This document shows, piece by piece, positions 1 through 48,428 of a DNA stretch of 48,428 nucleotides. The notes beneath the pieces are model-generated. The model was not told the DNA's origin and made no database searches. It saw only the letters and a program-made list of their open reading frames with translations. A program made the translations under genes and the position numbers. Location of the stretch: IMG/VR virus record IMGVR_UViG_3300045988_145381; one strand, 5' to 3'. Source of the stretch: a virus. Taxonomy: Duplodnaviria > Heunggongvirae > Uroviricota > Caudoviricetes. Positions within the stretch are counted from its first letter, which is position 1, and each line of letters opens with the position of its first letter.

Positions 1-128
1 GTTGACACCCTCGCATAACCATATTGCATACTTTCTAAACCGCGATTGTTGCTAAAAGCGGGAAAAAATATCGTTCAGACGACACAGAGGCAATTCGCAA
101 AAACCTCGGTTTACAGGAAACGGTAAAT
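1..128. repeat. 128-bp sequence identical to 48301..48428 (circular contig overlap)
   Basis: First 128 nt of the window recur exactly at the 3' end; the boundary coincides with the invertase crossover site. Confidence 0.9.
103..127. promoter_or_regulatory. DNA-invertase crossover site, left inverted repeat (gix/cix-like)
   Basis: acctcggtttacaggaaacggtaaa is the perfect reverse complement of 3155..3179; it lies about 75 bp upstream of the invertase start (wrap-around). Confidence 0.75.
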
Positions 129-1064
129 CAGGCTTCTGGCGCATTACAGAAAAACCAGAACGGCGCAGATATTCCGGGAAAAGATACCTTCACCAAAAAT
201 ATTGGGGCCTGCCGCGCATATAGCGCATGGCTGGATATTGGTGGCGATAGTCAGGTCTGGACAACCGCGCAATTTATTTCGTGGCTGGAGAGTCAGGGAG
301 CATTTAACCATCCTTACTGGATGTGCAAAGGCTCATGGGCTTATGCAAATAATAAGGTCATTACAGATACAGGTTGCGGAAATATTTGTCTTGCAGGTGC
401 TGTGGTGGAAGTTATTGGCACTCGCGGCGCAATGACCATACGCGTTACCACGCCGAGCACGTCCAGCGGTGGAGGAATTACTAACGCTCAATTCACTTAT
501 ATTAATCATGGTGATGCTTACGCTCCTGGCTGGCGACGAGACTACAACACGAAAAATCAACAACCTGCATTTGCTTTAGGGCAAACAGGAAGCACTGTCG
601 GAAATGATAAAGCTGTTGGCTGGAACTGGAATAGCGGGGTCTATAACGCAAATATTGGTGGCGCATCGACATTAATCCTCCACTTCAATATGAATACGGG
701 GAGCTGCCCTGCTGCACAGTTCCGCGTGAATTACAGAAATGGCGGAATCTTTTATCGTTCAGCGCGTGATGGTTATGGCTTTGAAGCTGACTGGTCAGAG
801 TTTTACACCACAACCCGCAAACCCTCTGCGGGAGATGTTGGTGCATATACGCAGGCAGAATGTAACTCAAGGTTTATTACAGGTATTCGCCTTGGCGGTC
901 TGTCATCTGTTCAGACATGGAATGGTCCCGGCTGGTCTGACAGGTCAGGTTATGTCGTTACGGGTTCAGTTAACGGAAACCGTGATGAATTAATTGATAC
1001 AACTCAGGCAAGGCCAATTCAGTATTGCATTAATGGAACGTGGTATAACGCGGGGAGTATTTAA
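104..1064 (+). CDS. silent alternative tail-fibre C-terminal cassette (no own start; fused to the constant part after inversion)
   Basis: Frame is open from 39 to 1064 without an upstream ATG; encodes ...LGLQETVN..., matching residues 454-461 of the expressed 792-aa fibre; C-terminal INGTWYN motif shared with the expressed fibre. Confidence 0.65.
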
Positions 1065-1066
1065 TT

Positions 1067-1600
1067 ATGATGCACTTAAAAAATATTACTGCTGGCAACC
1101 CTAAAACAAAAGAGCAATACCAGCTAACGAAACAATTTAACATCAAATGGCTTTACTCTGAGGACGGAAAAAACTGGTATGAGGAACAAAAGAATTTCCA
1201 GCCAGACACTTTGAAAATGGTCTATGACCATAACGGCGTTATTATTTGTATTGAAAAGGATGTTTCAGCAATTAATCCGGAAGGCGCAAGCGTCGTTGAA
1301 TTACCTGATATTACAGCAAATCGCCGTGCTGACATTTCGGGTAAATGGATGTTCAAAGATGGCGTAGTGGTAAAACGAACTTATACCGAGGAAGAGCAGA
1401 GGCAACAGGCGGAAAATGAAAAGCAAAGCCTGCTACAGCTCGTCAGGGATAAAACCCAGCTATGGGACTCACAGCTACGGCTGGGCATCATTTCCGACGA
1501 GAATAAACAAAAATTAACCGAGTGGATGCTCTATGCGCAGAAAGTCGAATCTACAGACACCTCCAGCCTGCCAGTAACATTTCCCGAACAACCTGAATGA
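1067..1600 (+). CDS. tail fibre assembly chaperone (Tfa), partner of the silent cassette
   Basis: 177-aa ORF directly after the alternative cassette; clear paralog of the 175-aa ORF at 1629..2156 (MMHLKNI.AGN.KT.EQY.LTK...). Confidence 0.7.
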
Positions 1601-1603
1601 GAC

Positions 1604-1630
1604 AAGGCCCGATAGCGGGCCTTAATTTTT
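1604..1630. terminator. hairpin terminator between convergent tfa genes
   Basis: aaggccc/gggcctt stem followed by a T-run, between the two convergent tfa ORFs. Confidence 0.5.
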
Positions 1631-2156
1631 ATTCAGGCTTTTGTGGCCATTCAGGATTTGCCGTATCCACACGGCTGACCAGAACACTGTAGCGTTCCCA
1701 TGACTCCAGTCGTGCGCGCTCCTCATCCGTCGCCATATTCAGCCTGACAGCGCGTTCCAGTGGCTGAATAACGCTTTCTGCTTCGGAAAGTAACGCGGCC
1801 TTTTGTGATTCGGCCTGTTGTTGCTGTTCGTCAGCCGTATAAATCCGTTTAACCACAGCTCCGTCCTTAAACATCCACTTCCCTGAATCATCGGCACGAC
1901 GATTGGCTGTTATATCGGGAACCTCAACGACGCTAAAGCCTTCAGGGTTAAGCGTAGAGGCATCCTTGGTGATAGCGACAATAATATTATTTTCATCGTA
2001 AACAATCTTTATTGTGTCTGGCTGAAAGTTTTTCACTTCCTCATACCAGTTTTTTCCGTCCTCAGAGTAAAGCCAGATAACTCCGTGTTTCTTTGTTAAT
2101 TCGTACTGCTCAAGTGTTTTAGCGTTACCCGCTTTAATGTTCTTTAAGTGCATCAT
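1629..2156 (-). CDS. tail fibre assembly chaperone (Tfa), expressed orientation
   Basis: 175-aa ORF immediately downstream of the tail fibre gene; paralog of 1067..1600. Confidence 0.75.
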
Positions 2157-2157
2157 A

Positions 2158-4536
2158 TTAAACGCTCGCTACATTATACCAGGTGCCATTTATATACTTT
2201 TGAACGGGTCTGTAATAAACGCCCGCTATATTATCGGCAGAGTTGGACCCTGTATCCTGAACATTAATACCAGACAATACATGACCTGACGGGCACTGGA
2301 AATTCCATGTTTGCCAGTTGTTCACTCCATAATATTGCTGTGAACCAAGTCGAACATCTTTCACATATCTGGAATCAAAATTGCCATAGTTGCCGGGAAT
2401 AACTTGCGCACCGCAAAGCCAGTTTCCGTTATTATCCATGTACGCCTGACCATCGGTGCCATTGGCTGTCCTTGAATTATTAATCATGTAGATGCCAAAT
2501 TGCTTGTTCCCCAGTCCACCTATCATGAACTTGCGGTCGGCGTGATTCTGGCGAAGCAACGCCTGAGCGCTATCAGTGTTAACTATATTTTTCCCAAAGA
2601 TAGCGTTGTTATCGCGCATCTGAATCCACATACCATTACTGCTGTTAATAGCAAAACGGTCTGAAAGTGTCTCCCCTGAAACATTAAGACCACGCCCCAT
2701 CGAAACAGCGCCAGTAGCGTTATTAATCCATAATGGCCTTAATCCGTTATAAGTCCCCATGTTGTCACCGGAGTTTGTCAACATGAAGTATGTATTTGAA
2801 CCATCATTACGAATAAAGAATCCGTAATTACCATAAGCAATACGTAGGCCGTTTGCTGATTTTGATATGACTTCGCCATTTACAATGGCATTGACAAGAA
2901 CATACAAAGCATCCCATTTAAGATTCATCAGGTCTTTTGTTGTGGTACTTTGTTTGCTTCTCCATTTGAAATATTCATTGCCGTTGTCGCCTGTCTCAAA
3001 CCACATGTATGAATCAGTGTCACCATCGGCATCATTTTTAAATCCAATCTTCGCCCAGTCAGTATTTCGAATCCAGGCAAGGATTGAGTCATTTTCAAAA
3101 GTAAGCCCGCCGGACAAGGTATCGCCTGTCTTTTGAACGGCGTTACCAGCCTTGTTTACCGTTTCCTGTAAACCGAGGTATTCGATAACGGCAGCAACGG
3201 TCGATTTCGCAAGAATATCCCGCCCGACTTTTGTCAGGGTTGCCAGGCTGGCGACATCATTCCCCGTAAAATACGGAAACTTGTCTGCCGCAGTAGCAAG
3301 CCCGGCCAGCGCCGTCAGGGTGGCATCTTTCGGTTGCTTACCCGCAAGCGCGTTAGTCATGGTGGTCGCAAAATTCGGGTCGTTTCCCAGAGCCGCCGCT
3401 AACTCGTTCAGCGTATTCAGTGCGTCAGGTGACGAGTCCACGAGGGCAGCGATCGCAGCCATAACGAAAGCCGTGCTTGCGATTTGGGTATTATTCGTTC
3501 CCTGTCGCGCAGTTGGCGTTGTTGGCGTTCCGGTCAACGCAGGACTGTTTAAGGGCGCTTTCTTGTTCGTTTCATCCATTACCGCCTTGACCGCTTTCGA
3601 TGTCGCGGCCAGTGTTTCAGACGTGCTGTTGGTGGAACTACTGAGCTGAGTTATTCCCCTTACAGTCAGTGAAGCTACAGGCACATTTGTTATCTGCTCC
3701 CACGAATGCGTGTGATTGGACGGAGCCTTTCCGGCCGCAAGATCATACGCTGCCTTAACAGCCTTTGGTGTTGCTGCTAGCGTTTCAGACGTGCTGTTGG
3801 TGGCACTACTGAGCTGAACAATCCCTTTTCGCGCTGTGGTAGCGTCCTGTGCGGTGTATTTGCCATTAGCCAGGTCATATGCTGCCTTAACAGCCTTAGG
3901 CGTCGCAGCAAGCGTTTCAGACGAGCTATTGGTGGCGCTGCTAAGTTGAACAAAGCCTTTTGAGGTTAAAGTTGCATCAGGATGATTACGTGATTGTTCA
4001 TGTTTCACAATGGCTTGCTTAAGCCGCTTTGCTGAAACAGCAAGGGAATCATCTGTACCGTCATCAATTTCTTGTTCATTGGCAAATCTTGCAACCCCAA
4101 CAACAGTTTCGGTTGCGGGAGGATTAATAAACTCAATATCACCAAATGTAATATTTTTAGTATCAAGAGTCTTGATTGCTATGTCACTTGATATTAAAGC
4201 AATAGTAGATGATGCTTTATTTATTATTGCTTGTTCTTGCGAGTATACAGCAAACAACGTTCCCTTATTTGTATACAATCCTATTGTATGGACAACATAC
4301 TCATCTTTACTATCATCCTTCGCCGTTACATGAATTGTATCAGGGGAAACAACTTTGCCACCTATTGTGGTAAGTCGTTTTATTTCGTTTGTTATATTTG
4401 TTTGTGAAGTTGACGTGACATAATATCTACTACCTAAACCAACAGAAACAATCTCAACTTTATTTGTTCCTGTTTTGTTGGCATTAACCAGCTCCTGACG
4501 CCCGGCGTCAGTCATCGTAAATAATAATTTACTCAC
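2158..4536 (-). CDS. tail fibre protein (constant N-terminal part plus currently expressed variable C-terminal part)
   Basis: 792-aa ORF with three tandem ~33-aa repeats (G[IF][27 protein letters not shown]) typical of phage tail-fibre repeats; crossover site inside the ORF; followed by tfa. Confidence 0.85.
3155..3179. promoter_or_regulatory. DNA-invertase crossover site, right inverted repeat (inside tail fibre ORF)
   Basis: Perfect reverse complement of 103..127; falls at codons ~453-461 of the fibre. Confidence 0.75.
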
Positions 4537-4566
4537 GCTTAATTCCTTGAATTAACAAATTGCGAA

Positions 4567-5148
4567 TTAGCACTCGCCAATTAATCGTACATAAGACACA
4601 GGCTGACAAGCACCAACAATACCGACACCACCAGAAACATTGGCTGCTTGCGAAAATGTAAATAATGTTCTTGCCGACTTTGCGCTCTTGATACTTCTTA
4701 ACGTATCTTCCAACATCTCTTTCGAAGGAACGGCACCATCAAAAGAGTTAATCGAAGCAACAATTGAGGCTGTATATGGTTCGCCAGGTGGTGATGTTTC
4801 AAACCATTCTGTTATGTTTACCTCTCCACCCAAGCTATTTACTACATCTTCAACCGCTGCCCTTGTACCCTTTATTCGCTTTGTTCGTATTATTGATTTA
4901 AAAACAGAACGCTTTAACGATACAGGCCAACTATCCCTCCATGTATCAGCATTCCATTGCCAAGCTAAATGATCGAGAACAACTGAGTCCAGGTTATCAA
5001 CAACGCTATATATTTCTGTCTTATATATTAAATTGTTAATTGCTTGTAGTTCATCATCAATAGCTTTCGACATAGCTATCACGTTGGGATCTCTAGCTAA
5101 GTTAGGAGGTAAAACATCCAACAAGCTAACATTAAAGATATCAGCCAT
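4567..5148 (-). CDS. tail/baseplate protein (P2 gpI / Mu gp48-like)
   Basis: 193-aa ORF between the baseplate J-like gene and the tail fibre, the conserved position in P2/Mu-type tail modules. Confidence 0.5.
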   Translation of the reverse strand: MADIFNVSLLDVLPPNLARDPNVIAMSKAIDDELQAINNLIYKTEIYSVVDNLDSVVLDHLAWQWNADTWRDSWPVSLKRSVFKSIIRTKRIKGTRAAVEDVVNSLGGEVNITEWFETSPPGEPYTASIVASINSFDGAVPSKEMLEDTLRSIKSAKSARTLFTFSQAANVSGGVGIVGACQPVSYVRLIGEC

Positions 5149-6265
5149 CCTCTAACCCCGCATACTGGCAATTTATATTTCTCTCTCTGGCGACCTGCGT
5201 CTCTCCAACTACAGTAAATACAGGACTTGATATTTCTAATCTTTTAGCCCCGGCATTTTTTAAACGTTGAATAATTTCATCTGGATTTATATCTCTTCCC
5301 ATAACCGAACGTTGCCATTGTTTATACTCATCAAGAGCTTTCTCAACCTCACTTTGAATTAACGTTGTTCTGTTTTTGTCCGATGAGTTAATCCAGTATT
5401 TAATTATTATATCGTATTCAATGCTCTCTGGTTTCTTAACAAGAACTTTATCTGTGAATGGTCGAATATTAGTTGCAGAGAGAACGCTATTTATCTGCTC
5501 TAATAGTTCATCAGAAGGTATATCCCCGTTCTCTAACAAAGAACGGATTTCTACAGTTCCGGGCGATGGTGTATATACATTCACATCTTTTATATTCTGA
5601 TTGGCTGTTCTTGTCCAATATTTATAAGAATCCTCCGGCCCTGCTGTAGACAGTTTTTCCGGCGACAGTTTTATTCTTTCAGCATAATTATCATCTGACT
5701 CTGTATCAGCACCAGAATTAGATGTTGTTAGATTCCTTACGCTGGAAACATACGGCAACGGAGTCACCAACTCGTTTATTTGCCCAGGTAAAAATCCATT
5801 CCCCGATAAGCCAGGTATAACAGCATATCCTGAGACTGTACCAACTGTTTTCCCAGCTGGTATTTCCAACAAAACATCTGTTTGGAAAATAACACTATTT
5901 CCAGTTGAAATTTGAGTGCCAGCAGGTATTGTATATATCCCCGATAATTTTGTTGACAGATTAAACTCAAATGTAGTCAAGGCAGATTGAGCTTCCAGCC
6001 TAGGCGTATCCGTCAGATAGCCTATATGGTCGAGATATTCACCCCCACCATATGTAAGAAGGTTTTGTTTTGCAGAAAAATCGATAGCTTTTCTTTGCTG
6101 TATAATAATCTCACACAATGACAAGATGAATAATCTACGTGGATCAGCAGGTGCTAATGTTTCACCTGTTATACTCTCAAAAGCCCTGATTGAACGAGTT
6201 GTTATATCAGTCGGGTTAGAATCTGCGAAAGTAATATCTGGCAAACCACCGCGCGGCAACGTCAT
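5141..6265 (-). CDS. baseplate protein J-like
   Basis: 374-aa ORF, translationally coupled to its neighbours, in the J position of a P2/Mu-type baseplate cluster. Confidence 0.6.
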   Translation of the reverse strand: MTLPRGGLPDITFADSNPTDITTRSIRAFESITGETLAPADPRRLFILSLCEIIIQQRKAIDFSAKQNLLTYGGGEYLDHIGYLTDTPRLEAQSALTTFEFNLSTKLSGIYTIPAGTQISTGNSVIFQTDVLLEIPAGKTVGTVSGYAVIPGLSGNGFLPGQINELVTPLPYVSSVRNLTTSNSGADTESDDNYAERIKLSPEKLSTAGPEDSYKYWTRTANQNIKDVNVYTPSPGTVEIRSLLENGDIPSDELLEQINSVLSATNIRPFTDKVLVKKPESIEYDIIIKYWINSSDKNRTTLIQSEVEKALDEYKQWQRSVMGRDINPDEIIQRLKNAGAKRLEISSPVFTVVGETQVARERNINCQYAGLEDG

Positions 6266-6582
6266 TCTCTAACTCCTATCACAAGTTTTGGCCTAATAAA
6301 ACCATCAGAAACGTCCGTTCTTTCAAAAGTAACAGAATGGATAATCGCTCTAGGCTCAAACTCACTAATTTTTTGAATTATTTCTCGTGTTGCTGTAGCA
6401 ATAAAAATTGGGCTAGGGCTATCAACAAGACTTGAATTAACTCCTAATTTTCTGGCATATGGTACAGTGCCAATCTGAGTATTAATAATAGTAGAGACAT
6501 TTTGCAAAACTTCTTCTACAACTGTTTTGGGCGACCAATCAATCGAGTAAGAAGGTGATGATATGGTAAACGTATTATTCAT
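6262..6582 (-). CDS. baseplate protein (P2 gpW / T4 gp25-like)
   Basis: 106-aa ORF; size and position upstream of J. Confidence 0.5.
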   Translation of the reverse strand: MNNTFTISSPSYSIDWSPKTVVEEVLQNVSTIINTQIGTVPYARKLGVNSSLVDSPSPIFIATATREIIQKISEFEPRAIIHSVTFERTDVSDGFIRPKLVIGVRE

Positions 6583-7046
6583 AATAATTTACCTAACGCA
6601 CTTCTAGTTTTTGACTCTATATTGCCAGCAATATCAACTAATGCTTCTTTCAGAGAGGTCTGTCCGACTTCCTGTAATTTAATGCCGACGATAATCACTC
6701 GTGGATTCCCAGTTGGACCGAAATAAGTCCATGATTCCTCTATATCTGTAATTATAAAATTACCAAAATACTGAATACCAATTACAACAGGATTTACTTC
6801 CTGAATTGATTGCATTGTCCTAAGTAATGAAAGCGCAGCCAATGGAACAATGCCAAGTGTTGTATCCAACCGCATATTAAAACTAACTTCATCCAGATCT
6901 GGACCTATATCCTCCAGAACAGGTTTAAGCCCAATAACATCATGGCGCGCTACACGACGCTTTGACGTCCTTTTAAAATTGTTGAACGTATTCACCACTA
7001 TTGATGAGGCAACAAAAGGCATTGTACCAAGCATACCCACAATCAT
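6579..7046 (-). CDS. putative baseplate-associated protein
   Basis: 155-aa ORF coupled between the V-like and W-like genes; no recognisable motif. Confidence 0.3.
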   Translation of the reverse strand: MIVGMLGTMPFVASSIVVNTFNNFKRTSKRRVARHDVIGLKPVLEDIGPDLDEVSFNMRLDTTLGIVPLAALSLLRTMQSIQEVNPVVIGIQYFGNFIITDIEESWTYFGPTGNPRVIIVGIKLQEVGQTSLKEALVDIAGNIESKTRSALGKLL

Positions 7047-7662
7047 GCCTGAGCCTCCGTTGTCGGAGCGTATTCCCCCTGAGCCGTGTGATGGTGGCCT
7101 TTAGATTTAATCCCATCAACATCTATATCACCACCAACAACCTTAACATCCCCAGAAATTGTAGCTGCAACACCTCCAGCAGAAGATCCTTTCATTCCAC
7201 CTTTGAAGGTTAGTAATCCTTCAACTGTAGCATTTCCGGTAATGATGGTTTCTGGAGCATCAATAGTTACGGTTCCTGTAGCCTTAACGGTTACATCTCC
7301 GACAGCATCAACAAGGAGTAAATTAGATTCTCTGTCTACCTCAATACGAGTTCCGTTATTAAATCTAATGACGCGTTTATTAACAGTATTAGATGGCGGC
7401 TTCTGTGTTTCATCATAAAAACTACCAAGAATAAACCTTGTTGCGGCCCTGCGGGATGAAAGATACACAAAACTTGCTCACCAATATCTGGCATCCAGTA
7501 ATCAGCATTCTTATCCGTATTTTTCACAATAACTGATAACTTTGCCGAAGTGACGTTATCCTGATCATCGAAAGTAACTCTTGCTGTAACATCGCCATCA
7601 TCAATATCAGAAACAACGCCAACTCTTATAGTCTGACGTAATAATGTTTCTAAATCATTCAT
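7043..7662 (-). pseudogene. baseplate assembly protein V-like gene split by a frameshift
   Basis: N-terminal part (ORF 7336..7662, ...IGEQVLCIF...) and C-terminal part (ORF 7043..7468, ...VKATGTVTID...VVGGDIDVDG...) are in different frames; the break maps to a ccc run at 7447..7449. Confidence 0.55.
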
Positions 7663-7664
7663 AA

Positions 7665-8666
7665 TTAATACCCATTAATTACTCTTCGGACATCAATCGA
7701 GGTGGTATAACCACTAGCCCCAATTGAATGCACAGCTTTCGATATAAGATATTTTCCAGAAAATGAACCGAATCCGTCCAGATTTATAGTTACACCAGCT
7801 ACCAATCTGGTGTCTCCAACCAATACTAAAGATCCTGTATTTTGATATCTATTTTTAAGCCGCAAAGCAGCCTTTGCCTTACGTTTTGCTTCATCTAAAT
7901 TAGCTACCAGTTTTCTTATCTTAAGATTCGACCCTTCTTCTACGGATGGATCTACCCAAGTATACGAAAGCGACTTTCTTTTTTTAGGTACGCGATATTT
8001 GCACGTGCAACTTTTATACAAATCTGTAGATTGTGTGCTAAAGCTATATCTGATTATCTCATCAATACCTAACGTAAGCGTAGCGATAGGATCTTTTTGC
8101 TCAAACATCTCTTGAGCAAATATTATTAATTGGCTATCAGTGACCTTTAACGACAACCCTTCATCCTGGCATAGTCGATGGAGAAATTTTAAATCGCTTT
8201 CCTCCATTTGATCTTCACGCGCATAATATGGATTACTATCACCATCAATAAGAAACAACAGTTCAAGGTTAGCTAATTTAGCTATAGAGGTTGCTATATC
8301 TTTAAGAGTTGTTTTTTCCCATGCATTACTTTTTAAATCACGTCTAATGCCTGATGAAACAGGAACAGAAACAGCAGTCACCTCAACAACAGAAGGTGGT
8401 CCAGAGCAAGTTATGCCATCTACCTGGAATTTCCCGCACTCAAGGACGATTTGATTTATAGGCTTAAAGCTCAAATCAATAAAATCACCCTTTTTAGGTG
8501 TCCAGTCTCCAGACCATTTCCCATCATCATTTTTTAATATAATAGAAATATCATCGACCTGACCATCTTCATTATCTGTATAAGACATTGACAAAACATC
8601 AGGTGACATATGAGCGGTAATATTTACATTCTGATATATAACATCAAAAAGCGTTTTACGTAACAC
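7665..8666 (-). CDS. tail protein D-like (late control D family)
   Basis: 333-aa ORF directly downstream of the X-like gene and tape measure, the conserved gpD position. Confidence 0.6.
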   Translation of the reverse strand: MLRKTLFDVIYQNVNITAHMSPDVLSMSYTDNEDGQVDDISIILKNDDGKWSGDWTPKKGDFIDLSFKPINQIVLECGKFQVDGITCSGPPSVVEVTAVSVPVSSGIRRDLKSNAWEKTTLKDIATSIAKLANLELLFLIDGDSNPYYAREDQMEESDLKFLHRLCQDEGLSLKVTDSQLIIFAQEMFEQKDPIATLTLGIDEIIRYSFSTQSTDLYKSCTCKYRVPKKRKSLSYTWVDPSVEEGSNLKIRKLVANLDEAKRKAKAALRLKNRYQNTGSLVLVGDTRLVAGVTINLDGFGSFSGKYLISKAVHSIGASGYTTSIDVRRVINGY

Positions 8667-8874
8667 TATTGCGTCTCCACGGAGGCAAATTGTTTACTGA
8701 TATTGGCATAACCGGAGCATCAGGAACTTTAAGAATAATTCCCGCAGAAAAAAGCACCGTAAAGCGGTGCTCAGTATTAGCATCAATAAGAAGATAAGAC
8801 AGGTACTCATTACCATACAACTTTAACGCGATACTATCCCATGAGTCCCCTTGAACCGTTCTATAATCATCCAA
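8656..8874 (-). CDS. tail protein X-like
   Basis: 72-aa ORF overlapping the end of the tape measure gene, the typical gpX position and size. Confidence 0.5.
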   Translation of the reverse strand: MDDYRTVQGDSWDSIALKLYGNEYLSYLLIDANTEHRFTVLFSAGIILKVPDAPVMPISVNNLPPWRRNSVT

Positions 8875-11659
8875 AACTTAATCTCCGTTGTTGGAACATA
8901 TGAGCACTCAATTTCTTCTCAAAATCAGAATATCCCGCATCTAATGCTCTTTTAGCTGCCGCCTCAGTTTCCTTTGGTGAACCAGCCGGAAGATTGATTA
9001 CAGGTGAATAGGTTATTCCACCAGTCACAGCATTAACGTTCTGGCGAGGTCCAGAAGTCCCGGCGGCAGATATCCCGTGAGGTGATAAATTTGATTGCCC
9101 GAACTTGGTTGCTATTGCATTCTGTAAGCTGTTATTCCTGCTAACGCCTGATGCCAGAGTAGTCATTATTGCACCACCTGACTTTGTTAGCTGTGAGAAT
9201 GGACCTTTTTTCGCGTCAGAGAACGGTAAATACTCACGTACAGAAGAAAAAACGCCTTTCACTTCATTAATTAAAGCATTTGCTTTTGATTTTATCCCAG
9301 TGATTAACGTCTCAATTATTTTTGCGCCTGACTCACTCCAGTTTATTCCAGACAAATAAGCCGTTACAGATTGGAATGCTCTTATAAAGAGTCCAACTGG
9401 TGAAAAACGCATAAAAACAGATACCAGTGTATCTATGATTTTCTTTCCTGTTTCGCTCCAGTTAATACCAGAAAGGTAATTTGTTGTAAGTTTAAATGCT
9501 TTAATTAAGAACGGAAGCGGAGACATCCATTTAAAAGCACTAATTAATGTACTGTAAATTCTTACTCCTGCCGAACTCCAGTTTATGTTGGAAAGATAAT
9601 CCCATGCTTTACCAAACATAGATATAATCCATCCATTGAGATCAAAGTTTAAGATAAATTTTTTTATAGCTTCAAACGATTTAACTGTATATTCCTTAAC
9701 AGAAGGCCAAACTCTGACAGCATAATCTCTGATCTTATCCCAGTTCTGATAGAGCAATATTCCTGCGGCAACCAGCGCAGATATAGCCATCTGAATCCAC
9801 CCGAAGGGTGTTAGCTTTGTCGCTACAGATAAAGCCAGCATAGCTACCCTACACGCTATAACCACACTTTTCATGGTTAGAAACGCACCTGCCGCCATCA
9901 CAATCTGAGACACAAAATTGGGGTTGTTAGCTACAAATTCACTAATTTTTGTAATCAGCGGAACCAAAACACTAAGCGCGGCATTCAAAGCAGGTTGCAA
10001 GGCCTGACCAAAACTTAATGATGCATTGCTAGCCTGAATACGTAATTGTTTCAATCGCTCCGCATTGTCTTTCGTTATGTTGGCAAAATCGCGGTCAATA
10101 ACAGCACTTCCAGCACCAAGAGATGTTGCTTTGATTCTCTGGTATTCCTTCCAGTTTTGAATCATCGGACGAACAAAGTTCTGAACCTGCATATCGCCAA
10201 ATAGCTCACCAAGTAACTTCTGATCTCCGTTCTTAGTCATTTTCATGACAGAATGCATTGCAGCTTCGAATGGATTCTTCCCTTTTTTCTGCGCTGTTGT
10301 GACAATTTTATATAAATCTACACCGAAATTTTTCTTTGCTTTTTTTAGTGTTTCAGGGGAAAGTATTTTCGCCAAAAAGTTGTTCATATTATTAGCAGCC
10401 TCATCCGAAGTTGCAGCACCTTTGCGAGCTATCTGCAAAGCTGCCCCCATCGTCGCGGCGGCTTCTTTACCTCCCATTTTTAATGCCTGGAACTGAGCAC
10501 CAAGCACAGGAAGATTTTTGGCCATATCTTTAAATTCAAAGTTTCCCTCTTTCCCTGCCTGAACCAGAATCCCCATTGCAGACTTCATTTGAGATGGATC
10601 AATCTTCAATGAGTCACTTAATGTAAATGATGCTTTCGAGACATCGAGGATATCAGAGCCAGTAGCTGTAGCTGTTCGCCCAATAGTTAGTAGATTCGCC
10701 TGAGCCTCTTTATAATCCTGCCCAGCAGCGACGAGAAAACCCTGAGCGGCCTGAATATCAGATGCAAACTGGTTGGTGGCCGTTCCGGTAACAAGCATCG
10801 CCTGCCCCATCGCCTGAACTTCTTCCGGCTTCATATCTGCCGTAAGACCAATCATTTTGTTTTCACGATTGAAATTTGCTGCATTGTTAGCAGCAGCAAA
10901 TGCACCAGCCGCTACAGCACCAGTTTGTAATCCTGACCTTACAAGTTGACTCTTTGCCTCACCAAGATGCTCTCGCTTCAATTCACGCTGCCTTTCCAAC
11001 GCGCGGTTTAACTCCTCCTGAGCACGTTTTACTGCAAGAACATTTTTCCGTGCTTCAGCCAACGCATTTTTATAGCTGTTAATTTTATCAATACGTTGTT
11101 TTTCTAATGCCCGGTTAAGTTCCTCCTGCTGTTTTTTCACTTGCTGAACATTTGCTCTGGCTAAAGCCAAAGCCGTTCTGTAGCGGTTAACCTGCTCAAC
11201 GCTACGGACCTGAGCCTCACGATTACGATCAATGCTGGCTTTAAGCTCTTTCTCTCTTGAGGCCAAAGCTCTGGCAGATGTATCAGCTCCCTGATAGGCA
11301 GACTTTAAAGCGGCCAGTTCTTCACGCTGAGAACGTAGTGATGCTCGTAAATTCGATGAATGTGTTTTTGCCTTCTCAAAGTCACGAAGCATCGCTCTGG
11401 TTGGATTGGCCGTGTTTTTTATTTGCTTCTGTAACTCTTCAACGCGAGCGGCAGCTTTATGATATTCGAGGGCAGTCTGTCCAACCTTTACTTTTACAGA
11501 TTGTAGCTTTTGAATTTCCCCATGTTCTTTCGTTAATCCAGCAAGCTCGGCATTTAATTTAGCAACAGCCTGATTAGCTGTAGTAAAACTTTTGGGGAGA
11601 GAGGCGGCAACTTTGCCGCCAATTTCAAAAGCCAGCTTAAAGTTCTTATTGCTGGCCAT
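8867..11659 (-). CDS. tail tape measure protein
   Basis: 930-aa ORF, long coiled-coil N-terminal half (repeated ...QEELNRALE...), hydrophobic segments and Gly-rich C-terminus; follows the chaperone pair. Confidence 0.85.
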   Translation of the reverse strand: MASNKNFKLAFEIGGKVAASLPKSFTTANQAVAKLNAELAGLTKEHGEIQKLQSVKVKVGQTALEYHKAAARVEELQKQIKNTANPTRAMLRDFEKAKTHSSNLRASLRSQREELAALKSAYQGADTSARALASREKELKASIDRNREAQVRSVEQVNRYRTALALARANVQQVKKQQEELNRALEKQRIDKINSYKNALAEARKNVLAVKRAQEELNRALERQRELKREHLGEAKSQLVRSGLQTGAVAAGAFAAANNAANFNRENKMIGLTADMKPEEVQAMGQAMLVTGTATNQFASDIQAAQGFLVAAGQDYKEAQANLLTIGRTATATGSDILDVSKASFTLSDSLKIDPSQMKSAMGILVQAGKEGNFEFKDMAKNLPVLGAQFQALKMGGKEAAATMGAALQIARKGAATSDEAANNMNNFLAKILSPETLKKAKKNFGVDLYKIVTTAQKKGKNPFEAAMHSVMKMTKNGDQKLLGELFGDMQVQNFVRPMIQNWKEYQRIKATSLGAGSAVIDRDFANITKDNAERLKQLRIQASNASLSFGQALQPALNAALSVLVPLITKISEFVANNPNFVSQIVMAAGAFLTMKSVVIACRVAMLALSVATKLTPFGWIQMAISALVAAGILLYQNWDKIRDYAVRVWPSVKEYTVKSFEAIKKFILNFDLNGWIISMFGKAWDYLSNINWSSAGVRIYSTLISAFKWMSPLPFLIKAFKLTTNYLSGINWSETGKKIIDTLVSVFMRFSPVGLFIRAFQSVTAYLSGINWSESGAKIIETLITGIKSKANALINEVKGVFSSVREYLPFSDAKKGPFSQLTKSGGAIMTTLASGVSRNNSLQNAIATKFGQSNLSPHGISAAGTSGPRQNVNAVTGGITYSPVINLPAGSPKETEAAAKRALDAGYSDFEKKLSAHMFQQRRLSFG

Positions 11660-11664
11660 TAGTA

Positions 11665-11847
11665 TTAATCCTCATTAAACACATCAATCCATGCGACGAT
11701 TCGCCTCAACCGAAGCGAAAGCCAGTAGGATATAGGTGTTGATTGAGATGATTGAGATAGAGAACTCGCGGCCCTCATTATTTGCTTATCAATAGGTTTT
11801 TGCTCATCAAAACCTACGAGAGCAAAAAATTCTGTACCTTTTGACAA
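11665..11847 (-). CDS. frameshift extension of tail assembly chaperone (E+E'-like product)
   Basis: 60-aa ORF in the -1 frame overlapping the chaperone 3' end; minus-strand T-TTT-TTG slippery sequence at 11833..11839. Confidence 0.5.
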   Translation of the reverse strand: MSKGTEFFALVGFDEQKPIDKQIMRAASSLSQSSQSTPISYWLSLRLRRIVAWIDVFNED

Positions 11848-12095
11848 ACTTTAACAAAGTCTTTCGCTGGCAATCCATTCAGATACTCTATTGGACGGCC
11901 AATACAGCGAGCAGCCAAGGCTGCATGGACTTTATTATCAAGTGATGTTTGAACTGAAACATGCCCTTGAGATTGCAGTAAGTCCGATACCTCTAAAATA
12001 TCACTGCCTTTTAGGTTGTCTAAATCAAGGTTGAGTTCAGTCACCGGCTCAAAGTCTTCAAAACGATATTCTTTACTTAATTTAACGGTTTCCAT
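11814..12095 (-). CDS. tail assembly chaperone (P2 gpE-like)
   Basis: 93-aa ORF between tube and tape measure; slippery heptamer near its 3' end. Confidence 0.6.
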   Translation of the reverse strand: METVKLSKEYRFEDFEPVTELNLDLDNLKGSDILEVSDLLQSQGHVSVQTSLDNKVHAALAARCIGRPIEYLNGLPAKDFVKVCQKVQNFLLS

Positions 12096-12104
12096 TTTGT
12101 CACC

Positions 12105-12626
12105 TTATAAACCTAAATCATCACGAACGCTTTTTAATATATCTTCACCATCAAAGATACAAATAAAGTTCAACTTATCAATTTCCAAGACTTCTTTTCC
12201 ATCAATAAATAATTTGATATAGAGAACTTCAAATTCATTCTCTGAATCAGTAGCCTTTGCCACCTGTAGCGAACCTAAATCCAGTTTTTTAGGGTTTAGC
12301 TTCATTGAAGCCCGAATAGGAACCGTTTTATATTTTCCTGTTCCTGCATCATAAACCTGCTGGCTACCGCGAAAATCTACCTGATGCGATGAGGATAGAA
12401 ATAATTTTGTACCAGCAGAGGTCAGAGTTCGCCATTTAAGAGAGACAGTCATTGGTTTGAAATGCCCCAGCGTTCCGCTCTCAAGCTCTCCAGCGATACC
12501 TGCACCACTAACAGTTTCTGTCATCATCTCAATTGATGGCAGCTTTGCGTCAGCAACACCGATAATACGGTTTCCCTCACCGTATACTGTAAAGTTAATA
12601 AGTCTCTCAGGAATTTGATTGCTCAA
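12105..12626 (-). CDS. major tail tube protein
   Basis: 173-aa ORF immediately downstream of the sheath gene. Confidence 0.75.
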   Translation of the reverse strand: MSNQIPERLINFTVYGEGNRIIGVADAKLPSIEMMTETVSGAGIAGELESGTLGHFKPMTVSLKWRTLTSAGTKLFLSSSHQVDFRGSQQVYDAGTGKYKTVPIRASMKLNPKKLDLGSLQVAKATDSENEFEVLYIKLFIDGKEVLEIDKLNFICIFDGEDILKSVRDDLGL

Positions 12627-12642
12627 AGCAACCTCCTATTAT

Positions 12643-14106
12643 TTATTCAGAAAACAAGTTCAGCAGATAATCAGGATTATATTCCATGACGAACTCTATA
12701 TCTCTGGCAGGTGAGAATGGTGTCATTTTTACATGGAATTTAACAATCCCGTCCATCAATGACGTAATCGTGTTTTCAGATTGATCAAAGGTAACAACAC
12801 CACCTGCAATATCCTGATTACCTGTGAGGCCGTTAAGCCAAATATTCGCACTTGTAACAATCGATTCAATTAATCGACGGTTTGCAGGATTGTCTATTTT
12901 TGACCAATGCGAAAGAATTAACGTATTACCCACCCAGTTAAACATACGTCGGCAAACACGAAATGCGTCTTTGGGGTCTGTAGATGTTGGATAAATAGCA
13001 TTACGGTTTCCCCATGATTTCCAACCATCAAAATTAAGGCTTGTTACAATCCCCTGTCCATTTAAGTAGTTTGCCTGGCTAATGTTAAGCCATACTTCAC
13101 TGCCATCTTTACGTACAGCACCGTCCATCTGTAGTTTTATATTTGACGGAGAACGTGATGGAATATCACCATACTGACTATCCAGCAAGCATGTTGCGGC
13201 CGCTAAATGGGTTGAGTGATGGTAAATATTGTCACCAAGTTTCACCATCGGCCAGCACACTGTCTGGTTAGCGGCCATGTGATTATTGTTCTGTTTCCAT
13301 TCAGGAACAGCCGAGTAATCACTGATAGTAGATTTATCGGTCGGTGCATCAGTTATGGCTTCTGCTTTGAACAATTCACTAATCAACGCGGCTTTAGCCG
13401 CCATTAGCTGACCAACTTCACTATCAGAACTAAATCCAGGCGCAATCACTTGTCCAGGAACCAACTTGAAGCGGGGATACACATCAGACAGTAACTCAAG
13501 CCCTGTATTGGCTTTAGTGTTGGAATCCACACCACCGATAATGTCATTTTTAGTTACGGCACCGGGATCAAGATGCGTATAACTAACCTTAAGAGTAGCG
13601 TCTTTTTCGGTAATTTTTCCTCCGCTAATAGCGGTAATGACCGTATAGCCATTATCATCCAGCGCCAGCACATAATCGGTGTCAACCGTTAATCCTGCCG
13701 AATCACCATCTGCTTTTTTCACAACAACAGATTTATATAAGACACCATCGTTAGAGAGCGTACCTTTCCCGCCAGAAAGTTTTACTACCTCATCAGTTAC
13801 GTCTTTCTTATGCTTTGCTGGATCAAGCACATTAATAAATACAACTGGCGCAACACCATATATTCCAAATGCGACTTTAATTACTTCGCTTAAAGTATAT
13901 TTCTCGAAGTTTGTGCTATATCCTATTTTAGATACGGCCTCTGCGTATGTATAAGCAATGATAGGTTTATTTACCGCTGAGGCTGGATCTTCTAACTGAT
14001 TAACAGGAGCTGTACCAAATGCGACAATCAACCCAGCACTAACTTGTACTGGAGGAGTTATAGATGTAGCCAGCTCAGATATATAAATACCGTGGCGATA
14101 TCCCAT
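12643..14106 (-). CDS. contractile tail sheath protein
   Basis: 487-aa ORF with sheath-like N-terminus (MGYRHGIYISE...), followed by the tube gene. Confidence 0.85.
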   Translation of the reverse strand: MGYRHGIYISELATSITPPVQVSAGLIVAFGTAPVNQLEDPASAVNKPIIAYTYAEAVSKIGYSTNFEKYTLSEVIKVAFGIYGVAPVVFINVLDPAKHKKDVTDEVVKLSGGKGTLSNDGVLYKSVVVKKADGDSAGLTVDTDYVLALDDNGYTVITAISGGKITEKDATLKVSYTHLDPGAVTKNDIIGGVDSNTKANTGLELLSDVYPRFKLVPGQVIAPGFSSDSEVGQLMAAKAALISELFKAEAITDAPTDKSTISDYSAVPEWKQNNNHMAANQTVCWPMVKLGDNIYHHSTHLAAATCLLDSQYGDIPSRSPSNIKLQMDGAVRKDGSEVWLNISQANYLNGQGIVTSLNFDGWKSWGNRNAIYPTSTDPKDAFRVCRRMFNWVGNTLILSHWSKIDNPANRRLIESIVTSANIWLNGLTGNQDIAGGVVTFDQSENTITSLMDGIVKFHVKMTPFSPARDIEFVMEYNPDYLLNLFSE

Positions 14107-14396
14107 TATTTAATCTCCATGATAGAAGAAGAAACTCTAGAGTACATTACATACTCGACACTGGTTTTATCAGAAAGTCTTTTTTCTGCATCTGCAAAAT
14201 CACTGGTTGCCACAAACAAACACTTTGCACCAGGAATATGTGATATTAATTTTTTACACTCTGGAGATAAACCATTCTTAAATAGTTTATGCTTCAAAAT
14301 TGAGAGTTGAGGGATTGTTGGTCCTATATATACAAATGTTTGAGCAACATCTTCCTTCTTTTCTATATCTTCTTTACTACTTTTCTTATTAGCCAT
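14106..14396 (-). CDS. hypothetical structural protein
   Basis: 96-aa ORF coupled upstream of the sheath gene. Confidence 0.35.
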   Translation of the reverse strand: MANKKSSKEDIEKKEDVAQTFVYIGPTIPQLSILKHKLFKNGLSPECKKLISHIPGAKCLFVATSDFADAEKRLSDKTSVEYVMYSRVSSSIMEIK

Positions 14397-14846
14397 TTAG
14401 ATAAACTCCTGAGACTGAATATTCTGAGGCTTTAATACTAGCCACGTTCCAGTTGCTTCCGTTATCCAATATGGATATGGTTGATCATCAAACATTCGCC
14501 ATCTGATATCACCCTGAAAGAGAAATTTCTCTTCAAGTAAAGGCTTCTCCTGAAAATGAAACATCATCCTTTCAAGAAGAGCCATTACCCATTCATATCC
14601 AGTATGGTCCTCACAAAAACCACCTAGAAGAAACTTAACCTTAACTTCATCCGTTTCAGGCTGCATTCCTCCTTCCGTGGGCCTGATAATCACATGAGGA
14701 AATTCTGGCGGTTTATCTGGAGATGGTTGTGATTTAGGAGGCAAGTACCCTTTAAATATTGTTGGAACAAACAATTTAATATCGCTGTCTGTTTCATCAT
14801 AAGGAGGCCCCTGCACTAATAAATCATGGAAAACCTCATGTTCCAA
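14397..14846 (-). CDS. putative tail completion / head-tail joining protein
   Basis: 149-aa ORF between head and tail blocks. Confidence 0.35.
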   Translation of the reverse strand: MEHEVFHDLLVQGPPYDETDSDIKLFVPTIFKGYLPPKSQPSPDKPPEFPHVIIRPTEGGMQPETDEVKVKFLLGGFCEDHTGYEWVMALLERMMFHFQEKPLLEEKFLFQGDIRWRMFDDQPYPYWITEATGTWLVLKPQNIQSQEFI

Positions 14847-14879
14847 CCGATTTTTTCATTGCATCTATCAAAAGATTAA

Positions 14880-15224
14880 TCAAATCGGCATTCCTCTGTT
14901 AGTATTAACAGTGAGAGTTATTTCCAATACACCAACATTATCTGATACTTCATCAATAATATAATTTTTACCGTTGATTTTCATTGACTGGTCTTTGACA
15001 GGGAGAACAGGAAAATCTTTTCTTGAAACAAATAATATTATTTGCCCCTGATTTATTCCCTCTGCAAACTCAGCATATGAGCGTTTATTCCGCTCATGAA
15101 TAAGGTCTGTATCAATAACGGCAAGGATATCCTTGCCGTCTATGTTATATGTATCGGCAAACTCTTTTTCATTGAGGAATATTGCAGAAATATCTTGCGC
15201 TATAACCTCTTTGAAGGAGTTCAT
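14880..15224 (-). CDS. putative head-tail connector protein
   Basis: 114-aa ORF between head and tail blocks. Confidence 0.35.
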   Translation of the reverse strand: MNSFKEVIAQDISAIFLNEKEFADTYNIDGKDILAVIDTDLIHERNKRSYAEFAEGINQGQIILFVSRKDFPVLPVKDQSMKINGKNYIIDEVSDNVGVLEITLTVNTNRGMPI

Positions 15225-15616
15225 TACTTCTTATTACCTTTTTTTTGCGTTGATTTTTTCGCATTACTGGTATCAGAAGTAGCTACAGATTCAGATGAAT
15301 CATCAGCAACCGTTTCCTCATTGCCGCCATCATCCTCAAACTCAACCTCGAATACACAGCTACCCGCCTCCGTTCGCGTAATCAACCCCGCGTCCACAGC
15401 ATCATTAACAGCAGATGCGTATCCATGCTCAAAAGCTAACTTAGCAGCATCATAGCCCCCGGCCGATGCCAAATCACCATCCTCTTCGGTGGCAATAGCA
15501 TGTCCTGACGCAATCAGTTCGGCAATTCTGGAGTTATCCATTAGCCCATTAAGCAAACGGCCCGCTTTTAGCGAGCCGTGGCTTATCGTATCAATGTTTT
15601 TAATCAGTCTGGCCAT
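15224..15616 (-). CDS. hypothetical head-associated protein (acidic C-terminus)
   Basis: 130-aa ORF directly downstream of the major capsid gene. Confidence 0.35.
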   Translation of the reverse strand: MARLIKNIDTISHGSLKAGRLLNGLMDNSRIAELIASGHAIATEEDGDLASAGGYDAAKLAFEHGYASAVNDAVDAGLITRTEAGSCVFEVEFEDDGGNEETVADDSSESVATSDTSNAKKSTQKKGNKK

Positions 15617-16660
15617 TTAAACCACCTTAGCCACCAGATAGGCATCAGCCACACCAGGATTAGGCAGTGGAGATGACTTCATGGCAACATAACGGCCAGC
15701 CGGCTTACGAGTTACCCAGGTGTCTGGAACTCGTGGTGACTCAACAATCGTTAGAGTCTTTTCGGCGTCATCTACAAGCTCTACAGCACCATACAGCATC
15801 GTTCCTCGACCAGGAGAGCCAAAGAGGATCTTATCTTCCGGTACTAATGGTTCTGGTTTTCCTGTTTTATCATTGCGAATAAGTTCGTCGTAACCATAAA
15901 AATCGACACCTTCAAGATTGCCATAATGAGTTACGCCTTCTTCTAACTCCTTAGGCTCAATATACCCAAGCTCTTTTCGGCGATTATCAAGATATTTAGT
16001 TACTGCTTCATTTTTAACGAAAGCATCAACAACTTTTGCGCCCATTACGGCAACACGAGGTGTAAAACCTGAAGTTAGTGATACCCGACGTTTCCAGTTG
16101 CGAACATTGACCAACGGATCTGATTTTGCAGCACTCCATAAATCATCACCTGTCAGTTCAAGATATGGTTTATCTCCTTCCTCTTCAGGCCAAAAATAAA
16201 CTGTGTCATCCACACCTTCACCAACAATATCAACCTGCCCCGTAAACAAGACTTGTGCACACATCCATTCTTCACGGCGGTTAACCATTTCATCAAGCTC
16301 AAGCAAATCTTTACCTAATTGCTCGGCGGCTCGTTCTGCTGGCGATTTTGCGTTGTAAATATTCTCACCCGGAAGCCTGTTTAAAAGCAGCTCTGCTGTT
16401 GTTACCAAATCAGGTGCAACAAGTGGTGGCTCCAGAGTTCTCGTTACAAAGCCGCGTCGCTCAACGGTTTTTGAGCCAAAACCTTTACCAACAAACGGAG
16501 CCATAGTACGGCCACCGCGAACAAAATCCAGATCAACTTTCTTTGTATTAAAGGTCTGAACACCAGGAAAAAAGGTACGAAGAAGAAAACGACGAGCCTT
16601 GAAATTCTGAATAACAGGCTCAAGCATTGTACGTCGTTCAAAAATATCAATATTCGGCAT
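15617..16660 (-). CDS. major capsid protein (lambda gpE-like)
   Basis: 347-aa ORF after the decoration-like gene; size and order match lambda E. Confidence 0.7.
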   Translation of the reverse strand: MPNIDIFERRTMLEPVIQNFKARRFLLRTFFPGVQTFNTKKVDLDFVRGGRTMAPFVGKGFGSKTVERRGFVTRTLEPPLVAPDLVTTAELLLNRLPGENIYNAKSPAERAAEQLGKDLLELDEMVNRREEWMCAQVLFTGQVDIVGEGVDDTVYFWPEEEGDKPYLELTGDDLWSAAKSDPLVNVRNWKRRVSLTSGFTPRVAVMGAKVVDAFVKNEAVTKYLDNRRKELGYIEPKELEEGVTHYGNLEGVDFYGYDELIRNDKTGKPEPLVPEDKILFGSPGRGTMLYGAVELVDDAEKTLTIVESPRVPDTWVTRKPAGRYVAMKSSPLPNPGVADAYLVAKVV

Positions 16661-16680
16661 AAAAATACGACCTCTTTATA

Positions 16681-17064
16681 TTATGCAGATGGATTTTGTT
16701 GTGCGGTGTTAAGGAATATCCCAACCTTCCGGCAAGCCAGATATACATCGGCAATCTTTGCTGATTCAGGAAGGATAACCGCATGTGCATTGAACATTCC
16801 GGTCAGCCATGCTGTTCCAACTTGCGCTGAATCAGTCGCATCAATACTGTGTTGAGCGATACAATACGGTTCTTTTGCCACCCCCTCACCAGAGAGATTT
16901 ATTGGTGCTACAGTGACAACATTTGTTGTCTGATCAATACTGACAAAAGCAAGCAACTCACCTCGATTTACTTTACCGCTGGCAAGTTTAATACTTGTTG
17001 TAATTGCTGGCATACCACCAGAAATAATCAGATTATCTGGTTCAAATGAAAAAGACTCTCGCAT
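16681..17064 (-). CDS. head decoration protein (lambda gpD-like)
   Basis: 127-aa ORF between the protease and capsid genes. Confidence 0.5.
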   Translation of the reverse strand: MRESFSFEPDNLIISGGMPAITTSIKLASGKVNRGELLAFVSIDQTTNVVTVAPINLSGEGVAKEPYCIAQHSIDATDSAQVGTAWLTGMFNAHAVILPESAKIADVYLACRKVGIFLNTAQQNPSA

Positions 17065-17073
17065 AAACTCACC

Positions 17074-18162
17074 TTAATTTTTATCGCGGTTTTTAAATAC
17101 TGACCCAATAACATTTTTTACTACTTCAGCTTGTTTATCTCCGTTGTTTTCTGGTTGATTAACATCAACTGAATCATTCACCTCATTTGCGTCTTCTTGC
17201 CGTTGATTAAGAAAGTTTTTGTTACGCGCTCGCTCTGCATTCATAATTTCCAAAGCAAGTTCAGCCGCAGAAACTCCCGTTTTGAATTTTGCATTCTTAA
17301 CCAGGTCGTCATGACCTGGAATCACGCTATTCTCGATTGTTTCAATGCGCTCGCGTTCTGATTTAACGCCCTCGTCTTTACCAGCATTAAAAACCTGATT
17401 GTATAATTCTGGATGTTTATTTTTTAATTCATCAAGAGTCACAACATCGTCCTCATTTTGTTCATTTAATTCAGTAGATAATTCATTTTTATTTTGTGGC
17501 AACTTTGCGAGCGAATCAGGTAATTTTGAAAACCTTGATGCTTCAAAAGTTATTCCATTGAGCGAAAGCATCCCTTCCTTTATAGAAGCGGATAAGCGCA
17601 TTGGTTTTTCAACTTCGTCAGCAAATCCAAGCTCTACAGCCTCTTCTGCATTTAGCCATGTTTCCTGATCCATTAGTTCAATTAATTTATCCTCAGAAAG
17701 CCCTGTTTTCTCCTTATATGCAGATAAAATACTATCTCGTATCTTATCCATCATCTCAGCAATATCACGTAGTTCATCCGCATCACCAGCAGCAAATGTC
17801 CACGGATTATGGATCATCATCATAGCATTAGATGGGATAACAACTTTATCACCTGCCATTGCAATAATGGTTGCAGCCGATGCAGCAATACCATCAATAT
17901 AAACAGTAATATTAGCCTTATGACGTTTTAATGAAGAAAGAATAGCTTGAGCAGTAAAAACAGAACCACCATAACTATTAATTTTTACGTTGATAGCATT
18001 TGATGATATATCCTTTAATTTATTAACTATGTCAGAAGAAGAAACCTCATCAAATTCGCCAATATATCCGTAGATTAAAAGTTCAGCCGGAGAGTCATCT
18101 TCACCCGTGCTATTTTTTATTTCCCACCAATTAGGCATCATCTGTCTCCATATTTTGTTCAT
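17074..18162 (-). CDS. prohead protease (S49/ClpP-like) with C-terminal scaffold-like region
   Basis: 362-aa ORF; protease-like core (...INSYGGSV...) and an acidic, coiled C-terminal half; overlaps the portal gene end. Confidence 0.7.
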   Translation of the reverse strand: MNKIWRQMMPNWWEIKNSTGEDDSPAELLIYGYIGEFDEVSSSDIVNKLKDISSNAINVKINSYGGSVFTAQAILSSLKRHKANITVYIDGIAASAATIIAMAGDKVVIPSNAMMMIHNPWTFAAGDADELRDIAEMMDKIRDSILSAYKEKTGLSEDKLIELMDQETWLNAEEAVELGFADEVEKPMRLSASIKEGMLSLNGITFEASRFSKLPDSLAKLPQNKNELSTELNEQNEDDVVTLDELKNKHPELYNQVFNAGKDEGVKSERERIETIENSVIPGHDDLVKNAKFKTGVSAAELALEIMNAERARNKNFLNQRQEDANEVNDSVDVNQPENNGDKQAEVVKNVIGSVFKNRDKN

Positions 18163-19705
18163 TTACCTCAGAAACAGGAGGCGTAATCAGCCCCAACTCA
18201 CGGCGAGCATTCTCTTCTCTGCCACAAATTTGTGCGGTTTCTTCCCAGTTAAGACCTGACATTTCAGCCGCTTCCTTTTCACGGGTAGAGAATGTTTCCT
18301 CAACACGCAGTTTTGCAGCTTTGACTTCTTTAAGGGGATCTAATTGGCCTTGTGATGGGCCATACCATTGAGCGCCACTCCATGCAGCGCGATATTCAGG
18401 CCCATAAAAAAAACCAGGGGCAATAACACGACCTTTAGCAACGGCTTCGGCCAACCATTCCTCATAGATCGGTTGGCAAAATGACTGAACCATCCAGTCA
18501 CGTCGCATACGGAACATTTTCCAGGCTTCAAGTAATGCGGCCCTGCTTGCGCTATAACTTGCTGTAAAATGCTTTACCAAGAGTTCGTAAGGGAGTTCTA
18601 AAGCAGCCCCAATTTGACGGCATATGGCGACAACAAAACCATCAAATGCCGTATTTGGTCGCCCGGGATTTGCTGTATCTATCGACTCACCTTCACCCAA
18701 ACTTACTATGGAGCCATTCCCCATTTCTTGGGTGTTATCATCATGGTTATCGATCTGCTCGTACTGAGGGATACCCGATTCACCGACTGGTCCATCAGGA
18801 GCGTCTGTTTTAATAAAGACAGTAAACATCCCTGACACAACCGCAGCAACCAATTCAGCATCGGTGTATCGTCCTAACTGCTTCAATGCTTCAATAACAG
18901 GAGCAAGGACAGGAACGCCACGACGTTGCCCAGGCCTTTCAAAATCCTGCATGACATGCAGAATATTTCTTCTTCCTGTTTTACTCCCATATGCGGGAAT
19001 ACGTTCCCACTTGCGGGTTACAAAACCAGAAGTCCCGGCTGGGTGATGTTTTGCAACCCAGTACGCCACAGGCTCGCTAAATTCACCAACCTCTACGCCA
19101 CCGTAAAGATTTGGTATAAAACGATCCTCTGGATTGCAAACACGATCACCTTCAATTAAATAGACGCACAAATCATATATAACACCCTTACGCTTAATAA
19201 CTGGTAGCGCAGCAAATATATCGCCAGATGTTAACGCAGATATTTGGACCAATGATTGCAATTGTCCAAAAGTACACATTCTTGATGCATCACAATTTGG
19301 AGAATCAGCCCATAATCTAAACTCACGCTCAACATGCTTTTCCCATGCTCGCGCTTCTTCCTGCGTCATCCCCAAGAAATCGGCATCAATGTTCGCATTT
19401 AGTTTTAAACCGGAACCAACAACGTTTGTCCTGATAGTTTTTATTGCGCCAACCGATAGCGGGTTTCCCATGAAGAGATCACGAGAACGCTCACGCAATT
19501 TATCTATATTTTTAACAATATCATCATCAGGAGAACCAGCTTTACTAAACCAACCCCTTAATGATTTTTTATGAGTGCTTGCACCATGACGTGAATATCC
19601 AAGGTTATTAATACCTTCAAGTGCTTCTAACCGTTTTCTTGCCAAAGCTCGATTTAATGCCCTCTGAGGTGAAAACGGCGCAATAACTCGATCAAGAATA
19701 TTCAT
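18131..19705 (-). CDS. portal protein (lambda gpB-like)
   Basis: 524-aa ORF downstream of W-like and TerL genes. Confidence 0.75.
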   Translation of the reverse strand: MNILDRVIAPFSPQRALNRALARKRLEALEGINNLGYSRHGASTHKKSLRGWFSKAGSPDDDIVKNIDKLRERSRDLFMGNPLSVGAIKTIRTNVVGSGLKLNANIDADFLGMTQEEARAWEKHVEREFRLWADSPNCDASRMCTFGQLQSLVQISALTSGDIFAALPVIKRKGVIYDLCVYLIEGDRVCNPEDRFIPNLYGGVEVGEFSEPVAYWVAKHHPAGTSGFVTRKWERIPAYGSKTGRRNILHVMQDFERPGQRRGVPVLAPVIEALKQLGRYTDAELVAAVVSGMFTVFIKTDAPDGPVGESGIPQYEQIDNHDDNTQEMGNGSIVSLGEGESIDTANPGRPNTAFDGFVVAICRQIGAALELPYELLVKHFTASYSASRAALLEAWKMFRMRRDWMVQSFCQPIYEEWLAEAVAKGRVIAPGFFYGPEYRAAWSGAQWYGPSQGQLDPLKEVKAAKLRVEETFSTREKEAAEMSGLNWEETAQICGREENARRELGLITPPVSEVNEQNMETDDA

Positions 19706-19941
19706 AAATCTCTTATCACCACTCGTTTAATTCGTGGGCCTCGGCGTATACCTGCTGATAATCTTTCTACTTCATTACGCCAGTAATCCATCTCTTTTCT
19801 GACTTCTGATAAATCCGCACGAGTTAACTGCCGCGTACCAAATTTATATGACTGACCGCCAATAGCAATAGCGCGATATGCTTCCCGCCAGACAGATAAC
19901 ATCTCTCTGGCTTCAGTCAGAGAAAATGCTTCATTGTTCAT
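19702..19941 (-). CDS. head-tail joining protein gpW-like
   Basis: 79-aa ORF between the TerL and portal genes. Confidence 0.55.
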   Translation of the reverse strand: MNNEAFSLTEAREMLSVWREAYRAIAIGGQSYKFGTRQLTRADLSEVRKEMDYWRNEVERLSAGIRRGPRIKRVVIRDL

Positions 19942-19952
19942 TTATATTTCCT

Positions 19953-21809
19953 CTATATGGTTACGCCTTTACTTATAACTCTACGGCGTCTTCTACGTAT
20001 ACCTGACGAGTTCTGCACATACACATTACCTCGCATTTCCTGTTCGGCAAGCCAGTTAAAATTAGGGTTCAGAATTTCCATCGCGGCAGTTGCATAGTTA
20101 CGGCAATCAAGAGGCTCGTTACGCTCGTAGACTTTCACCCACTTTTCTTTTGTCTGCCCATTTTTATATTCAAATATTTTCTTCTCTGATAATAATCCTT
20201 TAAAGTATTCGGTATCATATCCTCTGTCAGAATCTAATGGGAAATGCATATAACCAGGACCAGGATCATGTAGTTTAATTCTTGCCATGATGGTCCCTTT
20301 ACCATCATCAACCCCCAAATTAAACAACATAGCACCCACACGGTTATTATTACTTGGCTTTCCTATAAATGGTAAACCTACCCCACCACGCCCCCTGATA
20401 GAGTATATTCGCCTTGATTCTCTCGGCTTAGTAAAGCGATATACCTCTGTCGTAAAATGCCCACCAGAGTCAATACAAACGGAAGAAATCTGTAATTTTC
20501 GACCGTCACGGAATGACCAGCTACGGAGTAAGTATTCATCAAGTTGTTTCCAGACAACATCTTGTGCGGGATCACCTGGGAATATTTTATATTCTATCCC
20601 CCATGACTCCTTACCTTTTCCCCAACCGACCAATTCACAAACTAAATACGTGTCCTGTACGTCAACACCAGCACTTAACAATAAAACATCATCTGGTAAA
20701 AACTCTTCAAACCTTATTCTGCGTTGCAACAAGTATTCAGGATCGATATCGTCTTTAGCATCCTCTTTCCATGGCTCACCCAGCTTAAGGTTAATAAACT
20801 CCATTAATCCATTTTTATCGCGGTTTCTGGTTGCTTCCGTAAATTCTTCAACCAGCTCTGACAATGCAACCCACGGGGAGTAAAGACTGTTAATATGAAA
20901 ACCAACAATACCTTTAACTCCAGTATGTTCAGCTATCCATACCCCCTTCGCCAACCAATCAACGTCTGGTTTACCAGATCCGCGCATAATCCCGCCGCAC
21001 TCACAGCACTCATATCTGGCCGTTTCCGGTAACGCCTCACCTGAATCGCTCTTATCCCATCTGACTTGCGACCATTTCATCACCTGCATGGTGCCACAAC
21101 ATGGGCAAGGAACATGGTAGTAACGCTGATCGGAGAGCTTAAACCACTTGTGGATTTTGCTCGTTTCCTCCAAAACAGGAGTAGAAACAAAAACTTTCTT
21201 ACGATTATGAAAGTTGGTAGTACGCTGAATACCTAGTTTTAGTGGGTCGCCCTCCTGCGTCACACCGTAACGATCAATCTCATCAGCTAACAGTATTCGA
21301 ATTGGCCTGGATGCAAGACCTGCTGGGGAATTAGCACCAACAAGTGCTATATATCCACCAGCGTAATGCTTCATACGTATAGTCGTGCTGGACTTTTTGG
21401 CTGCACCGCGCCCCTCTTTCCCTTCATGCAGCTTGTGTTTCAAACCAGGGGAATATTTGAACGTCGGATCAATACGCTCTTTTGAAAAAGCCTCAGCCGC
21501 CTCTACCGTTGGATAAATCATCAACTGAGGAGATGGCTCCTGATCTGCAAAGTAACCCATAACATTTAGCTGTAATTCGGATTTACCAATTTGCGAGCTA
21601 CATTGCATCACTACTGTTTCTGTATCAGCGTCACCAATAACATCCATTGGTTCACGCAAATATGGCACTCGGCTTGTACGCCACGGCCCTGGCTCTGGAG
21701 ACGTTCCCGGCGCTACATGACGATACTTATCAGCCCATTCGGAAACAGTTAGCCGTGATTTAGGGCGAAGCGCACGGAAAAAAGCGGTGCTCCATACTGT
21801 TTCGCCCAT
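19953..21809 (-). CDS. terminase large subunit (lambda gpA-like)
   Basis: 618-aa ORF following the small-subunit gene; lambda A-like size and order. Confidence 0.8.
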   Translation of the reverse strand: MGETVWSTAFFRALRPKSRLTVSEWADKYRHVAPGTSPEPGPWRTSRVPYLREPMDVIGDADTETVVMQCSSQIGKSELQLNVMGYFADQEPSPQLMIYPTVEAAEAFSKERIDPTFKYSPGLKHKLHEGKEGRGAAKKSSTTIRMKHYAGGYIALVGANSPAGLASRPIRILLADEIDRYGVTQEGDPLKLGIQRTTNFHNRKKVFVSTPVLEETSKIHKWFKLSDQRYYHVPCPCCGTMQVMKWSQVRWDKSDSGEALPETARYECCECGGIMRGSGKPDVDWLAKGVWIAEHTGVKGIVGFHINSLYSPWVALSELVEEFTEATRNRDKNGLMEFINLKLGEPWKEDAKDDIDPEYLLQRRIRFEEFLPDDVLLLSAGVDVQDTYLVCELVGWGKGKESWGIEYKIFPGDPAQDVVWKQLDEYLLRSWSFRDGRKLQISSVCIDSGGHFTTEVYRFTKPRESRRIYSIRGRGGVGLPFIGKPSNNNRVGAMLFNLGVDDGKGTIMARIKLHDPGPGYMHFPLDSDRGYDTEYFKGLLSEKKIFEYKNGQTKEKWVKVYERNEPLDCRNYATAAMEILNPNFNWLAEQEMRGNVYVQNSSGIRRRRRRVISKGVTI

Positions 21810-21814
21810 GAGGT

Positions 21815-22375
21815 TTATTCTTCCTGCTTAATAAATCGGGATTCCTGGAGCGCCTGAAGCGCAAAATTAATCTCGTCTTCAATAATGCGTTCGATCTCCC
21901 TGGCTGTTTTGCCTTCACAACGGGGAGCTGCTCTTGGAGCAATACTAAATAAGCGGCTACGCAATTCATTAGCTGCCAGAAATGCATCATCCCTGACCGC
22001 ATCTTTAGCGATGAGAGAGCCTTCCTTTTCTTCAAATTCAAGGCGTTTCAGCTTTGCCTGATAAATTTTTTCTGCGGTCTTAGCCTTGTTGAATTGCACC
22101 GCAACACCGGAAGTACCACCAGCTAATCCGGCATCATCAGCGGGTAACTCTGGTTGTTCCGAAGATATCCCATGCCCTCTTTTTCCATTTTCAGCAGATA
22201 CCTCACGACCAACCTGTCGGCTCGCTTCATAAGCCGCACTGGCTTTATCAAAATCCAGCTTGCCGCTTTTCAGCACTGGAATGCGACCGGAACGACAGAG
22301 CTTCGTAACCATTGCCGGAGAAATACCTTTCCGGCGAGCAAACTCTGACTTACTGACGATGGCCATTACTTGCAA
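21815..22375 (-). CDS. terminase small subunit (putative)
   Basis: 186-aa ORF with N-terminal HTH-like segment (...ARRKGISPAMVTKLCRSGRIP...) directly upstream of TerL. Confidence 0.5.
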   Translation of the reverse strand: MQVMAIVSKSEFARRKGISPAMVTKLCRSGRIPVLKSGKLDFDKASAAYEASRQVGREVSAENGKRGHGISSEQPELPADDAGLAGGTSGVAVQFNKAKTAEKIYQAKLKRLEFEEKEGSLIAKDAVRDDAFLAANELRSRLFSIAPRAAPRCEGKTAREIERIIEDEINFALQALQESRFIKQEE

Positions 22376-22956
22376 CCATTAGCAAGATACTGAACAAATC
22401 CCTCATGCGTTTCATGCGCGTCGTGGTACTGACGATAAACATCCAGCAACAATGCAATTTCCATATCCGTCGCGGGAATACGTTCTTTATCAATAGCCAG
22501 GTACTTAATTTGAACAACAGGGGAAGAATTATCGTCTTCTTCCTGCGGCTGTTCATCGCTTAACATTTCGTCAAGCTCTGCATCATTAAACCCAAGCAGA
22601 TCAATATCAAAATCATCATCCATTAACTCTTTGACTTCTTCGGCCAGAAGCTGCATATCCCAGCCAGCATTTAAGGCCAGCTTGTTATCTGCAATCCTGT
22701 AAGCCTTCTTCTGTTTTTCAGAAAGGTTACTCAACCGAATCGCCGGAACTTTATCCATTTCCAGAATTTCGGCTGCTGCAAGCCGACCATGCCCCGCAAT
22801 CAGTTCATTCTTTTCATCGATCAGCACAGGATTAGTGAAACCGAACTCACGGATACTGTTCACCAACTGTTCAACCTGCTCATCTGAATGAGTCCGTGAA
22901 TTTTTGGCGTATCTGAGCAGCTTACCGACTGGTAAATATTCGATTTTTAGAGCCAT
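22366..22956 (-). CDS. ParB-like nuclease-domain protein
   Basis: 196-aa ORF with ParB N-terminal domain pattern (...NPVLIDEKNELIAGHGRLAAA...); paralog of 25623..26246; overlaps the TerS start. Confidence 0.65.
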   Translation of the reverse strand: MALKIEYLPVGKLLRYAKNSRTHSDEQVEQLVNSIREFGFTNPVLIDEKNELIAGHGRLAAAEILEMDKVPAIRLSNLSEKQKKAYRIADNKLALNAGWDMQLLAEEVKELMDDDFDIDLLGFNDAELDEMLSDEQPQEEDDNSSPVVQIKYLAIDKERIPATDMEIALLLDVYRQYHDAHETHEGFVQYLANGCK

Positions 22957-23513
22957 TTTTTAACCGCCATAACACAACAGGTTAAAGAAAACTGTTTAAC
23001 TTATTGATACTAAAAGAGAAAAATGACGATCTTTTTACTCATAAAAAATCACACAAACCAGCATAATCATCTGATTTTATTAAGTTTTTATAAGTAAAAA
23101 GGATCTTGAGATGGTGTTTTGGTTAAAAGATTGGATGTATTTGCATGATTTATAACGATTTTTATCAGAACAACATCACATTGGTTAAAGATCTGCGCGT
23201 ATCTTGATGATCTAAAAGAAAATTTTCTACTTTCTTTTTACCAGCACAAATACAGCAAAAAATCACGTTTTCCCGATATTTTTCAATGAGATGAGTAAAT
23301 TTCTTTTACCGCAACTTTTAACCTAACTTTTTTCACGTTTAGCTAGCCGAACATCGGGGTTCGAATGACCCGCATCCAACGCTTTTGGTCAGAAGGACCC
23401 AATTCTGCCGGACGATGAAACGATGCTCGTGCTCCCCCACAGACAGCCAGCGAGCGACGCTACAGAACACAGTGAATACACTATGCATAACAACACCATC
23501 AACCACACGATGA

Positions 23514-24233
23514 TTAACGAGAGAAGGTCTTAGAAAGAATGTCATCAATAGCCTTTGTGACTTCATCAGCAAACGCATCCTCACCAGCACGCAGCGCCAC
23601 GCCATGCCAATCAAGACGCTGCGAATAGTTAGGTTGCTGGATAAACGTAAGGATCAACGTAGGACGCCGCCCAACGCGCTGCCAGACGCCTGGTTGAAGC
23701 GGGTTACTTGTACCAGGTCGAACAACAAAAAACTCCGTAGGCTTGCCCTGACGGCGATTTTGATGCGCATCTCGCTGAACTCTTAGGCCAGATAAGACCT
23801 GCTGTAATTGCCCCCGCGAAATATTCCCGTATTTGTCCAGCTTTGCGCCGGGACCAGGAGCAAGCTGCCAGCCGTTAGGCAAATATCCACCAGCCCTTAG
23901 CGCCCCTTCTGAGCGTTTGTACTGTCGTTGGCCACCTTCGATTTGCGGAGTCAACGTTACAGGGGCTGGCGTTCCTCCCCATTCACGAGCATACACAATG
24001 GCTGTAGGATCACTCTTCTTTGCGGCCAAAACGTAAGTAGAGTTCTGAATCCACGGCGTGGGCCTGTCAAATACCCGATTAATTTCATTCTTAATCGCAG
24101 CCTGAGAAGCCTTTGCCGTTCTGGTTGCCGCAAGCGCCATTGCGAACGGCAATTCGCGTTCTTCAAGGCGCTGGAGTTGTCGTTGAATATCCTGAGAAGA
24201 AAAATCCATCTTTATCTCAATTCTGTCAGCCAC
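23514..24233 (-). CDS. hypothetical protein
   Basis: 239-aa ORF downstream of the ParB-methyltransferase gene; no recognisable motif. Confidence 0.45.
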   Translation of the reverse strand: MADRIEIKMDFSSQDIQRQLQRLEERELPFAMALAATRTAKASQAAIKNEINRVFDRPTPWIQNSTYVLAAKKSDPTAIVYAREWGGTPAPVTLTPQIEGGQRQYKRSEGALRAGGYLPNGWQLAPGPGAKLDKYGNISRGQLQQVLSGLRVQRDAHQNRRQGKPTEFFVVRPGTSNPLQPGVWQRVGRRPTLILTFIQQPNYSQRLDWHGVALRAGEDAFADEVTKAIDDILSKTFSR

Positions 24234-24249
24234 CAGCGCCTCCTACACA

Positions 24250-25629
24250 CTACTTAATCAACGGCCGGAAAGCCGCCAGCACATCATCAGATCGTCCGAT
24301 TGTTGAACCACCAGGCAACGGCAACTCAAACTCAAAACGAACAGCTTTCTCCAGACTCGCCCAACTAAGGGAATCATCGTTAATGACGTGCAAATACCAG
24401 CTCTTACAGTTGAATATTGACCGCTTAATCCTGAAACCATGTACACGACACAACTGCTTCACTTCATCATCAGAGTGGAACTTCTGGTAAAACCAGTGCC
24501 CCTTCCGGTACAACGCGGTAAAACCGTTATGATCAATAAAATAAAGCCGGCTTTTGGAACTCGCCGCTTGTGTTTGCTTCAGGACTGTTTCCAGCTCTCC
24601 ACGGCTACGACCAGAAAAGAATATTGACCCACCAGCTTTACACAGGCCTTTCAGAACCGTCAGAACGGACCATTCAGCCTCGACACTGTCGACCGAGTTC
24701 AAAACGCTATCGCAAATCACGTAGTCGTAACGCCCTCGCGTTTTTAAGTCATCCACCAGCGTATCAATCATCCGGTTTGTTGCAGCCCTATCCAGAGTGT
24801 TTCCTGCGCCCTTACGGCGGAAAAGCTCGAGATCATGCAGGTTATACCCCTTTGCCCTGAGCATTCGCGCGTAGTCTCCCTGCCCCGAACCAAAATCAAT
24901 TCCTCTTGGCGTCTTGGCAATGATCGGGAGGATCAACGACTCATACAGGTTTGATTTCAGGCTGCCACCATTACGCAACCGCATAAGCTGCGCATACGTC
25001 TGGATGTATGTTGTTTTCTCCAGATGAGAATACTCAAATACACCATAAGTTTTATTCAGATAACTTTGGTATTTTTCCTTCTCAACATCAGGGATCACAA
25101 ACACCGTTAGCGGTGTGCGCGTCATCTTCGCTGCTAATGCATACTGAGCACAGTGAATAACCTCACCAGACTGAGTAGCAACACAACCACCCCACGGACC
25201 ATACTTGATAACCAGTTCCGCTATGTTCTTTCGAACATATGCCATTTTCGCGCGCATATTGCCTGAGATCTGGCTTGCCGATACCTGAACAAAACCATGC
25301 TTATCTTCCAGACCGGACACCCTGCAACGCTCATCTCCGCTATCAAAATCCGTTCCGTTATGCAGTTGGTTAAACCGTACTTCGTCGTATACCGTCGTTT
25401 CACAGGGCAACACATACACCGCAGCACGCGTTATTCCCAACTTACGTAGCGCCTTCGTCCTTTGGTGTCCCGCCACCAGCAAATCGCCGCGCACTATCAA
25501 TGGCTTCACAAGCCCCAGCTCCCTGACGCTTTCCGCCAGCCTCGCAAGATCATCCTCACCGATAAAACGCGGGTTATATTCCGCGCCGCGTAGGTGCGTT
25601 ATGTCGTAATTGAGGTGAAGCATCAGCAC
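24250..25629 (-). CDS. ParB-like N-terminal domain fused to class I SAM-dependent methyltransferase
   Basis: 459-aa ORF; N-terminus ParB-like (...LIVRGDLLVAGHQRTKALRKLG...); motif I IDFGSGQGDYARML and motif II-like YDYVICDSVLN. Confidence 0.65.
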   Translation of the reverse strand: MLMLHLNYDITHLRGAEYNPRFIGEDDLARLAESVRELGLVKPLIVRGDLLVAGHQRTKALRKLGITRAAVYVLPCETTVYDEVRFNQLHNGTDFDSGDERCRVSGLEDKHGFVQVSASQISGNMRAKMAYVRKNIAELVIKYGPWGGCVATQSGEVIHCAQYALAAKMTRTPLTVFVIPDVEKEKYQSYLNKTYGVFEYSHLEKTTYIQTYAQLMRLRNGGSLKSNLYESLILPIIAKTPRGIDFGSGQGDYARMLRAKGYNLHDLELFRRKGAGNTLDRAATNRMIDTLVDDLKTRGRYDYVICDSVLNSVDSVEAEWSVLTVLKGLCKAGGSIFFSGRSRGELETVLKQTQAASSKSRLYFIDHNGFTALYRKGHWFYQKFHSDDEVKQLCRVHGFRIKRSIFNCKSWYLHVINDDSLSWASLEKAVRFEFELPLPGGSTIGRSDDVLAAFRPLIK

Positions 25630-26246
25630 ACCTCCCCAGCCAGCAATGCGGATACAAATCCGATATAGCTGCCATTATCATCAACATAACGAGACACCGC
25701 GCAGTCAAAACGATCCGCTTCCTCATCCGTTGCCGGGATTTTATGACCTCCAAATGACAGGTACTGAACTTTTACGCCTGATTTGGCCTCATCCTTCTCA
25801 AATGGGATATCCATACCCTCTGTGTCATCGTAGACCGCCGCACTCAATAAGTTATCCAGTTCGCGCTGAGTAAAACCAATTGAGTCCAGAGCAAAATCAT
25901 CGGCCGCAAGATCTGCAAGCTCCGCGCTTAACAACTCTTCATCCCAACCAGCATTCAGCGGAATACGGTTGTCGGCCAGACGATATGCCTTCTTCTGATT
26001 CTCCGTTAGCCCAGCCAGAACAATGCAGGGAACATCATCCATCCCCAACTGAGTGGCCGCAGCAATTCGACCATGACCAGCAATTACAACGTTGTTCTCG
26101 TCTATCAGGATCGGATTAGTCCATCCGTACTCCTGTATGCTGGCAACAATCTGATCTACCTGCTCCACGGAGTGTGTGCGAGCGTTCTTTTCATAACCAA
26201 TCAACACAGAAAGTGGTAAAGAAACCACATTAAGATGTTTTGTCAT
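25623..26246 (-). CDS. ParB-like nuclease-domain protein
   Basis: 207-aa ORF, paralog of 22366..22956 (...NPILIDENNVVIAGHGRIAAA...QKKAYRLADN...); coupled to the methyltransferase gene. Confidence 0.65.
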   Translation of the reverse strand: MTKHLNVVSLPLSVLIGYEKNARTHSVEQVDQIVASIQEYGWTNPILIDENNVVIAGHGRIAAATQLGMDDVPCIVLAGLTENQKKAYRLADNRIPLNAGWDEELLSAELADLAADDFALDSIGFTQRELDNLLSAAVYDDTEGMDIPFEKDEAKSGVKVQYLSFGGHKIPATDEEADRFDCAVSRYVDDNGSYIGFVSALLAGEVC

Positions 26247-26480
26247 GCCGTTTATCCGCTAAAATCCCCTCGCTTGTGCAAGCAAGTGGGCCTCGGTTTG
26301 TATCCACGGCACCCTGTGGGTATGAATGACTGTCGTCAGGTCGCAACTGACGGCAGTCGCCCACCTTCCAGTAATAAAAAAGCCACCAGCATTAACTCCA
26401 CAGCAAGCTGGAGTTAATGAGACAGCTTTGGTTTGCGCATTATCGCAGCCCCTGATAAGCACAAGAGCTGCTGTAATGCG

Positions 26481-26891
26481 TTACGCAGGGATCAAACGGA
26501 GGCAGCCGTTATTTACCTCAATACGAGAGTATTCCGGCTTACCATCAACGATTCCGGTAATGACAAGTTCGCCATCAGACGAGCATTCTTCTTTGTCGTC
26601 TTCAAGTACCGCGCCTTCTGGCAAATCAACACAGGCAAAAACAGGGCAGCCAGGATAACGATCATCTTCCATCGCAATCAGCATCGACTCACCGAACCAC
26701 TCTGTGGTAGCACGGCCATCAGCCGCCTGATAGTGAATCAGATACTGGTTTTCGCCATTTGCATACTGAGCACGGGCTTGAACTTCTCCCCATTCGTCAC
26801 TGATACGCATTGTTACCAGTTGGGATAATTCAAACTTAAACGGAACAGACTCTGCACCAATGGCAATCGGTTTATCTTCTTTCTTTTCCAT
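26481..26891 (-). CDS. hypothetical acidic protein (start trimmed to the Met with an aggtga Shine-Dalgarno)
   Basis: ORF 26481..26960 with probable start MEKKEDKPIAIG...; an upstream hairpin terminator overlaps the longer ORF. Confidence 0.4.
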   Translation of the reverse strand: MEKKEDKPIAIGAESVPFKFELSQLVTMRISDEWGEVQARAQYANGENQYLIHYQAADGRATTEWFGESMLIAMEDDRYPGCPVFACVDLPEGAVLEDDKEECSSDGELVITGIVDGKPEYSRIEVNNGCLRLIPA

Positions 26892-26940
26892 AACATCACC
26901 TGAAAATAAAAAGCCCCGCGACACCGCGAGGCTGTAAGAG

Positions 26941-27093
26941 TTACTTTCGATAGAAATCAAGGCGCATTTGCTCCCGCTTAAGCCGAAAAGCTCTCTGCGC
27001 CACTAAGATGCGCCACAGGACACCAGCAATAACCACCAGCGAGATACAAAAACACACGGCCACAACCATCAGAAAAATGCCAACACCATTCAT
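26941..27093 (-). CDS. small hydrophobic membrane peptide (50 aa, MNGVGIFLMVVAVCFCISLVVIAGVLWRIL...)
   Basis: Read directly from the sequence (below the ORF-track size cut-off); ATGA overlap with the upstream 68-aa gene; hairpin terminator follows. Confidence 0.4.
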   Translation of the reverse strand: MNGVGIFLMVVAVCFCISLVVIAGVLWRILVAQRAFRLKREQMRLDFYRK

Positions 27094-27296
27094 GAAACTA
27101 TCCATTCTTCAATGAATATCTCCAGTAATGTCAAGAGATACGCCGTCCCCAGCGCGGTTCCTACCGATATAGCTAAGACAAACCTCAAAGATAACGAGGT
27201 GTCTTTCGCTTTTCTCCAGACGTAAGCGCCAGCCAGAAATACCAACAAATCTCTTATTGGAAGCGGAAACCAGAACAAATCACTCGGCAAGTCCAC
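27090..27296 (-). CDS. small membrane protein (68 aa, two predicted TM segments)
   Basis: Hydrophobic ORF coupled to both neighbours. Confidence 0.4.
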   Translation of the reverse strand: MDLPSDLFWFPLPIRDLLVFLAGAYVWRKAKDTSLSLRFVLAISVGTALGTAYLLTLLEIFIEEWIVS

Positions 27297-27298
27297 GG

Positions 27299-27766
27299 TT
27301 ATATCCTTCCATTCATTTTTATCGGATGACCAGATAGCCTTACGCAGTTGAGCTGTAAAGCTCCGGTATCAACTAAATAATCAACTAACATGATTAGAGA
27401 TTCATATTCAGCCAGATAGCTAACCTGACGCATTCGACCGCCGTTGTTCTCCAGAATGTCGGCCACCTTTGCAGCCAACTCGCTTAGACAGGAGAACTTA
27501 TTCCCATATATCGTTTTATACTCGCGCTTCTGGCATTCTTCTGGCATTCTTCTGGCTTGCGGCTGGTTATCGAGAGCTATCAGCGACCGATAACTATCAA
27601 GGAAGTCCACAATCTCATTCAGGCACTCTTTGGCTGCCTCATCGTGACTTTTTCCGTATGCTTCATGGAGGACTTTCATCCTCATCATTGCTCCGTCACA
27701 CATAATCGAAAGCGCGTAAAGCACATCACTAATCGCCATTTCTTTTTTGGTGCTTGTCGAAGGCAT
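27299..27766 (-). CDS. hypothetical protein (first gene of a terminator-flanked moron)
   Basis: 155-aa ORF with aggaga Shine-Dalgarno; terminator upstream; contains an 11-bp tandem repeat at 27531..27560. Confidence 0.5.
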   Translation of the reverse strand: MPSTSTKKEMAISDVLYALSIMCDGAMMRMKVLHEAYGKSHDEAAKECLNEIVDFLDSYRSLIALDNQPQARRMPEECQKREYKTIYGNKFSCLSELAAKVADILENNGGRMRQVSYLAEYESLIMLVDYLVDTGALQLNCVRLSGHPIKMNGRI

Positions 27767-27773
27767 CCCATGT

Positions 27774-27800
27774 TCTCCTTTGTCTGGATGTAAAAAAGCC
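27774..27800 (-). terminator. rho-independent terminator
   Basis: gcctcggcaattgccggggc hairpin followed by tttttt on the minus strand. Confidence 0.55.
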
Positions 27801-27840
27801 CCGGCAATTGCCGAGGCTCGTTGTTCGTTATCGTTACGGT

Positions 27841-28041
27841 TTAATGCTCGCGTCGTCCGGCGACAACTTCGGATTTGTATTTCAGGTCGCCCAGCAAGAA
27901 TTGCAGTTTAAGCATCTTTGCCGCCGTGTAGTTCCCTGATTCCACAACCTCTTTCATGAGGTCATAAACGGCCGCTACATCATCAGCCAGGAACTCTTTG
28001 CGTTGCTGCTCAGTCGCACGTTTGAAGGAAATACGCATCAC
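27841..28041 (-). CDS. hypothetical protein
   Basis: 66-aa ORF coupled to 28038..28307. Confidence 0.35.
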   Translation of the reverse strand: MMRISFKRATEQQRKEFLADDVAAVYDLMKEVVESGNYTAAKMLKLQFLLGDLKYKSEVVAGRREH

Positions 28042-28307
28042 TCATCATCTCCTGCCGCACATACAACCTCACAAAAAACATCAGCGGAATGTTTCTCCTT
28101 GAACGAATGACGCTCAAAACCGCACTCAATATCAGGCGCAAAAACATCCACCACATACGGTCTTTCAGAATGTTGGTTTTCCCAACGATAAACCGTAGTG
28201 ACGTTGAAATGTTTTAACGCTTCACGGAACTCAACGCTGCCCGTCAGGTTTTTTGAGGTCAGGTATTGCAGGAGGTTTTTTACTACTTCACGGTCTTGTA
28301 CTTTCAT
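28038..28307 (-). CDS. hypothetical protein
   Basis: 89-aa ORF directly downstream of copy 1 of the conserved promoter-leader element. Confidence 0.45.
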   Translation of the reverse strand: MKVQDREVVKNLLQYLTSKNLTGSVEFREALKHFNVTTVYRWENQHSERPYVVDVFAPDIECGFERHSFKEKHSADVFCEVVCAAGDDE

Positions 28308-28314
28308 CGGGTTA

Positions 28315-28425
28315 TCTCCGGTTTAACCAGGGCGGGTATCGCTCGGTTTCGGGTATAACCTTAGGAAATTTTTTCCCACCTGTAAAGCACTTTTTATATA
28401 AATCTATAATTATATAATTCTATGA
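28315..28425 (-). promoter_or_regulatory. conserved promoter-leader element, copy 1
   Basis: Near-identical to 34827..34940 and 44347..44457; gene-direction read gives TTTACA-17bp-TAAGGT, a -10-like TATACC, a conserved leader and ggaga Shine-Dalgarno; AT-rich palindrome upstream. Confidence 0.6.
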
Positions 28426-29007
28426 CACTTGCCAGAGAGCATCATGCAACTGGATACCTCCGTTGCACTGGTTGCCCCAGCCATGCCAGCCATCAGGTAA
28501 ATCACCGCGAGCAAATAGCTCAATACGAGGAACATCACCTAACAGTCTTACCAGCTTGTCACGAACCACATCAGGCTTCCGTGAATGTTCCAGACGAGGC
28601 GATGTAAACGACTGAATGATCCCCGCATCAAGACGTGTCGGTAGTTTGCCTTTCACTGCAAACAAGCAATCTTCACTGTTTGCACGAGTCATATGCCCCA
28701 TCCCCATCACCAGCTTATCTGGTTGTCGGCTACCACATTTGTTCCATGTGAAGCCCTTCATGGTCATAAGCCTGAATCCCCATGCTTTCACCACCAGCAA
28801 CGCTTCTTCTGGCTGAGTCGGAACCCACCACATGGCCAACAAACACGATTCAGGATTAGCAAGCTGCCAGACAGGAATACGAGCAATATCCTCAGCTTTC
28901 ATCGTTGGATACTTAAAACCAGCTCCACGATTCCCATCCTTACACTTATCTTTGTATTCCCAGGGGGGATCTGCATAAATCAGATTAAACAATGCAATTG
29001 CCTCCAT
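28420..29007 (-). CDS. MT-A70-family N6-adenine DNA methyltransferase
   Basis: 195-aa ORF with the DPPW catalytic motif (...IYADPPWEY...). Confidence 0.7.
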   Translation of the reverse strand: MEAIALFNLIYADPPWEYKDKCKDGNRGAGFKYPTMKAEDIARIPVWQLANPESCLLAMWWVPTQPEEALLVVKAWGFRLMTMKGFTWNKCGSRQPDKLVMGMGHMTRANSEDCLFAVKGKLPTRLDAGIIQSFTSPRLEHSRKPDVVRDKLVRLLGDVPRIELFARGDLPDGWHGWGNQCNGGIQLHDALWQVS

Positions 29008-29315
29008 GTTAGTTGTGCCTCCGGCGCTTATCTCCGGCAGTCATAACGCTGGCCAGCTCTACAGCAGACACAACGAAAAGGGCACTAACCAGACTGATTA
29101 ATGCCCTTGCCTGTTGTGTGCCGGATATCGCCCGACAACGCTGTTTTGGTAACACGGCTACAGTTCCGTGCCGCTCCAGCTTTTACCCCTTTGCGGATAA
29201 CAGGCCCTGCCTGTAACTTAGCCCCACGTTCGCCCGAAATGCGCACCAGGCACGCATAAAGATGAGCACGAAGGAAGTAACTCCACCGCGCTTATCTTTA
29301 TGTGTGAGAGTGAAT

Positions 29316-29391
29316 TGGTGGCCCCTACCGGATTTGAACCGATGACCGTGCGATTATGAGTCGCCTGCTCTAACCACTGAGCTAAGGGGCC
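29316..29391 (-). tRNA. tRNA, anticodon CAU (Ile2-like or Met)
   Basis: 76-nt cloverleaf GGCCCCTTAGCTCAGTGGTTAGAGCAGGCGACTCATAATCGC...GGTTCAAATCCGGTAGGGGCCACCA with encoded CCA; 5' half matches E. coli ileX-type tRNA as recalled from memory. Confidence 0.85.
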
Positions 29392-29560
29392 ATATTTGAT
29401 CTGTTTGTCTGGTGTGGCGCCGCGCACGAAAATCCCAGCCAATAAATTCAGGATTTTTGGGCGCGGCGGCATATCAGACAAACATGGTTGATGCGTGCGC
29501 CCATAAGAAAAGCGCATAGAATGTTGTAACTATATATTTATATAATTATAGAAATATATA

Positions 29561-29770
29561 TTACTTTCGGCAGTTGATTTCCCATGCCCTGTTATGAGCC
29601 AGAATATCTTTCTTTGTCTGGCGGTCCATAACATCGATGTCGTGATCAGTCAGGTAGATGGGCTTTACCCAATCACAGGCGGTATCAACCACCACCGGGA
29701 CGCTTCCACGACTCCCGCAGCTCGCGATCAACATCGTCATCAGCCATATGGTTAACACTCTGCTGTACAT
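29561..29770 (-). CDS. o-spanin (Rz1-like lipoprotein)
   Basis: 69-aa ORF with lipobox-like LIASC, out of frame inside the 3' part of the i-spanin ORF. Confidence 0.55.
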   Translation of the reverse strand: MYSRVLTIWLMTMLIASCGSRGSVPVVVDTACDWVKPIYLTDHDIDVMDRQTKKDILAHNRAWEINCRK

Positions 29771-29963
29771 TCCCCACCTCTTTTGTCACTTCTATACGCC
29801 GCTCCGCAGTGGCTTTTACGGCGGCTGCATTCTCATTAATGCGCTGCTTTTCAGCTTCATATTCGGCCTTTTCTCGCCCCTTCATACGACCAAAACCAAA
29901 TGCGCCGAATGCAACTAATATAATGGTGCCGATAAATGACAAAACGGCTTTCAAACCAGTCAT
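29685..29963 (-). CDS. i-spanin (Rz-like)
   Basis: 92-aa ORF with N-terminal TM segment and charged coiled region; immediately downstream of the endolysin. Confidence 0.55.
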   Translation of the reverse strand: MTGLKAVLSFIGTIILVAFGAFGFGRMKGREKAEYEAEKQRINENAAAVKATAERRIEVTKEVGNVQQSVNHMADDDVDRELRESWKRPGGG

Positions 29964-30502
29964 ACCACCACTCGCTCTTTCATCCAGCCATAGACAAACG
30001 ACTCATTTGCTTCGCGTTTCTCCGCCAGGTCCAGATAACGGTCGCCCTGCGTACAGTTAAGGGCCGTCAGCATTACCCGTTCGCCGTCTTTTCCCCGATT
30101 CCCAAGATAAGCACGTAATGCCGCAATGGTGCGCGGGCCGATTCGCCCATCCACATCCATATCTGGATACAACTTCCCGCCACGGTTGAAAACATTCAGC
30201 CAACGTTGAAGCATCTTCGTAGCCACAGTCGGCCCCATGTTGACGCCCGTATCGCACATCTCAGCCGCAATATCAGGGGAAAATTGCGCCACCTGGTCAA
30301 AACGAGGCCCATACCAATAATCACCTTCAAGAATCATCAGAGCCTGTTCTCGCGTCAGATCTCGCATATCGCCACGGTATCCGTGAGCACGGGCAGTATT
30401 CTGAGTGATGCCCCACATTGTTGGGCCTCCCTTGTCGTCAGGGTGATCAACATAACCGCCCTCTTTTCCAAGAATGCTGTTAAAAATCTCATCTTTGGTC
30501 AT
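29960..30502 (-). CDS. endolysin, GH108-type muramidase with C-terminal peptidoglycan-binding region
   Basis: 180-aa ORF; N-terminal ...GKEGGYVDHPDDKGGPTMWGIT... motif characteristic of GH108 lysozymes. Confidence 0.8.
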   Translation of the reverse strand: MTKDEIFNSILGKEGGYVDHPDDKGGPTMWGITQNTARAHGYRGDMRDLTREQALMILEGDYWYGPRFDQVAQFSPDIAAEMCDTGVNMGPTVATKMLQRWLNVFNRGGKLYPDMDVDGRIGPRTIAALRAYLGNRGKDGERVMLTALNCTQGDRYLDLAEKREANESFVYGWMKERVVV

Positions 30503-30785
30503 GATTAAATCCTAATGCGTCAACTATCCGCGCCAGATTGCCCCTGAAATACAGAACAACGATGCAGATAATCAGATTTCCAATAACCACCAGCCAGTGG
30601 GATTCTTGATAAAGACCGAACACATAACGGAAGGGAACATTGGCGTATACAATGACGTAGATATAAGCTAGAAAGGAAACAAATGGACGATGCCTGGAGT
30701 CTTTCCGTCGATAAAGCATCAGCGCCATTACTATTACTGTGCAAAGCACCGCATTAATCAGTGCTGACGGGTCACTGCTTACCAT
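30489..30785 (-). CDS. membrane protein, possible holin or antiholin partner
   Basis: About 3 TM segments; between the holin and the endolysin; start uncertain (ORF track 30489..30821). Confidence 0.4.
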   Translation of the reverse strand: MVSSDPSALINAVLCTVIVMALMLYRRKDSRHRPFVSFLAYIYVIVYANVPFRYVFGLYQESHWLVVIGNLIICIVVLYFRGNLARIVDALGFNHDQR

Positions 30786-31167
30786 TTGAACCCCCTCCAC
30801 GTAAGCGGGAAAGCATTCCAAAGATGCTACCGAGATCCTGGCTGTTTACGAACGTGAGGATTTTAATGGTCAATGCAGCCACAATAACCGCACCAAGCGC
30901 ATCCAGAGGACGATCGTTGTAGCTGGTCCATTTGGCAAGAAATGAGCCAACTAACGGCGCTCCAATCACTCCAACAATGAACGATGTAAAGAAATAGCCA
31001 ATCAGCTTGAGACGGCTAATATTCACCGCTGTAGCAACATAGAAAACAGCGCCAGCAAATGCCCCGAATACAACGCCGTAATCAATACCAGTTGCAATAC
31101 CAAAAACGCTGGCACCCATCAGGCCACCAGCAGCAACGGCCGTACCGGAAATTGGTTCTGCTGACAT
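30772..31167 (-). CDS. holin (putative)
   Basis: 131-aa multi-TM protein at the head of the lysis cassette; gaggat Shine-Dalgarno; terminator immediately upstream. Confidence 0.55.
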   Translation of the reverse strand: MSAEPISGTAVAAGGLMGASVFGIATGIDYGVVFGAFAGAVFYVATAVNISRLKLIGYFFTSFIVGVIGAPLVGSFLAKWTSYNDRPLDALGAVIVAALTIKILTFVNSQDLGSIFGMLSRLRGGGSNGKQ

Positions 31168-31176
31168 TGAAATCCT

Positions 31177-31212
31177 CGTTAAAAAAAAAGCCCCGCCGAA
31201 AAAGGCAGGGCT
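31177..31212 (-). terminator. terminator-like hairpin upstream of the lysis cassette
   Basis: Minus-strand GC hairpin followed by a run of 9 T. Confidence 0.5.
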
Positions 31213-31553
31213 TCATAAAGCAACAAATTACGCGGTAATCGCTTAACGCAGTTTTACTACGTTAAATGAAACACTACACCCAGTTACCACCTAAAACAAG
31301 GTTTCCCCATAAAAAAACCTTCATATCGTGGTTAATCGATCAATAAAAAAGCAATGTTCAACTTTTTACCAACCGAACATCCCGACCAGGACTTCCATAA
31401 TATTCGCCGATATGCCACTGCTTAAGTTGAGTAATCTTCTCCAACTTAACTCCCATAGAGTCCAGTTTCTGCCATGTTTTCGGTTGTATGTGCTTCATTA
31501 CCCGCTCTGAATATCTGAATACTGCTCGTAAGCGCATGGCTTCTCACTACAGC

Positions 31554-32060
31554 TTATATATGTTCACGACTGGACTTCCAGAATATCCACGCCAGATCAA
31601 CATTCGGGTCCTGGTAATTCATCCCTTCGTTGGCACGAAGCAATAATGTTTCATGGTTTTTATCACCCGCATGAAACCTGACAAGTGCTTCGAACTTTTC
31701 GCGCCCATCATCCGGCACTACCGGCTCTGGTTGGATAGTGACGTTGGCAAAGGCAGCACGCAAACCGGCCTTAATTTCCTCTACTTCATCAGCGCCTAGC
31801 GATGAATCTGACAATGCGTGATGGAATGCGTAAGCCATATCGTCGTTTACTGCAACCGGCTCTGCTTCCAGTGATGCCAGTGCAATTTCATAAGCACGGC
31901 GCTCAATATTGTCTCTAACGTCCAAGCTGCCTATGCGCTCTTTGATTTCTTTAATCATTTCTTTGTCGGTAAAAGTGGTCACATCACTCTCCTTTAGTGC
32001 GCAGATAACTGTGGTTTTTCCAGCGGTTTTGCGCCGCGCTGGGCTTTTTGCAAAAACCAC
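31554..32060 (-). CDS. hypothetical protein
   Basis: 168-aa ORF; start uncertain. Confidence 0.4.
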   Translation of the reverse strand: MVFAKSPARRKTAGKTTVICALKESDVTTFTDKEMIKEIKERIGSLDVRDNIERRAYEIALASLEAEPVAVNDDMAYAFHHALSDSSLGADEVEEIKAGLRAAFANVTIQPEPVVPDDGREKFEALVRFHAGDKNHETLLLRANEGMNYQDPNVDLAWIFWKSSREHI

Positions 32061-32164
32061 AATCCATCATCCCGTAATGTTTCATTAACCCCATCCGTCG
32101 GTTGCTGAGTCTCACCCACTGCCAGACGCCAGGAGCGTTTCTACGAACTAACAGAATCTTTGCT

Positions 32165-32452
32165 TTACGGTTTTTCATCGTTTGCCCCCTGCTTTTCTGC
32201 CCTTAACACCATGCGAGAACCATCATCCAGCTCCCAATTGATTTCACCGCCTTCTGCCATGACAAGATGCCAAACGAGTTGTGCGGCCTCGTTGGTTACA
32301 TCACGACCGCGATCATTGCCTACACGGCGTTTTGTTCCGTCACCTAAATCGCGCATTTTGGCCAACACGATGGTTTTTGATAGCGGTGAAAAACCAAGCT
32401 GTAGCCGTGCGGAATTACTCACTGGTTGCCCCCTGAATACGTTTAAACTCAA
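32165..32452 (-). CDS. hypothetical protein
   Basis: 95-aa ORF; true start probably internal (MRDLGDG...). Confidence 0.3.
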   Translation of the reverse strand: MSLNVFRGQPVSNSARLQLGFSPLSKTIVLAKMRDLGDGTKRRVGNDRGRDVTNEAAQLVWHLVMAEGGEINWELDDGSRMVLRAEKQGANDEKP

Positions 32453-33020
32453 TTACCCATACCCACGGGTTAGATAGCCAGTTCTCTTGCCCGTAAATAC
32501 CGCGCCAGATATCACCAAAGCCAACGCGATAAACCGCTTCCGGCGGTGTAATCTTGTACGTCGCCGGAGATGCGCCTTCCGCTTTAGCATCTGCCTCGCT
32601 CATGTCATGCAGCCGTTCCACACGCACGTCGGTAATTTCCAGCAAAATACGCGAAGCCCAGCGCGGCATGTGAATCGACGGGGTCCAGCCCTCAGCTGGC
32701 TTGCTACTATCTGAGTAATCAGCCTTGTAATCACACAGTTCAGAAGCCAGAGAGACACCATCTTTGATTTCCTGAATGACATCGTTATCCAGCCAAAAAG
32801 CGTTGAATGTTTCACGGACCCATATGCGATCACCAACGTTACCGAACGGGCATAAACCATGTTCCGGTGCATCCATAACGTGGGTATAGACACCATTGCG
32901 TTTCTTTGTCGGTTTACGGATAACCAGGCAGTTATCGGCCCTGACATTTTTTACAGGTCGGCGAGTCTGCGTTTTCCTTCCTTCGAGGATGGCTCTGACC
33001 ATCTCATCATTAAAAATCAT
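32415..33020 (-). CDS. ASCH/PUA-like domain protein (putative)
   Basis: ORF 32415..33107 trimmed to MIFNDEMVRAILEGRKTQTRR..., an ASCH-like N-terminal signature recalled from memory. Confidence 0.45.
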   Translation of the reverse strand: MIFNDEMVRAILEGRKTQTRRPVKNVRADNCLVIRKPTKKRNGVYTHVMDAPEHGLCPFGNVGDRIWVRETFNAFWLDNDVIQEIKDGVSLASELCDYKADYSDSSKPAEGWTPSIHMPRWASRILLEITDVRVERLHDMSEADAKAEGASPATYKITPPEAVYRVGFGDIWRGIYGQENWLSNPWVWVIEFKRIQGATSE

Positions 33021-33040
33021 GCCGCGCTCTTTCACCTTGC

Positions 33041-33406
33041 TCACTTCAACTCCTCCCGACGACGTTCCTGAAGCTCTAGCATTGCGGCTCGGAAATCCTG
33101 CCACCACTCCTCATCTGCAACGGGGGTGTTCCGCTCCAGCACCTTGTCCGCATCTGCGATCAGATTTGCCAGACTCTTGTCTGAAATCTTCGTTACCGGA
33201 GTCGTTGGTTGCTCAACCTGCCCGATAGGTTTTATCGTGCTCAAAAGGAGGCGACGGCTGGAAAGTGGCGACCCACAACGGCGCCCATCTTCCTTGCGAT
33301 ATGTTTCTTTCGGACCAACACACCAAGTTGTCGGCGTTTCGCGTAACTTCACTTTTTTCTCACCATCAATGGTGATGATTATTCCGGTATGGGTTTTGAT
33401 GCTCAT
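33041..33406 (-). CDS. hypothetical protein
   Basis: 121-aa ORF coupled to the upstream gene. Confidence 0.4.
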   Translation of the reverse strand: MSIKTHTGIIITIDGEKKVKLRETPTTWCVGPKETYRKEDGRRCGSPLSSRRLLLSTIKPIGQVEQPTTPVTKISDKSLANLIADADKVLERNTPVADEEWWQDFRAAMLELQERRREELK

Positions 33407-33684
33407 GCCACAGCCCCTCTCAACGGCTTAACTTTGGCTAATAAGGTGTTAAACAACATGGAGTTAGGGTTCATGCCAAATGGCAATTCCGGTTTAGCGG
33501 AGTAGTACAGGCAACCATTTATTTTCCTGGTTGTTATCTGTCCTTCGGCAACCATGCTTCTCAGTCTGCAACGCATAGAGTTCTGCGACACACCAATGTG
33601 CTCCGCGATTACGTCCACTTTTGAACATGGGTGATCGGTCAGGAAATTAATCACATCTTGGGGGTTAATAATTTTGCGTTTCAT
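33403..33684 (-). CDS. small winged-helix-like DNA-binding protein (putative)
   Basis: ORF 33403..33705 with probable start MKRKIINPQDV...; AT-rich palindrome motif immediately upstream. Confidence 0.4.
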   Translation of the reverse strand: MKRKIINPQDVINFLTDHPCSKVDVIAEHIGVSQNSMRCRLRSMVAEGQITTRKINGCLYYSAKPELPFGMNPNSMLFNTLLAKVKPLRGAVA

Positions 33685-33761
33685 TGTCGAGGCGTCCTTA
33701 TACATTTATATAAATATATAATTCTATATACAGCGGGAGACATCCCGCCGTATGCTTACTG

Positions 33762-34829
33762 TCAGGCTTTCAATAGCGATTCTTTCAGATATCGGGCATC
33801 AGCCAGGGCGTTTGGAGTAATCTTGCGAACCCATGCATTACGGGTTGGACTCCACTTAAAGGCGCGTGATTTAAGCAGCGAACGAATGTTTGCCTCTGGT
33901 TTGCCAGGGAAATAAAACAGGATGCGGTTATCCTCTGGATCTATCTCCATAGAAAAGCCGTCGTATTCTTCGCGCTGTGCTCCTGTTACAGACTTGACCG
34001 ATTCAAGCTCCTTAATACGGCTCTGTAGTCGTTTGATTTCGGCGTTATTGTTGCTCAGTGCGTATGAAGGGAATCCGATGCGCCCACAGAAATCTCCGGC
34101 CAGTAACTCTTTGGCTTCGCTTTCTGTAAACCTGAGATCGATTAATGCAGAAAGCTGCTGTAATTGGTCTTTTTTGTATTTGCGAATGGCCTTATTTGCG
34201 GCCTTCATTTTGACGTGTGACTTCATGCAGCCTTGCAGTTTACGAAGCAACTTAAATAGCGCATCAGGATCATCAGACGAAATTCCATTACGACCAACAC
34301 CTGCGGCTTTGCTCTCGTAGTGTGATGCTTTACTTTCGCATTCAACAAACGCTTTTCTGAATAACGCATCAGCTTTAGACAAACGGCGGCGATGGCCTTT
34401 CGCGCTATAATGGTCAACTAAAATCGGCTGGCCTAACGGGATCACATCCAACAGGTCATGCGCTCGCTTATGCGCTACCGCTCCTTCTTTTCTGGCTTTT
34501 TCTGCACGAGCAATATATCGGGCAAGACGCGCGTTCTGGCGTTCCTGATAGGTGTTTACGTAATCATCTCCGCGCTGCTGCTGTTCAAGCCATGCTTTGC
34601 GCAGATCTTCTGTTACGTCCACCAGCTCCGCAGGGATACAACCAGTTTGGGCTTCATAAGAGTAACCATCCTCATAGATGCGCCCATCGTCTTCAACAAA
34701 GAAAAAGGTTTCGTGCTCATCGCTTTTGACCATACGACCATTAACATGGCGTAATAGGTAGCCAGTATCAGTGCTTAACAGGCTGTTAGGGTTGTTGATC
34801 CAGTCAGAAATAATTACTTGTTTATTCAT
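33762..34829 (-). CDS. DUF3560-like protein
   Basis: 355-aa ORF; C-terminal ...FKWSPTRNAWVRK... resembles the DUF3560 signature recalled from memory; downstream of promoter-leader copy 2. Confidence 0.5.
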   Translation of the reverse strand: MNKQVIISDWINNPNSLLSTDTGYLLRHVNGRMVKSDEHETFFFVEDDGRIYEDGYSYEAQTGCIPAELVDVTEDLRKAWLEQQQRGDDYVNTYQERQNARLARYIARAEKARKEGAVAHKRAHDLLDVIPLGQPILVDHYSAKGHRRRLSKADALFRKAFVECESKASHYESKAAGVGRNGISSDDPDALFKLLRKLQGCMKSHVKMKAANKAIRKYKKDQLQQLSALIDLRFTESEAKELLAGDFCGRIGFPSYALSNNNAEIKRLQSRIKELESVKSVTGAQREEYDGFSMEIDPEDNRILFYFPGKPEANIRSLLKSRAFKWSPTRNAWVRKITPNALADARYLKESLLKA

Positions 34830-34940
34830 CAGATTTCTCCGGTTTAACCAGGGCGGGTATCGCTCGGTTTCGGGTATAACCTTAGGAAATTTTTTCCCAC
34901 CTGTAAAGCACTTTTTATATAAATTATATAATTATATATT
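34827..34940 (-). promoter_or_regulatory. conserved promoter-leader element, copy 2
   Basis: Near-identical to copies 1 and 3; lies between the Q-like gene and the DUF3560-like gene. Confidence 0.6.
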
Positions 34941-35000
34941 ATTAGATTTTCGATGTTCCCGATGTCTACACACCTATCAAAAAGCTCAAAATTGACACTT

Positions 35001-35378
35001 TTACTCTCTTCGCTTTTTCAAATAGTCGACAACATACGCCCTGGCTTTTGCCAACTTCCGGCGATACTGTCTGAGACTAAGAGAAAGGGCGTGGGCTTTA
35101 TCAATATGCGGTGCATTTATGTCGAGGCCCCGAATCTCCCACGCCCCGTATTCAATTCGGACAACCAGCGCCGCAGTCTCATCAACTACCGTGAGGGCCG
35201 TCACCGCTCCCTCGATACTGGTTTCCAGTGAGTCATTTGGTGCGCCGCCTCCTCCGGTAAACTGGCAACGCGTAACCATCATCATTTCTAACATCGACGC
35301 GAAACCGCTACGGGCGTTGCAGCCATTGCGCACCCACAGCGCCCATAGCTCAAACAAGCTATCCAGATCGCGTCTCAC
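35001..35378 (-). CDS. antitermination protein Q-like (putative)
   Basis: 125-aa ORF; ...LFELWALWVRNG... and C-terminal basic region resemble Q21/QuuD-type antiterminators recalled from memory; sits at the end of the cro-side operon. Confidence 0.45.
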   Translation of the reverse strand: MRRDLDSLFELWALWVRNGCNARSGFASMLEMMMVTRCQFTGGGGAPNDSLETSIEGAVTALTVVDETAALVVRIEYGAWEIRGLDINAPHIDKAHALSLSLRQYRRKLAKARAYVVDYLKKRRE

Positions 35379-35381
35379 TGT

Positions 35382-35714
35382 TCAGATCTCCCGTATCGTG
35401 ACGGGATAAAGCGCCTCTACCTGCTTTTTCTTCATGATGTAGACGTCTGTTCGCACACCTTTAGTGTCGACACAATCAATCGTCCCATCGTCATAAAACA
35501 CCATGAAATCAAGTTTATAAACGACACCACCAGGCAGATGAAAAGGCACCTGCATAAGAAACGTCACAACGCGGCCAGCTTTTCTCAGTAGCTTCAGTTC
35601 GCAGTAGTAATCAGCCTCTTTTTTGCTATCAAAAGCGATATCATCGACAACCGTTTTTTTATTGCCGTATTTGCTTTTCCTTGTCGCTGGTTTGCGAAAG
35701 CCGGTATATCTCAT
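35382..35714 (-). CDS. DUF1064-family phage protein
   Basis: 110-aa ORF MRYTGFRKP...KYGNKKTVVDDIAFDSKKEADYY... typical of the family. Confidence 0.55.
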   Translation of the reverse strand: MRYTGFRKPATRKSKYGNKKTVVDDIAFDSKKEADYYCELKLLRKAGRVVTFLMQVPFHLPGGVVYKLDFMVFYDDGTIDCVDTKGVRTDVYIMKKKQVEALYPVTIREI

Positions 35715-36115
35715 TTGGTATCCCCTGGTACTTCACCAAGACTAAGATCAAACCCAATTTCGTCTTTAACTGACTGCGGCAACAGCTCCCACGTCTGCGC
35801 ACACAAAAATTCATCGGTGCCATAACGCTCAACAAAGCGAGCACAATTACTCAGGGGAGGGTGACGAACGGCAATATGCGGAGGCACGCGCCCACCACCA
35901 GGCACAACACCGCGATGATGTGGTGCGCACAACCCAAAGCTATGGAAGTGGCAATTTTCATCAACGCTGCCGTAATCAGGATCGTGATGTAGCTCCGTCC
36001 ACAGCTCTGGATTCTCAATTTCACGGCCATCAATAATGCAAGCTATGCAACCCACGTGAGTGAGCACCGCTTGTATATAAAGTTTCTCTTTCTTCGTTGG
36101 TGTACGTCCGTTCAT
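35711..36115 (-). CDS. HNH-type nuclease, Ref-like (putative)
   Basis: 134-aa ORF with Cys/His-rich HNH-like motifs (...HVGCIACIIDG...ELHHDPD...CHFHSF...). Confidence 0.45.
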   Translation of the reverse strand: MNGRTPTKKEKLYIQAVLTHVGCIACIIDGREIENPELWTELHHDPDYGSVDENCHFHSFGLCAPHHRGVVPGGGRVPPHIAVRHPPLSNCARFVERYGTDEFLCAQTWELLPQSVKDEIGFDLSLGEVPGDTK

Positions 36116-36348
36116 CAGCGCCCCTTACCATTGATAAAGAGGTTGAACTCGTTGATTAACTGGACATACATGCTTCTGGCCGCGTAGTTCTTTGCCAGCT
36201 CTTTACGGGATGAGATCCCGCAAAACTCACGCAGAATCACAGAGGCCTCAGAACTGTTTGAAACGTTCTTCCCTGTTTTACTGGTCAGAAAGCGCCAGAA
36301 TTGGGGATTCTGGCAATGCATCGCAGCACCGCGAACATAACTACTCAT
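36115..36348 (-). CDS. hypothetical protein
   Basis: 77-aa ORF coupled in the early operon. Confidence 0.35.
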   Translation of the reverse strand: MSSYVRGAAMHCQNPQFWRFLTSKTGKNVSNSSEASVILREFCGISSRKELAKNYAARSMYVQLINEFNLFINGKGR

Positions 36349-36860
36349 TGATGGCCCCCGTCATTTCTGGTGCTTTTCACCGTGCGGCTTCTTAAAAACC
36401 TGCCATCACGAACAACAGACACTTCTCGTTTACCCAACCTCATTTCACGGCGGTAACATTCAGAAAATGCCTCGTCCGGCATCATATAAATGCGACGCTT
36501 CGCCTCCGTATCCAGAAGGGAACGGCTTGGGGTTACATATAAAAACGACTCATCAATAGGGACAAAACCACGAGCAAGAATTGCTGGCAGAATGCCAGGA
36601 AGAACGCAGAAAACAGCTCCACGATGCAGCAACATCTGGTACTCCATGACCTCCGTTATCCCCGTGACGACTGTTACGGTGTCACGTCTGTTACGGCTGG
36701 CAACCAGTCGCTGCACACGTCCAATTTTCTGATCTACAGATAGATGTTTGCTATCGTTATCAATATGATCGATAACAAATCCTTTAATCGTTTGATCAAG
36801 GTAGTGCATCACCTGCGATTGAATCTGGTGATTATCACCAAAGAAGGCCAGAATCATCAT
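36345..36860 (-). CDS. hypothetical protein
   Basis: 171-aa ORF in the early operon. Confidence 0.4.
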   Translation of the reverse strand: MMILAFFGDNHQIQSQVMHYLDQTIKGFVIDHIDNDSKHLSVDQKIGRVQRLVASRNRRDTVTVVTGITEVMEYQMLLHRGAVFCVLPGILPAILARGFVPIDESFLYVTPSRSLLDTEAKRRIYMMPDEAFSECYRREMRLGKREVSVVRDGRFLRSRTVKSTRNDGGHQ

Positions 36861-37351
36861 TCCTCAAGCCTCCCAAGTGCTGAACGCCGGGCGTTGCTAA
36901 TCTCCTTATGAATCAGCTCGATATCGCTGGAATCTTTATTCTTAAGCTCCAGCACGGCAATCGCATCACGAACCTCTGAAACGGTTACGTGTGAGTGTTT
37001 CCAGCGAGCAATGAATCGCGGACCGCGTAGATTGCAACGCTCCGCAGGCATCCCCAGCTCAGAGAAAACCGCTTTCAGCCTTGATAAGCAGTTAACAGGG
37101 AGATTCCCTTTGATCTTGTTCTGCCGAACCGATGTGCCATCGCTACGCTGGCGCTGACGTTCGGCAAAATCTGCCGCCCATTGCTGGACGTTAATCCGGC
37201 CTTCCGAATACGCCACCAGCAGCGTCAGGTTATCCGCACGAGGGAATCTCTCGAAGCGATACCAGGCACCAATCAGTGATGACGTAAAGCCAAACTTTCT
37301 GGCAACACCAATTTGGCCTCCATTTTCGTCAACCCACTCCTGAAAGGTCAT
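36857..37351 (-). CDS. Cro/CII-like HTH regulator (putative)
   Basis: 164-aa ORF divergent from the CI-like gene; N-terminal HTH-like segment (...GGQIGVARKFGFTSSLIGAW...). Confidence 0.45.
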   Translation of the reverse strand: MTFQEWVDENGGQIGVARKFGFTSSLIGAWYRFERFPRADNLTLLVAYSEGRINVQQWAADFAERQRQRSDGTSVRQNKIKGNLPVNCLSRLKAVFSELGMPAERCNLRGPRFIARWKHSHVTVSEVRDAIAVLELKNKDSSDIELIHKEISNARRSALGRLEE

Positions 37352-37370
37352 TTAACGAACTCCAGTTAAA

Positions 37371-37489
37371 ACCACGATATGTGGTATTAAAACCACATAT
37401 CGTGAGTTTTTCAATGGGCGAAACAAAAAATAACCTTCTATTTGTGGTCCACCTCTCGTCTTACCATGTGAAAACCACTAAATGTGGTA
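37371..37489. promoter_or_regulatory. immunity operator region with three ACCAC-N5-GTG(G/A)(T/G) sites
   Basis: accacgatatgtggt (37371..37385), accacatatcgtgag (37392..37406), accactaaatgtggt (37475..37489) in the divergent intergenic region; tataaat -10-like element at 37493..37499. Confidence 0.6.
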
Positions 37490-37525
37490 ATGTATAAATA
37501 ACCCACCATTCACGATTGATGAGAC

Positions 37526-38188
37526 ATGAAAAGCAACGACGAGAACATCAAGAAAGAAATAGGTCTGCGCATTCAGACTCTACGGAAACAATCCGGCATG
37601 ACTGCCGGAGATCTCCAGCAAGTCACTGGAATAGGCTTAAGCACCTTGCAGAACTATGAGGCCGGATTAAGACAACCATCTATACCTGCCATCAAGAAAA
37701 TCGCGCACGCCCTGAAAGCATCAGCGCCTTACATCGCGTGCTTAACAGATAACCCGTTCCCACCCCAGAATACTAACGCTCCTGTTATTCCTGGGCTTGT
37801 AGCTATAAAAAATGACATAGCATCGCACGCCGGAGAAAAGCCAGTGCTGGCGATAGAACAGGAGATTTTACGAAGCAAGAACATCAACCCATCGTCTCTG
37901 TCAGTTCTCCAGAGCAACGATGAGCTAAAGCTAATGTCACCAACAATATCCCCTGGCTCCCAAGTCCTGATTAATACAGACGATACAGAGATTCATGAGG
38001 GGATCTATGCCCTTGAAGACAGAAATGGCCTGGTTGTTTTGAGGCACTGTAGAGTCATACCGGGTGACAATGCTGTTATGCTGTCAACCGAAAGGGATGC
38101 TGAAATGAACACTAAGCATCTGAATAACGAGGAATTTAAGCGTTATAAAGTTCTTGGCCGCGTAGTTAGTGTTGTCAACTGGTTATGA
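37526..38188 (+). CDS. CI-like repressor (HTH domain plus S24 LexA-like peptidase domain)
   Basis: 220-aa ORF; N-terminal HTH (...QSGMTAGDLQQVTGIGLSTLQNYEAG...), Ala-Gly in HAGEK, C-terminal S24-like region. Confidence 0.75.
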   Translation: MKSNDENIKKEIGLRIQTLRKQSGMTAGDLQQVTGIGLSTLQNYEAGLRQPSIPAIKKIAHALKASAPYIACLTDNPFPPQNTNAPVIPGLVAIKNDIASHAGEKPVLAIEQEILRSKNINPSSLSVLQSNDELKLMSPTISPGSQVLINTDDTEIHEGIYALEDRNGLVVLRHCRVIPGDNAVMLSTERDAEMNTKHLNNEEFKRYKVLGRVVSVVNWL

Positions 38189-38280
38189 TACACAGCACGG
38201 CGAAAGCCGTGCATTTCTACGCTCAAAAAAACCACGCTTTGTGGTTTTGACAACATGTGAAAGTATAAAAGAGGCTACGC

Positions 38281-38655
38281 ATGGAATTACATACAGCCAA
38301 TAAAAACGAAACTCTGATCACTGCTGGAATCGAAATCCAAGCGTTGAACATAGCGATTGAGTGTATGTTATGCCAAATCATTGATAATGAGAAAGATATC
38401 GACTGGATAGAATCTATCCTTCATCTGGCATCAGAACAAAAAGTCTGCCTCAAAACGGCCTTACAATACGATGTGCCAGCGGTATCGAAGCTGTGCCAGC
38501 CATTGATGGCATATAACAGGGCTATTATTTCTGTATGCCTCATGATTCTTGATGAAAACACCCCTCTTAGCGACCGCTCAGAAGCTGCTCTAACCCTCTC
38601 ACGTAAACAGCGACAGCTAGCAAATCAACTGATATCAACGATAGCTGACCTCTGA
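38281..38655 (+). CDS. hypothetical protein downstream of the repressor gene
   Basis: 124-aa ORF followed by a hairpin at 38660..38679. Confidence 0.45.
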   Translation: MELHTANKNETLITAGIEIQALNIAIECMLCQIIDNEKDIDWIESILHLASEQKVCLKTALQYDVPAVSKLCQPLMAYNRAIISVCLMILDENTPLSDRSEAALTLSRKQRQLANQLISTIADL

Positions 38656-38683
38656 CTGCAAGCGGGCTAACGCCCGCTTATAT

Positions 38684-38790
38684 GATTATAGATTTATATA
38701 ATTATATAAAACGCTTTTCATCCGCCAAAAAGTTGGTTATGCTTACCTCGTTCTATAAATATAGATTTATAGAATTATATAACCAAACAC
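38684..38790. repeat. AT-rich palindromic repeats upstream of parF-like gene (candidate centromere/operator)
   Basis: Perfect 16-bp palindrome ttatataattatataa at 38694..38709 and related tatagatttatagaattatataa at 38764..38786; a third copy at 39458..39490. Confidence 0.5.
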
Positions 38791-39459
38791 ATGGAGTCTC
38801 GACAAATGACTATCTCTGTAGGTATTTTCAACGGAAAAGGCGGCGTAACCAAATCAACAATTGCCCGTGCTTTAGCAGTTGCTTATGCAAAGGCTGGCTG
38901 GAATGTATGCCTGATCGATATGGATGTGCTTAACGGAACGGTAACGCGTTGGGTACAACGCAGAATGGCCAACAATATCGAACCAGCAATCGCGGCGCAG
39001 CCGTGCGGCACACCATCACAAGTCCAGAAAATCATCGAATCAGAAGTATACGACCTGGTTATCGTCGATGGCGGTGCCTACGCATCTGAATCAGTACCGA
39101 AGCTCTCTGAATTTCTGGATATGGTTATTTTGCCAACCAGATTCTCTACCGATGACCTGGAAACCACCGTTAACACTGCTCACGGCATCGTTAAAAAGGG
39201 TGTACCAATCAAGAAAATTTGCATGGTGTTTTCCGGCGCGGCTGAAAACGAAGCTGACTATATTGAAGCCCAAGAGTACCTGGCTAATACGCCATACTTT
39301 GTTGTTGATAAGTACATTCCCCACAAGCCAGCTCTGAGCAAAGCTCAGGATAAGGGCTTAAGCCTCATTGAGTGCTCATACGTTGCGCCACGCAAAAAGG
39401 CAGACGACGTTATTCAGGGGATTATCAACCAGCTTGAGGCTCTGACTACTGCCGCGTAA
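38791..39459 (+). CDS. ParA/ParF-type partition ATPase
   Basis: 222-aa ORF with deviant Walker A (GIFNGKGGVTKST); start may be the second Met at 38806. Confidence 0.7.
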   Translation: MESRQMTISVGIFNGKGGVTKSTIARALAVAYAKAGWNVCLIDMDVLNGTVTRWVQRRMANNIEPAIAAQPCGTPSQVQKIIESEVYDLVIVDGGAYASESVPKLSEFLDMVILPTRFSTDDLETTVNTAHGIVKKGVPIKKICMVFSGAAENEADYIEAQEYLANTPYFVVDKYIPHKPALSKAQDKGLSLIECSYVAPRKKADDVIQGIINQLEALTTAA

Positions 39460-39502
39460 TATATAATTATAGTTTTATAGATTTATATAAGAGGGGATAC
39501 AC

Positions 39503-39751
39503 ATGGCCGCACCATCAAAACCACCAAAGAAGAACAGCAAAGGCGTACCGCCATCGATCGAACAACCGCAGGTTTTCGACCCGACTGAAACGCCAACCAG
39601 AACCAAATCAGGTGGGGCACAAATGGCGTTTAACGTCGACCCTGAATTTAAACGCGAGTACAAAACGTTCGCCAGCTCAATGGATATGTCATTGAAAGAA
39701 GTGCTGACAAAATCTTTTGAGTTACTCAAGGCTCAATACAACCAGAAGTAA
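39503..39751 (+). CDS. ParG-like small ribbon-helix-helix partition protein (putative)
   Basis: 82-aa ORF immediately after the ParA-like gene; flexible basic N-terminus and C-terminal strand-helix-helix-like segment. Confidence 0.5.
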   Translation: MAAPSKPPKKNSKGVPPSIEQPQVFDPTETPTRTKSGGAQMAFNVDPEFKREYKTFASSMDMSLKEVLTKSFELLKAQYNQK

Positions 39752-39813
39752 GAGAAGGTGACGGCCTCCAGCGCCAACTGTTGGCCGTCGCGACACAACA
39801 AGGGGAATTTGTT

Positions 39814-39963
39814 ATGTCCGAGCAACAATATACACGGTTACTAAAAACTCGTCTAATAGACCTCAAACGGCTGCAAGCTGGTCGCTTATTTGCCCTGCTA
39901 TCCACCAGGCCAGAATGGGTACGTGAAGCAGTTCTGAAAGGCTTAATGCGCTCAAGCGTTTAA
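39814..39963 (+). CDS. small hypothetical protein
   Basis: ORF 39781..39963 trimmed to MSEQQYTRLL... with aagggg Shine-Dalgarno. Confidence 0.3.
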   Translation: MSEQQYTRLLKTRLIDLKRLQAGRLFALLSTRPEWVREAVLKGLMRSSV

Positions 39964-39967
39964 ATTC

Positions 39968-39990
39968 AACCATAAAAAAGGCCCCCGAAG
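39968..39990 (-). terminator. rho-independent terminator (minus-strand orientation)
   Basis: ggcccccgaaggggcc hairpin with a T-run on the minus strand. Confidence 0.5.
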
Positions 39991-40001
39991 GGGCCTAATC
40001 G

Positions 40002-40124
40002 CTACTTGCTGCTAATGTTTATCGTCACATTTAGAGCGTTATCAGTAATCTTCCAACCCTCCCCATGTGGCGTAAACAAAGCTCCAGTAACAACGATAAA
40101 AATACACATACAGTATTTTTTCAT
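40002..40124 (-). CDS. small hydrophobic peptide (40 aa, MKKYCMCIFIVVTGALFTPHGEGW...)
   Basis: Read directly from sequence; Shine-Dalgarno-like aaggg upstream; terminator 39968..39990 immediately downstream. Confidence 0.25.
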   Translation of the reverse strand: MKKYCMCIFIVVTGALFTPHGEGWKITDNALNVTINISSK

Positions 40125-40520
40125 TGTATGGCCCTTACAGGCCGTTTCACGGCATCCCCACCGACGAAAACAACGCGAGAGCAAGCACGGCTGCTTGTGC
40201 TTGCATGTACGGCAACGGAGAATCCTCCCCTAAAGTCGGTGCCCGGGTGCGAATCGGCGGGAAGGTCCACAGGTATTTTACGATTATTTTAAGATTAGTA
40301 ATAGGAAAGAAATTAAACGAAAAAACTCGTTTATTTTCACAAAATCAGTAACCTACCCACAATCTGTGAGTTTGCAGGCACAACAAGAACCACAATTTTT
40401 TGAAGCATAATAGTGGACTATTATTACCTTTTGGGTAAAATTAACTTGCTGCTTGTGCTTGCGTGGTTGTTTATACAACAACGTAATGCTGAAAGGACCG
40501 CGAATCCGATCAGCACGAAA

Positions 40521-40549
40521 GAACCGTCCTCAATAGGGCGGTTTTTTTG
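40521..40549 (+). terminator. intrinsic terminator-like hairpin in the ant leader region
   Basis: Stem-loop followed by 7 T. Confidence 0.45.
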
Positions 40550-40690
40550 TTTCTGCCTACCAATAAACCCACGCTATGTGGTTGTCTCTGTTAAAATCCC
40601 GCCGTATTGACATGAATGCGCCATTGGTGGACACTTTCCGAGCCGTAGCAAAATCTACGGTCGGGATTGGCGTCCCGATTGCACAATGGC

Positions 40691-40716
40691 GCATACCGCG
40701 TTAGCGGTTTTTTTAT
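40691..40716 (+). terminator. intrinsic terminator-like hairpin in the ant leader region
   Basis: accgc-gtta-gcggt stem-loop followed by 7 T. Confidence 0.45.
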
Positions 40717-40876
40717 GCGTAAAGCACTGCTACACCCAAATTATGGTGGGGCGTGCGGGGGCGGAGAAATCCGCGCCGGGTTTGTCATTGTGCCGGTTAC
40801 GCCAACCCTGTACGTCTCACCACCATATTGATTGGCGTCATTGGTGGTGATAGTTCCTTTAATCGGAGATATCACA

Positions 40877-41068
40877 ATGACAAACCTACCCCATGACTAT
40901 TACGTCAACCTCGTAAAGATCCTTCTCAAGAAAGCCTCATACGCCGATAAATTCCGCCTGGCTGAAATCATCGAGCGCGAAGCTATGCGCATCGCCAGCA
41001 ACGATAACGCTGTTTCTGACGCAAAAATCTCCCTCGTAACCAAAGTAGTTATGGGAGGTGCAAAATGA
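40877..41068 (+). CDS. small protein overlapping the ant start (Icd-like position)
   Basis: 63-aa ORF (MTNLPHDYYVNL...) within ORF 40832..41068; ATGA overlap with the ant-like gene. Confidence 0.35.
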   Translation: MTNLPHDYYVNLVKILLKKASYADKFRLAEIIEREAMRIASNDNAVSDAKISLVTKVVMGGAK

Positions 41069-42246
41069 AAACGCTTCCGACCGTTAACACCCTACAGCCT
41101 ATCCTGCATAACCAGCTCCCCGTTATCACTACTGAACTACTGGCGCAATTGTATGGAACCGAGCGCCAACGTCTGACAAACAATTTCAATAGAAACAAGG
41201 AACGTTTTATAGAAGGTAAACACTTTTTTAGGATAGAAGGTAAAGAGTTACGAGAGTTGAAGAACAAAAACTCTTTAAGAGTTCCTGTGAGAGTAGTTAA
41301 CGAACCATCTTTAAGAGGGTTACAAATTCCCCCGAAAGTTCGCTCCCTCATCCTCTGGACAGAACGCGGGGCTGCACGTCACGCTAAAATGCTTGAAACT
41401 AACCAAGCGTGGGATGTGTTCGAACGGCTGGAAGACTGCTATTTCAACCAGAACGCGCAAACGGCCGCGACCGTAACCGTCTCACCAAACAATGCTCGTG
41501 AGGTTGTCGATACGCTCAACGCCAAACCGATGTTTTACATTAAAGTGTGCAACAACGAGCCACTCACAACCTCAGCCGATGTTGCCCAGGCATTCAGCAC
41601 CACAAACAATTCCATCGTTATGGCCATCGATGCGTTACGCATTCCTCGCACAGCTGCGGCGCGTCATTTCTTTAAAGAGCAACGACCGTTGGAAGGAAGC
41701 GACCGCGAAATAACAATCTATCGCATGACAAAAGACGGATTTACCTTGCTCATGGAAAGTATCGACGGTCCAGGCGTGAAGGATATCAAGCTGGCCTACA
41801 TTGAAGCCTTTAACGCTATCAGCAGCGTGTTAAAAACACAGTACGAGCGCGATCTGGCTAAACGACTGTACCAGGAAAAAACGATTATCCGCGCGGCAAC
41901 AGAGCATAATCGGCTATTAACGGAACCGAACTACAGGAAGGAACTAATCAAGGAGTTTGACAAGGCAACAGGGAAAACCAAAGCGGCGCTAAGTCTGCCA
42001 GCAATGACTCAGGAAAATGTGATATCAGCCTTACTTCTTGATCTGCTCAGAAACGCCAGAGCACTTATCAGCTTTGACGAAAACCTGAATCCTCAGCTCA
42101 AGCTACTACCACCGACAGGCAAAGTAGTCGACCAGGCTGATCACAACAGCATACTCAGCGTACTGGATGCAAACCTGCCAGCCAGGACACTACAGGATCT
42201 GATAAAAACATGTGCTGATAAGCTGGCACAGAAAAGCAGACCATAA
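41065..42246 (+). CDS. ant: antirepressor (ORF6N/KilA-N-like plus Rha/Ant-like domains)
   Basis: 393-aa ORF; N-terminal ...ITTELLAQLYGTERQRLTNNFNRNKERFIEGKHFFRIEGKELREL... and central Rha/Ant-like region; hairpin terminator at 42252..42271. Confidence 0.65.
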   Translation: MKTLPTVNTLQPILHNQLPVITTELLAQLYGTERQRLTNNFNRNKERFIEGKHFFRIEGKELRELKNKNSLRVPVRVVNEPSLRGLQIPPKVRSLILWTERGAARHAKMLETNQAWDVFERLEDCYFNQNAQTAATVTVSPNNAREVVDTLNAKPMFYIKVCNNEPLTTSADVAQAFSTTNNSIVMAIDALRIPRTAAARHFFKEQRPLEGSDREITIYRMTKDGFTLLMESIDGPGVKDIKLAYIEAFNAISSVLKTQYERDLAKRLYQEKTIIRAATEHNRLLTEPNYRKELIKEFDKATGKTKAALSLPAMTQENVISALLLDLLRNARALISFDENLNPQLKLLPPTGKVVDQADHNSILSVLDANLPARTLQDLIKTCADKLAQKSRP

Positions 42247-42983
42247 CTACAAGGGGCTACGGCCCCTTACTCTTTTCTCTCTTATCAACACCAGAGACTT
42301 TCTGAAAATCCTTTCGAATAGCGTCAGCGTCACGCGCCAAGCCCATACTCGAACGTGTCGCCATATGACGAAAATGATCAACTGCCGGAAACAAAGAAAT
42401 AATGGACCCAATAGCTTGCAGCAAACTCGCTTTTCTACGCATCATAATTCCACCATAACCGATAACCACCCTTCAGACACACCCCCCCCTCCCCCCATAC
42501 AGGGTGCCCTTTACCGGAGTTCCGGCCCCTTCTCAAAAGCATCAAAAAAAGCTCGAGATCGAGTACCGGAACTCATGCCACCAGATAGCTCCACATCGTT
42601 TCCAATGCTTCGCCGCCGTGTGCGCCCTGTGGCCCACAATCATGCCATTGGTCGTCTGATATACCTTCTTCTGCTCATAGAGCACAGGCGAGTTGTCGCA
42701 CTCCTGCCTTTCTCAGACTCGACTTAGTTTAGATCGCTGTTCCTGGCTTGCGTCAGCACACTTTCCCCTTGTACGCATACCCGCGCGCCACTTCGCCCAA
42801 AAACACCGAACCCAACGAAGTGGCAAAGACAACGACGCGAGCGTGAGTCTGAAATGGGCACCAGTAAAAAAGGGGTTGCAGGCGCAAAAAGATTTGATTA
42901 TCTTTAGACGCAAGAAAGCCGCCCCAATCAAGAGGTGTCTTTTTAAATCCAGCCTACCAAGCAAGATTTAAATTTCAGACTGA

Positions 42984-43007
42984 AAACCGCCCGGCAAGGC
43001 GGTTTTT
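42984..43007 (+). terminator. rho-independent terminator
   Basis: aaccgcc-cggcaa-ggcggtt hairpin followed by tttt. Confidence 0.5.
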
Positions 43008-43055
43008 GTCTTTCTGGCGCTTACATTACACCACCATAAAACGATCCGTAAAGGA

Positions 43056-43328
43056 TCATTTGATCCCTTGTTCCAATTCTGCCGACACTTTAACCTTTTC
43101 CCATACAAGGGTTTGCAGCCTTAACAGAATCGCATCTTTATCAAGGTGTGAAAGATCCTTAACCATATCGTCAAACGACAGAACGCGAATGGCCATCTCA
43201 ATGACCCTCGGCGGCTCCCCCTTCTCATATCGCTTATATGTAGCCAACGATATCCCAAACTCTTCGGCTGCTCGCTCCTGCGTCCAGTTCATCCCACGAC
43301 GCCATAATTTCAATTCGTAACCCGTCAT
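43056..43328 (-). CDS. XRE-family HTH transcriptional regulator
   Basis: 90-aa ORF with HTH (...WTQERAAEEFGISLATYKRYEKG...). Confidence 0.6.
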   Translation of the reverse strand: MTGYELKLWRRGMNWTQERAAEEFGISLATYKRYEKGEPPRVIEMAIRVLSFDDMVKDLSHLDKDAILLRLQTLVWEKVKVSAELEQGIK

Positions 43329-43429
43329 TACATCCTCTACCTTTCCCTAGATATTCAATAAATTAGACATAGCCACTCACGACAAAATAAGATGTATTAA
43401 CAATCCAATCTTTAGGCTTTAGGTAAAAA

Positions 43430-43855
43430 ATGAGTTCATCTGCTTTTGTCACCGTGGTCACTGGTGTAAGTGTTTTTGTTCTAGGCCAACTCATCGTCAA
43501 AGGAGCTATTGAGCCTTACATTTCATTCAGGGAACAACTAGGGAAAATATCCAATCTGTTATTATGTAACCAAGCAAAAATAGTGAATCCTGGCTCGAAC
43601 TTAAAGCCAGAAATCATTCATGATCTAAAAGATTCCGCAGCACAGTTAATGGCGAAATATTCCACTTTACCTTTCTATATCAAAAAGTTACATATCGGCT
43701 TTCGTCTTGTTCCATCAGCCACCGAGATTCTTGGGGCAGCTCAAAATTTGAACTATATAGCGTCAATACATGAAGGTAAGACTGGGGAGAATCCATCTAA
43801 GCATCTCGAAGAGATTGGCCATATGCTCAAAATACCAACTACCTATTCAAGCTAA
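43430..43855 (+). CDS. membrane-anchored hypothetical protein
   Basis: 141-aa ORF with N-terminal TM helix (SAFVTVVTGVSVFVLGQLIV); locally AT-rich coding sequence; divergent from the HTH regulator. Confidence 0.45.
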   Translation: MSSSAFVTVVTGVSVFVLGQLIVKGAIEPYISFREQLGKISNLLLCNQAKIVNPGSNLKPEIIHDLKDSAAQLMAKYSTLPFYIKKLHIGFRLVPSATEILGAAQNLNYIASIHEGKTGENPSKHLEEIGHMLKIPTTYSS

Positions 43856-43923
43856 CCCAATGTAAGTTATCGGCTTGCCCCACAATAAGTTATCTATCTT
43901 CAAACGCCCCCTATATTAACACT

Positions 43924-43950
43924 CGCAAAGTGTCAAAATGACACTTTGCG
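43924..43950. terminator. perfect 12-bp-stem palindrome between convergent genes
   Basis: cgcaaagtgtca-aaa-tgacactttgcg. Confidence 0.45.
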
Positions 43951-43958
43951 CATTGTGT

Positions 43959-44339
43959 TTACTTAACGAGGAATAAAAATGGTTTATTGTTCGGCGGTGT
44001 AATCGGGGCTGGCTCGCTTTTGCTCATGCGATCAGTGTACCAGGCCAACTCCTTGTCAAAGTAAGCCTGATTAAAATAGGCCATGAATGTAGTTTCAAAT
44101 CCATAACGACCGCTAATACGCAGCATCTGATTGCCGTTCTCTGTTTCCAGATATACCTGGGCACGTTCCTGATTCTCCTTCAGCCAGGTTAAAGCCTCAT
44201 CGCATGAGGACACACGATACTCATCATCGTAGCAGTCATCGATGCGGCTTGAGGAAGAACGGCAAATCACGCCAACAGAACCAGCCAGGATAGTTTGAAT
44301 TTTAAGGAAAGCGTTTTTGCGGATTTTAATCATGCTCAT
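43959..44339 (-). CDS. hypothetical protein
   Basis: 126-aa ORF directly downstream of promoter-leader copy 3. Confidence 0.45.
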   Translation of the reverse strand: MSMIKIRKNAFLKIQTILAGSVGVICRSSSSRIDDCYDDEYRVSSCDEALTWLKENQERAQVYLETENGNQMLRISGRYGFETTFMAYFNQAYFDKELAWYTDRMSKSEPAPITPPNNKPFLFLVK

Positions 44340-44346
44340 CGGGTTA

Positions 44347-44457
44347 TCTCCGGTTTAACCAGGGCGGGTATCGCTCGGTTTCGGGTATAACCTTAGGAAT
44401 TTTTTTCCCACCTGTAAAGCACTTTTTATATAAATATATAATTATATAATTCTATGA
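44347..44457 (-). promoter_or_regulatory. conserved promoter-leader element, copy 3
   Basis: Near-identical to copies 1 and 2, including the upstream ttatataattctatga motif. Confidence 0.6.
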
Positions 44458-44502
44458 GCACAAAAAAGCCCCTTTGCAACAGGGGCTTATCATTCGTTCT
44501 GA

Positions 44503-44802
44503 TCAGATGTTAAACGCTATTCGTTTTCCTGTGGGAAGCTCAACATCCAGGCTTAATTTGCCTCCCATAGCTTCAACGTAACGCTTTAATGTCGCCAGCT
44601 TTAAATCATTTCCGCGCTGCTCCAGCTTTGTTACTGCTGGCTGGCTTATACCCATCGCCTCAGCAACCTGTTTTTGTGATAACTGGAGTTCTTCACGCAT
44701 CATCTGCAAGCCGACCTCAAGAATCATCTCATCTGCCATTTCTTTAATTCGCGCCTGGCTTTCCGGTGAACGGCTGGCAATCGCCTCATCTAATGTTCTC
44801 AT
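44503..44802 (-). CDS. higA: HigA-like HTH antitoxin
   Basis: 99-aa ORF with XRE-type HTH (...LSQKQVAEAMGISQPAVTKLEQ...), overlapping the stop of the upstream toxin-like gene. Confidence 0.65.
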   Translation of the reverse strand: MRTLDEAIASRSPESQARIKEMADEMILEVGLQMMREELQLSQKQVAEAMGISQPAVTKLEQRGNDLKLATLKRYVEAMGGKLSLDVELPTGKRIAFNI

Positions 44803-45155
44803 TACTTGCTCTCCAGTGTGTTCAGATGTGCTGCAAACTCATCCTCAGCTATACGCACCAGTTTTTCATAAAACCGCTTATCGTTACTTTTGTCTCCTGC
44901 ACAAAGAACGATGGCCCGGCGAATCGGATCGAACGCATAAAAGGCTCTTATCGGACGGCCAGAAAACTGAACGCGAAGCTCTTTCATATTTTTGTACCGA
45001 GAACCTTTTACGGTATCGGCATATGGCCTGGGTAACTCAGGTCCGTAAACCTGTAGCTTTTTCAAATCAGCCAAAACCTTTTCCTGAAGAGCGTCTTCTT
45101 GCTCATTTAGCCAGTCGTCAAATCGCTGGCTAAAAAGTACCGTCCACATGCTCAA
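44802..45155 (-). CDS. higB: HigB/RelE-family toxin-like protein
   Basis: 117-aa ORF upstream of and coupled to the HTH antitoxin (toxin-first order); two TATAAC-N6-GTTATA-type palindromes at 45159..45204. Confidence 0.6.
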   Translation of the reverse strand: MSMWTVLFSQRFDDWLNEQEDALQEKVLADLKKLQVYGPELPRPYADTVKGSRYKNMKELRVQFSGRPIRAFYAFDPIRRAIVLCAGDKSNDKRFYEKLVRIAEDEFAAHLNTLESK

Positions 45156-45393
45156 TCCTATAACCTGTAGTTTATATCACTAACTATATAACCTGTGAGT
45201 TATAATTTCAAGAAAAACGGGGCTATTTAACATAATGGACGTTATCGGCACCACCGGATCACCGTTCATTGTCGGATCTAAAAAATCCGCTCAAAAGATC
45301 ATGTTTTCCTGGGCGTTTTCCACCGTTTTTTATGTTGCTTATTTGTTAATGAAATCTCGTTTTCAGTTTCGCCTCATTTTCGACGCGAAAGCC

Positions 45394-45684
45394 CTATTTT
45401 TGTGACTTTACTCCTGGCATATGGACTTCCCAGCGACGAATCCCCATAGCTGCGCAAAAATCAGCCACATAATTCAATCCCGCCCATTCGCGGATACCAC
45501 CACGGGCTTTTTCAATGAAAACGGCAATCCCTTTTTTATTGAGAGCAAAAAGCCGCCAGCTTTTTGTCACTTCGTCCTGGGTAGCCACAACACAAGTGAA
45601 AGCTCCCATGCGATACAGGTCCAAGAACTCTTTGCGTGTTTTGCGTACAAGTTCCATAACAAACCTCATATTTGCATGTTTCAA
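45394..45684 (-). CDS. hypothetical protein
   Basis: 96-aa ORF coupled to the upstream HTH gene. Confidence 0.4.
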   Translation of the reverse strand: MKHANMRFVMELVRKTRKEFLDLYRMGAFTCVVATQDEVTKSWRLFALNKKGIAVFIEKARGGIREWAGLNYVADFCAAMGIRRWEVHMPGVKSQK

Positions 45685-45980
45685 ACATCTGTTTTGTTAT
45701 CAATGAAGATTAACCCTAACCCAGCGAAGTAACACAGCAGCGCCCAGGCTGCATACGGAATGCTGGATCTGGATGTGGACTCCTTTAACATCTGCCAGTT
45801 GCGAACATTGCGACTATCTTTTAAGCCAAGTTTTTTGGCCAACTGCGAGCCGCTCATTCCGGTCAGGCCAATGACTGCCCGAACTTCTCCACATGTAGGA
45901 GATTCCCATTCATCCGCTTTTTTTAAACAAGCCGGATTCAACATTTTTAAAACAGTATCTTTATCCATAACCATCTCCAT
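45681..45980 (-). CDS. HTH-domain protein with hydrophobic C-terminus
   Basis: 99-aa ORF; HTH-like ...GMSGSQLAKKLGLKDSRNVRNWQ... and C-terminal ...AAWALLCYFAGLGLIF... Confidence 0.45.
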   Translation of the reverse strand: MEMVMDKDTVLKMLNPACLKKADEWESPTCGEVRAVIGLTGMSGSQLAKKLGLKDSRNVRNWQMLKESTSRSSIPYAAWALLCYFAGLGLIFIDNKTDV

Positions 45981-46379
45981 TTATTATATCTACGATGGTA
46001 GGAAATCTTTTCCTATGTGGCAATAGAAATTTACTACATTGCGTATAAGACAAGTTTTCTATGTCTAATAGGAAATGATGTTTCTTACGTTTTATCGCGT
46101 TCTGATGGCTACTGTGTGCGTATTTATCGACGTTTATTGATAAGGCTCGCCCCTTCCTCCTGCAAAGCCCGGCCGTAGGCCTTATTTCGGCCTTATATAA
46201 ATTGATTTTGTATAGTTCGAAACGCGCCGTTTCGAAAAGGATGATCAGGCTGCTCCATGCCTCCGGCAAGTGCCGGAGGAGGTATATTTGAGCGTAGCGA
46301 CTCGAACCGGCGCGAGCTTTAGCTCGCTGCAAGGGCGAACATATTCACAGGCAAAGCCTGCGTAAGTTAAATAAAGAAA

Positions 46380-46611
46380 GTTTTAATAAAAGAAAGTGAT
46401 TTTGCATTTATTTGTTTAGTGCATCTATTATAAAAAACCATTTGCATATACATATCAAAACTGTGGATAACTTTATTAGCCGATGCCTGTAAAGGCGATA
46501 TTTTTGCTGTGTTCAGGTTTAGAGAAAATTAATTTAGATTGTTTTTTGAACAGATATTTTATTGCGACGTAGATAATCCTCCGGTAAAACCGGATTCATC
46601 ATTCAGGTGGG
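46380..46611. promoter_or_regulatory. candidate replication origin (AT-rich region with DnaA box) downstream of repA
   Basis: tgtggataa (reverse complement of TTATCCACA) at 46462..46470 within an AT-rich stretch about 140 bp beyond the repA stop. Confidence 0.45.
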
Positions 46612-47451
46612 TTAATGTTGGAGTGATTTCCAGGTCTTTCTTAGCCTGTTATAACGCTGCTCAACGAGGGAGCGTAAATATGCAAGGTCAGCACCAGGAT
46701 ACATGCCATCAGCAAATTCCTGGCTAACCTCTCTAGTGATTTGATGGCGAAGTTCGGCCTCTCCCTTTTCCTGAACAAGACGCGCAGCTCTCTCCGCTGC
46801 TTTCTGTTTTGCCTTTATCTCTCTGGCCGTCTTCCTCTGACGCCATACATTCTCCATCTGCTCCTGAATAACAATACGCTTATAATCAGCCTCCGTTATC
46901 GCTTTTTTAAGCCGTTCGCTATTCTTCGCATTGAAGTAATTAAGTTTCTGGCTAACCGCACGTCTCCATGCTTGTTCAGTAATACCAACTGTTTCCAGCA
47001 GTTGATCACGAATCTCGATTTTCGCTGGCCAATACTGTTTATTCACCCGATCCCAGCGACGTTCATAATCAATAAAACCTAACTCTTTCAGTTGCGACAA
47101 CGCCCTTGTACAGCGCGTTATAGACTTGTTCCCAGCTTCGGATACGGTAGACAGGCCGCAAAAATCAGCCAACGCCTCAGCACTGGCCAGAACCCGCTTA
47201 GAAATGATGTTTACATGGTGCAAAATCGCAGCAATCACAGCATTAATCGCCCGACGACGATGCTCGTTTATCCGGCGTTTCCGCTCTGACGGTTGATTAA
47301 CGTAGAACGCAACCTCACACGTAAGATCACGACCATTAATGCGCTGTAAAGCATCAGATAACACCAGCGGCAGCTTGTGCGTATGGTGCTTTGGAGGCTG
47401 GAACTCCGGCGACAAATTACAAACGTAAGCTGAACGTAGAGACGGCATTGG
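46612..47451 (-). CDS. repA: IncFII-type replication initiator RepA
   Basis: ORF 46612..47604 trimmed to MDRPMPSLRS...; strong resemblance to R100/R1 RepA1 as recalled (...KSITRCTRALSQLKELGFIDYE...). Confidence 0.75.
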   Translation of the reverse strand, partial: PMPSLRSAYVCNLSPEFQPPKHHTHKLPLVLSDALQRINGRDLTCEVAFYVNQPSERKRRINEHRRRAINAVIAAILHHVNIISKRVLASAEALADFCGLSTVSEAGNKSITRCTRALSQLKELGFIDYERRWDRVNKQYWPAKIEIRDQLLETVGITEQAWRRAVSQKLNYFNAKNSERLKKAITEADYKRIVIQEQMENVWRQRKTAREIKAKQKAAERAARLVQEKGEAELRHQITREVSQEFADGMYPGADLAYLRSLVEQRYNRLRKTWKSLQH

Positions 47452-47494
47452 TCTATCCATATGTTCGCTCTTGCGTCCACGGAAAACCAACGTA

Positions 47495-47576
47495 TAATGG
47501 GAGTTGTCGAGGCGCCCATGGTTAGTTGTTGGTTTTCCTTTCCGTGGATGTCGCAAGAAGCCCGCAGATTTATCTG
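47495..47576 (+). ncRNA. candidate antisense RNA to the repA leader (CopA-like)
   Basis: Plus-strand TTGCGT-16bp-TATAAT promoter at 47461..47488, long imperfect stem, terminator hairpin gcccgcagatttatctgcgggc plus ttttt at 47548..47576. Confidence 0.45.
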
Positions 47577-47775
47577 CGGGCTTTTTGTTTCCATATCTGG
47601 TCACTTTTCAACCAGACACCCACAATCATAACCACGTTACGTGGTTTTAAGAGAACTCTACCACAACACTTTCGGTCATGCACGAAGTCTCTCACTGATC
47701 GAACGATAATCCACCAGTAAAAGGATCTAAATTGGATCTCGTTTTGCGAGCATCATACTACTGGCCTAACTCCAG

Positions 47776-48330
47776 TCAATGATTCCCAGCCGGAAACCTG
47801 CGGTAAAGCGTGGATAAGGTAACATCGAAGATAATCGCTATCCGCTTACGTGAAACACCATTCGCAATAAGCCTTCCGATCTGTTCCCATTGCTCTGGTG
47901 CCAATTTTGAGCGGCGTCCTCCTATCCTGCCGTTAGCCCTTGCCACCGCCAATCCTGCACGCGTTCTTTCAATCATATTTTCCCGCTCCATCTCTGCGAC
48001 TGCACTCAGCATCGTGTAGGCAAAGCGGCCAATTGAAGTGCTAATTTTTATCCCTTCCGTAATCGAAATAAACTCAATGTTGTTTGATAAAAAATAGTTT
48101 AGTAAATCAACAAGATGAATCAGAGAACGCCCCATTCGGTCCAGCTTCCAGACAATAACCGTATCGCCCGGCCGTAACACCTTCAGTAGCTTATCAAGTC
48201 CTGGTCGTTTTGATTTAGCACCGGATATTTTATCTTCAAAAATCCGGTCACATCCTGAACTCCTGAGCGCCTCCAATTGTAATTCCAAATTCTGGTCAAA
48301 AGTTGACACCCTCGCATAACCATATTGCAT
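47776..48330 (-). CDS. serine DNA invertase (Hin/Gin/Cin/Pin family)
   Basis: 184-aa ORF MQYGYARVSTFDQNLELQLEAL...DRMGRS... with catalytic Ser motif and C-terminal HTH; start wraps to window position 30; crossover site upstream. Confidence 0.9.
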   Translation of the reverse strand: MQYGYARVSTFDQNLELQLEALRSSGCDRIFEDKISGAKSKRPGLDKLLKVLRPGDTVIVWKLDRMGRSLIHLVDLLNYFLSNNIEFISITEGIKISTSIGRFAYTMLSAVAEMERENMIERTRAGLAVARANGRIGGRRSKLAPEQWEQIGRLIANGVSRKRIAIIFDVTLSTLYRRFPAGNH

Positions 48331-48428
48331 ACTTTCTAAACCGCGATTGTTGCTAAAAGCGGGAAAAAATATCGTTCAGACGACACAGAGGCAATTCGCA
48401 AAAACCTCGGTTTACAGGAAACGGTAAA

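Follow-up and report, generated by a model that had tools for sequence, protein, structure and literature searches.

A predicted repressor-controlled one-gene unit behind the cI-like repressor gene of a p-p47-type phage-plasmid

The locus considered here raises the question of whether a small gene that directly follows a phage repressor gene is expressed along with the repressor in the dormant state or is kept silent by it. The gene (ORF124) lies in a stretch of viral DNA of 48,428 nucleotides (IMG/VR record IMGVR_UViG_3300045988_145381), the whole of which is called the window. An earlier note, made from the sequence of this stretch alone, had placed a 124-aa open reading frame directly downstream of a CI-like repressor gene, in the same orientation and ending at a hairpin; the + strand was confirmed for both ORF124 and the repressor gene, and the hairpin was found at 38660-38679 (-14.9 kcal/mol). 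The same note had proposed that ORF124 is co-transcribed with the repressor and occupies a lysogen-expressed cargo slot like that of rexAB. Neither proposal is supported by the comparisons presented below, in which a conserved terminator and a perfect predicted operator stand between cI and ORF124, ORF124 appears as a syntenic core gene, no PADLOC or Rex match was obtained and the product does not look like a membrane protein. The features of the locus are as follows.

37526..38188, + strand: cI-like primary repressor gene, 220 aa, HTH_3 domain at the N-terminus, degenerate S24-like domain at the C-terminus
38195..38219, + strand: T1, the predicted intrinsic terminator behind cI, with stem 38195-38201/38206-38212, a GAAA loop and the tail ATTTCTA
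38230-38246, no strand assigned: predicted repressor operator AACCACgctttGTGGTT from the motif scan, a perfect palindromic 17-mer AACCAC-N5-GTGGTT, 35 nt upstream of the ORF124 ATG
38256..38264, + strand: motif TGT[GA]A[AC]AG, 10-11 nt past the operator at a fixed distance in 5/7 lineages
38270-38274, + strand: Shine-Dalgarno sequence AGAGG, 6 nt before the ORF124 ATG, read from the sequence
38281..38655, + strand: ORF124, ATG start, 124 aa, stop included
38660..38690, + strand: T2, the predicted terminator behind ORF124, with stem 38660-38667/38672-38679 and a U/A-rich tail after it
38680..38790, no strand assigned: iterons of the AT-rich TATATAATTATATAA type, upstream of parA, recognised by reading the sequence and also conserved among the aligned lineages
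38806..39459: parA, downstream of ORF124, followed by an 82-aa partner gene

ORF124 is a genuine gene and more than a chance open reading frame, since its frame is conserved, its dN/dS is 0.27 (Yokenella versus Citrobacter pair) and its AlphaFold fold is confident. The full-length frame is found in E. coli, Salmonella, Yokenella, Citrobacter, Enterobacter, Klebsiella and metagenomic relatives, with identity down to 27-29%. The dN/dS value points to purifying selection, which is weaker than that on the neighbour genes (0.02-0.11), and ORF124 is the fastest-evolving gene locally, with identities of 35-60% versus 60-75% for cI, 72-79% for the 164-aa gene and about 90% for ParA. Frameshifted alleles of 74-78 aa were also seen (database entries P0008, P0010, P0011 and P0012, and plasmid CP042622), the site being an A5 run at 38437-38441, and cI is also split in one entry with a frameshifted ORF124; the ORF124 alleles could be homopolymer sequencing errors or real pseudogenisation. 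As well, a metagenome contig (L031, ERZ9422687 NODE_26099) holds a C-terminal remnant of a distant ORF124 homologue (P0022, 74 aa) directly behind an IS91-family transposase, which is a copy disrupted by insertion.

The region in the window is 99% identical to Yersinia phages vB_YpM_39/41/44, and ORF124 is present at 95% identity or above in 58 plasmids, all circular and about 46-52 kb long. Most of these come from E. coli, and one is the 48.5-kb plasmid of strain ATCC 25922, which is annotated with RepA, ParA and toxin-antitoxin genes as well as a complete myovirus-type set of structural genes; this marks it as a phage-plasmid, and the published study of ATCC 25922 prophages deals with chromosomal prophages only. 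A 2026 preprint described p-p47 as a new E. coli phage-plasmid family and listed CP032086.1 (94,204 bp) as a member (doi 10.64898/2026.08.19.745698); since this listed member carries ORF124 at 98.4% identity, the window can be assigned to the p-p47 family. According to the same preprint (bioRxiv 10.64898/2026.08.19.745698), p-p47 elements occur widely in E. coli, are able to carry bla-TEM-1 and to spread heteroresistance, undergo phage-mediated transfer, are not induced by mitomycin C or ciprofloxacin and have RepA/CopA-type copy control. The ORF124 gene is not mentioned in that preprint, and in the literature no paper was found that mentions its protein accession, its locus tags or the names of the Yersinia phages. 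In the window, no CopA was detected at Rfam gathering thresholds.

Across the lineages compared, the gene order of a divergent 164-aa early gene, cI and ORF124 is kept in all (7/7), including the most distant relative (L021, 27% identity), and parA-parG follow ORF124 wherever the contig extends. Because every homologue with recoverable context sits in this same place, ORF124 can be regarded, on synteny, as a fixed core gene and not as cargo, unlike typical defence or moron genes. Past parG, relatives differ in their antirepressor, which is of the ORF6N or the pRha kind, and in their toxin-antitoxin pairs. Downstream of ORF124, the AT-rich iterons probably form the par operator or centromere, with which a separate module would start; iterons of this TATATAATTATATAA type are also found at 39460-39495 and so lie on both sides of parA. 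In the relative L021, another repeat, TTATTTAAATCTTT, stands behind the ORF124 homologue, which points to an exchange of the par module. ParA relatives were found in 631 plasmids versus 61 with ORF124, which leaves about 570 plasmids with ParA/small-partner cassettes and no ORF124, and the gene was not found in two such cassettes that were inspected; by this comparison, ORF124 is not part of the Type Ib ParA/ParG-like partition cassette.

Several further modules were observed in the window. Between parG and the secondary immunity locus, Rfam identified a full-length ryfA RNA (39974-40270, - strand, 143.5 bits, E=5e-37); we presume that it may be a type I toxin-antitoxin element of the ryfA/TimP type, and if so, it would be an extra plasmid-stabilising module. 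An immI-like locus, resembling the P1/P7/N15-type secondary immunity, spans 40567-42246 and comprises the following.

40642-40714: Rfam isrK, 67 bits
40739-40827: C4 antisense RNA, 72 bits, with a sub-threshold c4-a1b1 target at 40629-40681
40832-41068: 78-aa open reading frame of the immI-like locus
41065-42246: ORF6N-domain putative antirepressor, 393 aa, where relatives have a pRha-domain protein

Moreover, a serine recombinase/invertase gene (47776-48330, - strand) adjoins tail-fibre and oppositely oriented tail-fibre-assembly genes, and the ATCC 25922 relative (L009, 10150-12887) has a partial, inverted tail-fibre gene there; by analogy, this arrangement looks like a Gin/Cin-type host-range inversion switch.

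Whether ORF124 can be transcribed together with cI depends on the 92-nt gap between the two genes, which holds both T1 and the predicted repressor operator, the latter beginning 18 nt past the T1 hairpin. The T1 hairpin (7-bp GC stem, -15.0 kcal/mol, z=-3.85, with 0/200 shuffles folding as well) is present in 7/7 lineages, with 95.9% of cells paired and one compensatory change from A-U to G-C via G-U, while the loops vary. With a TTTTTT tail in 6/7 lineages, T1 has the form of a canonical intrinsic terminator; the E. coli lineage of the window has ATTTCT there, a weaker tail, and therefore some read-through from cI, and with it some lysogenic expression of ORF124, may occur there. At the other end of the gene, T2 is an 8-bp GC-rich hairpin (z=-3.56, 0/200 shuffles folding as well), whose GCGGGC...GCCCGC stem and T-rich tail are kept in 4 aligned lineages and in the relatives L022 and L024. 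As T1, the operator and T2 bracket it, ORF124 is best read as a one-gene unit with a terminator on either side and a repressor operator in front.

The operator itself was defined from a reference set at the immunity switch.

37370-37386, 37391-37407 and 37473-37489, no strand assigned: three operators of the cI/early-lytic switch region, which form this reference set, from the motif scan

The exact motif ACCAC-N5-GTGGT occurs 4 times in the window, and with at most one mismatch 8 matches were obtained versus 0.78 expected, a number reached by 0/100 shuffles. Only two perfect 17-mers are present in the genome, namely that in front of ORF124 (38230-38246) and one at repA (47630-47646). The half-sites of the ORF124-proximal operator are invariant in 7/7 lineages while the flanking intergenic sequence varies, and the N-terminal 75 aa of the repressor are 79-89% identical among the lineages sharing ACCAC-N5-GTGGT. 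At the lytic promoter (TTGAAA-17-TTTAAT, minus strand), one operator is in the spacer and one lies over +1, and the motif is inside the core promoter also at the cI promoter TGTATAAAT, at the repA promoter (TATGAT) and at the immI promoter TGTTAAAAT (40567-40597), which precedes the isrK/C4-antisense-RNA and antirepressor locus. Such placement inside readable core promoters is, as far as sequence can indicate, the geometry of repression. The second perfect operator, AACCACgttacGTGGTT at 47630-47646, abuts a TATGAT -10 element reading toward repA on the minus strand. The N15 CB repressor acts at repA, and by analogy the cI-like repressor probably also throttles the replication initiator RepA. 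In the p-p47 preprint, one high-copy mutant had a SNP in a 'potential transcriptional regulator', and this regulator might be the cI-like repressor.

The cI-like repressor was assigned by Pfam to HTH_3 (E=4.6e-11), with a marginal Peptidase_S24 match (E=0.084), and by PHROG to phrog_4, 'transcriptional repressor' (E=3e-23), while BLASTP against lambda cI gave no usable alignment. LMSP was read by eye in the place of (G)DSM and VLRH in that of VKR, and relatives have LMAP or LMEP. The repressor thus appears to be without the LexA/S24 catalytic Ser/Lys dyad and hence non-cleavable, a reading that rests on motifs by eye and the weak S24 Pfam score. Loss of the dyad would fit the reported absence of mitomycin C and ciprofloxacin induction in the p-p47 family.

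How the operator would act on ORF124 was considered from the sequence between T1 and the Shine-Dalgarno sequence, in which a consensus scan and a manual comparison of 7 lineages gave no canonical or convincing sigma-70 promoter on the + strand. The TGT[GA]A[AC]AG motif is possibly a weak extended -10 candidate, and the reading of its TGTGA as a CRP site was rejected, TGTGA not being conserved. A model of lambda-PRM-like activation with a leaderless mRNA was likewise set aside, as the distance from operator to ATG varies between 35 and 48 nt and the (A)GAGG Shine-Dalgarno sequence is kept in 6/7 lineages. The conserved Shine-Dalgarno sequence implies a leadered mRNA, so that the operator cannot hold an activating position upstream of a complete promoter, and any promoter between T1 and the Shine-Dalgarno sequence would overlap the operator. 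Either such an overlap or the blocking of an upstream transcript by bound repressor predicts lower expression of ORF124, and we infer that the repressor lowers it.

The protein offers a second line of evidence. AlphaFold2 modelled ORF124 as an up-down four-helix bundle (pLDDT 91.7, pTM 0.85) with helices at residues 2-36, 40-61, 66-91 and 96-123, and conservation in the family is highest on helices 1 and 4. Every family member is acidic (pI 4.4-4.8, net charge -6 to -12), ORF124 itself having a pI of 4.77 and a net charge of -6. No credible transmembrane segment was found in any family member, the maximal 19-residue Kyte-Doolittle mean being 0.9-1.8 in segments with charged residues, and the model suggests an amphipathic, soluble bundle; a RexB-like or Sie-like membrane protein was ruled out on the Kyte-Doolittle means and the soluble-bundle model.

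The earlier note had also called ORF124 an unknown gene, and the database searches agree, as its best and only PHROG match is phrog_7632, a family of unknown function. Pfam gave no family for ORF124 at E<=0.1, the NCBIfam and PDB sequence-profile searches with the ORF124 family gave no match, and the model retrieved nothing from the BFVD viral structures at E<0.001. An HMM profile search among 1.84 billion representatives returned 7 matches and a profile search among 5.8 billion proteins about 20 clusters, all from Enterobacteriaceae and all of the same narrow family; two scans of genome contigs found no relatives, and the viral contigs held close relatives only. No functional assignment was obtained from the fold. 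Weak bacterioferritin matches in 2/10 members (best E=0.0024) raised a ferritin-like di-iron bundle, which was rejected on an alignment without a conserved histidine. The genes that follow the closest cI relatives, found in Vibrio and Aliivibrio phages, were also compared with ORF124 and are unrelated to it. Neither a family HMM or fold match nor the extreme negative charge of DNA-mimic anti-restriction proteins such as Ocr and ArdA was seen in ORF124, and the protein shows homology neither to P1 Coi nor to any known anti-restriction family. ORF124 is thus an orphan family that is new to annotation and has no characterised relatives, while a repressor-gated small phage gene is of a familiar kind.

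Taken together, the terminators, the operator and the synteny suggest that ORF124 is probably switched off in the dormant state and is not a lysogen-expressed defence gene. The fuller reading that we favour, tentatively and at somewhat below an even chance, is that cI represses ORF124, that the gene is expressed early, at infection or following antirepressor action, and that its product binds another protein. The operator in front of ORF124 would be a top-affinity site, lying over or just downstream of any promoter that serves the gene, and in the plasmid-prophage state the repressor would keep ORF124 off or low. The protein would be made when repression is missing, that is, upon infection of a naive cell or once the antirepressor of the immI-like locus has inactivated cI, and the absence of mitomycin C and ciprofloxacin induction fits such antirepressor-driven rather than RecA-driven derepression. 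The acidic bundle would then act by binding another protein, a mode proposed because it is acidic, carries no signature of a DNA-binding protein or an enzyme and has its conserved residues mostly on helices 1 and 4. Two candidates lead for its target. With the repressor itself as target, ORF124 would be a feed-forward commitment factor of the Coi kind, and with a nuclease or defence enzyme of the host, it would be an early anti-host protein. A host-enzyme target would fit the fast evolution of ORF124, but its charge is far below that of true DNA mimics and it matches none of them. In short, we infer repression by cI, early timing and a protein-binding mode for ORF124; the lack of a recognisable sigma-70 promoter, the degenerate tail of T1 and a possible looping role of the operator could count against this reading.

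Among the alternatives, the one that survives best, although it is unlikely, is that transcripts from the repressor promoter read through into ORF124 in the lysogen and that the gene serves in exclusion or defence, as a functional counterpart of lambda rexAB. Its position close behind cI on the same strand would suit this, as would the weak ATTTCT tail of T1 in the lineage of the window and the fact that an independent promoter for ORF124 is not evident, and its fast evolution is compatible with an arms race. On the other hand, T1 is conserved with a T6 tail in 6/7 lineages and is followed by a perfect operator before ORF124 begins, and the gene is a fixed core gene and not variable cargo. PADLOC-DB v2 defence HMMs run against 10 family members gave a single sub-threshold match (NucC, E=0.022, in 1/10), which is at chance level, and no Rex family was matched; the predicted soluble protein also has no membrane partner comparable to RexB.

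It is more doubtful that the operator at 38230-38246 serves chiefly as a distal looping site, like lambda OL or the flanking sites of phage 186, stabilising occupancy of the switch, while ORF124 has an expression of its own, independent of that site, and serves plasmid maintenance, for instance as a partition or copy-control accessory. The site fits the consensus best and is 760-860 bp away from the operators of the switch, ORF124 is directly upstream of parA-parG, and the perfect site at repA would link immunity and plasmid functions through the same repressor. Yet the related ParA/small-partner cassettes of about 570 plasmids do without ORF124, which is found in 61 only, T2 and the iterons separate it from parA, and a repressor sitting 35 nt ahead of the ATG should impede transcription entering ORF124. 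Frameshifted alleles in deposited plasmids, which are possibly sequencing errors, also speak against a maintenance role.

Within the favoured reading of a cI-repressed early gene, the more specific idea that ORF124 is a functional analogue of P1 Coi, binding and inactivating the repressor so that derepression reinforces itself, is improbable as it stands: ORF124 adjoins cI and has an operator, following the same logic as P1 coi, protein antagonists are expected because the repressor appears to have no S24 Ser/Lys dyad (by eye; Pfam S24 E=0.084) and the p-p47 family is not SOS-inducible, the acidic surface would suit binding to a DNA-binding domain, and the conserved helices 1 and 4 parallel the conserved N-terminal domain of cI, but hhalign of the family profile against P1 Coi gave a probability of 0.2% over 4 aligned columns, and the phage already has a dedicated antirepressor module made of C4 RNA and an ORF6N protein.

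As a core gene that is predicted to be under direct repressor control and lies beside the repressor gene, ORF124 is a candidate component of the switch or a candidate infection-establishment factor, and its function would help explain how p-p47 elements choose between plasmid maintenance and phage transfer. A bolder proposal, which we hold to be rather unlikely, is that ORF124 founds a family of repressor-gated 'commitment' or anti-host proteins, an acidic bundle that is made only once a non-cleavable cI has been lifted. If true, ORF124 would either sequester the repressor, as a structurally new analogue of Coi that makes an SOS-independent switch irreversible, or counteract a nuclease or defence enzyme of the host upon infection. 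For annotation, the lesson is that a gene after cI is not automatically a lysogenic-conversion slot, as the terminator and operator found here would make this one the equivalent of an early left gene.

Compared with known systems, ORF124 resembles RexA/RexB, SieB and P2 Old/Tin in being small and beside the repressor gene. It differs from them in lying behind a terminator and an operator, in showing no homology, in having no membrane component, RexB being a membrane channel with 4 transmembrane helices, and in being core and not variable. T7 Ocr, lambda Gam and Ral, and ArdA are small acidic early phage proteins that bind host enzymes, and ORF124 is similarly small, acidic, helical, fast-evolving and probably early, whereas its charge is far lower than that of DNA mimics of the Ocr/ArdA type, and it has no Pfam or fold-specific match.

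Phage-plasmid P1, with its C1-controlled operons and its immI locus (c4-icd-ant), is alike in that the operators of the primary repressor are scattered over the genome, here at the switch, the isrK/C4-antirepressor locus, the replication gene and ORF124, while the repressor of the window is of the HTH_3/cI type and not P1 C1. In the P1 annotation, coi is next to c1 and is annotated with C1 operators; a place beside the repressor gene and a preceding operator of that repressor are both found for ORF124, although it is unrelated to Coi, is twice its size and lies downstream rather than upstream of the repressor gene.

In the lambda immunity region, the leftward strand reads PRM-cI-rexA-rexB-tImm, followed by OL/PL-N. 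Lambda N is basic, arginine-rich, RNA-binding and largely disordered, whereas ORF124 is acidic and folded, and, unlike the lambda PL unit, that of ORF124 is a single gene with its own terminator, no visible PL-like canonical promoter and no rex homologue. In arrangement, however, the series cI-tImm-OL/PL-N is matched here by a repressor gene, a terminator, an operator and a small gene on one strand, which would give ORF124 the place of the first PL gene and not that of rexAB.

What the first reader, a model, noticed from the sequence alone, without database searches (positions are those of the whole stretch)
38694..38709. Dispersed family of AT-rich palindromes (TTATATAATTATATAA type) at several promoters and at the partition locus
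A perfect 16-bp palindrome at 38694..38709 and close variants (tatagatttatagaattatataa, ttatatatttatataa) occur upstream of the parF-like gene (twice), the parG-like gene (39458..39490), the tRNA (29521..29560), the winged-helix gene (33706..33735) and at the distal end of all three promoter-leader copies. A single dimeric DNA-binding protein may therefore coordinate partition, tRNA and late-gene promoters.
Basis: seen in the sequence. Interest (0 to 1): 0.55.

Follow-up and report, generated by a model that had tools for sequence, protein, structure and literature searches.

The report
Dispersed binding-box arrays of a partition protein
The AT-rich "palindromes" are eight conserved arrays of four 8-bp boxes in a phage-plasmid, most likely bound by its small ParG-like partition protein, so one protein would mark both the plasmid's centromere and several promoters; this design is known from other plasmids but not described for this widespread E. 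coli/Yersinia element.

Summary
The window is a circular ~48.3-kb myovirus-type phage-plasmid. It carries eight intergenic arrays, each made of four tandem 8-bp boxes (TT-ATAT/ATAG-AA). No such array appears in shuffled intergenic DNA. Two complete relatives have arrays at the same eight places.

The functional unit is the 8-bp box, not a 16-bp palindrome. Each box is a 4-bp core plus an AATT-like spacer, the layout of the TP228 ParG operator.

The gene after the ParF-type ATPase encodes an 82-aa protein with a disordered basic tail and a ribbon-helix-helix (RHH) domain remotely related to ParG. In nine distant homologues' loci, including a non-phage plasmid, the box core differs (CTTT, CGTT, CGCT, GTAC, TACA). 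The 8-bp period and the placement around the parA promoter are kept. The core tracks the three predicted DNA-facing beta-strand residues.

Best reading: a ParG/omega-like centromere-binding protein coats all arrays. Three arrays at par form the centromere and operator. Five others abut the -35 of a triplicated promoter module or lie upstream of tRNA-Met and a winged-helix gene. Their effect there, probably repression, is inferred and untested.

Verdict: new variant of a known kind, of moderate interest.

The parts
38678..38709 (.). Array E: TTATATGA TTATAGAT TTATATAA TTATATAA. Distal par array. It starts right after a terminator hairpin (38657-38677) and ends 5 bp upstream of the putative par -35.
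   Evidence: box content conserved in diverged relatives while the flanks diverge
38715..38743 (+). Putative par promoter: -35 TTTTCA (38715-38720), 17-bp spacer, -10 TATGCT (38738-38743). It is flanked by arrays E and F.
   Evidence: Read from sequence. The -10 position is conserved as TATCAT in L002 and L004. Relatives show the same array / TTTACA-17-TAAGnT / array layout. Inferred, not mapped.
38751..38782 (.). Array F: TTCTATAA ATATAGAT TTATAGAA TTATATAA. Proximal par array spanning about +1 to +32 of the putative par transcript, just before the parF RBS. Operator-like position.
38806..39459 (+). parF-like gene: 217-aa Walker-type ParA without an N-terminal DNA-binding domain (type Ib).
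   Evidence: Pfam CbiA/ParA/MipZ; phrog_164 ParA-like; best partition-protein match in PDB is ParF 4dzz, E 3e-4, 206 aa
39459..39490 (.). Array G: ATATATAA TTATAGTT TTATAGAT TTATATAA. It fills the parF-parG spacer and abuts the parG RBS.
   Evidence: conserved in relatives; L004 has exactly one extra 8-bp box here
39503..39751 (+). parG-like gene: 82 aa, with a disordered basic N-terminal tail (1-40; conserved K13-G14), a beta-strand Q40-M-A-F-N-V-D46, and helices at 47-59 and 64-80 (ribbon-helix-helix). Proposed binder of all arrays.
   Evidence: AF2 models; Foldseek top hits almost all RHH proteins such as CopG, AmrZ, Arc, ParD, CdbA; 29/57 homologues hit Pfam RHH_10 and 4 hit ParG; family profile's best PDB hit is TP228 ParG; hhalign probability 84%
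28394..28425 (.). Array A (read on the minus strand: TCATAGAA TTATATAA TTATAGAT TTATATAA). It lies 7 bp upstream of the -35 of promoter module copy 1. Its first box overlaps the stop codon of the MT-A70 methylase gene.
28305..28393 (-). Promoter-leader module copy 1: AAAGTGC, -35 TTTACA (28386-28381), 17-bp spacer, -10 TAAGGT (28363-28358), ~50-nt leader, GGAG and ATG (28307). It heads the late/structural operon.
   Evidence: three-way alignment; downstream genes as annotated in pECO-b75
29530..29561 (.). Array B (minus strand: ATATATAT TTCTATAA TTATATAA ATATATAG). It lies 139 bp upstream of tRNA-Met (29316-29391, minus strand) and abuts a -35-like GTTACA.
33698..33729 (.). Array C (minus strand: ATATAGAA TTATATAT TTATATAA ATGTATAA). 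It follows a hairpin and ends 13 nt before the ATG (33684) of the MarR-like winged-helix gene. The RBS context GGACGCCTCGACAATG resembles that of parF.
34915..34946 (.). Array D. Degenerate in this window (a 1-nt insertion shifts two boxes out of phase). It is a perfect four-box array in pECO-b75 and vB_YpM_39. It lies 7 bp upstream of the -35 of promoter module copy 2, which heads the DUF3560/primase-like gene (34829-33762).
44426..44457 (.). Array H (minus strand: TCATAGAA TTATATAA TTATATAT TTATATAA). It follows a terminator (44488-44466) and lies 7 bp upstream of the -35 of promoter module copy 3, which heads the unknown 126-aa gene (44339-43959).

Best explanation
The eight arrays are binding sites for the phage-plasmid's own ParG-like ribbon-helix-helix centromere-binding protein (39503-39751). 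Each 8-bp box is a 4-bp core (ATAT or ATAG) plus an AATT-like spacer and would take one RHH dimer. Four contiguous boxes would be coated cooperatively. At the par locus, array E (abutting the -35), array F (about +1 to +32) and array G (parF-parG spacer) would together form the centromere and the autoregulatory operator of a type Ib parF/parG-like system. The protein's conserved basic N-terminal tail would contact the ParF-like ATPase. The five other arrays would place further transcription-unit starts under the same protein. Three of them sit 7 bp upstream of the -35 (TTTACA-17-TAAGGT) of a triplicated promoter-leader module that heads the late operon, a DUF3560/primase-like gene and an unknown gene. 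One is upstream of tRNA-Met and one is directly 5' of a winged-helix regulator gene. In the modules the array covers roughly -44 to -75, where the RNA polymerase alpha subunit contacts an UP element. The most likely effect there is damping or repression by occlusion, as omega does in pSM19035. The same sites may also serve as extra centromeres, as in N15. What is shown: the anatomy of the arrays, their conservation, the RHH fold and remote ParG relationship, and protein-box co-variation. What is inferred: actual binding, stoichiometry, the sign of regulation and centromere activity.
For: (1) Non-random, conserved arrays. There are 18 matches against 0.6 expected. Shuffled intergenic DNA gives 0 arrays in 300 shuffles. 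Two complete relatives have exactly eight arrays at the same places. In diverged relatives the boxes are kept while the inter-array DNA diverges, and L004 differs from the window by exactly one extra 8-bp box in array G.
(2) The protein. It has a disordered tail plus strand-helix-helix (pLDDT above 90 for residues 41-80). Foldseek hits are RHH proteins. Homologues hit Pfam RHH_10 (29/57) and ParG (4/57). The best PDB profile hit is TP228 ParG, and hhalign gives 84% probability, E 7.8e-6. The gene lies directly after a ParF-type ATPase.
(3) Architecture. It matches the TP228 ParG sites: 4-bp boxes with 4-bp AT-rich spacers, one dimer per box, orientation tolerated, a distal centromere plus a proximal operator (PMC3130281). 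In pSM19035 at least four contiguous repeats are needed for full ParA activation (PMC9499535). Here every array has four boxes.
(4) Co-variation in nine distant loci (34-48% identity to the window protein): same 8-bp period and same placement, different core. Predicted DNA-facing strand residues (positions 40/42/44 by hhalign to ParG R-N-N) against core: Q-A-N gives ATAT/ATAG (window); L-T-N gives TACA/TATA (L007); P/A-N-N gives CTTT (L005, L009, L010); S-N-K gives CTTT (L011); P-N-K gives CGTT (L008, L013); D-N-K gives CGCT (L006); Q-K-G gives GTAC (L012). Proteins with the same 42/44 pair share a box at only 41-56% overall identity. Proteins of similar identity with a different pair do not, except L011 (N-K), whose CTTT core is the N-N type; its box TTCTTTAA is one base from the N-K box TTCGTTAA.
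(5) Co-occurrence. Only ParA and ParG homologues are found with arrays in all loci. L008 is a non-phage plasmid, and winged-helix and p124 homologues are absent from L005-L013. L002 and L004 keep TTATATAA with ParG at 79-90% identity, while CI, p124 and the winged-helix protein are at 39-65%.
(6) Dispersal in relatives. Arrays are also dispersed in intergenic DNA of relatives with other boxes: L005 has eight, L013 four outside par, L011 one.
Against: There is no binding, expression or stability experiment. The window protein itself has no Pfam hit and no direct PDB sequence hit, and the ParG relationship is remote (profile E 0.099). The co-variation rests on about 12 loci examined by eye plus a simple cross-scan, and phylogenetic non-independence is only partly controlled. 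In phage contexts other co-diverging proteins cannot be formally excluded as binders of the non-par arrays. The promoters are consensus guesses; the simple sigma-70 scan was not enriched and did not call the module promoter. The sign of regulation is unknown. If the module promoters are active sigma-70 promoters, it is unclear how a protein that is also present during lytic growth would release them. Three of the five dispersed arrays belong to one duplicated module, so they are not independent events.
Confidence: 0.7

Rival explanations
1. The dispersed arrays are bound by the ParG-like protein but act only as extra centromere or partition-complex sites. They sit next to promoters only because intergenic space is scarce, and they have no regulatory effect.
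For: All arrays have four boxes, the minimum that fully activates ParA in pSM19035. N15 has four dispersed centromere sites. Arrays are confined to the few intergenic gaps. Three of the promoter-adjacent arrays are copies of one module.
Against: The arrays sit at fixed, short distances from -35 elements or RBSs, not at arbitrary intergenic positions: 7 bp in three modules, 5 bp at par, and abutting the RBS at arrays C and G. Most arrays end in a perfect TTATATAA box on the gene-proximal side. In known RHH systems, binding next to a promoter represses it.
Confidence: 0.2
2. The arrays are generic AT-rich promoter DNA (UP elements, clustered -10-like TATAAT hexamers) or preferred sites for host nucleoid proteins such as H-NS or Fis. 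No dedicated phage-plasmid protein is involved.
For: Position -44 to -75 is where UP elements lie. The junction TAAAAAGTG resembles the proximal UP subsite (own knowledge). TpA-rich DNA attracts H-NS (own knowledge). The 16-mer contains TATAAT.
Against: The strict 8-bp phase, the four boxes and the invariant positions are not properties of UP elements. Relatives have GC-containing cores (CGTT, CGCT, GTAC) in the same places with the same period. The box type follows the ParG-like protein's strand residues. Arrays F, G and C lie downstream of or away from a -35. The 8-bp phasing does not give helical-phase curvature.
Confidence: 0.08
3. A different element-encoded protein binds the arrays, or at least the non-par ones. 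Candidates are the MarR-like winged-helix protein (33403-33684), the 124-aa protein encoded just upstream of parF (38281-38655), and the CI-like repressor.
For: The winged-helix gene has an array directly 5' of its RBS, as expected for an autoregulator. The 124-aa gene is syntenic with parFG in many phage-plasmid relatives.
Against: Winged-helix and p124 homologues are undetectable in L005-L013, which still carry arrays. The non-phage plasmid L008 and the short contigs L006 and L012 have arrays and ParA/ParG homologues (L012: the ParG homologue only), with no winged-helix, p124 or CI homologue detected. CI has its own palindromic operators, ACCAC-N5-GTGGT. Tandem 8-bp boxes fit RHH proteins, not winged-helix dimers.
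Confidence: 0.07

Closest known systems
TP228 ParF-ParG with the parH centromere and OF operator (type Ib partition)
   Same: A small ParA is followed by a small RHH protein with a flexible N-terminal tail. The sites are 4-bp cores separated by 4-bp AT-rich spacers (8-bp period) in direct or inverted orientation, with one dimer per box. A distal array and a promoter-proximal operator both lie upstream of parF (PMC3130281). Remote sequence relationship.
   Different: The core is ATAT/ATAG rather than ACTC. Arrays have four boxes rather than 8 plus 12. There is an extra array between parF and parG. Five further arrays lie elsewhere in the genome at other promoters, which is not described for TP228 in the paper read. 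Sequence similarity is below Pfam ParG thresholds for the window protein.
Omega (RHH ParB) of pSM19035 with its heptad arrays
   Same: An RHH centromere-binding protein whose arrays of short contiguous repeats overlap several promoters (copS, delta, omega). It is both partition protein and global regulator. At least four contiguous repeats are needed for full ParA activation (PMC9499535; PMC4627068 abstract).
   Different: Omega's repeats are 7-bp non-palindromic WATCACW in arrays of 7-10 on a Firmicute plasmid. No Omega-family match appeared among the Pfam hits of the 57 homologues. The targets here are phage genes (late operon, tRNA, winged-helix regulator), not copy control or toxin-antitoxin genes.
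N15 SopAB with four dispersed centromere inverted repeats
   Same: A phage-plasmid whose centromere sites are scattered through the genome rather than clustered (PMC7205306). The partition system is reported to influence late gene expression (Ravin, Rech and Lane 2008; title as cited in PMC11652158).
   Different: N15 has a type Ia system with an HTH SopB and single palindromic sites on a linear siphovirus-type prophage. Here the system is type Ib with an RHH protein and four-box tandem arrays on a circular myovirus-type element with an IncFII-type RepA.
KorB of IncP plasmid RK2 (own knowledge, not checked here)
   Same: A partition centromere-binding protein with about a dozen operators dispersed over the plasmid, acting as a global repressor.
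   Different: KorB is a ParB-type HTH/CTPase protein that binds 13-bp palindromes. It is not an RHH protein and does not use tandem boxes.
MetJ and its tandem 8-bp metboxes (own knowledge, not checked here)
   Same: An RHH dimer per 8-bp palindromic box, with two to five boxes in tandem and cooperative binding.
   Different: MetJ is a chromosomal metabolic repressor that needs S-adenosylmethionine. It has no partition role and no detectable homology here.

Membership tests
Type Ib (ParF/ParG-like) plasmid partition system | Small Walker-type ParA ATPase lacking an N-terminal DNA-binding domain | tested here: met
   217 aa; Pfam CbiA/ParA/MipZ; best partition-protein match in PDB is ParF 4dzz (206 aa, E 3e-4)
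Type Ib (ParF/ParG-like) plasmid partition system | Small centromere-binding protein encoded directly downstream, with an RHH fold and a flexible N-terminal tail | tested here: met
   AF2: residues 1-40 have no regular secondary structure and lower confidence; the strand-helix-helix part has pLDDT above 90. Foldseek top hits are RHH proteins. RHH_10 is hit by 29/57 homologues.
Type Ib (ParF/ParG-like) plasmid partition system | Centromere or operator made of short tandem repeats upstream of parA | tested here: met
   Arrays E and F flank the putative par promoter. Homologous loci have the same layout.
Type Ib (ParF/ParG-like) plasmid partition system | The protein binds the repeats, stimulates the ATPase, autoregulates and stabilises the plasmid | not testable with these tools
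   Needs EMSA or footprinting, ATPase assays, reporter fusions and stability assays.
Pfam ParG (PF09274) sequence family | Match to the family model above its curated threshold | tested here: not met
   The window protein has no Pfam hit at E <= 0.01. Only 4 of 57 homologues hit ParG, best E 2.7e-4. Profile against 1p94 gives E 0.099; hhalign probability is 84%. It is a remote relative, not a member by the curated cut-off.
Omega/pSM19035-type RHH global regulator | Arrays of contiguous short repeats overlapping several different promoters | tested here: met
   Eight arrays. Five abut -35-like elements and three abut an RBS or the transcript start. The promoters themselves are inferred.
Omega/pSM19035-type RHH global regulator | 7-bp WATCACW heptads and Omega-family protein sequence | tested here: not met
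   The period is 8 bp and the core is ATAT/ATAG. No Omega family appears among the Pfam hits.
N15-type dispersed centromeres | Centromere sites scattered across a phage-plasmid genome and proven to act in partition | tested here: inconclusive
   Dispersal is shown. Centromere activity of the individual arrays cannot be tested here.
UP element / generic AT-rich promoter DNA | AT-rich DNA at -40 to -60 with no need for a specific core, independent of an element-encoded protein | tested here: not met
   The position fits arrays A, D, E and H. However, the boxes are phased with invariant positions, and relatives have GC-containing cores that follow the ParG-like protein.

The most novel reading that the evidence does not exclude
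The partition protein of this widespread enterobacterial phage-plasmid family doubles as a genome-wide switch. Its four-box arrays would hold the late operon, a replication gene, the lysis-proximal tRNA and a winged-helix regulator under control while the element is kept as a plasmid. Segregation and the lytic programme would then be coupled through one RHH protein. In addition, the family would show a simple, portable recognition code, from three beta-strand residues to a 4-bp core in a fixed TT....AA frame, that could be used to design orthogonal repressor or centromere pairs.
Probability: 0.3. Interest if true: 0.7.

Novelty: new variant of a known kind. Interest (0 to 1): 0.52.

Why it matters
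Relatives of this element occur in at least 63 sequenced plasmids of E. coli, Salmonella, Klebsiella and Serratia and in Yersinia pestis phages. In those inspected, the ParG-like gene is annotated only as a hypothetical protein. If the reading is right, it assigns a function to an unannotated protein family: phrog_6024, with about 100 representatives at 50% clustering. It also defines the centromere and operator of these phage-plasmids. It predicts incompatibility or specificity groups from the box type. And it points to a direct link between plasmid segregation and phage gene expression, comparable to N15 Sop, pSM19035 omega and RK2 KorB. The co-variation between strand residues and box core gives a testable recognition code for RHH proteins.

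Tried and rejected
- The word-indexed homologue search found only relatives of at least 79% identity. The exhaustive HMMER search was needed to reach distant ones.
- phmmer of the single protein against PDB found nothing.
Distant loci were therefore fetched one at a time, which limits the co-variation set to about 12 loci.
- The simple sigma-70 scan gave fewer hits than shuffles (17 against 26.5) and missed the module promoter, so promoter calls rest on reading and conservation.
- Rfam has no family for the shared leader, and its predicted fold is not better than shuffles (z = -1.2). An RNA-level explanation of the modules was not pursued.
- The CI-like repressor was rejected as the binder because it has separate ACCAC-N5-GTGGT operators.
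- Iterons or a replication origin were rejected. No arrays lie near repA (46612-47604), and the boxes are far shorter than iterons.
- Hin-type recombination sites were rejected because the arrays are far from the invertible tail-fibre region.
- There is no LexA box in the window.
- The Ravin 2008 N15 paper is not held and is cited by title only. The vB_YpM_HQ103 paper gave no usable genome information.
- The literature searches run here found no description of these arrays or of this protein family in phage-plasmids.

Full report
**What the window is.** Bases 1-127 repeat at 48302-48428, so this is a circular assembly of about 48.3 kb. It is 96% identical over the tested 6 kb to Yersinia phages vB_YpM_39, 41 and 44. 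Its ParG-like protein is encoded in 63 non-mobilizable plasmids, those listed being 46-49 kb, of E. coli, Salmonella, Klebsiella and Serratia. One example is pECO-b75, whose annotation shows a myovirus structural block, holins and endolysin, a RelE/HTH toxin-antitoxin pair, an IncFII-type RepA and a ParA. The window is therefore a phage-plasmid. Most genes read on the minus strand.

**Checking the observation.** The 16-mer at 38694-38709 is a perfect palindrome. With up to 3 mismatches it matches 18 times, against 0.6 expected. The matches collapse into eight clusters. The repeat finder reports seven of them as one family of 32-nt copies with 8-bp internal spacing; the eighth (34915-34946) is degenerate in this window. 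Cut in register, each array is four 8-bp boxes. Over 28 boxes the consensus is [T/A]T[A/C]TA[T/G]A[A/T], with T2, T4 and A5 invariant. The A/C at position 3 mirrors the T/G at position 6, so TTCTATAA is TTATAGAA inverted.

Seven arrays score at least 14/16 on core positions, and all are intergenic. In 300 dinucleotide shuffles of the intergenic DNA alone (5.6 kb, 42% GC) none appeared. A 3rd-order Markov model trained on that DNA gave 0.03. A motif-free scan for 8-bp self-similarity picked up only these places, six of the eight arrays at its threshold. The eighth array (34915-34946) has a 1-nt insertion in this window. In pECO-b75 and vB_YpM_39 it is a perfect four-box array, and both genomes have exactly eight arrays at the same eight positions. 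The palindrome is a by-product of a self-complementary box repeated in tandem.

**Anatomy**.

*par locus*
- A terminator hairpin is followed at once by array E (38678-38709).
- Five bp further on lies a putative promoter, TTTTCA-17-TATGCT (38715-38743). Its -10 position is kept as TATCAT in diverged relatives.
- Array F (38751-38782) spans about +1 to +32, followed by the RBS and the parF-like gene (38806-39459).
- Array G (39459-39490) fills the parF-parG spacer up to the RBS of the parG-like gene (39503-39751).

*Elsewhere, reading the minus strand*
- Arrays A, D and H each sit 7 bp upstream of the -35 of a nearly identical ~90-nt module. The module is AAAGTGC, TTTACA, a 17-bp spacer, TAAGGT, a ~50-nt leader, GGAG and ATG.
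- These modules head three transcription units: the late/structural operon (start 28307), a DUF3560/primase-like gene (34829) and an unknown 126-aa gene (44339).
- Array B lies 139 bp upstream of tRNA-Met.
- Array C follows a hairpin and ends 13 nt before the ATG of a MarR-like winged-helix gene (33684). That gene's RBS context resembles that of parF.
- Six of the eight arrays end in a perfect TTATATAA box on the gene-proximal side.

**The candidate binder.** The 82-aa product of 39503-39751 has no Pfam hit and belongs to phrog_6024, of unknown function.
- An exhaustive profile search found 102 representatives.
- Their alignment shows a basic N-terminal tail (MA..KPPKK..KG.PP), a strand (LNFKV) and two helices.
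- Of 57 members, 29 hit Pfam RHH_10, 16 hit Antitox_RHH and 4 hit ParG.
- The family profile's best PDB hit is TP228 ParG 1p94 over the strand-helix-helix region, at E 0.099. hhalign against that segment gives 84% probability, E 7.8e-6.
- With the deeper alignment, AlphaFold gives pLDDT above 90 for residues 41-80, with an extended 40-46 and helices at 47-59 and 64-80. The tail is of lower confidence and has no regular secondary structure.
- Foldseek's top hits are almost all RHH proteins (StnY, CdbA, AmrZ, CopG, ParD, Arc). The rmsd is 1.1-2.2 Å over about 43 residues. E-values are weak, as expected for so small a domain.
- The upstream ATPase is a 217-aa ParA whose best partition-protein match in PDB is ParF.

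This is a type Ib par module with a remote ParG relative.

**Link between protein and boxes.** TP228 ParG binds 4-bp ACTC boxes separated by 4-bp AT-rich spacers. One dimer binds per box, in either orientation, at a distal centromere (parH) and a proximal operator (OF) (PMC3130281). The boxes here have the same form, a TT-NNNN-AA frame.

I fetched loci for nine distant homologues (34-48% identity to the window protein). All have 8-bp-period arrays around parA, often also in the parA-parG spacer, and in phage-plasmids also elsewhere. The cores differ.

The hhalign alignment places window residues Q40, A42 and N44 on ParG's R-N-N, the alternate strand residues. The invariant F43 faces the core. 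Those three positions compare with the box core as follows:

| Positions 40/42/44 | Box core | Locus |
|---|---|---|
| Q-A-N | ATAT / ATAG | window |
| L-T-N | TACA / TATA | L007 |
| P-N-N, A-N-N, P-N-N | CTTT | L005, L009, L010 |
| S-N-K | CTTT | L011 |
| P-N-K | CGTT | L008, L013 |
| D-N-K | CGCT | L006 |
| Q-K-G | GTAC | L012 |

A cross-scan of five box types against 14 sequences is close to block-diagonal. Proteins that share the 42/44 pair share the box at only 41-56% overall identity. Proteins of similar identity with a different pair do not. L011 (N-K) is the exception: its CTTT core is the N-N type, and its box TTCTTTAA is one base from the N-K box TTCGTTAA.

Only ParA and ParG homologues accompany arrays in all loci.
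- L008 is a plasmid with a T4SS coupling protein and no phage genes.
- Winged-helix and p124 homologues are undetectable in L005-L013.
- The Salmonella lineage (L002) and L004 keep TTATATAA with ParG at 79-90% identity, while CI, p124 and the winged-helix protein have fallen to 39-65%.
- Between close relatives the boxes persist while the inter-array DNA diverges. L004's array G has exactly one extra 8-bp box.

**Mechanism.** I commit to the following. The ParG-like RHH protein coats each four-box array, one dimer per box. E, F and G form the centromere and autoregulatory operator. The tail, with its invariant K13-G14, contacts the ParF-like ATPase.

The four-box size is notable. In pSM19035, four contiguous repeats are the minimum for full ParA activation (PMC9499535).

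The five other arrays bring other transcription-unit starts under the same protein. In the modules the array covers about -44 to -75. The junction TAAAAAGTG resembles a proximal UP subsite (own knowledge), so occupancy should hinder alpha-CTD or -35 contacts and damp the promoter, as omega does at its promoters. The sites may also add centromeres, as in N15.

Binding, stoichiometry, the sign of regulation and centromere activity are all inferred. My confidence is about 0.7-0.75 that the ParG-like protein is the binder, and about 0.45 that the dispersed arrays are repressive.

**Rivals.**
- *Centromere-only sites* remain possible (0.2).
- *Generic UP or H-NS DNA* is unlikely, given the phasing and the GC-containing cores in relatives (0.08).
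- *Another binder* is unlikely (0.07). CI has its own ACCAC-N5-GTGGT operators at 37371, 37474, 38231, 40568 and 47631. The winged-helix and 124-aa proteins are absent from the distant loci that still have arrays.

**Novelty.** RHH centromere-binding proteins that double as multi-promoter regulators are known (omega), and so are dispersed centromeres in a phage-plasmid (N15). I found no description of this protein family or of these arrays. The ParG-like gene is annotated as a hypothetical protein in the records inspected. TP228 ParG is described only at parH and OF in the paper read. I therefore rate this a new variant of a known kind, of moderate interest. The added value is a candidate recognition code and a possible link between partition and lytic genes.

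Noticed in passing
window 28305-28393, 34827-34914, 44337-44425 (minus strand): Three nearly identical promoter + 5'UTR + RBS + ATG modules (98% identity between copies 1 and 3) head unrelated genes: the late operon, a DUF3560/primase-like gene and an unknown 126-aa gene. The shared leader has no Rfam family, and its predicted fold is not better than shuffles (z = -1.2). Why the leader and start codon are kept identical is unexplained.
   Followed up: partly
window 37371-37385, 37474-37488, 38231-38245, 40568-40582, 47631-47645: A second dispersed operator family, ACCAC-N5-GTGGT, gives 8 matches at up to 1 mismatch against 0.78 expected. The four exact matches lie in the cI/early divergent region (two), downstream of cI and upstream of repA; a one-mismatch match lies upstream of the c4/ant region. 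The other three one-mismatch matches lie elsewhere. These are probably the CI-like repressor's sites, which would tie immunity to replication.
   Followed up: partly
window 40642-40714, 40739-40827, 40832-42246 (+): A P1-like immI-type module: isrK-like RNA, C4 antisense RNA (both Rfam gathering-score hits), then a small ORF and an Ant-like ORF6N + Rha protein.
   Followed up: no
window 39974-40270 (-): A full-length ryfA RNA match (143 bits; gathering score 80) lies just downstream of parG, after a terminator. It overlaps three staggered 75-aa ORFs on the + strand, which are probably spurious.
   Followed up: no
window 1-127 and 48302-48428: An exact 127-bp terminal duplication, which is an assembly overlap of a circular molecule. 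The true length is about 48,301 bp.
   Followed up: yes
window 3569-3961; 47776-48330; 321-2156: Three diverged 93-nt repeats lie inside the tail-fibre gene. A Hin-like invertase gene sits next to oppositely oriented tail-fibre-assembly genes, which suggests an invertible host-range segment.
   Followed up: no
L005 10330-10400; L007 4770-4800: In two distant relatives, LexA-box-like sequences (TACTGGATAAATAAACAGTA in L005; TACTGTATATATAACCAGTA in L007) precede an S24-peptidase-like gene just downstream of parG. The window has no such box.
   Followed up: partly
L004 2801-2841; L002 9247-9292: Between relatives, L004's array G has exactly one extra 8-bp box. L002's upstream par array also differs in length, though that alignment is ambiguous. 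The L004 case fits selection on phased boxes.
   Followed up: yes

Follow-up and report, generated by a model that had tools for sequence, protein, structure and literature searches.

A probable timPR type I toxin-antitoxin locus beside the partition genes of a phage-plasmid of about 48 kb

The window (the whole stretch of DNA that was analysed, 48,428 nucleotides) carries on its minus strand a 40-codon open reading frame (ORF). The original prediction, made from the letters alone, had singled it out as an unannotated gene for a peptide with a hydrophobic N-terminus, equipped with a Shine-Dalgarno-like sequence and a strong terminator and located beside the partition locus. All these elements are found where they were announced: the Shine-Dalgarno sequence is TAAGGG (40132-40137, minus strand), 7 nt ahead of the ATG, a terminator scan places an intrinsic terminator directly after the ORF, and the genes of a ParA-type ATPase and of its partner lie just downstream. 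However, whereas the ORF is in the right place, its transcription unit covers about 297 nt and is much larger than had been noted. These features are the following:

40275-40280, minus strand: -10-like hexamer (TAAAAT), noted by inspection of the sequence and attributed to the presumed timP promoter
39974-40270, minus strand: putative timP toxin mRNA (RyfA RNA; Rfam RF00126 ryfA), about 297 nt, from the position aligned with the 5' end of K-12 RyfA to the U tract of the terminator
40002-40124, minus strand: putative timP ORF, 40 codons plus stop (ATG at 40124, stop TAG at 40004-40002), starting at mRNA position +147
39974-39996, minus strand: intrinsic terminator of timP (terminator scan), corresponding in the alignment to the hairpin that ends the Rfam model
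39503-39751, plus strand: 82-aa ORF, partner of ParA; the partition locus (38791-39751) lies just downstream of timP
38791-39459, plus strand: ParA-type ATPase (PHROG 164 ParA-like, E 2e-39; Pfam CbiA/ParA/MipZ; RefSeq homologue 'ParA family protein')

In an Rfam scan of the whole window, the transcription unit matches RF00126 (ryfA) over model positions 1-296 of 296 with 143.5 bits (E 5.5e-37), the gathering score of this family being 80 bits. RyfA was at first taken for a non-coding RNA, until Andresen et al. 2020 (PMC7667032) identified it as the mRNA for the 38-aa inner-membrane protein TimP, whose overexpression leads to a leaky membrane and a growth stop, and whose translation is repressed by a neighbouring small RNA (sRNA), TimR. 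The RefSeq annotation of K-12 lists ryfA as b4440, timP as b4812 and timR as b4811. The gene found in the window belongs to this already characterised ryfA/timP-TimR family and is not a new kind of gene. Nevertheless, searching the E. coli genomes by blastn in its 'distant' mode with the plasmid locus did not reach chromosomal ryfA, and the kinship of the two is visible only by covariance model, HMM and alignment. Sub-threshold Rfam matches to RNAI, Phe_leader, Atu_C8 and PhrS, located over the TimR gene described below or over the 3' end of timP, were disregarded, being under their gathering scores.

The timP RNA is highly structured (fold z of -4.3 against shuffles) and a structured leader of 146 nt precedes the ATG. 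Its terminator, AGGCCCCTTCGGGGGCCT followed by a T tract, has 7 pairs, 6 of which are G-C; the surrounding 1.2-kb region contains 7 terminator-like sites against 1.5 expected from shuffles. At the alignment position of the -10-like hexamer, a second plasmid lineage has TAATAT. No good -35 was found for this presumed promoter and the promoter scan made no call there. The promoter is therefore weak on paper, with a -10 only, a point that we counted against the identification of the locus.

Translation of the ORF gives MKKYCMCIFIVVTGALFTPHGEGWKITDNALNVTINISSK. The region is rich in short ORFs, dozens of at least 25 aa being listed within 4.5 kb, so that a 40-codon ORF is by itself not beyond chance. 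It is judged to be a real gene because of the Rfam ryfA match, of a match to the TimP protein model and of a frame that is kept with dN/dS below 1. Against NCBIfam NF040796 (toxic_TimP), residues 1-40 align on the full 40-position profile (E 7.1e-5) with 23 bits, which is under the curated cutoff of 45 bits, whereas K-12 TimP obtains 86.8. Two sequences are intermediate between the window and K-12: a variant peptide from a Logan contig, which scores 28.6 bits, and the TimP of plasmid pGDT4, which is annotated by PGAP and is 51% identical to the window peptide. Aligned end to end with K-12 TimP (MKIRCFCIVLIVSGALLTEVNNNRSLSGDNLLVVNNLQSSK), the peptide shows 38% identity and shares the pattern MKxxCxCIxxIVxGALxT...SSK. 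It is nearer to the Yersinia/Serratia/Erwinia type than to E. coli TimP, with 47-51% identity to the TimP of Yersinia and Serratia plasmids and a C-terminal half, GEGWKITDNxLNVTIN, that resembles this type. The N-terminus is hydrophobic and Sec-signal-like: the Kyte-Doolittle mean is 2.36 for residues 4-17 and -0.53 for the remainder, the hydropathy profile being the same in K-12 TimP (2.34).

Moreover, the ORF is conserved in related elements. The frame is kept at 39-41 codons across 11 lineages with a nucleotide divergence of up to 40%, and the pairwise dN/dS (Nei-Gojobori) ranges from 0.06 to 0.67, mostly about 0.1-0.4, with values around 0.2 prevailing. These comparisons clearly point to a TimP-family member under purifying selection, and the homology backs the original prediction that the gene encodes a small membrane toxin. 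An upstream TTG start, which would give a 60-aa ORF from 40184, within stem-loops 2 and 3 of the leader, was rejected; the ATG has the context CAATGAA in all homologues. A search of Pfam and PHROGs with the peptide matched no family. A protein database search returned two near relatives only; this low yield is probably due to short ORFs being seldom called and has little bearing on distribution. As had been claimed, the gene is unannotated: none of the 58 related plasmid records and 3 phage records has a feature on the timP ORF, and none has one for TimR. The sub-cutoff NF040796 score plausibly explains this lack of annotation.

It had also been suggested to look for an antisense RNA overlapping the gene. 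The candidate regulator does not overlap it: it is a divergent neighbour, encoded on the opposite strand 177 bp upstream of the timP mRNA, and it pairs with the leader by 18 nt. Its features are:

40414-40441, plus strand: sigma-70-like promoter of TimR (promoter scan: TGGACT, 16-nt spacer, TAAAAT)
40448-40548, plus strand: putative TimR antitoxin sRNA, about 101 nt, recognized by seed complementarity, body homology, promoter and terminator
40448-40465, plus strand: TimR seed
40488-40514, plus strand: conserved body hairpin of TimR
40522-40548, plus strand: TimR terminator
40190-40207, minus strand: 18-nt TimR target CAUGCAAGCACAAGCAGC, mRNA positions 64-81

A repeat search revealed two related copies on the plus strand: GCTGCTTGTGCTTGCATG at 40190-40207, which lies within the timP leader, and GCTGCTTGTGCTTGCGTG at 40448-40465. 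This direct repeat is identical at 17 of its 18 positions, the single difference corresponding to a G-U pair. An RNA that starts at 40448 (plus strand) would therefore form 18 contiguous pairs with mRNA positions 64-81. By our estimate, the chance expectation of an 18-nt complementarity within 600 bp is about 1e-4. The duplex of TimR with its own leader has an energy of -35.9 kcal/mol, against -21.6 +/- 3.1 kcal/mol for shuffled seeds. The target is located about -83 to -64 from the ATG and occupies essentially the same place in K-12 and in the other lineages examined.

Outside the seed, the TimR body (CTGAAAGGACCGCGAATCCGATCAGCA) and terminator are homologous to those of K-12 timR (b4811) and of ten other loci, and the positions of the -35 and -10 are conserved in an alignment of 12 TimR loci. 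The RNA has a fold z of -4.6 and its 3' end is a terminator hairpin with U7. No Rfam family matched the TimR of the window; hits over the TimR region, to Ysr224 and AgrB, were confined to two other loci, the TimR position of one Pantoea locus attaining the Rfam AgrB threshold. Seed and target co-vary between the two main plasmid lineages (one G-C to A-U, one G-U to G-C and one A-U to G-U), the seeds of these two lineages being mutually compatible (-33.6 to -35.1 kcal/mol). In three other lineages, seeds of quite different sequence occupy this position. Divergence has a hotspot in the spacer that separates the two promoters, and the locus as a whole is about 83% identical between lineages, against 98-100% for par.

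The leader was compared with that of Salmonella timP, whose structure has been established by Eleftheraki and Holmqvist 2024 (PMC11228461) and Eleftheraki et al. 2026 (PMC13000454). It consists of four stem-loops, the TimR site being in stem-loop 2 and the Shine-Dalgarno sequence being trapped in stem-loop 4. According to these studies, translation of timP requires a pseudoknot between stem-loops 1 and 3 as well as pairing between sites 2 and 4, and TimR binding disrupts the pseudoknot. The site 2-4 pairing frees the Shine-Dalgarno sequence (PMC13000454). The window leader was aligned with 14 homologues (15 sequences in all) that come from two other phage-plasmid lineages, a Logan contig, two IMG/VR contigs, Yersinia and Serratia plasmids, the chromosomes of Erwinia, Pantoea and Kalamiella, and K-12. 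From 5' to 3' on the mRNA, the predicted elements in the window are:

40225-40264, minus strand: stem-loop 1 (Rfam structure line), with pseudoknot site 1 CACCGAC at 40235-40241
40209-40213, minus strand: site 2, GCCGU, complementary to site 4
40181-40204, minus strand: stem-loop 2, with the TimR target at 40190-40207
40146-40179, minus strand: stem-loop 3, with pseudoknot site 3 GUCGGUG at 40159-40165
40141-40145, minus strand: site 4, ACGGC, the 5' flank of stem-loop 4
40128-40145, minus strand: stem-loop 4 (Rfam structure line), sequestering the Shine-Dalgarno TAAGGG

In the window, sites 1 and 3 (CACCGAC/GUCGGUG) form seven perfect base pairs. Over the 15 homologues, this helix is 96.2% paired and three of its pairs are changed on both sides, the K-12 sequence being CGCUGGC/GCCAGUG. 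The site 2-4 helix is 98.7% paired, the outer helix of stem-loop 1 is 96.7% paired with compensatory changes, and the helix of stem-loop 4 is 92.4% paired. Taken together, stem-loops 1-4 are 92.1% paired, against 37-47% when the partners are slid, and 12 of their pairs change on both sides; for the pseudoknot and the site 2-4 helix together, the values are 97.2% against 28-62%. The comparison thus indicates that the four stem-loops, the pseudoknot and the site 2-4 pairing of the Salmonella type are kept in the window, with compensatory changes. In Salmonella, a pairing between sites 1 and 2 stabilises the inactive conformation. The published text gives no register for it; in the register that we infer from the S1/S2 mutations, only 72% of cells are paired and, in the window, A faces C at the central pair, a mismatch that was also counted against the identification. 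An alternative register, GGCA/UGCC, has 4 pairs in the window and no covariation.

Over its first 23 kb, the window shares 98% identity with the virion genomes of Yersinia phages vB_YpM_39, 41 and 44, which carry P2/Mu-type tail and head genes, and the timPR module is also present in these three virion genomes. At the DNA level, the locus matches 62 plasmid records, all typed non-mobilizable and mostly from Escherichia. Because virion genomes and plasmid records both match, the element is regarded as a phage-plasmid. On it, timPR is placed between the par and immunity modules. The par locus is found in 58 PLSDB plasmids and the intact timP ORF, with at least 90% identity, in 58 non-mobilizable plasmids. 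In one of the latter, the hit covers residues 1-29 only and ends one base before the end of the record, which we read as an ORF split by linearisation of the record. At least 55 accessions are common to the two sets among the matches listed, and the remaining 3 fit the count. timPR therefore belongs to the backbone of this plasmid family.

Among 5426 complete E. coli genomes, 72 have the module, including that of the reference strain ATCC 25922, whose plasmid NZ_CP009073 belongs to the family, and it is plasmid-borne in all but one place. Nine further viral contigs of IMG/VR harbor it, including two variants of 63-68% peptide identity. More distant timP copies (47-51% peptide identity) are carried by conjugative IncFII plasmids of Yersinia and Serratia. 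A profile search of genomes built from a 4-sequence alignment returned 7 loci only. Our literature search brought up nothing on a ryfA/timP carried by a phage or a plasmid and nothing on the Yersinia phages, nor did it find a paper giving the function of any mobile timPR. The Lopez-Diaz preprint and Pfeifer 2021 do not name this family of about 48 kb and do not mention the module.

The chromosomal timPR is present in all 5426 E. coli genomes and never on a plasmid. Therefore, an E. coli cell that carries the phage-plasmid holds two systems. Their TimR seeds differ (GCUGCUUGUGCUUGCGUG in the window and GCUGUGAAGCACCUGC in K-12), and the computed duplex energies are:

Window TimR with window timP leader: -35.9 kcal/mol
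K-12 TimR with K-12 timP leader: -39.3 kcal/mol
K-12 TimR with window timP leader: -24.7 kcal/mol
Window TimR with K-12 timP leader: -21.0 kcal/mol
Shuffled seeds with window timP leader: -21.6 +/- 3.1 kcal/mol

Since the energies of the cross pairs are near the shuffled background, cross-repression is not predicted, and the TimR/timP pair of the window is predicted to be orthogonal to the chromosomal pair.

Altogether, the ORF would be timP, encoding the toxin of a complete type I toxin-antitoxin system (timPR) carried by a myovirus-type phage-plasmid of about 48 kb, a reading to which we give a probability of roughly 85%. By analogy with Salmonella (PMC7667032, PMC11228461, PMC13000454), the full-length timP mRNA would switch, unprocessed, into an active fold in which the pseudoknot and the site 2-4 pairing release the Shine-Dalgarno sequence from stem-loop 4. 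TimR would bind this active fold at stem-loop 2, destabilise the pseudoknot and block initiation. Once TimR is exhausted, TimP would be made and inserted into the inner membrane through its signal-like N-terminus, and a high dose of it would cause a leaky membrane and growth arrest.

What such a module does for the element is a more tentative matter. Since it is core, lies beside par and is predicted to be insulated from host timP, we propose that timPR may stabilise the plasmid prophage post-segregationally, as an addiction module. In Salmonella, TimR is shorter-lived than timP mRNA, a fact on which this reading also draws. However, deletion of timR in Salmonella allows TimP synthesis with no growth defect, and toxicity appears at about 350-fold overexpression (PMC7667032), which weakens the case for addiction; we hold the odds of this role to be somewhat short of even. 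A stronger version, according to which timPR works on the phage-plasmid as an addiction or exclusion module, insulated from the chromosomal one in that its seed and target have diverged and host TimR cannot silence plasmid timP, seems rather unlikely as a whole. If it were true, the seeds of the related phage-plasmid lineages would define specificity groups, timPR would have a first natural role, and a set of orthogonal TimR/timP pairs would be ready for use.

The module might instead serve in anti-phage defense or superinfection exclusion: an incoming phage that shuts off host transcription would let TimR decay, TimP, by collapsing the membrane, would abort the infection, and the host population of the resident phage-plasmid would gain protection. 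This would fit the 'exclusion peptide' that the original prediction had offered as one possibility, and other type I systems can exclude phages, the exclusion of T4 by hok/sok being cited in PMC13000454. Nevertheless, deleting either timP or timR did not significantly alter the infection of Salmonella by P22, the peptide has no match in PHROGs, and a position between par and immunity, together with presence in every family member, fits maintenance at least equally well. We consider this role unlikely.

It is improbable that the locus is mainly a non-coding regulatory RNA, i.e. a RyfA-type sRNA acting in trans on host mRNAs with an incidental ORF. Such a view can invoke the first annotation of RyfA as a non-coding sRNA, papers that connect it with ProQ binding and, in UPEC, APEC and Shigella, with stress resistance, biofilm and virulence, and the strong structure of the RNA (z = -4.3). 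However, the length, frame and start position of the ORF are kept in spite of the nucleotide divergence, with the low dN/dS given above, and the conserved leader elements are those that control translation. Furthermore, in Salmonella an ATG-to-AAG mutation removed toxicity while the mRNA level was not lowered. A dual function, as RNA regulator and as TimP mRNA, is possible.

A role in the lytic cycle, as a holin-like or membrane-depolarising accessory freed when TimR transcription drops after induction, is very improbable. The gene does encode a small membrane-targeted peptide of a functional phage, known from the virion isolates vB_YpM_39, 41 and 44, and it adjoins the immunity region. However, timP is outside any lysis cassette, most of its homologues reside on chromosomes or conjugative plasmids that offer no phage context, and no sign of induction-dependent control was found. 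Finally, a chance open frame beside the terminator of something else, a notion encouraged by the plentiful short ORFs of the region, appears effectively refuted by the Rfam E-value, the full-peptide TimP HMM match, the purifying selection and the cognate TimR.

The reading retained, a timPR system on a phage-plasmid, bears on several questions. The characterisation of timPR is recent; this type I system relies on an unusual RNA switch, which involves no processing, and its role is unknown according to its authors. A diverged and core copy in a widespread family of E. coli phage-plasmids offers a setting in which TimP can be tested as a maintenance or exclusion toxin. The co-varying seeds and targets and the compensatory changes of the pseudoknot provide independent comparative support for the published structural model. 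In addition, there is an annotation gap: because the curated TimP model misses the phage-plasmid clade, toxin and TimR are absent from the annotation of the 58 plasmid and 3 phage records. The newer points are the phage-plasmid setting, the core status beside par and the predicted orthogonality, on which we found no paper.

One of the closest known systems is the chromosomal timPR of Salmonella Typhimurium and K-12. Its mRNA belongs to the same Rfam ryfA family, the ORF starts at +145 in Salmonella (+147 in the window) and encodes 38-41 aa (40 in the window), and both peptides have a signal-like hydrophobic N-terminus. In both cases a divergent TimR with a homologous body lies upstream and its seed targets stem-loop 2, and stem-loops 1-4, the pseudoknot and the site 2-4 pairing are common to the two. 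However, the chromosomal system is located between sseA and sseB, whereas that of the window lies on a phage-plasmid beside par. Besides the low identity to K-12 TimP, which leaves the window peptide under the NCBIfam cutoff, the TimR seed and target sequences differ between the two pairs, with no cross-pairing predicted, and the distance between promoters is 177 bp in the window against about 400 bp in K-12.

The timP copies of IncFII plasmids from Yersinia and Serratia (e.g. pGDT4, NC_011759) are mobile too and have a TimR alongside; outside the phage-plasmid clade, their peptides are the nearest relatives of the window peptide. Whereas the phage-plasmid copies have no annotation, that of pGDT4 is annotated by PGAP as 'small toxic inner membrane protein TimP'. 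These copies lie in the transfer region of large conjugative plasmids, outside any phage and away from par; their TimR starts only about 60-70 bp from timP, and its seeds differ from that of the window.

Several chromosomal type I systems of E. coli (tisB/istR-1, zorO/orzO, shoB/ohsC and dinQ/agrB) resemble timPR in that toxin and sRNA genes are adjacent and divergent, and in that the complementarity is short and far upstream of the ribosome-binding site. Unlike timP, their toxin mRNAs need processing or a ribosome standby site, and their toxins have no signal-like sequence. The phd/doc addiction module of phage-plasmid P1 is likewise carried by a plasmid prophage, one that has C4/Ant-type immunity as well; phd/doc belongs to type II, being based on protein-protein contact, and is unrelated to timPR in sequence and mechanism.

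Like the timPR proposed here, the hok/sok (parB) system of plasmid R1 belongs to type I, is carried by a plasmid and encodes a small toxin of the inner membrane. It has a stable toxin mRNA and a labile antisense RNA and is the classical case of post-segregational killing, a role comparable to that proposed for the timPR of the window. The two are unrelated in sequence. Sok overlaps the hok/mok leader in cis, and hok requires 3' processing and the upstream ORF mok, whereas timP works unprocessed and has a separately encoded antitoxin, which is complementary to it over only 18 nt.

The promoters of timP, the toxin mRNA, and TimR, its antitoxin sRNA, are separated by an AT-rich spacer of 177 bp (window 40271-40447), within which lies a 12-nt inverted repeat (40309-40320 / 40327-40338, GAAATTAAACGA / TCGTTTATTTTC). 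Comparison between plasmid lineages indicated that this spacer is the most diverged stretch of the locus, identity there being about 83% for the locus whereas it reaches 98-100% for the adjacent par genes. Furthermore, a 60-codon ORF (39781-39963, +) is convergent toward the timP terminator. It matches neither Pfam nor PHROG, and its counterpart in one RefSeq plasmid is a 49-aa hypothetical protein (WP_000003577.1).

Two comparison loci, L009 (2851-2935, from Yersinia similis plasmid NZ_CP007231) and L020, have a timP leader that lacks its usual 5' portion with stem-loop 1. In its place stands a TimR body and terminator in reverse-complement orientation, the junction being the sequence common to the TimR seed and the timP target. 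From this arrangement, the leader looks like the product of a rearrangement via the seed repeat, and the search for a divergent TimR in intact form gave none. A match to Rfam Ysr224 (RF02770) is located just upstream of the rearranged leader (L009 2677-2783).

A Kalamiella sp. chromosome (L022) harbors a tandem duplication of timPR (1353-1653 and 1845-2145) with two ryfA matches and two TimR copies whose seeds differ. In E. coli K-12, a further TimR-like sequence is situated between the annotated timR and ryfA:

L002 ~1650-1790 (NC_000913.3 ~2653650-2653790), minus strand: second TimR-like sequence

Its -35 element reads TTGACA, its body is GGAAAGGCCGCGAACCGGACCAGC, and a terminator is present. 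The sequence overlaps an Rfam IS128 match on the opposite strand; the portion of the RefSeq feature table covering the locus lists no feature there. Moreover, the TimR position of Pantoea latae (L024 1188-1268, -) reaches the gathering score of Rfam AgrB (RF02891; 40.7 vs 40), a hint either of a possible kinship between TimR and AgrB, the antitoxin of dinQ, or of a model for AgrB that is not very specific.

Beyond TimR, two segments of the window (40642-40827 and 41065-42246, +) look like a P1 immI-type immunity module. The elements of this putative immunity region, followed by a gene found next to it in relatives, are:

Within 40642-40827 / 41065-42246, plus strand: isrK RNA (67 bits)
Within the same segments, plus strand: C4 antisense RNA (72 bits)
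Same region, plus strand: a1/b1 target of C4 (41.7 bits, slightly under the 46.7 threshold)
Downstream of these three, plus strand: ORF6N/Rha antirepressor gene
37526-38188: CI-like repressor
L003 953-1525, L010 2042-2614 and L004 3356-3895 (second plasmid lineage and Yersinia phages): XRE-type helix-turn-helix gene

The last gene, located between TimR and the isrK/C4 module, is additional in these relatives and missing from the window.

The phage-plasmid also bears a tRNA gene (29319-29391, -; Rfam tRNA, 67 bits) as well as tail-fibre and tail-fibre-assembly genes (~100-3961). The latter two kinds of gene share 93-95% identity with those of the invertible G segment of Mu, D108 and P88. In the related Yersinia phages, a hin DNA invertase is annotated inside the part that matches the window's initial 23 kb.

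Follow-up and report, generated by a model that had tools for sequence, protein, structure and literature searches.

The region analysed here compares most closely with described antirepressor loci of phages and with an enterobacterial toxin-antitoxin locus. In the immI region of phages P1 and P7, a promoter, the sites a1 and b1, the C4 antisense RNA, the sites a2 and b2 and a small ORF (icd in P1) overlapping ant by 4 nt follow one another, and the a/b specificity elements differ between the two phages. In the isrK-orf45-anrP locus of Salmonella Gifsy-1, the IsrK and STnc1160 RNAs represent an IsrK/C4-type mechanism that is experimentally supported (PMC4825925). In phage P22, the antirepressor is likewise under RNA-level control, through sar, a cis-antisense RNA across the ant ribosome-binding site. 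The timP/timR locus, which sits between sseA and sseB, is regarded in PMC7667032 and PMC11228461 as an enterobacterial locus of the chromosome, and its mechanism is experimentally supported there.

The window (the whole stretch of 48,428 nucleotides) belongs to an Escherichia coli phage-plasmid, and its approximately 1.1 kb from the partition genes to ant very probably consist of two independent RNA control modules. The first module (39974-40548) is a type I toxin-antitoxin locus of the divergent timP/timR (ryfA) kind. The second (40607-41068) is a cassette of the P1 immI/Gifsy-1 isrK type, in the order promoter, IsrK (a1/b1), C4 antisense RNA, a2/b2, 63-aa ORF and ant. The initial annotation had described a single structured leader of ant; as judged from the nucleotide sequence, this former "leader" is instead made up of four RNA genes of known families and one predicted toxin ORF, and its left 430 bp belong to the divergently transcribed timP/timR (ryfA) locus. 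A long ORF is indeed absent, as had been noted: in three relatives, PGAP leaves the interval from the 82-aa gene to the 63-aa ORF without any CDS, and the window ORFs listed in the region do not exceed 75 aa. The two plus-strand terminator-like hairpins reported at the outset were also recovered by terminator scan and by folding. The search for RNA structure and covariance that the initial annotation had proposed matched ryfA, isrK and C4, and covariation was seen in C4 and in the a/b elements. Membership of these families is directly supported: with the Rfam gathering scores taken as thresholds (ryfA 80, isrK 50, C4 45 and c4-a1b1 46.7 bits), ryfA, isrK and C4 all lie above the gathering score in the window, and the matches recur in relatives.

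The second module and the gene that follows it comprise the following features:

40607..40635, plus strand: isrK/immI promoter TTGACA-17-GACACT, predicted +1 at ~40642 (read from the sequence)
40642..40714, plus strand: IsrK-type RNA, 73 nt (Rfam isrK RF01394, 67.3 bits, gathering 50)
40667-40673, plus strand: a1 site TTGGCGT, in the loop of IsrK hairpin 2 (co-varies with C4 a')
40682-40691, plus strand: b1 site CACAATGGCG in IsrK (co-varies with C4 b')
40695-40714, plus strand: Rho-independent terminator of IsrK, the second hairpin (stem 40695-40699/40704-40708, U-tract 40709-40714)
40739..40827, plus strand: C4 antisense RNA (Rfam C4 RF01695, 72.3 bits, gathering 45, full model covered)
40780-40792, plus strand: C4 b' GUUUGUCAUUGUG, loop of hairpin 2 (pairs with b2)
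40799-40805, plus strand: C4 a' ACGCCAA, single-stranded (pairs with a2)
40832..40838, plus strand: a2 target site TTGGCGT (complementary to a' and co-varying with it)
40865-40868, plus strand: Shine-Dalgarno (SD) sequence GGAG of the 63-aa ORF (from the sequence)
40873..40885, plus strand: b2 target site CACAATGACAAAC, which includes the ATG of the 63-aa ORF (14-nt inverted repeat)
40877..41068, plus strand: 63-aa ORF in the position of P1 icd/Gifsy-1 orf45 (ATG 40877, stop 41066-41068)
41065..42246, plus strand: ant, antirepressor-like protein of 393 aa with ORF6N and Rha domains (Pfam, PHROG)

In its geometry the promoter agrees with that of Gifsy-1 isrK, and all relatives keep the site; it was not called by the automatic promoter scan because its -10 (GACACT) is weak. 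The c4-a1b1 model (RF03163) reaches 41.7 bits over 40629-40681, which is under its gathering score of 46.7. The a1/b1 region of P1 scores only 35 bits on the isrK model, whereas a terminated IsrK-type RNA above gathering is found here.

The anatomy of the C4 element, its complementarities and their covariation are directly supported. Indeed, (i) the C4 RNA has a predicted fold of -46.3 kcal/mol (z = -4.8), (ii) its basal stem and two inner hairpins form 27 pairs, nine of which show compensatory changes in an alignment of 10 sequences including P1, and (iii) a 14-nt perfect inverted repeat (40779-40792/40873-40886), missed initially, constitutes the predicted key regulatory pairing, the C4 loop being perfectly complementary over 13-14 nt to the start codon region of the 63-aa ORF. 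Among 11 distinct loci, six a' types and eight core b' variants occur, each complementary to its own a1/b1 and a2/b2; in a cross-matrix of a/b pairing, the cognate score is the row maximum, with one tie (L003 with L018). Folding of the unprocessed transcript predicts a cis pairing of b' with b2. No further C4 targets were found elsewhere in the window; it is only at the ant locus that a and b sites co-occur. A 19-nt similarity (40340-40358/40873-40891) was examined as a possible additional C4 target; in the relative L006, where the spacer is identical, it fails to follow b2, and it is treated as chance.

The 63-aa ORF matches phrog_7886 over its full length (E 2e-47) and shares 66-100% identity with its relatives; a scan of genome contigs with this ORF returned a single locus, in Yersinia similis. 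As first described, its stop overlaps the ATG of ant (ATGA). Its proposed likeness to icd was not borne out: BLASTP gives no alignment between P1 Icd and the 63-aa protein, and the NCBIfam model phage_ICD_like does not match it, whereas the P1 Icd control scores 52.6 bits. The Ant protein carries Pfam ORF6N (1.4e-21) and Phage_pRha (4.3e-12) domains and matches PHROG anti-repressor families, and its N-terminal 163 residues share 52% identity with Gifsy-1 AnrP (E 3e-51). It was also considered as a homologue of P1 Ant1, which was rejected (BLASTP E 5.4 only).

The P1 immI-type control suggested for the whole region thus applies in part: it stands for the right part (~40607-41068), where the C4 and isrK matches and the P1 element order are found, and does not extend to the left part. 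As in P1, the small ORF overlaps ant by 4 nt, a2 lies a few nt past C4 (3 nt in P1), b2 is located at the ribosome-binding region of the small ORF, and the C4 covariance model match and structure are shared; the specificity elements vary among the relatives as they do between P1 and P7. In contrast to P1, neither the small ORF nor Ant resembles its counterpart (Icd and Ant1, respectively), the start codon itself lies within b2, whereas the b2 of P1 is found 11-18 nt upstream of the icd start, and no C1-type operator was identified here. With Gifsy-1, the locus shares both the IsrK and C4 models, an IsrK-C4 spacer of 24-25 nt, the promoter geometry, the logic of a/b complementarity and the AnrP-like N-terminus of Ant. 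However, orf45 of Gifsy-1 starts inside C4 and runs to anrP, whereas a separate conserved 63-aa ORF follows C4 here; the orf45-equivalent frame has 35 codons, ends 27 nt before the 63-aa ORF, and is not conserved (8-45 codons in relatives). Further differences are the extra Rha domain of Ant, the neighbourhood (antQ in Gifsy-1, plasmid partition genes and timPR here) and the lack of isrJ after ant. RNA-level control of an antirepressor is the feature shared with P22, but the regulator here is on the same strand and upstream; the sar-type control initially envisaged was not retained, there being no Rfam sar match at E <= 1 and no minus-strand promoter or terminator called by the scan at the ant start (near 40850-41100).

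By analogy with P1 and Gifsy-1, from which the 5' end, terminator read-through, C4 processing and the direction of all regulatory effects are taken, transcription of the second module would start at ~40642 from a sigma-70 promoter, and most transcripts would end at the IsrK terminator, yielding a 73-nt RNA with a1 and b1. Read-through transcripts would contain C4, which would presumably be released by processing, as it is in P1 and as STnc1160 is in Gifsy-1; the 24-nt gap between IsrK and C4, within which the promoter scan called no promoter, is consistent with processing from read-through. The a' and b' sequences of C4 would pair with a2 and b2 and cover the start codon of the 63-aa ORF. This ORF would then remain untranslated, and ant, predicted to be coupled to it because the ant ATG overlaps its stop, would lack coupled translation. 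The a/b sequences are present in the short IsrK as well, so that this RNA could compete for C4, or could remodel the read-through RNA, and ant would be switched on, as has been shown for Gifsy-1 IsrK. The coupling may differ in detail from the P1 and Gifsy-1 models, because the two proteins encoded here, that of the 63-aa ORF and Ant, show no relationship to P1 Icd and Ant1, and the orf45 of Gifsy-1 is not conserved.

It is also conceivable, but improbable, that C4 acts mainly via premature termination, as does the P4 CI RNA with seqA/seqC, or via Rho-dependent polarity, start-codon occlusion being secondary. In P1, Rho-dependent termination ahead of ant follows when translation of icd is blocked, and here C4 is preceded by a terminated element bearing a1 and b1. 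IsrK has also been described as a structural homologue of P4 SeqA (PMC4825925). However, the AUG of the 63-aa ORF is covered by b2, and the b2 of other loci overlaps the SD or is adjacent to it, so that translation initiation is indicated as the primary target; furthermore, the terminator scan called no terminator-like hairpin between C4 and ant. Occlusion of the start codon is accordingly preferred as the main mode of action. Termination and start-codon occlusion can both operate together.

The first module comprises the following features:

39974..40270, minus strand: timP mRNA (ryfA RNA), the divergent member, 297 nt (Rfam ryfA RF00126)
39979-39996, minus strand: timP terminator hairpin (terminator scan)
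40002..40124, minus strand: TimP-like small hydrophobic putative toxin ORF, 40 aa, MKKYCMCIFIVVTGALFTPHGEGWKITDNALNVTINISSK (ATG position, TimP similarity)
40159..40241, minus strand: candidate timP pseudoknot, nt 30-36 with nt 106-112 (comparison with K-12)
40190..40207, minus strand: predicted TimR target site in the timP 5'UTR, ryfA nt 64-81 (direct-repeat copy 1)
40414..40441, plus strand: promoter-like site of the TimR-like sRNA, TGGACT-16-TAAAAT (promoter scan)
40448..40548, plus strand: TimR-like antitoxin sRNA, ~101 nt, 5' end predicted (K-12 timR alignment, fold, duplex)
40521-40548, plus strand: TimR terminator, the first hairpin (GC core 40524-40529/40536-40541, U-tract 40542-40548)

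The ryfA model RF00126 is matched over its full length with 143.5 bits (gathering 80); the phage-plasmid copy is strongly diverged compared with ryfA of E. coli K-12, which scores 314.9 bits. A -10-like TAAAAT is present at 40275-40280, at an offset equal to that of K-12 timP. The ATG of the TimP-like ORF is located at ryfA nt 147, the identical position in K-12, and the 40-aa product shares 38% identity with K-12 TimP; the NCBIfam model toxic_TimP aligns with it over the full length at E 7e-5, with a score of 23 bits that falls short of the cut-off (45). Its toxicity is predicted by analogy. The arms of the candidate pseudoknot (40235-40241 CACCGAC with 40159-40165 GUCGGUG) have an equivalent 7-bp complementarity at the same positions in K-12 (CGCUGGC/GCCAGUG), with four of the seven pairs changed on both sides. 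By this comparison of positions with K-12, the candidate is consistent with the SL1-SL3 pseudoknot of PMC11228461.

On the plus strand, the -35 and -10 of the TimR-like RNA are kept in relatives despite unrelated sequence further upstream, and the layout of the K-12 timR promoter is similar (-35, -10, and RNA start 6-7 nt downstream). The TimR-like RNA (predicted fold -43.5 kcal/mol, z = -5.5) and K-12 timR are both ~100 nt long, and an alignment of five copies with the annotated K-12 timR b4811 (six sequences) contains 60 invariant columns. The terminator, which is the first of the two hairpins, folds at -22.9 kcal/mol (z = -6.4). Rfam is without a TimR model, and K-12 timR itself has no Rfam match above threshold; the RNAI (26.7 bits) and Phe_leader (23.1 bits) matches of the TimR region are below gathering and were taken as chance.

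This module includes both copies of the direct repeat as well as the complementary octamer and the first of the two terminators. The 15-bp direct repeat GCTGCTTGTGCTTGC is present at 40190-40204 and 40448-40462, the coordinates first given for it being one base too far right, and it extends to 17 of 18 identical positions (40190-40207/40448-40465). The octamer GCAAGCAC is likewise present, at 40181-40188, and pairs with 40197-40204 in a hairpin of the ryfA model. The repeat pattern, searched with up to two mismatches, occurs at three places of the window, at two of these without mismatch; the mean in shuffled sequences is 0.14, and none of 100 shuffles reached three. Copy 2 constitutes the first 18 nt (40448-40465) of the TimR-like RNA, and copy 1 supplies the hairpin 40181-40188/40197-40204 with its 5' arm and its loop. 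The two form an 18-bp duplex between TimR nt 1-18 and ryfA nt 64-81 in the timP 5'UTR, a place equivalent to that where K-12 TimR pairs (ryfA nt 60-83); the Salmonella TimR site is likewise located >60 nt upstream of the timP start (PMC7667032). Five pair types with compensatory changes in the TimR/timP duplex were found among relatives, and G-U-compatible substitutions are tolerated at the pairing site.

Partition sites are often repeats near partition genes, and here the par-like genes end ~440 bp before the direct repeat, which lies downstream of them. That it is a protein-binding site on DNA (a partition site or a parA-type operator) and not a site of RNA pairing is nevertheless very improbable: there are two copies only, one inside a conserved ryfA hairpin and the other coinciding with the predicted 5' end of a terminator-flanked homologue of K-12 TimR; K-12 has an equivalent complementarity with unrelated sequence at the same positions; and G-U-compatible substitutions fit RNA pairing, not a DNA site.

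The minus strand would produce the 297-nt timP mRNA (ryfA), from which the 40-aa hydrophobic TimP-like protein would be translated, and the divergent plus-strand promoter would produce the TimR-like sRNA of ~101 nt, the ends of both transcripts being placed by analogy. TimR would use its first 18 nt to bind the timP 5'UTR, ~65 nt ahead of the start codon. If it acts like Salmonella TimR, the duplex would disrupt the activating pseudoknot and thereby block timP translation. Because timPR adjoins parA, a role in plasmid maintenance (post-segregational killing) is suggested, which its position beside the partition genes makes testable.

The two modules are considered independent because (i) a 573-bp minus-strand gene is inserted between them in the relatives L001 and L004, the latter being plasmid pL25922_3 of E. 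coli ATCC 25922, (ii) five isrK/C4-type cassette loci, with small ORF and ant, are without ryfA within the flanking sequence examined, and (iii) variants of module 1 and of module 2 reassort among relatives. Although both hairpins are on the ant strand and no long ORF interrupts the stretch, it is therefore hardly credible that 40125-41068 as a whole serves ant as a single long structured 5' leader, with the repeat and hairpins as cis attenuators, since the inserted gene separates the two hairpins, the ryfA-less loci keep cassette, small ORF and ant, the left part is ryfA on the opposite strand (143.5 bits), the repeat is explained by TimR/timP pairing, its covariation and the homology with K-12 timR, and a TTGACA promoter is located between the two hairpins.

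The phage-plasmid timPR shares with the chromosomal locus the full-length ryfA model, the position of the TimP-like ORF, a divergent TimR homologue of equal size whose 5' end pairs at the equivalent place of the 5'UTR, and the candidate pseudoknot. It differs in its location on a phage-plasmid, in its divergence (143 versus 315 bits for K-12 ryfA, and a TimP below the NCBIfam cut-off) and in the timP-timR spacer, which is 176-177 nt long and without IS128, compared with 399 nt in K-12. When E. coli genomes were searched by blastn with the timPR part, 73 of the 74 matching places were plasmid-borne and one was chromosomal; chromosomal ryfA was not recovered among the places examined. Because the blastn matches are thus almost all on plasmids, the homology with ryfA was established by covariance model and direct alignment. 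The literature search found no joint mention of ryfA and phage-plasmid. The mildly new point is the mobile, divergent timPR on a phage-plasmid; otherwise the locus contains known kinds of RNA control, and the present understanding of the timP/timR and C4/IsrK systems is unchanged. For annotation, a region left empty by PGAP in the related plasmid records examined is corrected.

Tentatively, the timPR copy could be the first mobile member of its kind, serving as an addiction or anti-phage module of ~48-kb E. coli/Yersinia phage-plasmids, and C4 a'/b' could jointly form a combinatorial immunity code; this broader proposal is possible, although on balance doubtful. If true, relatives that share a cell or superinfect it would be heteroimmune owing to the a'/b' code. 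At least five a'/b' combinations are present among plasmids that are otherwise 83-100% identical in the region, and these natural C4/IsrK specificity variants on near-identical backbones offer material for the study of heteroimmunity and of antisense RNA specificity.

The DNA upstream of the antirepressor-like gene ant is composed of two modules: a divergent timP/timR (ryfA) type I toxin-antitoxin locus (39974-40548) and an isrK/C4 cassette of the P1 immI and Gifsy-1 type (40607-41068). The whole window was searched against Rfam at gathering thresholds, giving four matches, and relatives carry the same set of RNA families. Reading of region 39600-42300 with listing of its ORFs recovered all the features of the initial annotation, including both plus-strand terminator-like hairpins upstream of ant; the interpretation then proposed is supported in part, for the P1-type part only. 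The features are:

39974-40270, minus strand: Rfam ryfA, 143.5 bits (gathering 80)
40524-40529/40536-40541, plus strand: GC core of the first terminator hairpin, U-tract 40542-40548
40607-40635: promoter of the cassette, TTGACA-17-GACACT
40642-40714, plus strand: IsrK, Rfam isrK, 67.3 bits (gathering 50); a1 = TTGGCGT in the hairpin 2 loop, b1 = CACAATGGCG, terminator after
40695-40699/40704-40708, plus strand: stem of the second terminator hairpin, U-tract 40709-40714
between IsrK and C4: spacer of 24 nt
40739-40827, plus strand: Rfam C4 antisense RNA, 72.3 bits (gathering 45); b' = GUUUGUCAUUGUG in the hairpin 2 loop, a' = ACGCCAA, single-stranded
40832-40838: a2, TTGGCGT
40873-40885: b2, CACAATGACAAAC, spanning the AUG of a 63-aa ORF
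from 41065: ant, overlapping the stop of the 63-aa ORF
29319-29391, minus strand: tRNA, outside the region, 67 bits (gathering 29)

The studied region is 100% identical to two E. coli plasmids of 48,056 bp. It also shares 83-99% identity with about 70 further plasmids, roughly 47-50 kb in size, and 88% with three Yersinia pestis phages of about 49 kb. Given these relatives and the presence of genes coding for an IncFII-type RepA, a resolvase, a ParA-type ATPase and an XRE-type HTH protein, the window is therefore a phage-plasmid. The tRNA gene encoded elsewhere on it has the anticodon CAU.

The element order of the right-hand cassette is that of the P1 annotation (operator, promoters, a1, b1, c4, a2, b2, icd, ant1), in which a2 lies 3 nt after c4, b2 lies 11-18 nt before icd and ant1 overlaps icd. 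This order and the C4 and isrK matches uphold the P1 immI-type control proposed initially, but for this cassette only. Furthermore, the Rfam model of the a1/b1 targets of C4 (c4-a1b1) aligns at 40629-40681 with 41.7 bits, slightly below its gathering score of 46.7. The small ORF noticed ahead of ant has 63 codons (ATG at 40877), shares ATGA (41065-41068) between its stop and the ant start, and belongs to phrog_7886; Ant contains ORF6N and Rha domains. The 63-aa product does not resemble Icd (no BLASTP alignment and no phage_ICD_like hit, the P1 Icd control giving 52.6 bits), and Ant lacks similarity to P1 Ant1. P22 sar/ant-type control, also suggested initially, found no support in the Rfam search and the promoter/terminator scan for sar and antisense signals.

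The mRNA made in Gifsy-1 when transcription passes the IsrK terminator is translationally silent. Short IsrK activates in trans the translation of an upstream ORF and hence, by coupling, that of the antirepressor AnrP, and the isrK promoter is needed for STnc1160, a stable RNA located downstream of IsrK (PMC4825925). AnrP is 52% identical to the N-terminal 163 residues of the window Ant. Gifsy-1 orf45 begins inside C4, but the same frame is unconserved in the window and its relatives (8-45 codons), so that the separate 63-aa ORF occupies the place of the coupling ORF, like icd in P1. The b2 element lies on the start codon itself in the window, just upstream of the SD in Gifsy-1 and two related loci (L008, L021), and overlaps the SD in two viral contigs (L019, L020). 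C4 may also act via termination, as P4 CI or through Rho polarity, possibly in addition to start-codon occlusion. Transcript ends and C4 processing, as well as translational coupling, toxicity and the regulatory direction, are predicted here by analogy with characterised homologues. No Rfam match to isrJ, an sRNA located after anrP in Gifsy-1, was obtained in the window.

Relatives were gathered from collections of plasmid, phage and E. coli sequences and via the 63-aa ORF, and C4 plus its flanks was compared in 11 distinct loci. These contain six a' types (ACGCCAA, GTTCCAA, AGGCTAA, GTTCGAA, TTTCGAA, TTTCTAG) and eight core b' variants; in all 11, the a1/a2 sites match a' and the b1/b2 sites match b'. 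In a matrix of every C4 against every target, the row maximum was the cognate in every row, with one tie (L003/L018), and the C4 fold has compensatory changes in 9 of 27 pairs among 10 sequences including P1. A 14-nt perfect inverted repeat (40779-40792/40873-40886) had been overlooked initially, and folding prediction of the unprocessed transcript pairs b' with b2 in cis. These natural variants of a'/b' specificity, carried by phage-plasmids with near-identical backbones, are modestly new.

Several minor features accompany the cassette. An extended -10-like TGTTAAAAT (40589-40597), upstream of the isrK promoter, could be a second promoter, comparable to P2c4 of P1, with transcripts that might adopt another fold. 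The isrK promoter spacer (40616-40626, ATGCGCCATTG) and the b1 region (40684-40694, CAATGGCGCAT) are linked by a perfect 11-nt inverted repeat, and this b1 segment is also able to pair with ATGCGT (40715-40720) just beyond the terminator U-tract. The 3' side of the basal stem in C4 (TCACCACCA, from 40816) can alternatively pair with TGGTGGTGA (40842-40850); this hairpin (40816-40850), which would show a2 in its loop, is predicted in 9 related loci, and in L019 and L020 the co-varying versions are shorter and leave a2 outside. In these two contigs, the 63-aa ORF family is preceded not by C4 but by an Rfam sRNA-Xcc1 match (L019 2379-2464; L020 2376-2460), to which the flanks are complementary in an a1/b1, a2/b2 pattern, suggesting that sRNA-Xcc1 elements act like C4. 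In two plasmids (L005 3584-4726; L006 3610-4752), ant is annotated as broken, with an ORF6N pseudogene and a separate Rha part, downstream of an intact RNA cassette. A GC-rich hairpin, GGGGCTACGGCCCC (42254-42270), directly follows the ant stop, before a convergent 70-codon minus-strand ORF.

The remaining features described initially are parts of the toxin-antitoxin locus and not of ant control: both copies of the direct repeat, the complementary octamer and the first terminator. The 15-bp repeat GCTGCTTGTGCTTGC lies at 40190-40204 and 40448-40462, one base to the left of its first placement, and extends to 18 nt (17/18 identical); with up to 2 mismatches, its pattern has three matches in the window, two exact (shuffle mean 0.14, no shuffle reaching 3). 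The complementary octamer is present at 40181-40188. In Salmonella, TimR, an sRNA encoded divergently from timP, represses TimP: its 5' end pairs with the timP 5'UTR more than 60 nt ahead of the ribosome-binding site (PMC7667032), and it acts through disruption of an activating pseudoknot (PMC11228461). The window ryfA contains a 40-codon ORF (40124-40002) starting at RNA nt 147, as in K-12, with 38% identity to K-12 TimP and a full-length alignment to NCBIfam toxic_TimP (E 7e-5; 23 bits, below the curated cut-off of 45).

A promoter-like TGGACT-16-TAAAAT lies 6-7 nt upstream of repeat copy 2, from which a stretch of about 101 nt (predicted fold z = -5.5) runs to the first terminator. It aligns with annotated K-12 timR (b4811), with 60 columns invariant in all six aligned sequences, and resembles it in length (about 100 nt) and promoter layout. 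Rfam has no TimR model, and K-12 timR itself gives no above-threshold match. Nucleotides 1-18 of the TimR-like RNA of the window are complementary to ryfA nt 64-81, which are repeat copy 1 and lie in the hairpin containing the octamer, as its 5' arm and loop; K-12 TimR pairs at nt 60-83. Five pair types exist among relatives, TimR-side changes being matched on the timP side (e.g. GCUGcUU, GCUGuUU, GCcGCUU, GCUuaCUU; changed bases in lower case). The 7-bp complementarity of a candidate pseudoknot (nt 30-36/106-112) is kept at the expected position, 4 of its 7 pairs differing from K-12 on both sides. The window copy is strongly diverged (K-12 ryfA scores 315 bits against 143), and blastn recovered no chromosomal ryfA among the places examined; of 74 matching places, 73 are on plasmids and one is chromosomal. 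This timPR copy, both divergent and mobile and with a TimR homologue undetected by any library model, is also modestly new; its place beside par genes suggests a role in plasmid maintenance.

The initial reading of the whole region as a single cis-acting leader does not agree with the independence of the two modules: (i) a 573-bp minus-strand HTH-domain gene, absent from the window, separates the TimR terminator from the isrK promoter in a Yersinia phage (L001 3574-4146) and in the plasmid of E. coli ATCC 25922 (L004 3064-3636), (ii) ryfA is absent from the available sequence of five loci in which the 63-aa ORF occurs together with an isrK or C4-type cassette, (iii) relatives carry different combinations of timPR pair type and C4 a'/b' type, and (iv) both TimR and timP RNAs are conserved around inter-promoter sequence that is unrelated across plasmid subgroups. 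Action of the direct repeat at the DNA level is at odds with the homology to K-12 TimR, with G-U-tolerant substitutions and with K-12 having the same complementarity with unrelated sequence. Every element of the region belongs to a described family. Between the timP and TimR promoters, 40340-40358 resembles the b2/63-aa ORF start (40873-40891; 15/19 nt), probably by chance because b2 is not tracked in L006. The K-12 timR-ryfA spacer (L007 1516-1724) contains an IS128 RNA match (261 bits), whereas that of the phage-plasmids is shorter (176-177 nt) and lacks IS128.

Follow-up and report, generated by a model that had tools for sequence, protein, structure and literature searches.

What is encoded in the gene-poor DNA that follows the antirepressor gene ant in this viral genome? 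The question was raised by an earlier note on the 48,428-nt window (the whole stretch of DNA analysed here), which described an interrupted C tract, a hairpin and a plus-strand intrinsic terminator lying among low-quality ORFs between ant and an HTH gene, and which proposed an unannotated plus-strand transcript, either a noncoding RNA or a small basic protein. The tract can be read directly in the sequence and the hairpin and terminator were recovered by program, as listed here together with the neighbouring genes:

42257..42445, minus strand: 62-aa ORF WP_004105254.1 (RefSeq/PGAP), downstream of the element on the primer strand and outside the block
42469..43062, minus strand: conserved noncoding module, predicted ColE1-like origin region running from an RNAII-type promoter to oriV and a G tract
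42482..42496, minus strand: G6AG8 tract (C8-T-C6 on the plus strand), 10-30 nt past the ColE1-equivalent transition point or oriV
42787..42824, minus strand: covarying hairpin with arms 42787-42795/42816-42824 and stem GCCACTTCG/CGAAGTGGC (repeat finder)
42983..43012, plus strand: intrinsic terminator with arms 42983-42991/42998-43006, then TTTTTGTCTTTCT (terminator scan and repeat finder)
43056..43328, minus strand: XRE-type HTH gene of 90 aa (Pfam HTH_3, 6e-7), directly upstream on the primer strand and outside the module

The genome that carries this region is a ~48-kb myovirus-type E. coli phage-plasmid with an IncFII-type RepA replicon and ParA. Across the family the carriers are non-mobilisable phage-plasmids of 44-52 kb with IncFII RepA, ParA and toxin-antitoxin genes. 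One member is plasmid NZ_CP009073 of reference strain ATCC 25922, which shows 99% identity here, and phages related to the family form plaques on Yersinia pestis; vB_YpM_HQ103, which was also considered, is an unrelated 32-kb phage.

The element proper is a module of about 600 bp located 3' of ant, which keeps the same limits whatever genes flank it: the ends of block 42469..43062 are constant among relatives with four different left and two different right neighbours. The HTH gene is found beside it in the E. coli and Salmonella relatives and is absent from that place in L026, a divergent relative whose block is 67% identical. In total 24 distinct block sequences were collected (67-100% identity). 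The block has an identity of about 89% between E. coli and Salmonella relatives, whereas the HTH gene and repA reach about 72-78%, the adjacent HTH gene standing at about 72%. The module behaves as an independent unit under selection. Exact-motif scans of viral contigs, of one genome per species and of metagenomes for more distant relatives returned close relatives only, plus L026, and the other matches were due to chance, in coding sequence or unrelated DNA.

The coding potential of the block is poor. No ORF of at least 40 aa keeps its position and length in it among the six diverse relatives compared, and the 92-aa basic plus-strand ORF at 42693-42971 occurs in the E. coli type only, being absent from Salmonella-type relatives and from L026; as this ORF is not conserved, the small basic protein was discarded. 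The description of the region as holding only low-quality ORFs is accurate for 42469..43062 but not for its left flank, where PGAP annotates the 62-aa ORF. The latter is a variable neighbour, with other genes in its place in relatives. It has no Pfam match, Rop-like families included, and its AlphaFold2 model (single sequence) is helical with a pLDDT of 70, a low confidence that makes it uninformative; the reading of this ORF as a Rop-like modulator was rejected.

A region with few ORFs might be a decayed pseudogene, or a site that acts as DNA, such as a partition site, a packaging site or an operator array, for which the presence of two copies of the short motif CCCATACA(A)GGG could be quoted. 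The repeat finder detected no iterons or direct-repeat arrays in the region, which argues against a Rep-type or partition site, and the composition profile showed nothing decisive. The decay that the earlier note had named as its refutation is not what was found: the block is more conserved than the flanking genes and it displays the compensatory base-pair changes that are typical of RNA. Already contradicted by these data, a pseudogene or DNA-level site is scarcely credible.

When the block alignment was analysed with RNAalifold, 169 pairs were obtained, with compensatory changes in 26 of them, against 6.7±1.7 in shuffles and 2-8 in slid registers, much of this covariation resting on one divergent sequence (L026) because the diversity is confined to three clusters. 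The non-Watson-Crick cells at covarying pairs are G.U in 90 cases and A.C in 9 when read on the minus strand. Covariation and this asymmetry show that the conserved RNA structure is on the minus strand, and the significant covariation, together with the identity of ~89% against ~72% for the HTH gene, places the features first noted beyond chance. In hairpin 42787..42824 the 20-nt loop is invariant (minus strand CGUUGGGUUCRGUGUUUUUGG) and compensatory changes are found at six stem pairs, L026 having TTTTACCG/CGGTAAAA in place of the stem given above. This hairpin is aligned to a ColE1-family hairpin with a loop starting GUUGGACUC.

The covariance-model search that had been advised in the earlier note did not identify a family: Rfam scans of the region with gathering and permissive thresholds gave nothing usable. 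The RNAI family (RF00106) reached 18.1-18.2 bits at 42936-43009(+), mostly through the terminator hairpin, where the gathering score is 47 and ColE1 itself obtains 73.8 bits. Since unrelated families score alike, the 18-bit match was rejected as evidence by itself; both it and a Phe_leader match are due to the terminator hairpin.

On the two strands the following sites can be recognized, in which a primer and an antisense RNA are predicted to overlap:

42508..42535, minus strand: oriV-equivalent segment UGAGAAGGGGCCGGAACUCCGGUAAAGG, aligned to ColE1 GTCAGGGGGGCGGAGCCTATGGAAAAAC (ColE1 1172-1200)
42508..43015, minus strand: predicted RNAII-like preprimer of about 505 nt, starting with the A at 43015 and reaching the ColE1-equivalent RNA-DNA transition
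42765..42768, minus strand: GGGG run within ACAAGGGGAAAGUGUGC; the predicted transition point follows about 255 nt downstream
42876..42904, plus strand: predicted antisense promoter TTGCAG-17-TATCTT, read directly from the sequence
42910..43012, plus strand: predicted RNAI-like RNA of about 103 nt, with a 5' tail, three stem-loops and the intrinsic terminator
43023..43051, minus strand: predicted primer promoter with -35 TTACGG (43051-43046), a 17-nt spacer and -10 TAATGT (43028-43023)
43043..43057, no strand: palindrome GATCC-N5-GGATC with two GATC (Dam) sites, overlapping the -35 and the HTH gene stop codon

The predicted promoter at 43023..43051, from which the minus strand would be transcribed, can be aligned to the ColE1-family RNAII promoter TTGAGA-17-TAATCT column for column. 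The palindrome is kept in all relatives including L026, and its two GATC sites align with both GATC sites of the ColE1-family RNAII promoter region; as it has a single exact copy in the window, its use as a shared operator was rejected. If extended through the G tract to 42470, the predicted preprimer would measure about 545 nt.

The predicted antisense RNA is complementary to the first ~105 nt of the primer transcript and ends beside the primer start, so that the complement of the terminator is the first hairpin of the primer transcript. The terminator also aligns with the ColE1-family hairpin AAAAACCaCC...GGtGGTTT. The terminator scan gave 4 sites, against 1.7±1.4 in shuffles. The antisense RNA folds with -30.9 kcal/mol (z=-3.7), and the RNA of a Salmonella relative adopts the same three-hairpin fold; in L026 the centroid contains the terminator hairpin alone. 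The antisense promoter was not reported by the consensus promoter scan. In L026 it reads TTGCGC-17-TATCTT, hexamers and spacing being kept while the spacer diverged. A plus-strand noncoding transcript ending at 42983-43012 is therefore plausible from its promoter, terminator and fold, and to that extent the unannotated transcript first proposed finds support, but it is the minor partner, the conserved structure being on the minus strand.

The promoter-like site, the strong terminator and the 92-aa ORF would also suit a plus-strand product acting alone, either a trans-acting sRNA or a small basic protein, with the C tract as a phase-variation switch. We consider this highly improbable. The ORF is missing from Salmonella-type relatives and L026, the selected structure belongs to the other strand, and about 400 nt of conserved sequence extend beyond any plus-strand sRNA. 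Moreover, the phase-variable slippage suspected for the C tract finds no echo in the relatives: every one of the 24 distinct sequences, L026 included, carries G6AG7 (most of them) or G6AG8, and the variation is a T/G substitution at a fixed position, not a change of length.

The relationship with ColE1-family origins was established with profiles. With nhmmer, positions 2-552 of the element profile, practically its whole length, could be aligned (E=7.5e-9) with the Shigella sonnei ColE1-like origin L073, in an alignment that spans the RNAII promoter to oriV; the match has E=3.5e-7 in a 334-kb background enriched for motif-selected decoys. Against ColE1 the element profile gives two collinear, same-strand matches, one at the RNAII promoter and one covering the ori-proximal 130 nt to ColE1 1200 (E=0.001), and ColE1 1172-1200 is the known ori end of RNAII. 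Conversely, a profile of nine ColE1-family origins run over both strands of the whole window has its top match at 43073-42983(-), with E=0.0032. Individual profile matches are weak, at 8-25 bits. The published census of ColE1-type plasmids detected them with profile HMMs at E<=0.001 (PMC8683028).

A joint alignment with the ColE1 family revealed common blocks along the element: GATC..GATC, GTAAT, AAAAACCgCC..GGcGGTTT and the GGTTGGrytC loop, and further GGCGC..aaGGGG..GTGC..CCAGC..GGArC, GrGCGCAC, GGAAACG, GGGTTyCG and GGGGsCGGArC..GGwAAA. In the ColE1 preprimer an A-rich RNA-DNA transition site comes after two G-rich segments, located at about -265 and -20. In the element the GGGG run at 42765..42768 is invariant in all relatives and aligned to the ColE1-family GAACGGGGGGTTCGTGC block, which is said (Masukata and Tomizawa 1990) to act in hybrid formation. 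ACAAGGGGAAAGTGTGC aligns with GAACGGGGGGTTCGTGC and GAAGGGGCCGGAACTCCGGTAAAGG with CAGGGGGGCGGAGCCTATGGAAAAAC, the runs being shorter here (G4 vs G6).

What is expected of a ColE1-type replicon in sequence, that is, homology from the RNAII promoter to oriV, was found with our own profiles, and a sigma-70 preprimer promoter, an antisense RNA, G-rich segments and an A-rich site are all recognizable in silico. The usual context of a small, multicopy and often mobilisable plasmid, sometimes with rop, is missing; it is typical of the family and does not define it. We regard it as probable, judging from the conservation, the covariation, these alignments and the ColE1-like geometry, that 42469..43062 is a highly divergent origin of the ColE1 (RNAII/RNAI) class, placed in a ~48-kb phage-plasmid that also has an IncFII-type RepA and ParA.

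Alternatively, the block could be a long UTR or a large structured noncoding RNA of a new kind, unconnected with replication and similar to ColE1 by coincidence. It would account for the covariation, which supports a structure of ~550 nt, for the lack of any match at Rfam gathering score and for the weakness of single local profile matches. It would not account for collinear matches on the right strand from promoter to oriV in a single alignment (E=7.5e-9), for the ColE1-family profile landing on the element in an unbiased scan of the window, or for an antisense RNA with RNAI-like geometry, and we hold it to be very unlikely.

The element has passed unnoticed in available resources. No ColRNAI replicon is assigned to these plasmids by MOB-suite, and six accessions of the phage-plasmid family are absent from the accessible part of the published ColE1 census, both of which count against the ColE1 reading. 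Our literature search turned up no paper that describes a ColE1-like origin, either for this family or for enterobacterial phage-plasmids at large.

In ColE1-type plasmids, initiation relies on three host enzymes (RNA polymerase, RNase H and DNA polymerase I), and no plasmid-encoded initiator is needed. If the element works as a ColE1-class origin with the same dependence, host RNA polymerase would start at about 43015 on the minus strand and produce a structured preprimer of ~500-545 nt. In a correctly folded preprimer the G-rich 3' part would stay hybridised to the C-rich template, covering AAGGGGCCGG at ~42520-42529 and then G6AG8 at 42496-42482; the hybrid would be processed and DNA polymerase I would extend it leftwards, towards ant. 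The ~103-nt plus-strand RNA (42910..43012), fully complementary to the 5' end of the preprimer, would serve as copy-number and incompatibility inhibitor through kissing-loop pairing. The G6AG7-8 tract may strengthen or fix the R-loop by means of a stable rG:dC hybrid, possibly with a quadruplex that includes the displaced G-rich strand. Since the ColE1-equivalent transition point and the G tract are apart, the actual priming site is uncertain.

The G tract is missing at the aligned position of five ColE1-family origins. In the human mitochondrial genome the commonest CSB2 variants are G6AG7 and G6AG8 (PMC5027508), and CSB2 causes transcript termination and a stable R-loop via a hybrid RNA-DNA G-quadruplex (PMC5027508, PMC3488243, PMC4176368). 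A tract of this type (G5-6 A G7-9) is present in the element, where it follows the predicted promoter and would lie, on the non-template strand, at the 3' end of a primer; this is a resemblance only.

The element is accompanied by the IncFII RepA replicon in 62 of 62 PLSDB records; given this constant co-occurrence, it is not needed to explain plasmid replication. No natural replicon carrying the element without repA was found, and the 32-kb derivative pCREC-544_3 has kept both. The partial L026 sequence contains no RepA.

It may then be asked if the element is a descendant of a ColE1-type origin that no longer initiates, its antisense pair having been kept for a purpose such as the control of transcripts that read through from the HTH gene into the gene beyond the G tract, or interference with other replicons. 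RepA and ParA could suffice for plasmid maintenance, a minus-strand ORF lies directly past the G tract in three of four contexts and 5 nt separate the end of the HTH gene from the predicted primer -35, all of which would agree with such a loss. However, the parts conserved with ColE1 go beyond the antisense overlap and include the upstream G run and the ori-proximal G-rich/transition segment. In addition, the downstream gene varies among relatives and is convergent in Salmonella, which leaves no constant target for regulation, and L026 lacks the upstream HTH gene. A lost origin therefore appears to us distinctly unlikely.

Returning to an active ColE1-class origin, its role may be in plasmid maintenance or in lytic amplification. 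We can only tentatively propose, as an idea less likely than not, that the element is a lytic or induced amplification origin, RepA being left with the low-copy maintenance of the prophage, and that a quadruplex-stabilised R-loop at G6AG7-8 fixes the primer end, which would be an independent bacterial/phage reinvention of the CSB2 device on a ColE1-type preprimer.

Classification and typing of phage-plasmids rest on their protein replicons, and methods of this kind cannot see an RNA-only origin. This element escaped Rfam gathering thresholds, MOB-suite typing and also, as far as its accessible part goes, a dedicated ColE1 census. Should the origin be active, two replicons of different logic would coexist in a widespread phage-plasmid family of E. 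coli, Salmonella and Klebsiella. This would matter for the way in which copy number switches between the prophage and the lytic state, for incompatibility with cloning vectors and other ColE1-type plasmids, and for the exchange of modules between phage-plasmids and small plasmids. The G6AG7-8 tract could moreover serve as a bacterial model, easy to manipulate, of CSB2-type R-loop priming that depends on a G tract.

Among known systems, phage P1 has its lytic replicon (kilA-repL, with oriL) after the immI region, which consists of C4 RNA, a small ORF and ant. The same C4 RNA - small ORF - ant operon precedes the element, and a replication module directly after it would have the same position as in P1. 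The element differs in that RepL and KilA have no homologue there, in the lack of a protein-dependent origin, and in being convergent with ant; no P1-type RepL gene with an internal origin was found, HTH_3 being the sole Pfam match of the neighbouring ORFs.

A precedent that speaks for the ColE1-like reading is found in extrachromosomal mycobacteriophage prophages, which have RNA-based origins (Wetzel et al. 2020, PMC7157519). They share with the present family a phage genome maintained as a plasmid and an RNA-based, initiator-free origin beside partition functions, but they belong to another host phylum, with no sequence relationship expected, and there the RNA origin replaces RepA whereas here both exist. 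The marine RNA-based (MRB) plasmids of Vibrionaceae replicate without a Rep protein, under the control of an RNAI/RNAII-like pair whose RNAs are reportedly unrelated in sequence to ColE1 (PMC6380287); in this they differ from the element, which is related to ColE1.

The likeness to human CSB2, at the H-strand origin, is one of sequence and position only and would be convergence, not homology: the G tract is identical and lies on the nascent-RNA strand, where a promoter-driven transcript is proposed to turn into a primer. A multisubunit bacterial polymerase would act on the tract of the element, where quadruplex and R-loop are putative, and the tract follows a ColE1-like structured preprimer of ~500 nt, compared with a mitochondrial transcript of ~120 nt.

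ColE1/pMB1 remains the closest system, with an RNAII of ~550 nt and an RNAI of ~100 nt (PMC8683028). The element departs from it in its low profile similarity (~8-25 bits), with an Rfam RNAI score below gathering and no ColRNAI assignment by MOB-suite, in its location on a 48-kb phage-plasmid with IncFII RepA and ParA instead of a small multicopy mobilisable plasmid, in the lack of a detectable rop gene near it and in the extra G6AG7-8 tract just past the oriV-equivalent point. Nevertheless both have detectable homology from the RNAII promoter to oriV, a -35 with GATC, a GTAAT -10 and a first hairpin that doubles as the antisense terminator. Both also share, as far as can be predicted for the element, an antisense RNA of ~100 nt with three stem-loops, a distance of ~500-550 nt from primer start to origin, an upstream G run, a G-rich segment ahead of an A-rich transition site, and a module that carries no initiator protein.

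The 48-kb circular phage-plasmid that makes up the window is annotated with myovirus tail and HK97-type head genes, a CI-like XRE repressor, ParA, a RelE/ParE toxin-antitoxin pair and a RepA of the IncFII_repA family (Pfam, 5.5e-44; gene at 46612-47604, minus strand), and in its early region the annotation shows no recognisable phage replication proteins. The region considered here is 100% identical in E. coli plasmid pE400634_48 and 99% identical in the 48.5-kb plasmid of E. coli ATCC 25922 and in three Yersinia phages obtained as virions (vB_YpM_39, 41 and 44).

Between the antirepressor gene ant and the HTH gene (43056-43328, minus strand) an ORF-poor gap had been described in an earlier note. 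Positions 42446-43055 are indeed unannotated, but at 42257-42445 the PGAP annotation has a 62-aa ORF on the minus strand. Alignment with relatives (Salmonella plasmids, a second E. coli type and one phage record) showed that homology begins abruptly at about 42469 and extends to about 43062, beyond which another 35 bases, in the 3' part of the HTH gene, are identical. The left neighbour may be the 62-aa ORF, a convergent Rha gene, a 211-aa ORF or, in the IMG/VR contig L026, a zinc-ribbon ORF; on the right, the HTH gene is replaced in L026 by the end of a tail-fibre gene. The 24 distinct sequences are of narrow diversity and form three clusters, at 98.5-100%, at 88-90% and, for L026 only, at 67% identity. 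Comparing the E. coli with the Salmonella type gives 88-90% identity for the noncoding block and about 72-78% for the HTH gene and for repA. No ORF of at least 40 aa in the block is common to all clusters, and the small basic protein that had been proposed corresponds to a 92-aa plus-strand ORF limited to the E. coli type. The repeat search found no iterons in the block, and the covariance-model search suggested earlier gave no Rfam match up to the gathering score.

A ColE1-type origin was suspected because a plus-strand RNA of about 100 nt is predicted to end beside a minus-strand promoter, and because a structured minus-strand RNA of about 500 nt comes next and ends G-rich. The features are as follows.

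43051-43023, minus strand: predicted primer promoter, TTACGG-17-TAATGT, with the start predicted at A 43015
42983-43006, plus strand: terminator with a T-rich tail
42947-42965, minus strand: hairpin in the antisense-overlap region, among the best-supported helices
42876-42904, plus strand: predicted antisense promoter, TTGCAG-17-TATCTT, with the start predicted at about 42910
42787-42795/42816-42824, minus strand: 9-bp hairpin with six covarying pairs
42645-42727, minus strand: nested helices, among the best-supported
42593-42608, minus strand: hairpin, among the best-supported helices
42496-42482, minus strand: G6AG8 tract, 10-30 nt past the transition-site equivalent

The terminator, the 9-bp hairpin and the tract, on the plus strand C8-T-C6 at 42482-42496, had all been noticed before and are present. 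The predicted primer promoter overlaps a GATCC-N5-GGATC palindrome, unique in the window, with two Dam sites. In L026 the predicted antisense promoter retains its hexamers and spacing, the spacer sequence having diverged. The predicted antisense RNA (about 103 nt) covers the first 105 nt or so of the predicted primer and, in the window as in one Salmonella relative, folds into three stem-loops preceded by a short 5' tail; RNAI of ColE1 is likewise an RNA of about 100 nt with three stem-loops (PMC8683028).

The Rfam match to RNAI in ColE1 (NC_001371) is at 645-749 on the minus strand, which puts RNAII between about 641 and the origin, near 1198. A profile of the element gave two collinear, same-strand matches to this sequence:

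ColE1 594-658, same strand: RNAII promoter region
ColE1, last 130 nt of RNAII, to 1200, same strand: E=0.001

Conversely, a profile of nine diverse ColE1-family origins (74-100% identical to ColE1), searched against both strands of the whole window, had its top match at 43073-42983 on the minus strand (E=0.0032), where GATC..GATC, the -10 GTAAT and the hairpin AAAAACCgCC...GGcGGTTTT are aligned. The ColE1-like origin of Shigella sonnei, L073, was matched by the element profile in a single alignment (profile 2-552, E=7.5e-9) running from the promoter to GGGGGGCGGAGCCTATGGAAA, and all other ColE1-family loci gave promoter and/or origin-proximal matches in the correct order. These E-values derive from small purpose-built databases, but the window-wide and decoy-background searches were concordant: in 334 kb of unrelated loci and masked window, enriched for decoys selected by exact motif, L073 and the locus L076 were still on top (E=3.5e-7 and 5e-4). 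Blocks shared in the joint alignment include a hairpin loop starting GUUGG(A/G)(C/U)UC, the G run in GGCGC...aaGGGG...GTGC, GrGCGCAC, GGAAACG, GGGTTyCG and the oriV segment, and the transition site GGAAAAA|C of ColE1 is aligned with GGUAAAG|G at about 42513-42508. The Rfam RNAI model scored only 18 bits on the element, not above unrelated terminator-driven matches. Remote homology of the element to the ColE1 origin class can be regarded as established at the computational level.

Folding energy cannot settle the strand, since it is lower than in shuffles for either one (z = -3.4 and -3.7). RNAalifold on the 18-sequence minus-strand alignment (A3) predicted 169 pairs; compensatory changes occur in 26 of these, a number that the pair-count tool also gives, and much of this covariation hangs on L026. 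Column shuffles gave 6.7+/-1.7 (0/500 reach 26), and sliding the partners by 1-3 columns left only 2-8. In the 9-bp hairpin L026 has the stem TTTTACCG/CGGTAAAA around an unchanged 20-nt loop. For an unbiased strand test, pairs predicted on either strand were pooled, at least two Watson-Crick types were required and the remaining cells were counted: G.U on the minus strand occurred 90 times and A.C, which is G.U on the plus strand, 9 times. Because of these counts, of the consensus energy (-172 kcal/mol on the minus strand vs -115 on the plus) and of the covariation term, also better on the minus strand, the selected structure is that of a minus-strand RNA. Of the plus-strand ncRNA put forward earlier, a short RNA with its own promoter is still predicted, but the selected structure goes to the opposite strand.

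The metagenome contig L062 (2423-2994) has a 22-nt deletion equivalent to window 42703-42724, in the primer-RNA region, which takes out one arm of covarying helices. The invariant 20-nt loop motif CCAAAAACACTGAACCCAAC recurs in six near-identical gut-metagenome contigs (L046, L053, L054, L057, L065, L067), where a terminator-like hairpin follows directly downstream and the noncoding sequence around it is otherwise unrelated; this may be a coincidence or a short target common to both. In the IMG/VR contigs L031 and L032 the motif has chance matches in a GC-rich phage region unrelated to the element; many ACCCGACACA-type direct and inverted repeats lie there beside a replication-like gene, and the region looks like an iteron origin.

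The conserved block stops about 12 nt beyond the G tract, for which the joint alignment shows no counterpart at the same place in ColE1-family origins. Every relative has either G6AG7 then T or G6AG8, a substitution at a fixed position and not the slippage that had been envisaged. Human mitochondrial CSB2 occurs most often in the same two forms, G6AG7 and G6AG8 (PMC5027508); there a promoter-derived transcript terminates and forms, via a hybrid RNA-DNA quadruplex, a stable R-loop that primes H-strand synthesis (PMC5027508, PMC3488243, PMC4176368). Should the tract prove to be a CSB2-like priming device, the interest of the element would rise. Within 43083-43119, the 35 bases of the HTH gene that are 100% identical between E. 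coli and Salmonella relatives (remaining gene about 72%), CCCATACAAGGG is similar to CCCATACAGGG, which lies at 42494-42504 in the interval from the predicted oriV to the G tract; the 35-base stretch might serve the primer promoter as an upstream element, or bind a protein.

We propose that the minus-strand transcript would act as a preprimer, forming at its G-rich end a persistent hybrid that the G tract might reinforce or position, and that DNA polymerase I would extend it towards ant. The plus-strand RNA would pair with the 5' end of the nascent primer and so inhibit the process.

The element is preceded by a plus-strand operon (40642-42246) with matches to isrK (40642-40714) and C4 antisense RNA (40739-40827), followed by a 78-aa ORF and an ORF6N/Rha antirepressor, a set that resembles the RNA-controlled antirepressor operon immI of P1. 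In P1 the lytic replicon lies directly after immI, and the element occupies the equivalent position. This position and the early region without recognisable phage replication proteins make a role in induced amplification attractive for the element, as a candidate. In several RefSeq relatives ant is split or annotated as a pseudogene. A hairpin 3' of ant (42238-42268) scores as a terminator on both strands and could also halt minus-strand transcripts that run on out of the element and the 62-aa ORF. The Rfam family ryfA (RF00126) is matched over its full length at 39974-40270 (minus strand), with 143 bits against a gathering score of 80; this place, flanked by the partition genes and the operon, is taken by an HTH gene in ATCC 25922. 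The match may mark a type I toxin/sRNA locus that stabilises the phage-plasmid.

The element and repA are each found in 62 PLSDB records (58 Escherichia, 3 Salmonella and 1 Klebsiella in both cases), co-occurring in 62/62, and a 32-kb deletion derivative retains both. MOB-suite typing in PLSDB gave no replicon type whatever, ColRNAI included, for the three members inspected. A search of the accessible literature turned up no ColE1-like origin for this phage-plasmid family or for enterobacterial phage-plasmids, and six accessions of the family are absent from the accessible part of the supplements to the 2021 ColE1 census (PMC8683028). RNA-based origins are known from extrachromosomal mycobacteriophage prophages (PMC7157519) and marine Vibrio plasmids (PMC6380287). 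ColE1-type replicons, to which the element is remotely related, would work alike; the element differs from them in its host replicon, a phage-plasmid, in coexisting with an IncFII RepA replicon and partition genes, in being without rop, and in its added CSB2-like tract, whose G6AG7/G6AG8 forms it shares with human mitochondria.

Follow-up and report, generated by a model that had tools for sequence, protein, structure and literature searches.

Positions 43,056 to 43,950 of a 48,428-nt viral DNA (hereafter, the window, that is, the whole stretch that was analysed) contain a gene for a 90-aa XRE-type helix-turn-helix protein (HTH90), a 141-aa ORF whose product has a predicted N-terminal transmembrane (TM) helix, and a perfect palindrome. 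A first-pass annotation interpreted this arrangement as a horizontally acquired regulator and effector, a candidate for superinfection exclusion or abortive infection. The locus raises two questions: whether the regulator and the membrane protein were acquired together as one module, and what the membrane protein would do for the element that carries it. Our overall answer is a lone moron inserted into a backbone transcription unit, encoding a membrane protein that most plausibly excludes incoming phages or other DNA. We put forward this composite reading tentatively, with somewhat less than even confidence. We are highly confident of the anatomy of the locus and of the solitary status of the cargo gene.

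The phage-plasmid backbone and its transcription unit

The region is 100% identical to the Escherichia coli plasmid p48 (NZ_CP023368.1), and 98-99% identical to ~60 circular, non-mobilizable plasmids of ~48 kb from Escherichia, Salmonella and Klebsiella, as well as to the Yersinia myophages vB_YpM_39/41/44. An annotated relative encodes replication and partition proteins (IncFII-type RepA and ParA), a CI-like XRE repressor, lysis proteins (holins and an endolysin) and virion proteins (terminase, portal, capsid and a P2-type contractile tail). HigBA is also carried by the element in the window. Rfam searches located ryfA, isrK and C4 antisense RNA at 39974-40827, directly upstream of an ORF6N/Rha antirepressor gene (41065-42246). 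These RNAs and the antirepressor gene constitute a P1-like immI arrangement, that is, a C4-RNA/antirepressor immunity module. The combination of RepA/ParA, a P2-type tail and the immI arrangement identifies the window as a ~48-kb phage-plasmid. The features relevant to the locus are listed in Table 1.

Table 1. Features of the locus and its surroundings (positions refer to the window)
Feature	Coordinates	Strand	Basis or position
Bidirectional intrinsic terminator	42981..43008	both	Between the convergent immI/antirepressor operon (+) and HTH90 (-)
HTH90, 90-aa XRE-type HTH gene, PHROG 6962	43056..43328	-	Pfam HTH_3
Optional cargo cassette, ~577 bp	43329..43905	+	Three-way alignment, presence/absence among relatives
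Candidate sigma-70-like promoter TAGACA-18-TAAGAT for the 141-aa ORF	43364..43393	+	Consensus scan, 9/12
141-aa ORF, predicted bitopic membrane protein, PHROG 7512	43430..43855	+	ORF call, hydropathy, structure model
27-bp perfect palindrome, 12-bp arms, 3-nt spacer	43924..43950		Between the stop of the 126-aa gene and HTH90
126-aa gene, PHROG 8090, first gene of the unit running into HTH90	43959..44339	-	ORF call, PHROG match
~117-nt promoter/leader cassette ending at the ATG of the 126-aa gene	44337..44456	-	Repeat comparison

HTH90 is a backbone gene and not part of the cargo. Its ORF and its XRE-type domain were confirmed as first annotated: the protein scores 29.8 bits against Pfam HTH_3 (gathering score 23, E=6e-7) and 27.6 bits against HTH_31 (cut-off 27), and the HTH domain spans residues 5-48. 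HTH90-like proteins with 35-53% identity are present on 3,782 plasmids, including the products of ygeA in the IncI1 leading region and of the HTH gene of pOXA-48-type plasmids, and no homologue of the 141-aa protein accompanies them on these plasmids. YgeA of IncI1, within that identity range of plasmid homologues, shares the HTH_3 likeness, while RstR of CTXphi is a distant match (31% identity, E=3e-4); for neither of these small XRE regulators was a link to the 141-aa family found. HTH90 most likely regulates backbone functions.

In the relatives that lack the 141-aa ORF, HTH90 adjoins the 126-aa gene. The promoter-like/leader sequence ahead of the latter is AT-rich, and near-identical copies of it precede two more genes, with ATGs at 28307 and 34829, the second being a 355-aa DUF3560 gene. 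Besides the bidirectional terminator that follows HTH90, a good terminator is located at 44466-44488, after higA. The simplest reading of this layout is a single backbone unit on the minus strand, which would comprise the promoter/leader, the 126-aa gene, a palindromic hairpin, HTH90 and the terminator.

The palindrome, CGCAAAGTGTCA-aaa-TGACACTTTGCG, is exact, and no match to it was found in 100 shuffles. As RNA, it is predicted to fold with -20.5 and -21 kcal/mol on the two strands (z = -5.7 and -5.0, respectively). Six of the 12 pairs of its stem are GC pairs, its tails are moderately U-rich (CAUUGUGUUU on the plus strand and AGUGUUAAUAU on the minus strand), and a terminator scan flagged it on the plus strand. 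The Salmonella phage-plasmid pAR-0407-1 (69% identity) has the same order of HTH gene, palindrome and 126-aa gene, without the 141-aa ORF. Its palindrome lies at the same position (GTGGAAAGTATCAA/TTGACACTTTCCAC), with unchanged inner bases; two outer pairs differ in both arms, one being G·C instead of C·G and the other T·A instead of C·G. Such two-sided changes of outer pairs, combined with the retention of the inner bases, argue that the palindrome is a selected backbone element. It may function as an intercistronic hairpin/terminator or as an operator upstream of HTH90.

Two other interpretations of the palindrome were considered and rejected. It is not the repeated element of the plasmid, since it is unique in the window and the repeat corresponds to the promoter/leader cassette. 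A sigma-70 promoter overlapping it (TTGACA...TAATAT) is not claimed, because the 12-bp spacer, found in both the E. coli and the Salmonella versions, is too short.

An optional cassette in a fixed slot

The 141-aa ORF belongs to a segment that is present in only part of the backbone lineage. The full query was covered in 12 out of 62 related plasmids and in 13 out of 72 E. coli genomes with the phage-plasmid backbone, and ~62% of it in the remaining plasmids and genomes. Both annotation and alignment show that the 141-aa ORF is missing from ~50 of the 62 plasmids, in which HTH90, the palindrome and the 126-aa gene are nevertheless retained. In a three-way alignment, homology to pHN68-3 and vB_YpM_41 stops at the HTH start codon (CCCGTCAT) and restarts at ATATTAACACTCG, which delimits the optional segment given in Table 1. 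In pHN68-3, ~37 bp separate the HTH start codon from the palindrome; the cassette replaces a 17-bp stretch of this spacer, as found in most relatives. The segment is, thus, present or absent among otherwise collinear relatives, lies between backbone genes and has precise indel borders, as a moron does. About one fifth of the relatives carry the cassette, which is antisense to the backbone unit and separates the hairpin from the HTH90 start codon. The claim that the 141-aa gene is horizontally acquired cargo was upheld by these frequencies, together with the occurrence of its family in accessory slots of unrelated prophages and plasmids (see below). The palindrome, which had been taken to close the acquired region, is indeed perfect and downstream of the ORF, but it is a backbone feature that is also present where the ORF is not.

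Whenever this allele of the ORF is found on the phage-plasmid backbone, it occupies the same slot. In vB_YpM_41/44, the slot holds another insert of 318 bp, in which no convincing ORF was found. Its 38-nt terminal inverted repeats (GGGG…CTAAG) and 5-bp duplication (ATAGC) are as expected of a Tn3-family MITE. A nucleotide search with the promoter region and the 3' tail of the cassette retrieved no matches in other contexts. Beside the junction, three synonymous SNPs fall within the first 70 bp of HTH90, compared with ~0.4 expected from the background rate. This cluster suggests that the lineage acquired the cassette by recombining homologously with a sister backbone that had diverged slightly, a route that would also account for the coincidence of the cassette border with the HTH start codon.

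The composition of the insert is only mildly atypical. The GC content is 0.381 for the cassette and 0.394 for the ORF, while the window as a whole averages 0.445 (segments of the same size have an sd of 0.047). The ORF is below its immediate neighbours in GC (0.45-0.47), as well as in GC3 (0.36 vs 0.46-0.53). By the GC comparison proposed in the first-pass annotation, its terms 'markedly AT-rich' and 'atypical composition' are overstatements, as 12-17% of the same-size segments of the element are at least as AT-rich as the ORF or the insert.

Regarding expression signals, an AGGT Shine-Dalgarno motif is located 5 nt ahead of the ATG of the 141-aa ORF, and the sigma-70-like site lies 37 nt upstream of the ORF. 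Since such sites are no commoner in the region than in shuffled sequences, this promoter is considered only a candidate. No terminator was detected inside the cassette, and the backbone palindrome, 69 nt downstream of the ORF, was the sole terminator-like structure that the scan returned 3' of it on the plus strand. The 141-aa transcript probably ends at the palindrome, which would thereby have been co-opted. Were transcription of the backbone unit to continue beyond the hairpin, the resulting RNA would be antisense to the 141-aa mRNA.

The 141-aa protein, its family and its genomic contexts

The hydropathy of the 141-aa protein (Kyte-Doolittle, 19-residue mean) is maximal over residues 5-23, at 2.23, and the scan revealed no second hydrophobic segment, in agreement with the single N-terminal TM helix noted at first. 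The N-terminal tail (MSSS) is uncharged, while K24, R34 and K39 are C-terminal to the helix. This combination of a single hydrophobic helix and a positive-inside charge bias, which characterises bitopic N-out/C-in proteins in silico, is retained across the family. The protein is, thus, predicted to be a bitopic inner-membrane protein with N-out/C-in orientation, the topology being read from the charge distribution only. In its AlphaFold model (pLDDT 79, pTM 0.71), a long N-terminal helix (residues 4-46) is followed by a compact helical bundle, so that the soluble part would be a small four-helix bundle facing the cytoplasm. Structure prediction, which had been recommended as a check, produced a model for which fold searches yielded matches only to generic four-helix bundles and a BFVD search returned nothing significant.

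Conservation peaks in the TM helix and the juxtamembrane segment, among members that are ~30% identical. Positions T8, G12, V13, F16, Q20 and P29 are 84-98% conserved in the family, and L45, P95, N108, L133 and Y139 are the other conserved positions. Given that the TM helix is the best-conserved part and contains polar and small residues, it probably makes a specific intramembrane contact rather than acting as a passive anchor.

Homologues are numerous. An initial search retrieved 37 clusters, all from Enterobacterales and all labelled 'hypothetical', and an exhaustive profile search extended the family to 705 clusters at 50% identity with E≤1e-3 (125 of them with E≤1e-10). Nearly all members retrieved with the profile have 135-155 aa and match end to end. 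Named members come from the enterobacterial genera Escherichia, Shigella, Salmonella, Serratia, Leclercia, Citrobacter, Pantoea and Atlantibacter, and also from Pseudoalteromonas, Chromohalobacter and Acidobacteriota MAGs. The 141-aa ORF is one member of a large family of unannotated proteins, ~140-150 aa in length. Pairwise comparisons between family members gave dN/dS values of 0.12-0.49 (dS 0.5-2.0), which indicate that the ORF is a real gene under purifying selection.

The 141-aa protein resembles no known defence or exclusion family in Pfam, PHROG, PADLOC or NCBIfam. Neither this protein nor 61 diverse family members had a significant match in Pfam, NCBIfam or PADLOC, the defence-system catalogue searched being PADLOC-DB v2; two single-member PADLOC matches at E~0.005 were judged to be noise. 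The only PHROG match of the protein was family 7512, which has no assigned function, and none of the exclusion-annotated Pfam or PHROG families was matched. The family profile found no match among PDB sequences. No publication on the family was retrieved from the literature, whether by accession, by phage name or by topic, and the older curated records (pVM01 and D6) give no gene name for their member.

The genomic contexts of the family are diverse. In phage D6 and D6-like phage-plasmids, a member is located between humD and phd/doc. In two unrelated lambdoid prophages, the replication genes and the nin/Q region flank a member that lies on the opposite strand. In the P2-like prophages of two Chromohalobacter species, the member adjoins the sheath gene, between the sheath and fibre genes, a position that corresponds to the Z/fun slot of P2. 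Further members are found near the integrase of a Pseudoalteromonas P2-like element, next to an integrase at an island border (one locus) and next to a ThsA_Macro gene (one locus). On plasmids, the neighbours include Abi_2, Phd/ParE, resolvase, ParA/ParB or sitABCD. Toxin-antitoxin (TA) genes adjoining members on plasmids may merely reflect maintenance regions. Nucleotide homology to ~390 further plasmids in PLSDB is confined to the ORF, and 300 out of the 451 PLSDB matches are conjugative plasmids.

An all-against-all comparison of the neighbours at 23 loci found no neighbour family recurring across backbones, and HTH90 is absent beside the ORF homologues of prophages, D6 and the ~390 plasmids. 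The family has, thus, been shown to move as a lone ORF, which occupies accessory slots in prophages (lambdoid and P2-like), in phage-plasmids such as D6 and in many conjugative plasmids. In Acidobacteriota, a member sits among ordinary chromosomal membrane genes (AI-2E transporter, PLD-like and VIT1), which suggests that a link with mobile elements or conflict is not obligatory for the family.

Among the neighbours themselves, proteins of ~247 aa in three distant loci were considered as a conserved partner and rejected, given that they are mutually non-homologous; they have no Pfam or PADLOC match. The unannotated neighbours in five contexts included no known defence genes.

Possible functions of the cargo gene

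Genes for lysogenic conversion and exclusion are enriched at the moron hotspots of lambda, P2 and HK97. The 141-aa gene is optional cargo in moron and accessory slots, sometimes beside Abi_2, TA or ThsA-like genes, which makes its product a reasonable candidate for exclusion or defence, as judged from gene context. Given the repeated use of lysogenic-conversion slots, in a family common to phages and plasmids, the likeliest role of the protein is to protect its carrier cell, acting at the inner membrane. A host-protective or conflict function in the broad sense, read from context only, falls just short of an even chance in our estimation; a specific block of entry, though the most plausible mechanism, we consider less likely than not. 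In the mechanism proposed, the resident element would express the moron, and the product would sit in the inner membrane, where its TM helix would contact a host or phage membrane component. This contact would hinder the genome entry of incoming phages or of other DNA, as in superinfection exclusion, and the carrier cell would thereby be protected at the inner membrane. The palindrome would stay the upstream hairpin or operator of HTH90, and only incidentally form the 3' end of the transcript of the inserted gene.

Several phage proteins offer points of comparison. T4 Imm is a resident-phage inner-membrane exclusion protein that stops the entry of incoming genomes. HK97 gp15, annotated as 'moron product' in the HK97 record, was reportedly described by Cumby et al. 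in 2012 as a moron-encoded superinfection-exclusion protein of the inner membrane with a single TM helix. It is like the 141-aa protein in being the small, N-terminally membrane-anchored product of a single-gene moron of a temperate phage, and its block of DNA entry at the inner membrane is the mode proposed here. However, gp15 has only 62 aa, and its gene is in sense orientation within the tail operon, whereas the 141-aa gene is antisense in a regulatory/maintenance region. As a relative of the 141-aa protein, gp15 was rejected (hhalign probability 1.6%). The P2 record annotates old and tin as prophage-expressed genes excluding other phages. Like the 141-aa gene, old, tin and Z/fun of P2 are optional prophage-expressed genes in fixed backbone slots, although the P2 products Old, Tin and Fun are either soluble or larger, and share no sequence similarity with the 141-aa protein. 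P22 SieA is presented, in a passage of PMC10883804, as a resident-phage inner-membrane protein that stops the entry of the incoming genome. SieA and Imm are polytopic, in contrast to the single TM helix and four-helix bundle of the 141-aa protein.

The first-pass description of the features was largely correct, and its interpretation about half right. The module originally proposed, in which HTH90 and the 141-aa protein would be a co-acquired regulator and effector of exclusion or abortive infection bounded by the palindrome, is now very unlikely, and as an evolutionary unit it is largely refuted. The two genes are divergent, as first annotated, and share a 101-bp spacer; all carriers of the ORF allele on the backbone show the identical arrangement, and the three synonymous SNPs leave room for a short piece of HTH90 having come with the cassette. 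Nevertheless, HTH90 and the palindrome occur without the ORF in the ~50 relatives described above and in the diverged Salmonella relative, the HTH90 homologues of the 3,782 plasmids also occur without it, and the homologues of the ORF, in several prophages, D6 and ~390 plasmids, never adjoin HTH90. Moreover, the spacer (43329-43429) contains no half-site of the palindrome, the only strong palindrome lying outside it. Still less credence, practically none, is left for a chance ORF in AT-rich non-coding DNA. The lack of library annotation and an AT content above that of the neighbours would agree with it, but it is refuted by the 705 clusters of full-length homologues and by the dN/dS values, obtained with saturated dS, and the confident structure model also speaks against it.

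The product of the gene could still act otherwise than by exclusion. An abortive-infection or toxic effector, whose TM helix would oligomerise upon infection and permeabilise or depolarise the inner membrane, would be compatible with the high conservation of that helix and its polar and small residues (T8, G12 and Q20), and with the Abi_2, TA and ThsA-like genes that adjoin the gene in several contexts. We regard it as improbable, however, given that the gene is solitary, with no recurrent sensor or antitoxin partner, that a single TM helix joined to a folded 115-aa soluble domain is unlike small pore-forming toxins, that hundreds of plasmids carry the gene stably under strong purifying selection and that no PADLOC Abi model was matched. 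A non-defence role in the membrane, such as modulation of a host transporter, sensor kinase or protease, envelope physiology or maintenance of the element, is a more serious contender, which we hold to be a substantial, though minority, possibility. The chromosomal, non-mobile Acidobacteriota context is in line with such a role, as are the frequent siting in plasmid maintenance regions, beside ParA/ParB and resolvase, and the lack of similarity to defence families. A conserved TM helix is, moreover, typical of small membrane-protein regulators such as MgrB and SafA. A non-defence role fits less well with a gene that is optional within a single backbone and that repeatedly appears at prophage moron hotspots on the opposite strand. 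The exclusion of incoming phages or DNA by a lone membrane-anchored moron remains our preferred reading.

Generalised to all homologues, this reading would make the 141-aa protein the founder of a hitherto undescribed and widespread family, with at least 705 clusters at 50% identity, whose members would be membrane-anchored exclusion or defence factors encoded by single genes. Prophages, phage-plasmids and conjugative plasmids would trade these genes as stand-alone units, and the conserved T8-G12-Q20 TM helix would engage an inner-membrane component of host or phage to stop incoming DNA. We consider this generalisation doubtful. Whatever the function of the protein, the locus illustrates how a lone gene, once inserted into an operon of the backbone, can mimic the pattern of a divergent regulator plus a small membrane protein, and that a presence/absence comparison, not adjacency alone, is needed before such a pair is named a module. 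A moron in a hotspot of a phage-plasmid is nothing unusual, but this one points to a sizeable protein family without annotation. If the exclusion reading is true, this family would be a compact, single-gene protective factor common to phages and plasmids, in Enterobacterales and beyond, that is listed in no defence catalogue. The few inner-membrane entry blockers listed so far would be joined by a family open to testing, which would bear on the prediction of phage host range and on phage therapy against E. coli, Salmonella and Klebsiella strains with such plasmids.

Immunity module and possibly co-regulated genes

A small ORF and an ORF6N/Rha antirepressor gene are immediately preceded by Rfam matches to ryfA, isrK and a C4 antisense RNA. 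Together these features (window 39974-40827 and 41065-42246) constitute a P1/P7-type immI antisense-RNA immunity module within a P2-tailed, IncFII-RepA phage-plasmid. The annotation of the related E. coli plasmid p48 (NZ_CP023368.1) splits this antirepressor gene and lists its ORF6N portion as a pseudogene.

An AT-rich promoter/leader cassette of about 117 nt occurs in three near-identical copies in the window, each followed by a different gene and showing the motif order …TTTACA-17-TAAGGT…GGAGA…ATG. The repetition of this sequence suggests that the 126-aa backbone gene, the 89-aa ORF and the DUF3560 gene form a co-regulated trio under a single common regulator. A HigB-type toxin–antitoxin (TA) pair lies at a distance of two genes from the optional cassette encoding the 141-aa membrane-anchored protein.

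Coordinates of the features described here (L-numbers denote loci in other elements)
Feature	Location	Strand	Remark
ryfA, isrK, C4 antisense RNA	window 39974-40827	-, +, +	Rfam matches
ORF6N/Rha antirepressor gene	window 41065-42246		393 aa
Promoter/leader copy 1	window 44337-44456	-	ends at ATG of 126-aa gene
Promoter/leader copy 2	window 28305-28424	-	ends at ATG of 89-aa ORF
Promoter/leader copy 3	window 34827-34946	-	ends at ATG of 355-aa DUF3560 gene
Type II TA pair	window 44503-45155	-	HigB/Gp49-type toxin (117 aa), HTH antitoxin (99 aa)
Strong terminator	window 44466-44488		after TA pair
Backbone palindrome, E. coli version	window 43924-43950		
Backbone palindrome, Salmonella version	L058 1790-1818		
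MITE-like element, 318 bp	L003 (Yersinia phage vB_YpM_41) 3433-3750		slot equivalent to window 43329
HTH90 homologue ygeA	L060 (IncI1) 2537-2752		
HTH90 homologue	L061 (pOXA-48-type plasmid) 2501-3329		overlaps next gene
Small convergent ORF	L005/L006/L008 6546-6800	-	beside family member
Small convergent ORF	L052-L054 5495-5806	-	beside family member
Most distant family member found	L039 (Acidobacteriota MAG) 4760-5164		32% identity

HTH90 and the cassette slot

In Yersinia phage vB_YpM_41, the slot is occupied by a MITE-like insertion that has Tn3-family-style terminal inverted repeats of 38 nt (GGGGTTCCGTGGGCATTTCTGCGATAATACACGCTAAG) and a 5-bp target duplication (ATAGC). Because the insert separates the Shine-Dalgarno sequence of the XRE-type gene HTH90 from its ATG, translation of HTH90 is probably disturbed in phages carrying it. 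With 3,782 records, HTH90 homologues abound on conjugative plasmids: on IncI1 plasmids the homologue is ygeA, in the leading region close to oriT, and on pOXA-48-type plasmids its sequence overlaps the beginning of a restriction-endonuclease-like gene.

The E. coli and Salmonella versions of the backbone palindrome keep the inner sequence (AAAGTnTCA…TGACACTTT) and differ in the outer pairs on both arms. Both contain a TTGAc/tA and a TAATAT/TAAAAT hexamer, rejected as a sigma-70 promoter since their 12-bp spacing is too short. The palindrome may act either as an operator or as a hairpin.

Surroundings of the 141-aa family

Within the 3' tail of the optional cassette (window 43859-43897), TAAGTTATC occurs twice as a direct repeat, with 16 nt between the copies. 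On several conjugative and microcin-type plasmids, the homologue of the 141-aa protein is followed immediately downstream by a small convergent ORF that lacks annotation (84 or 103 aa); neighbour clustering found no recurrence of this ORF across backbones. The Acidobacteriota member has chromosomal membrane genes as neighbours (AI-2E transporter, PLD-like protein and VIT1), and obvious mobile-element markers are absent from its surroundings. The family may be cellular in origin or in role.
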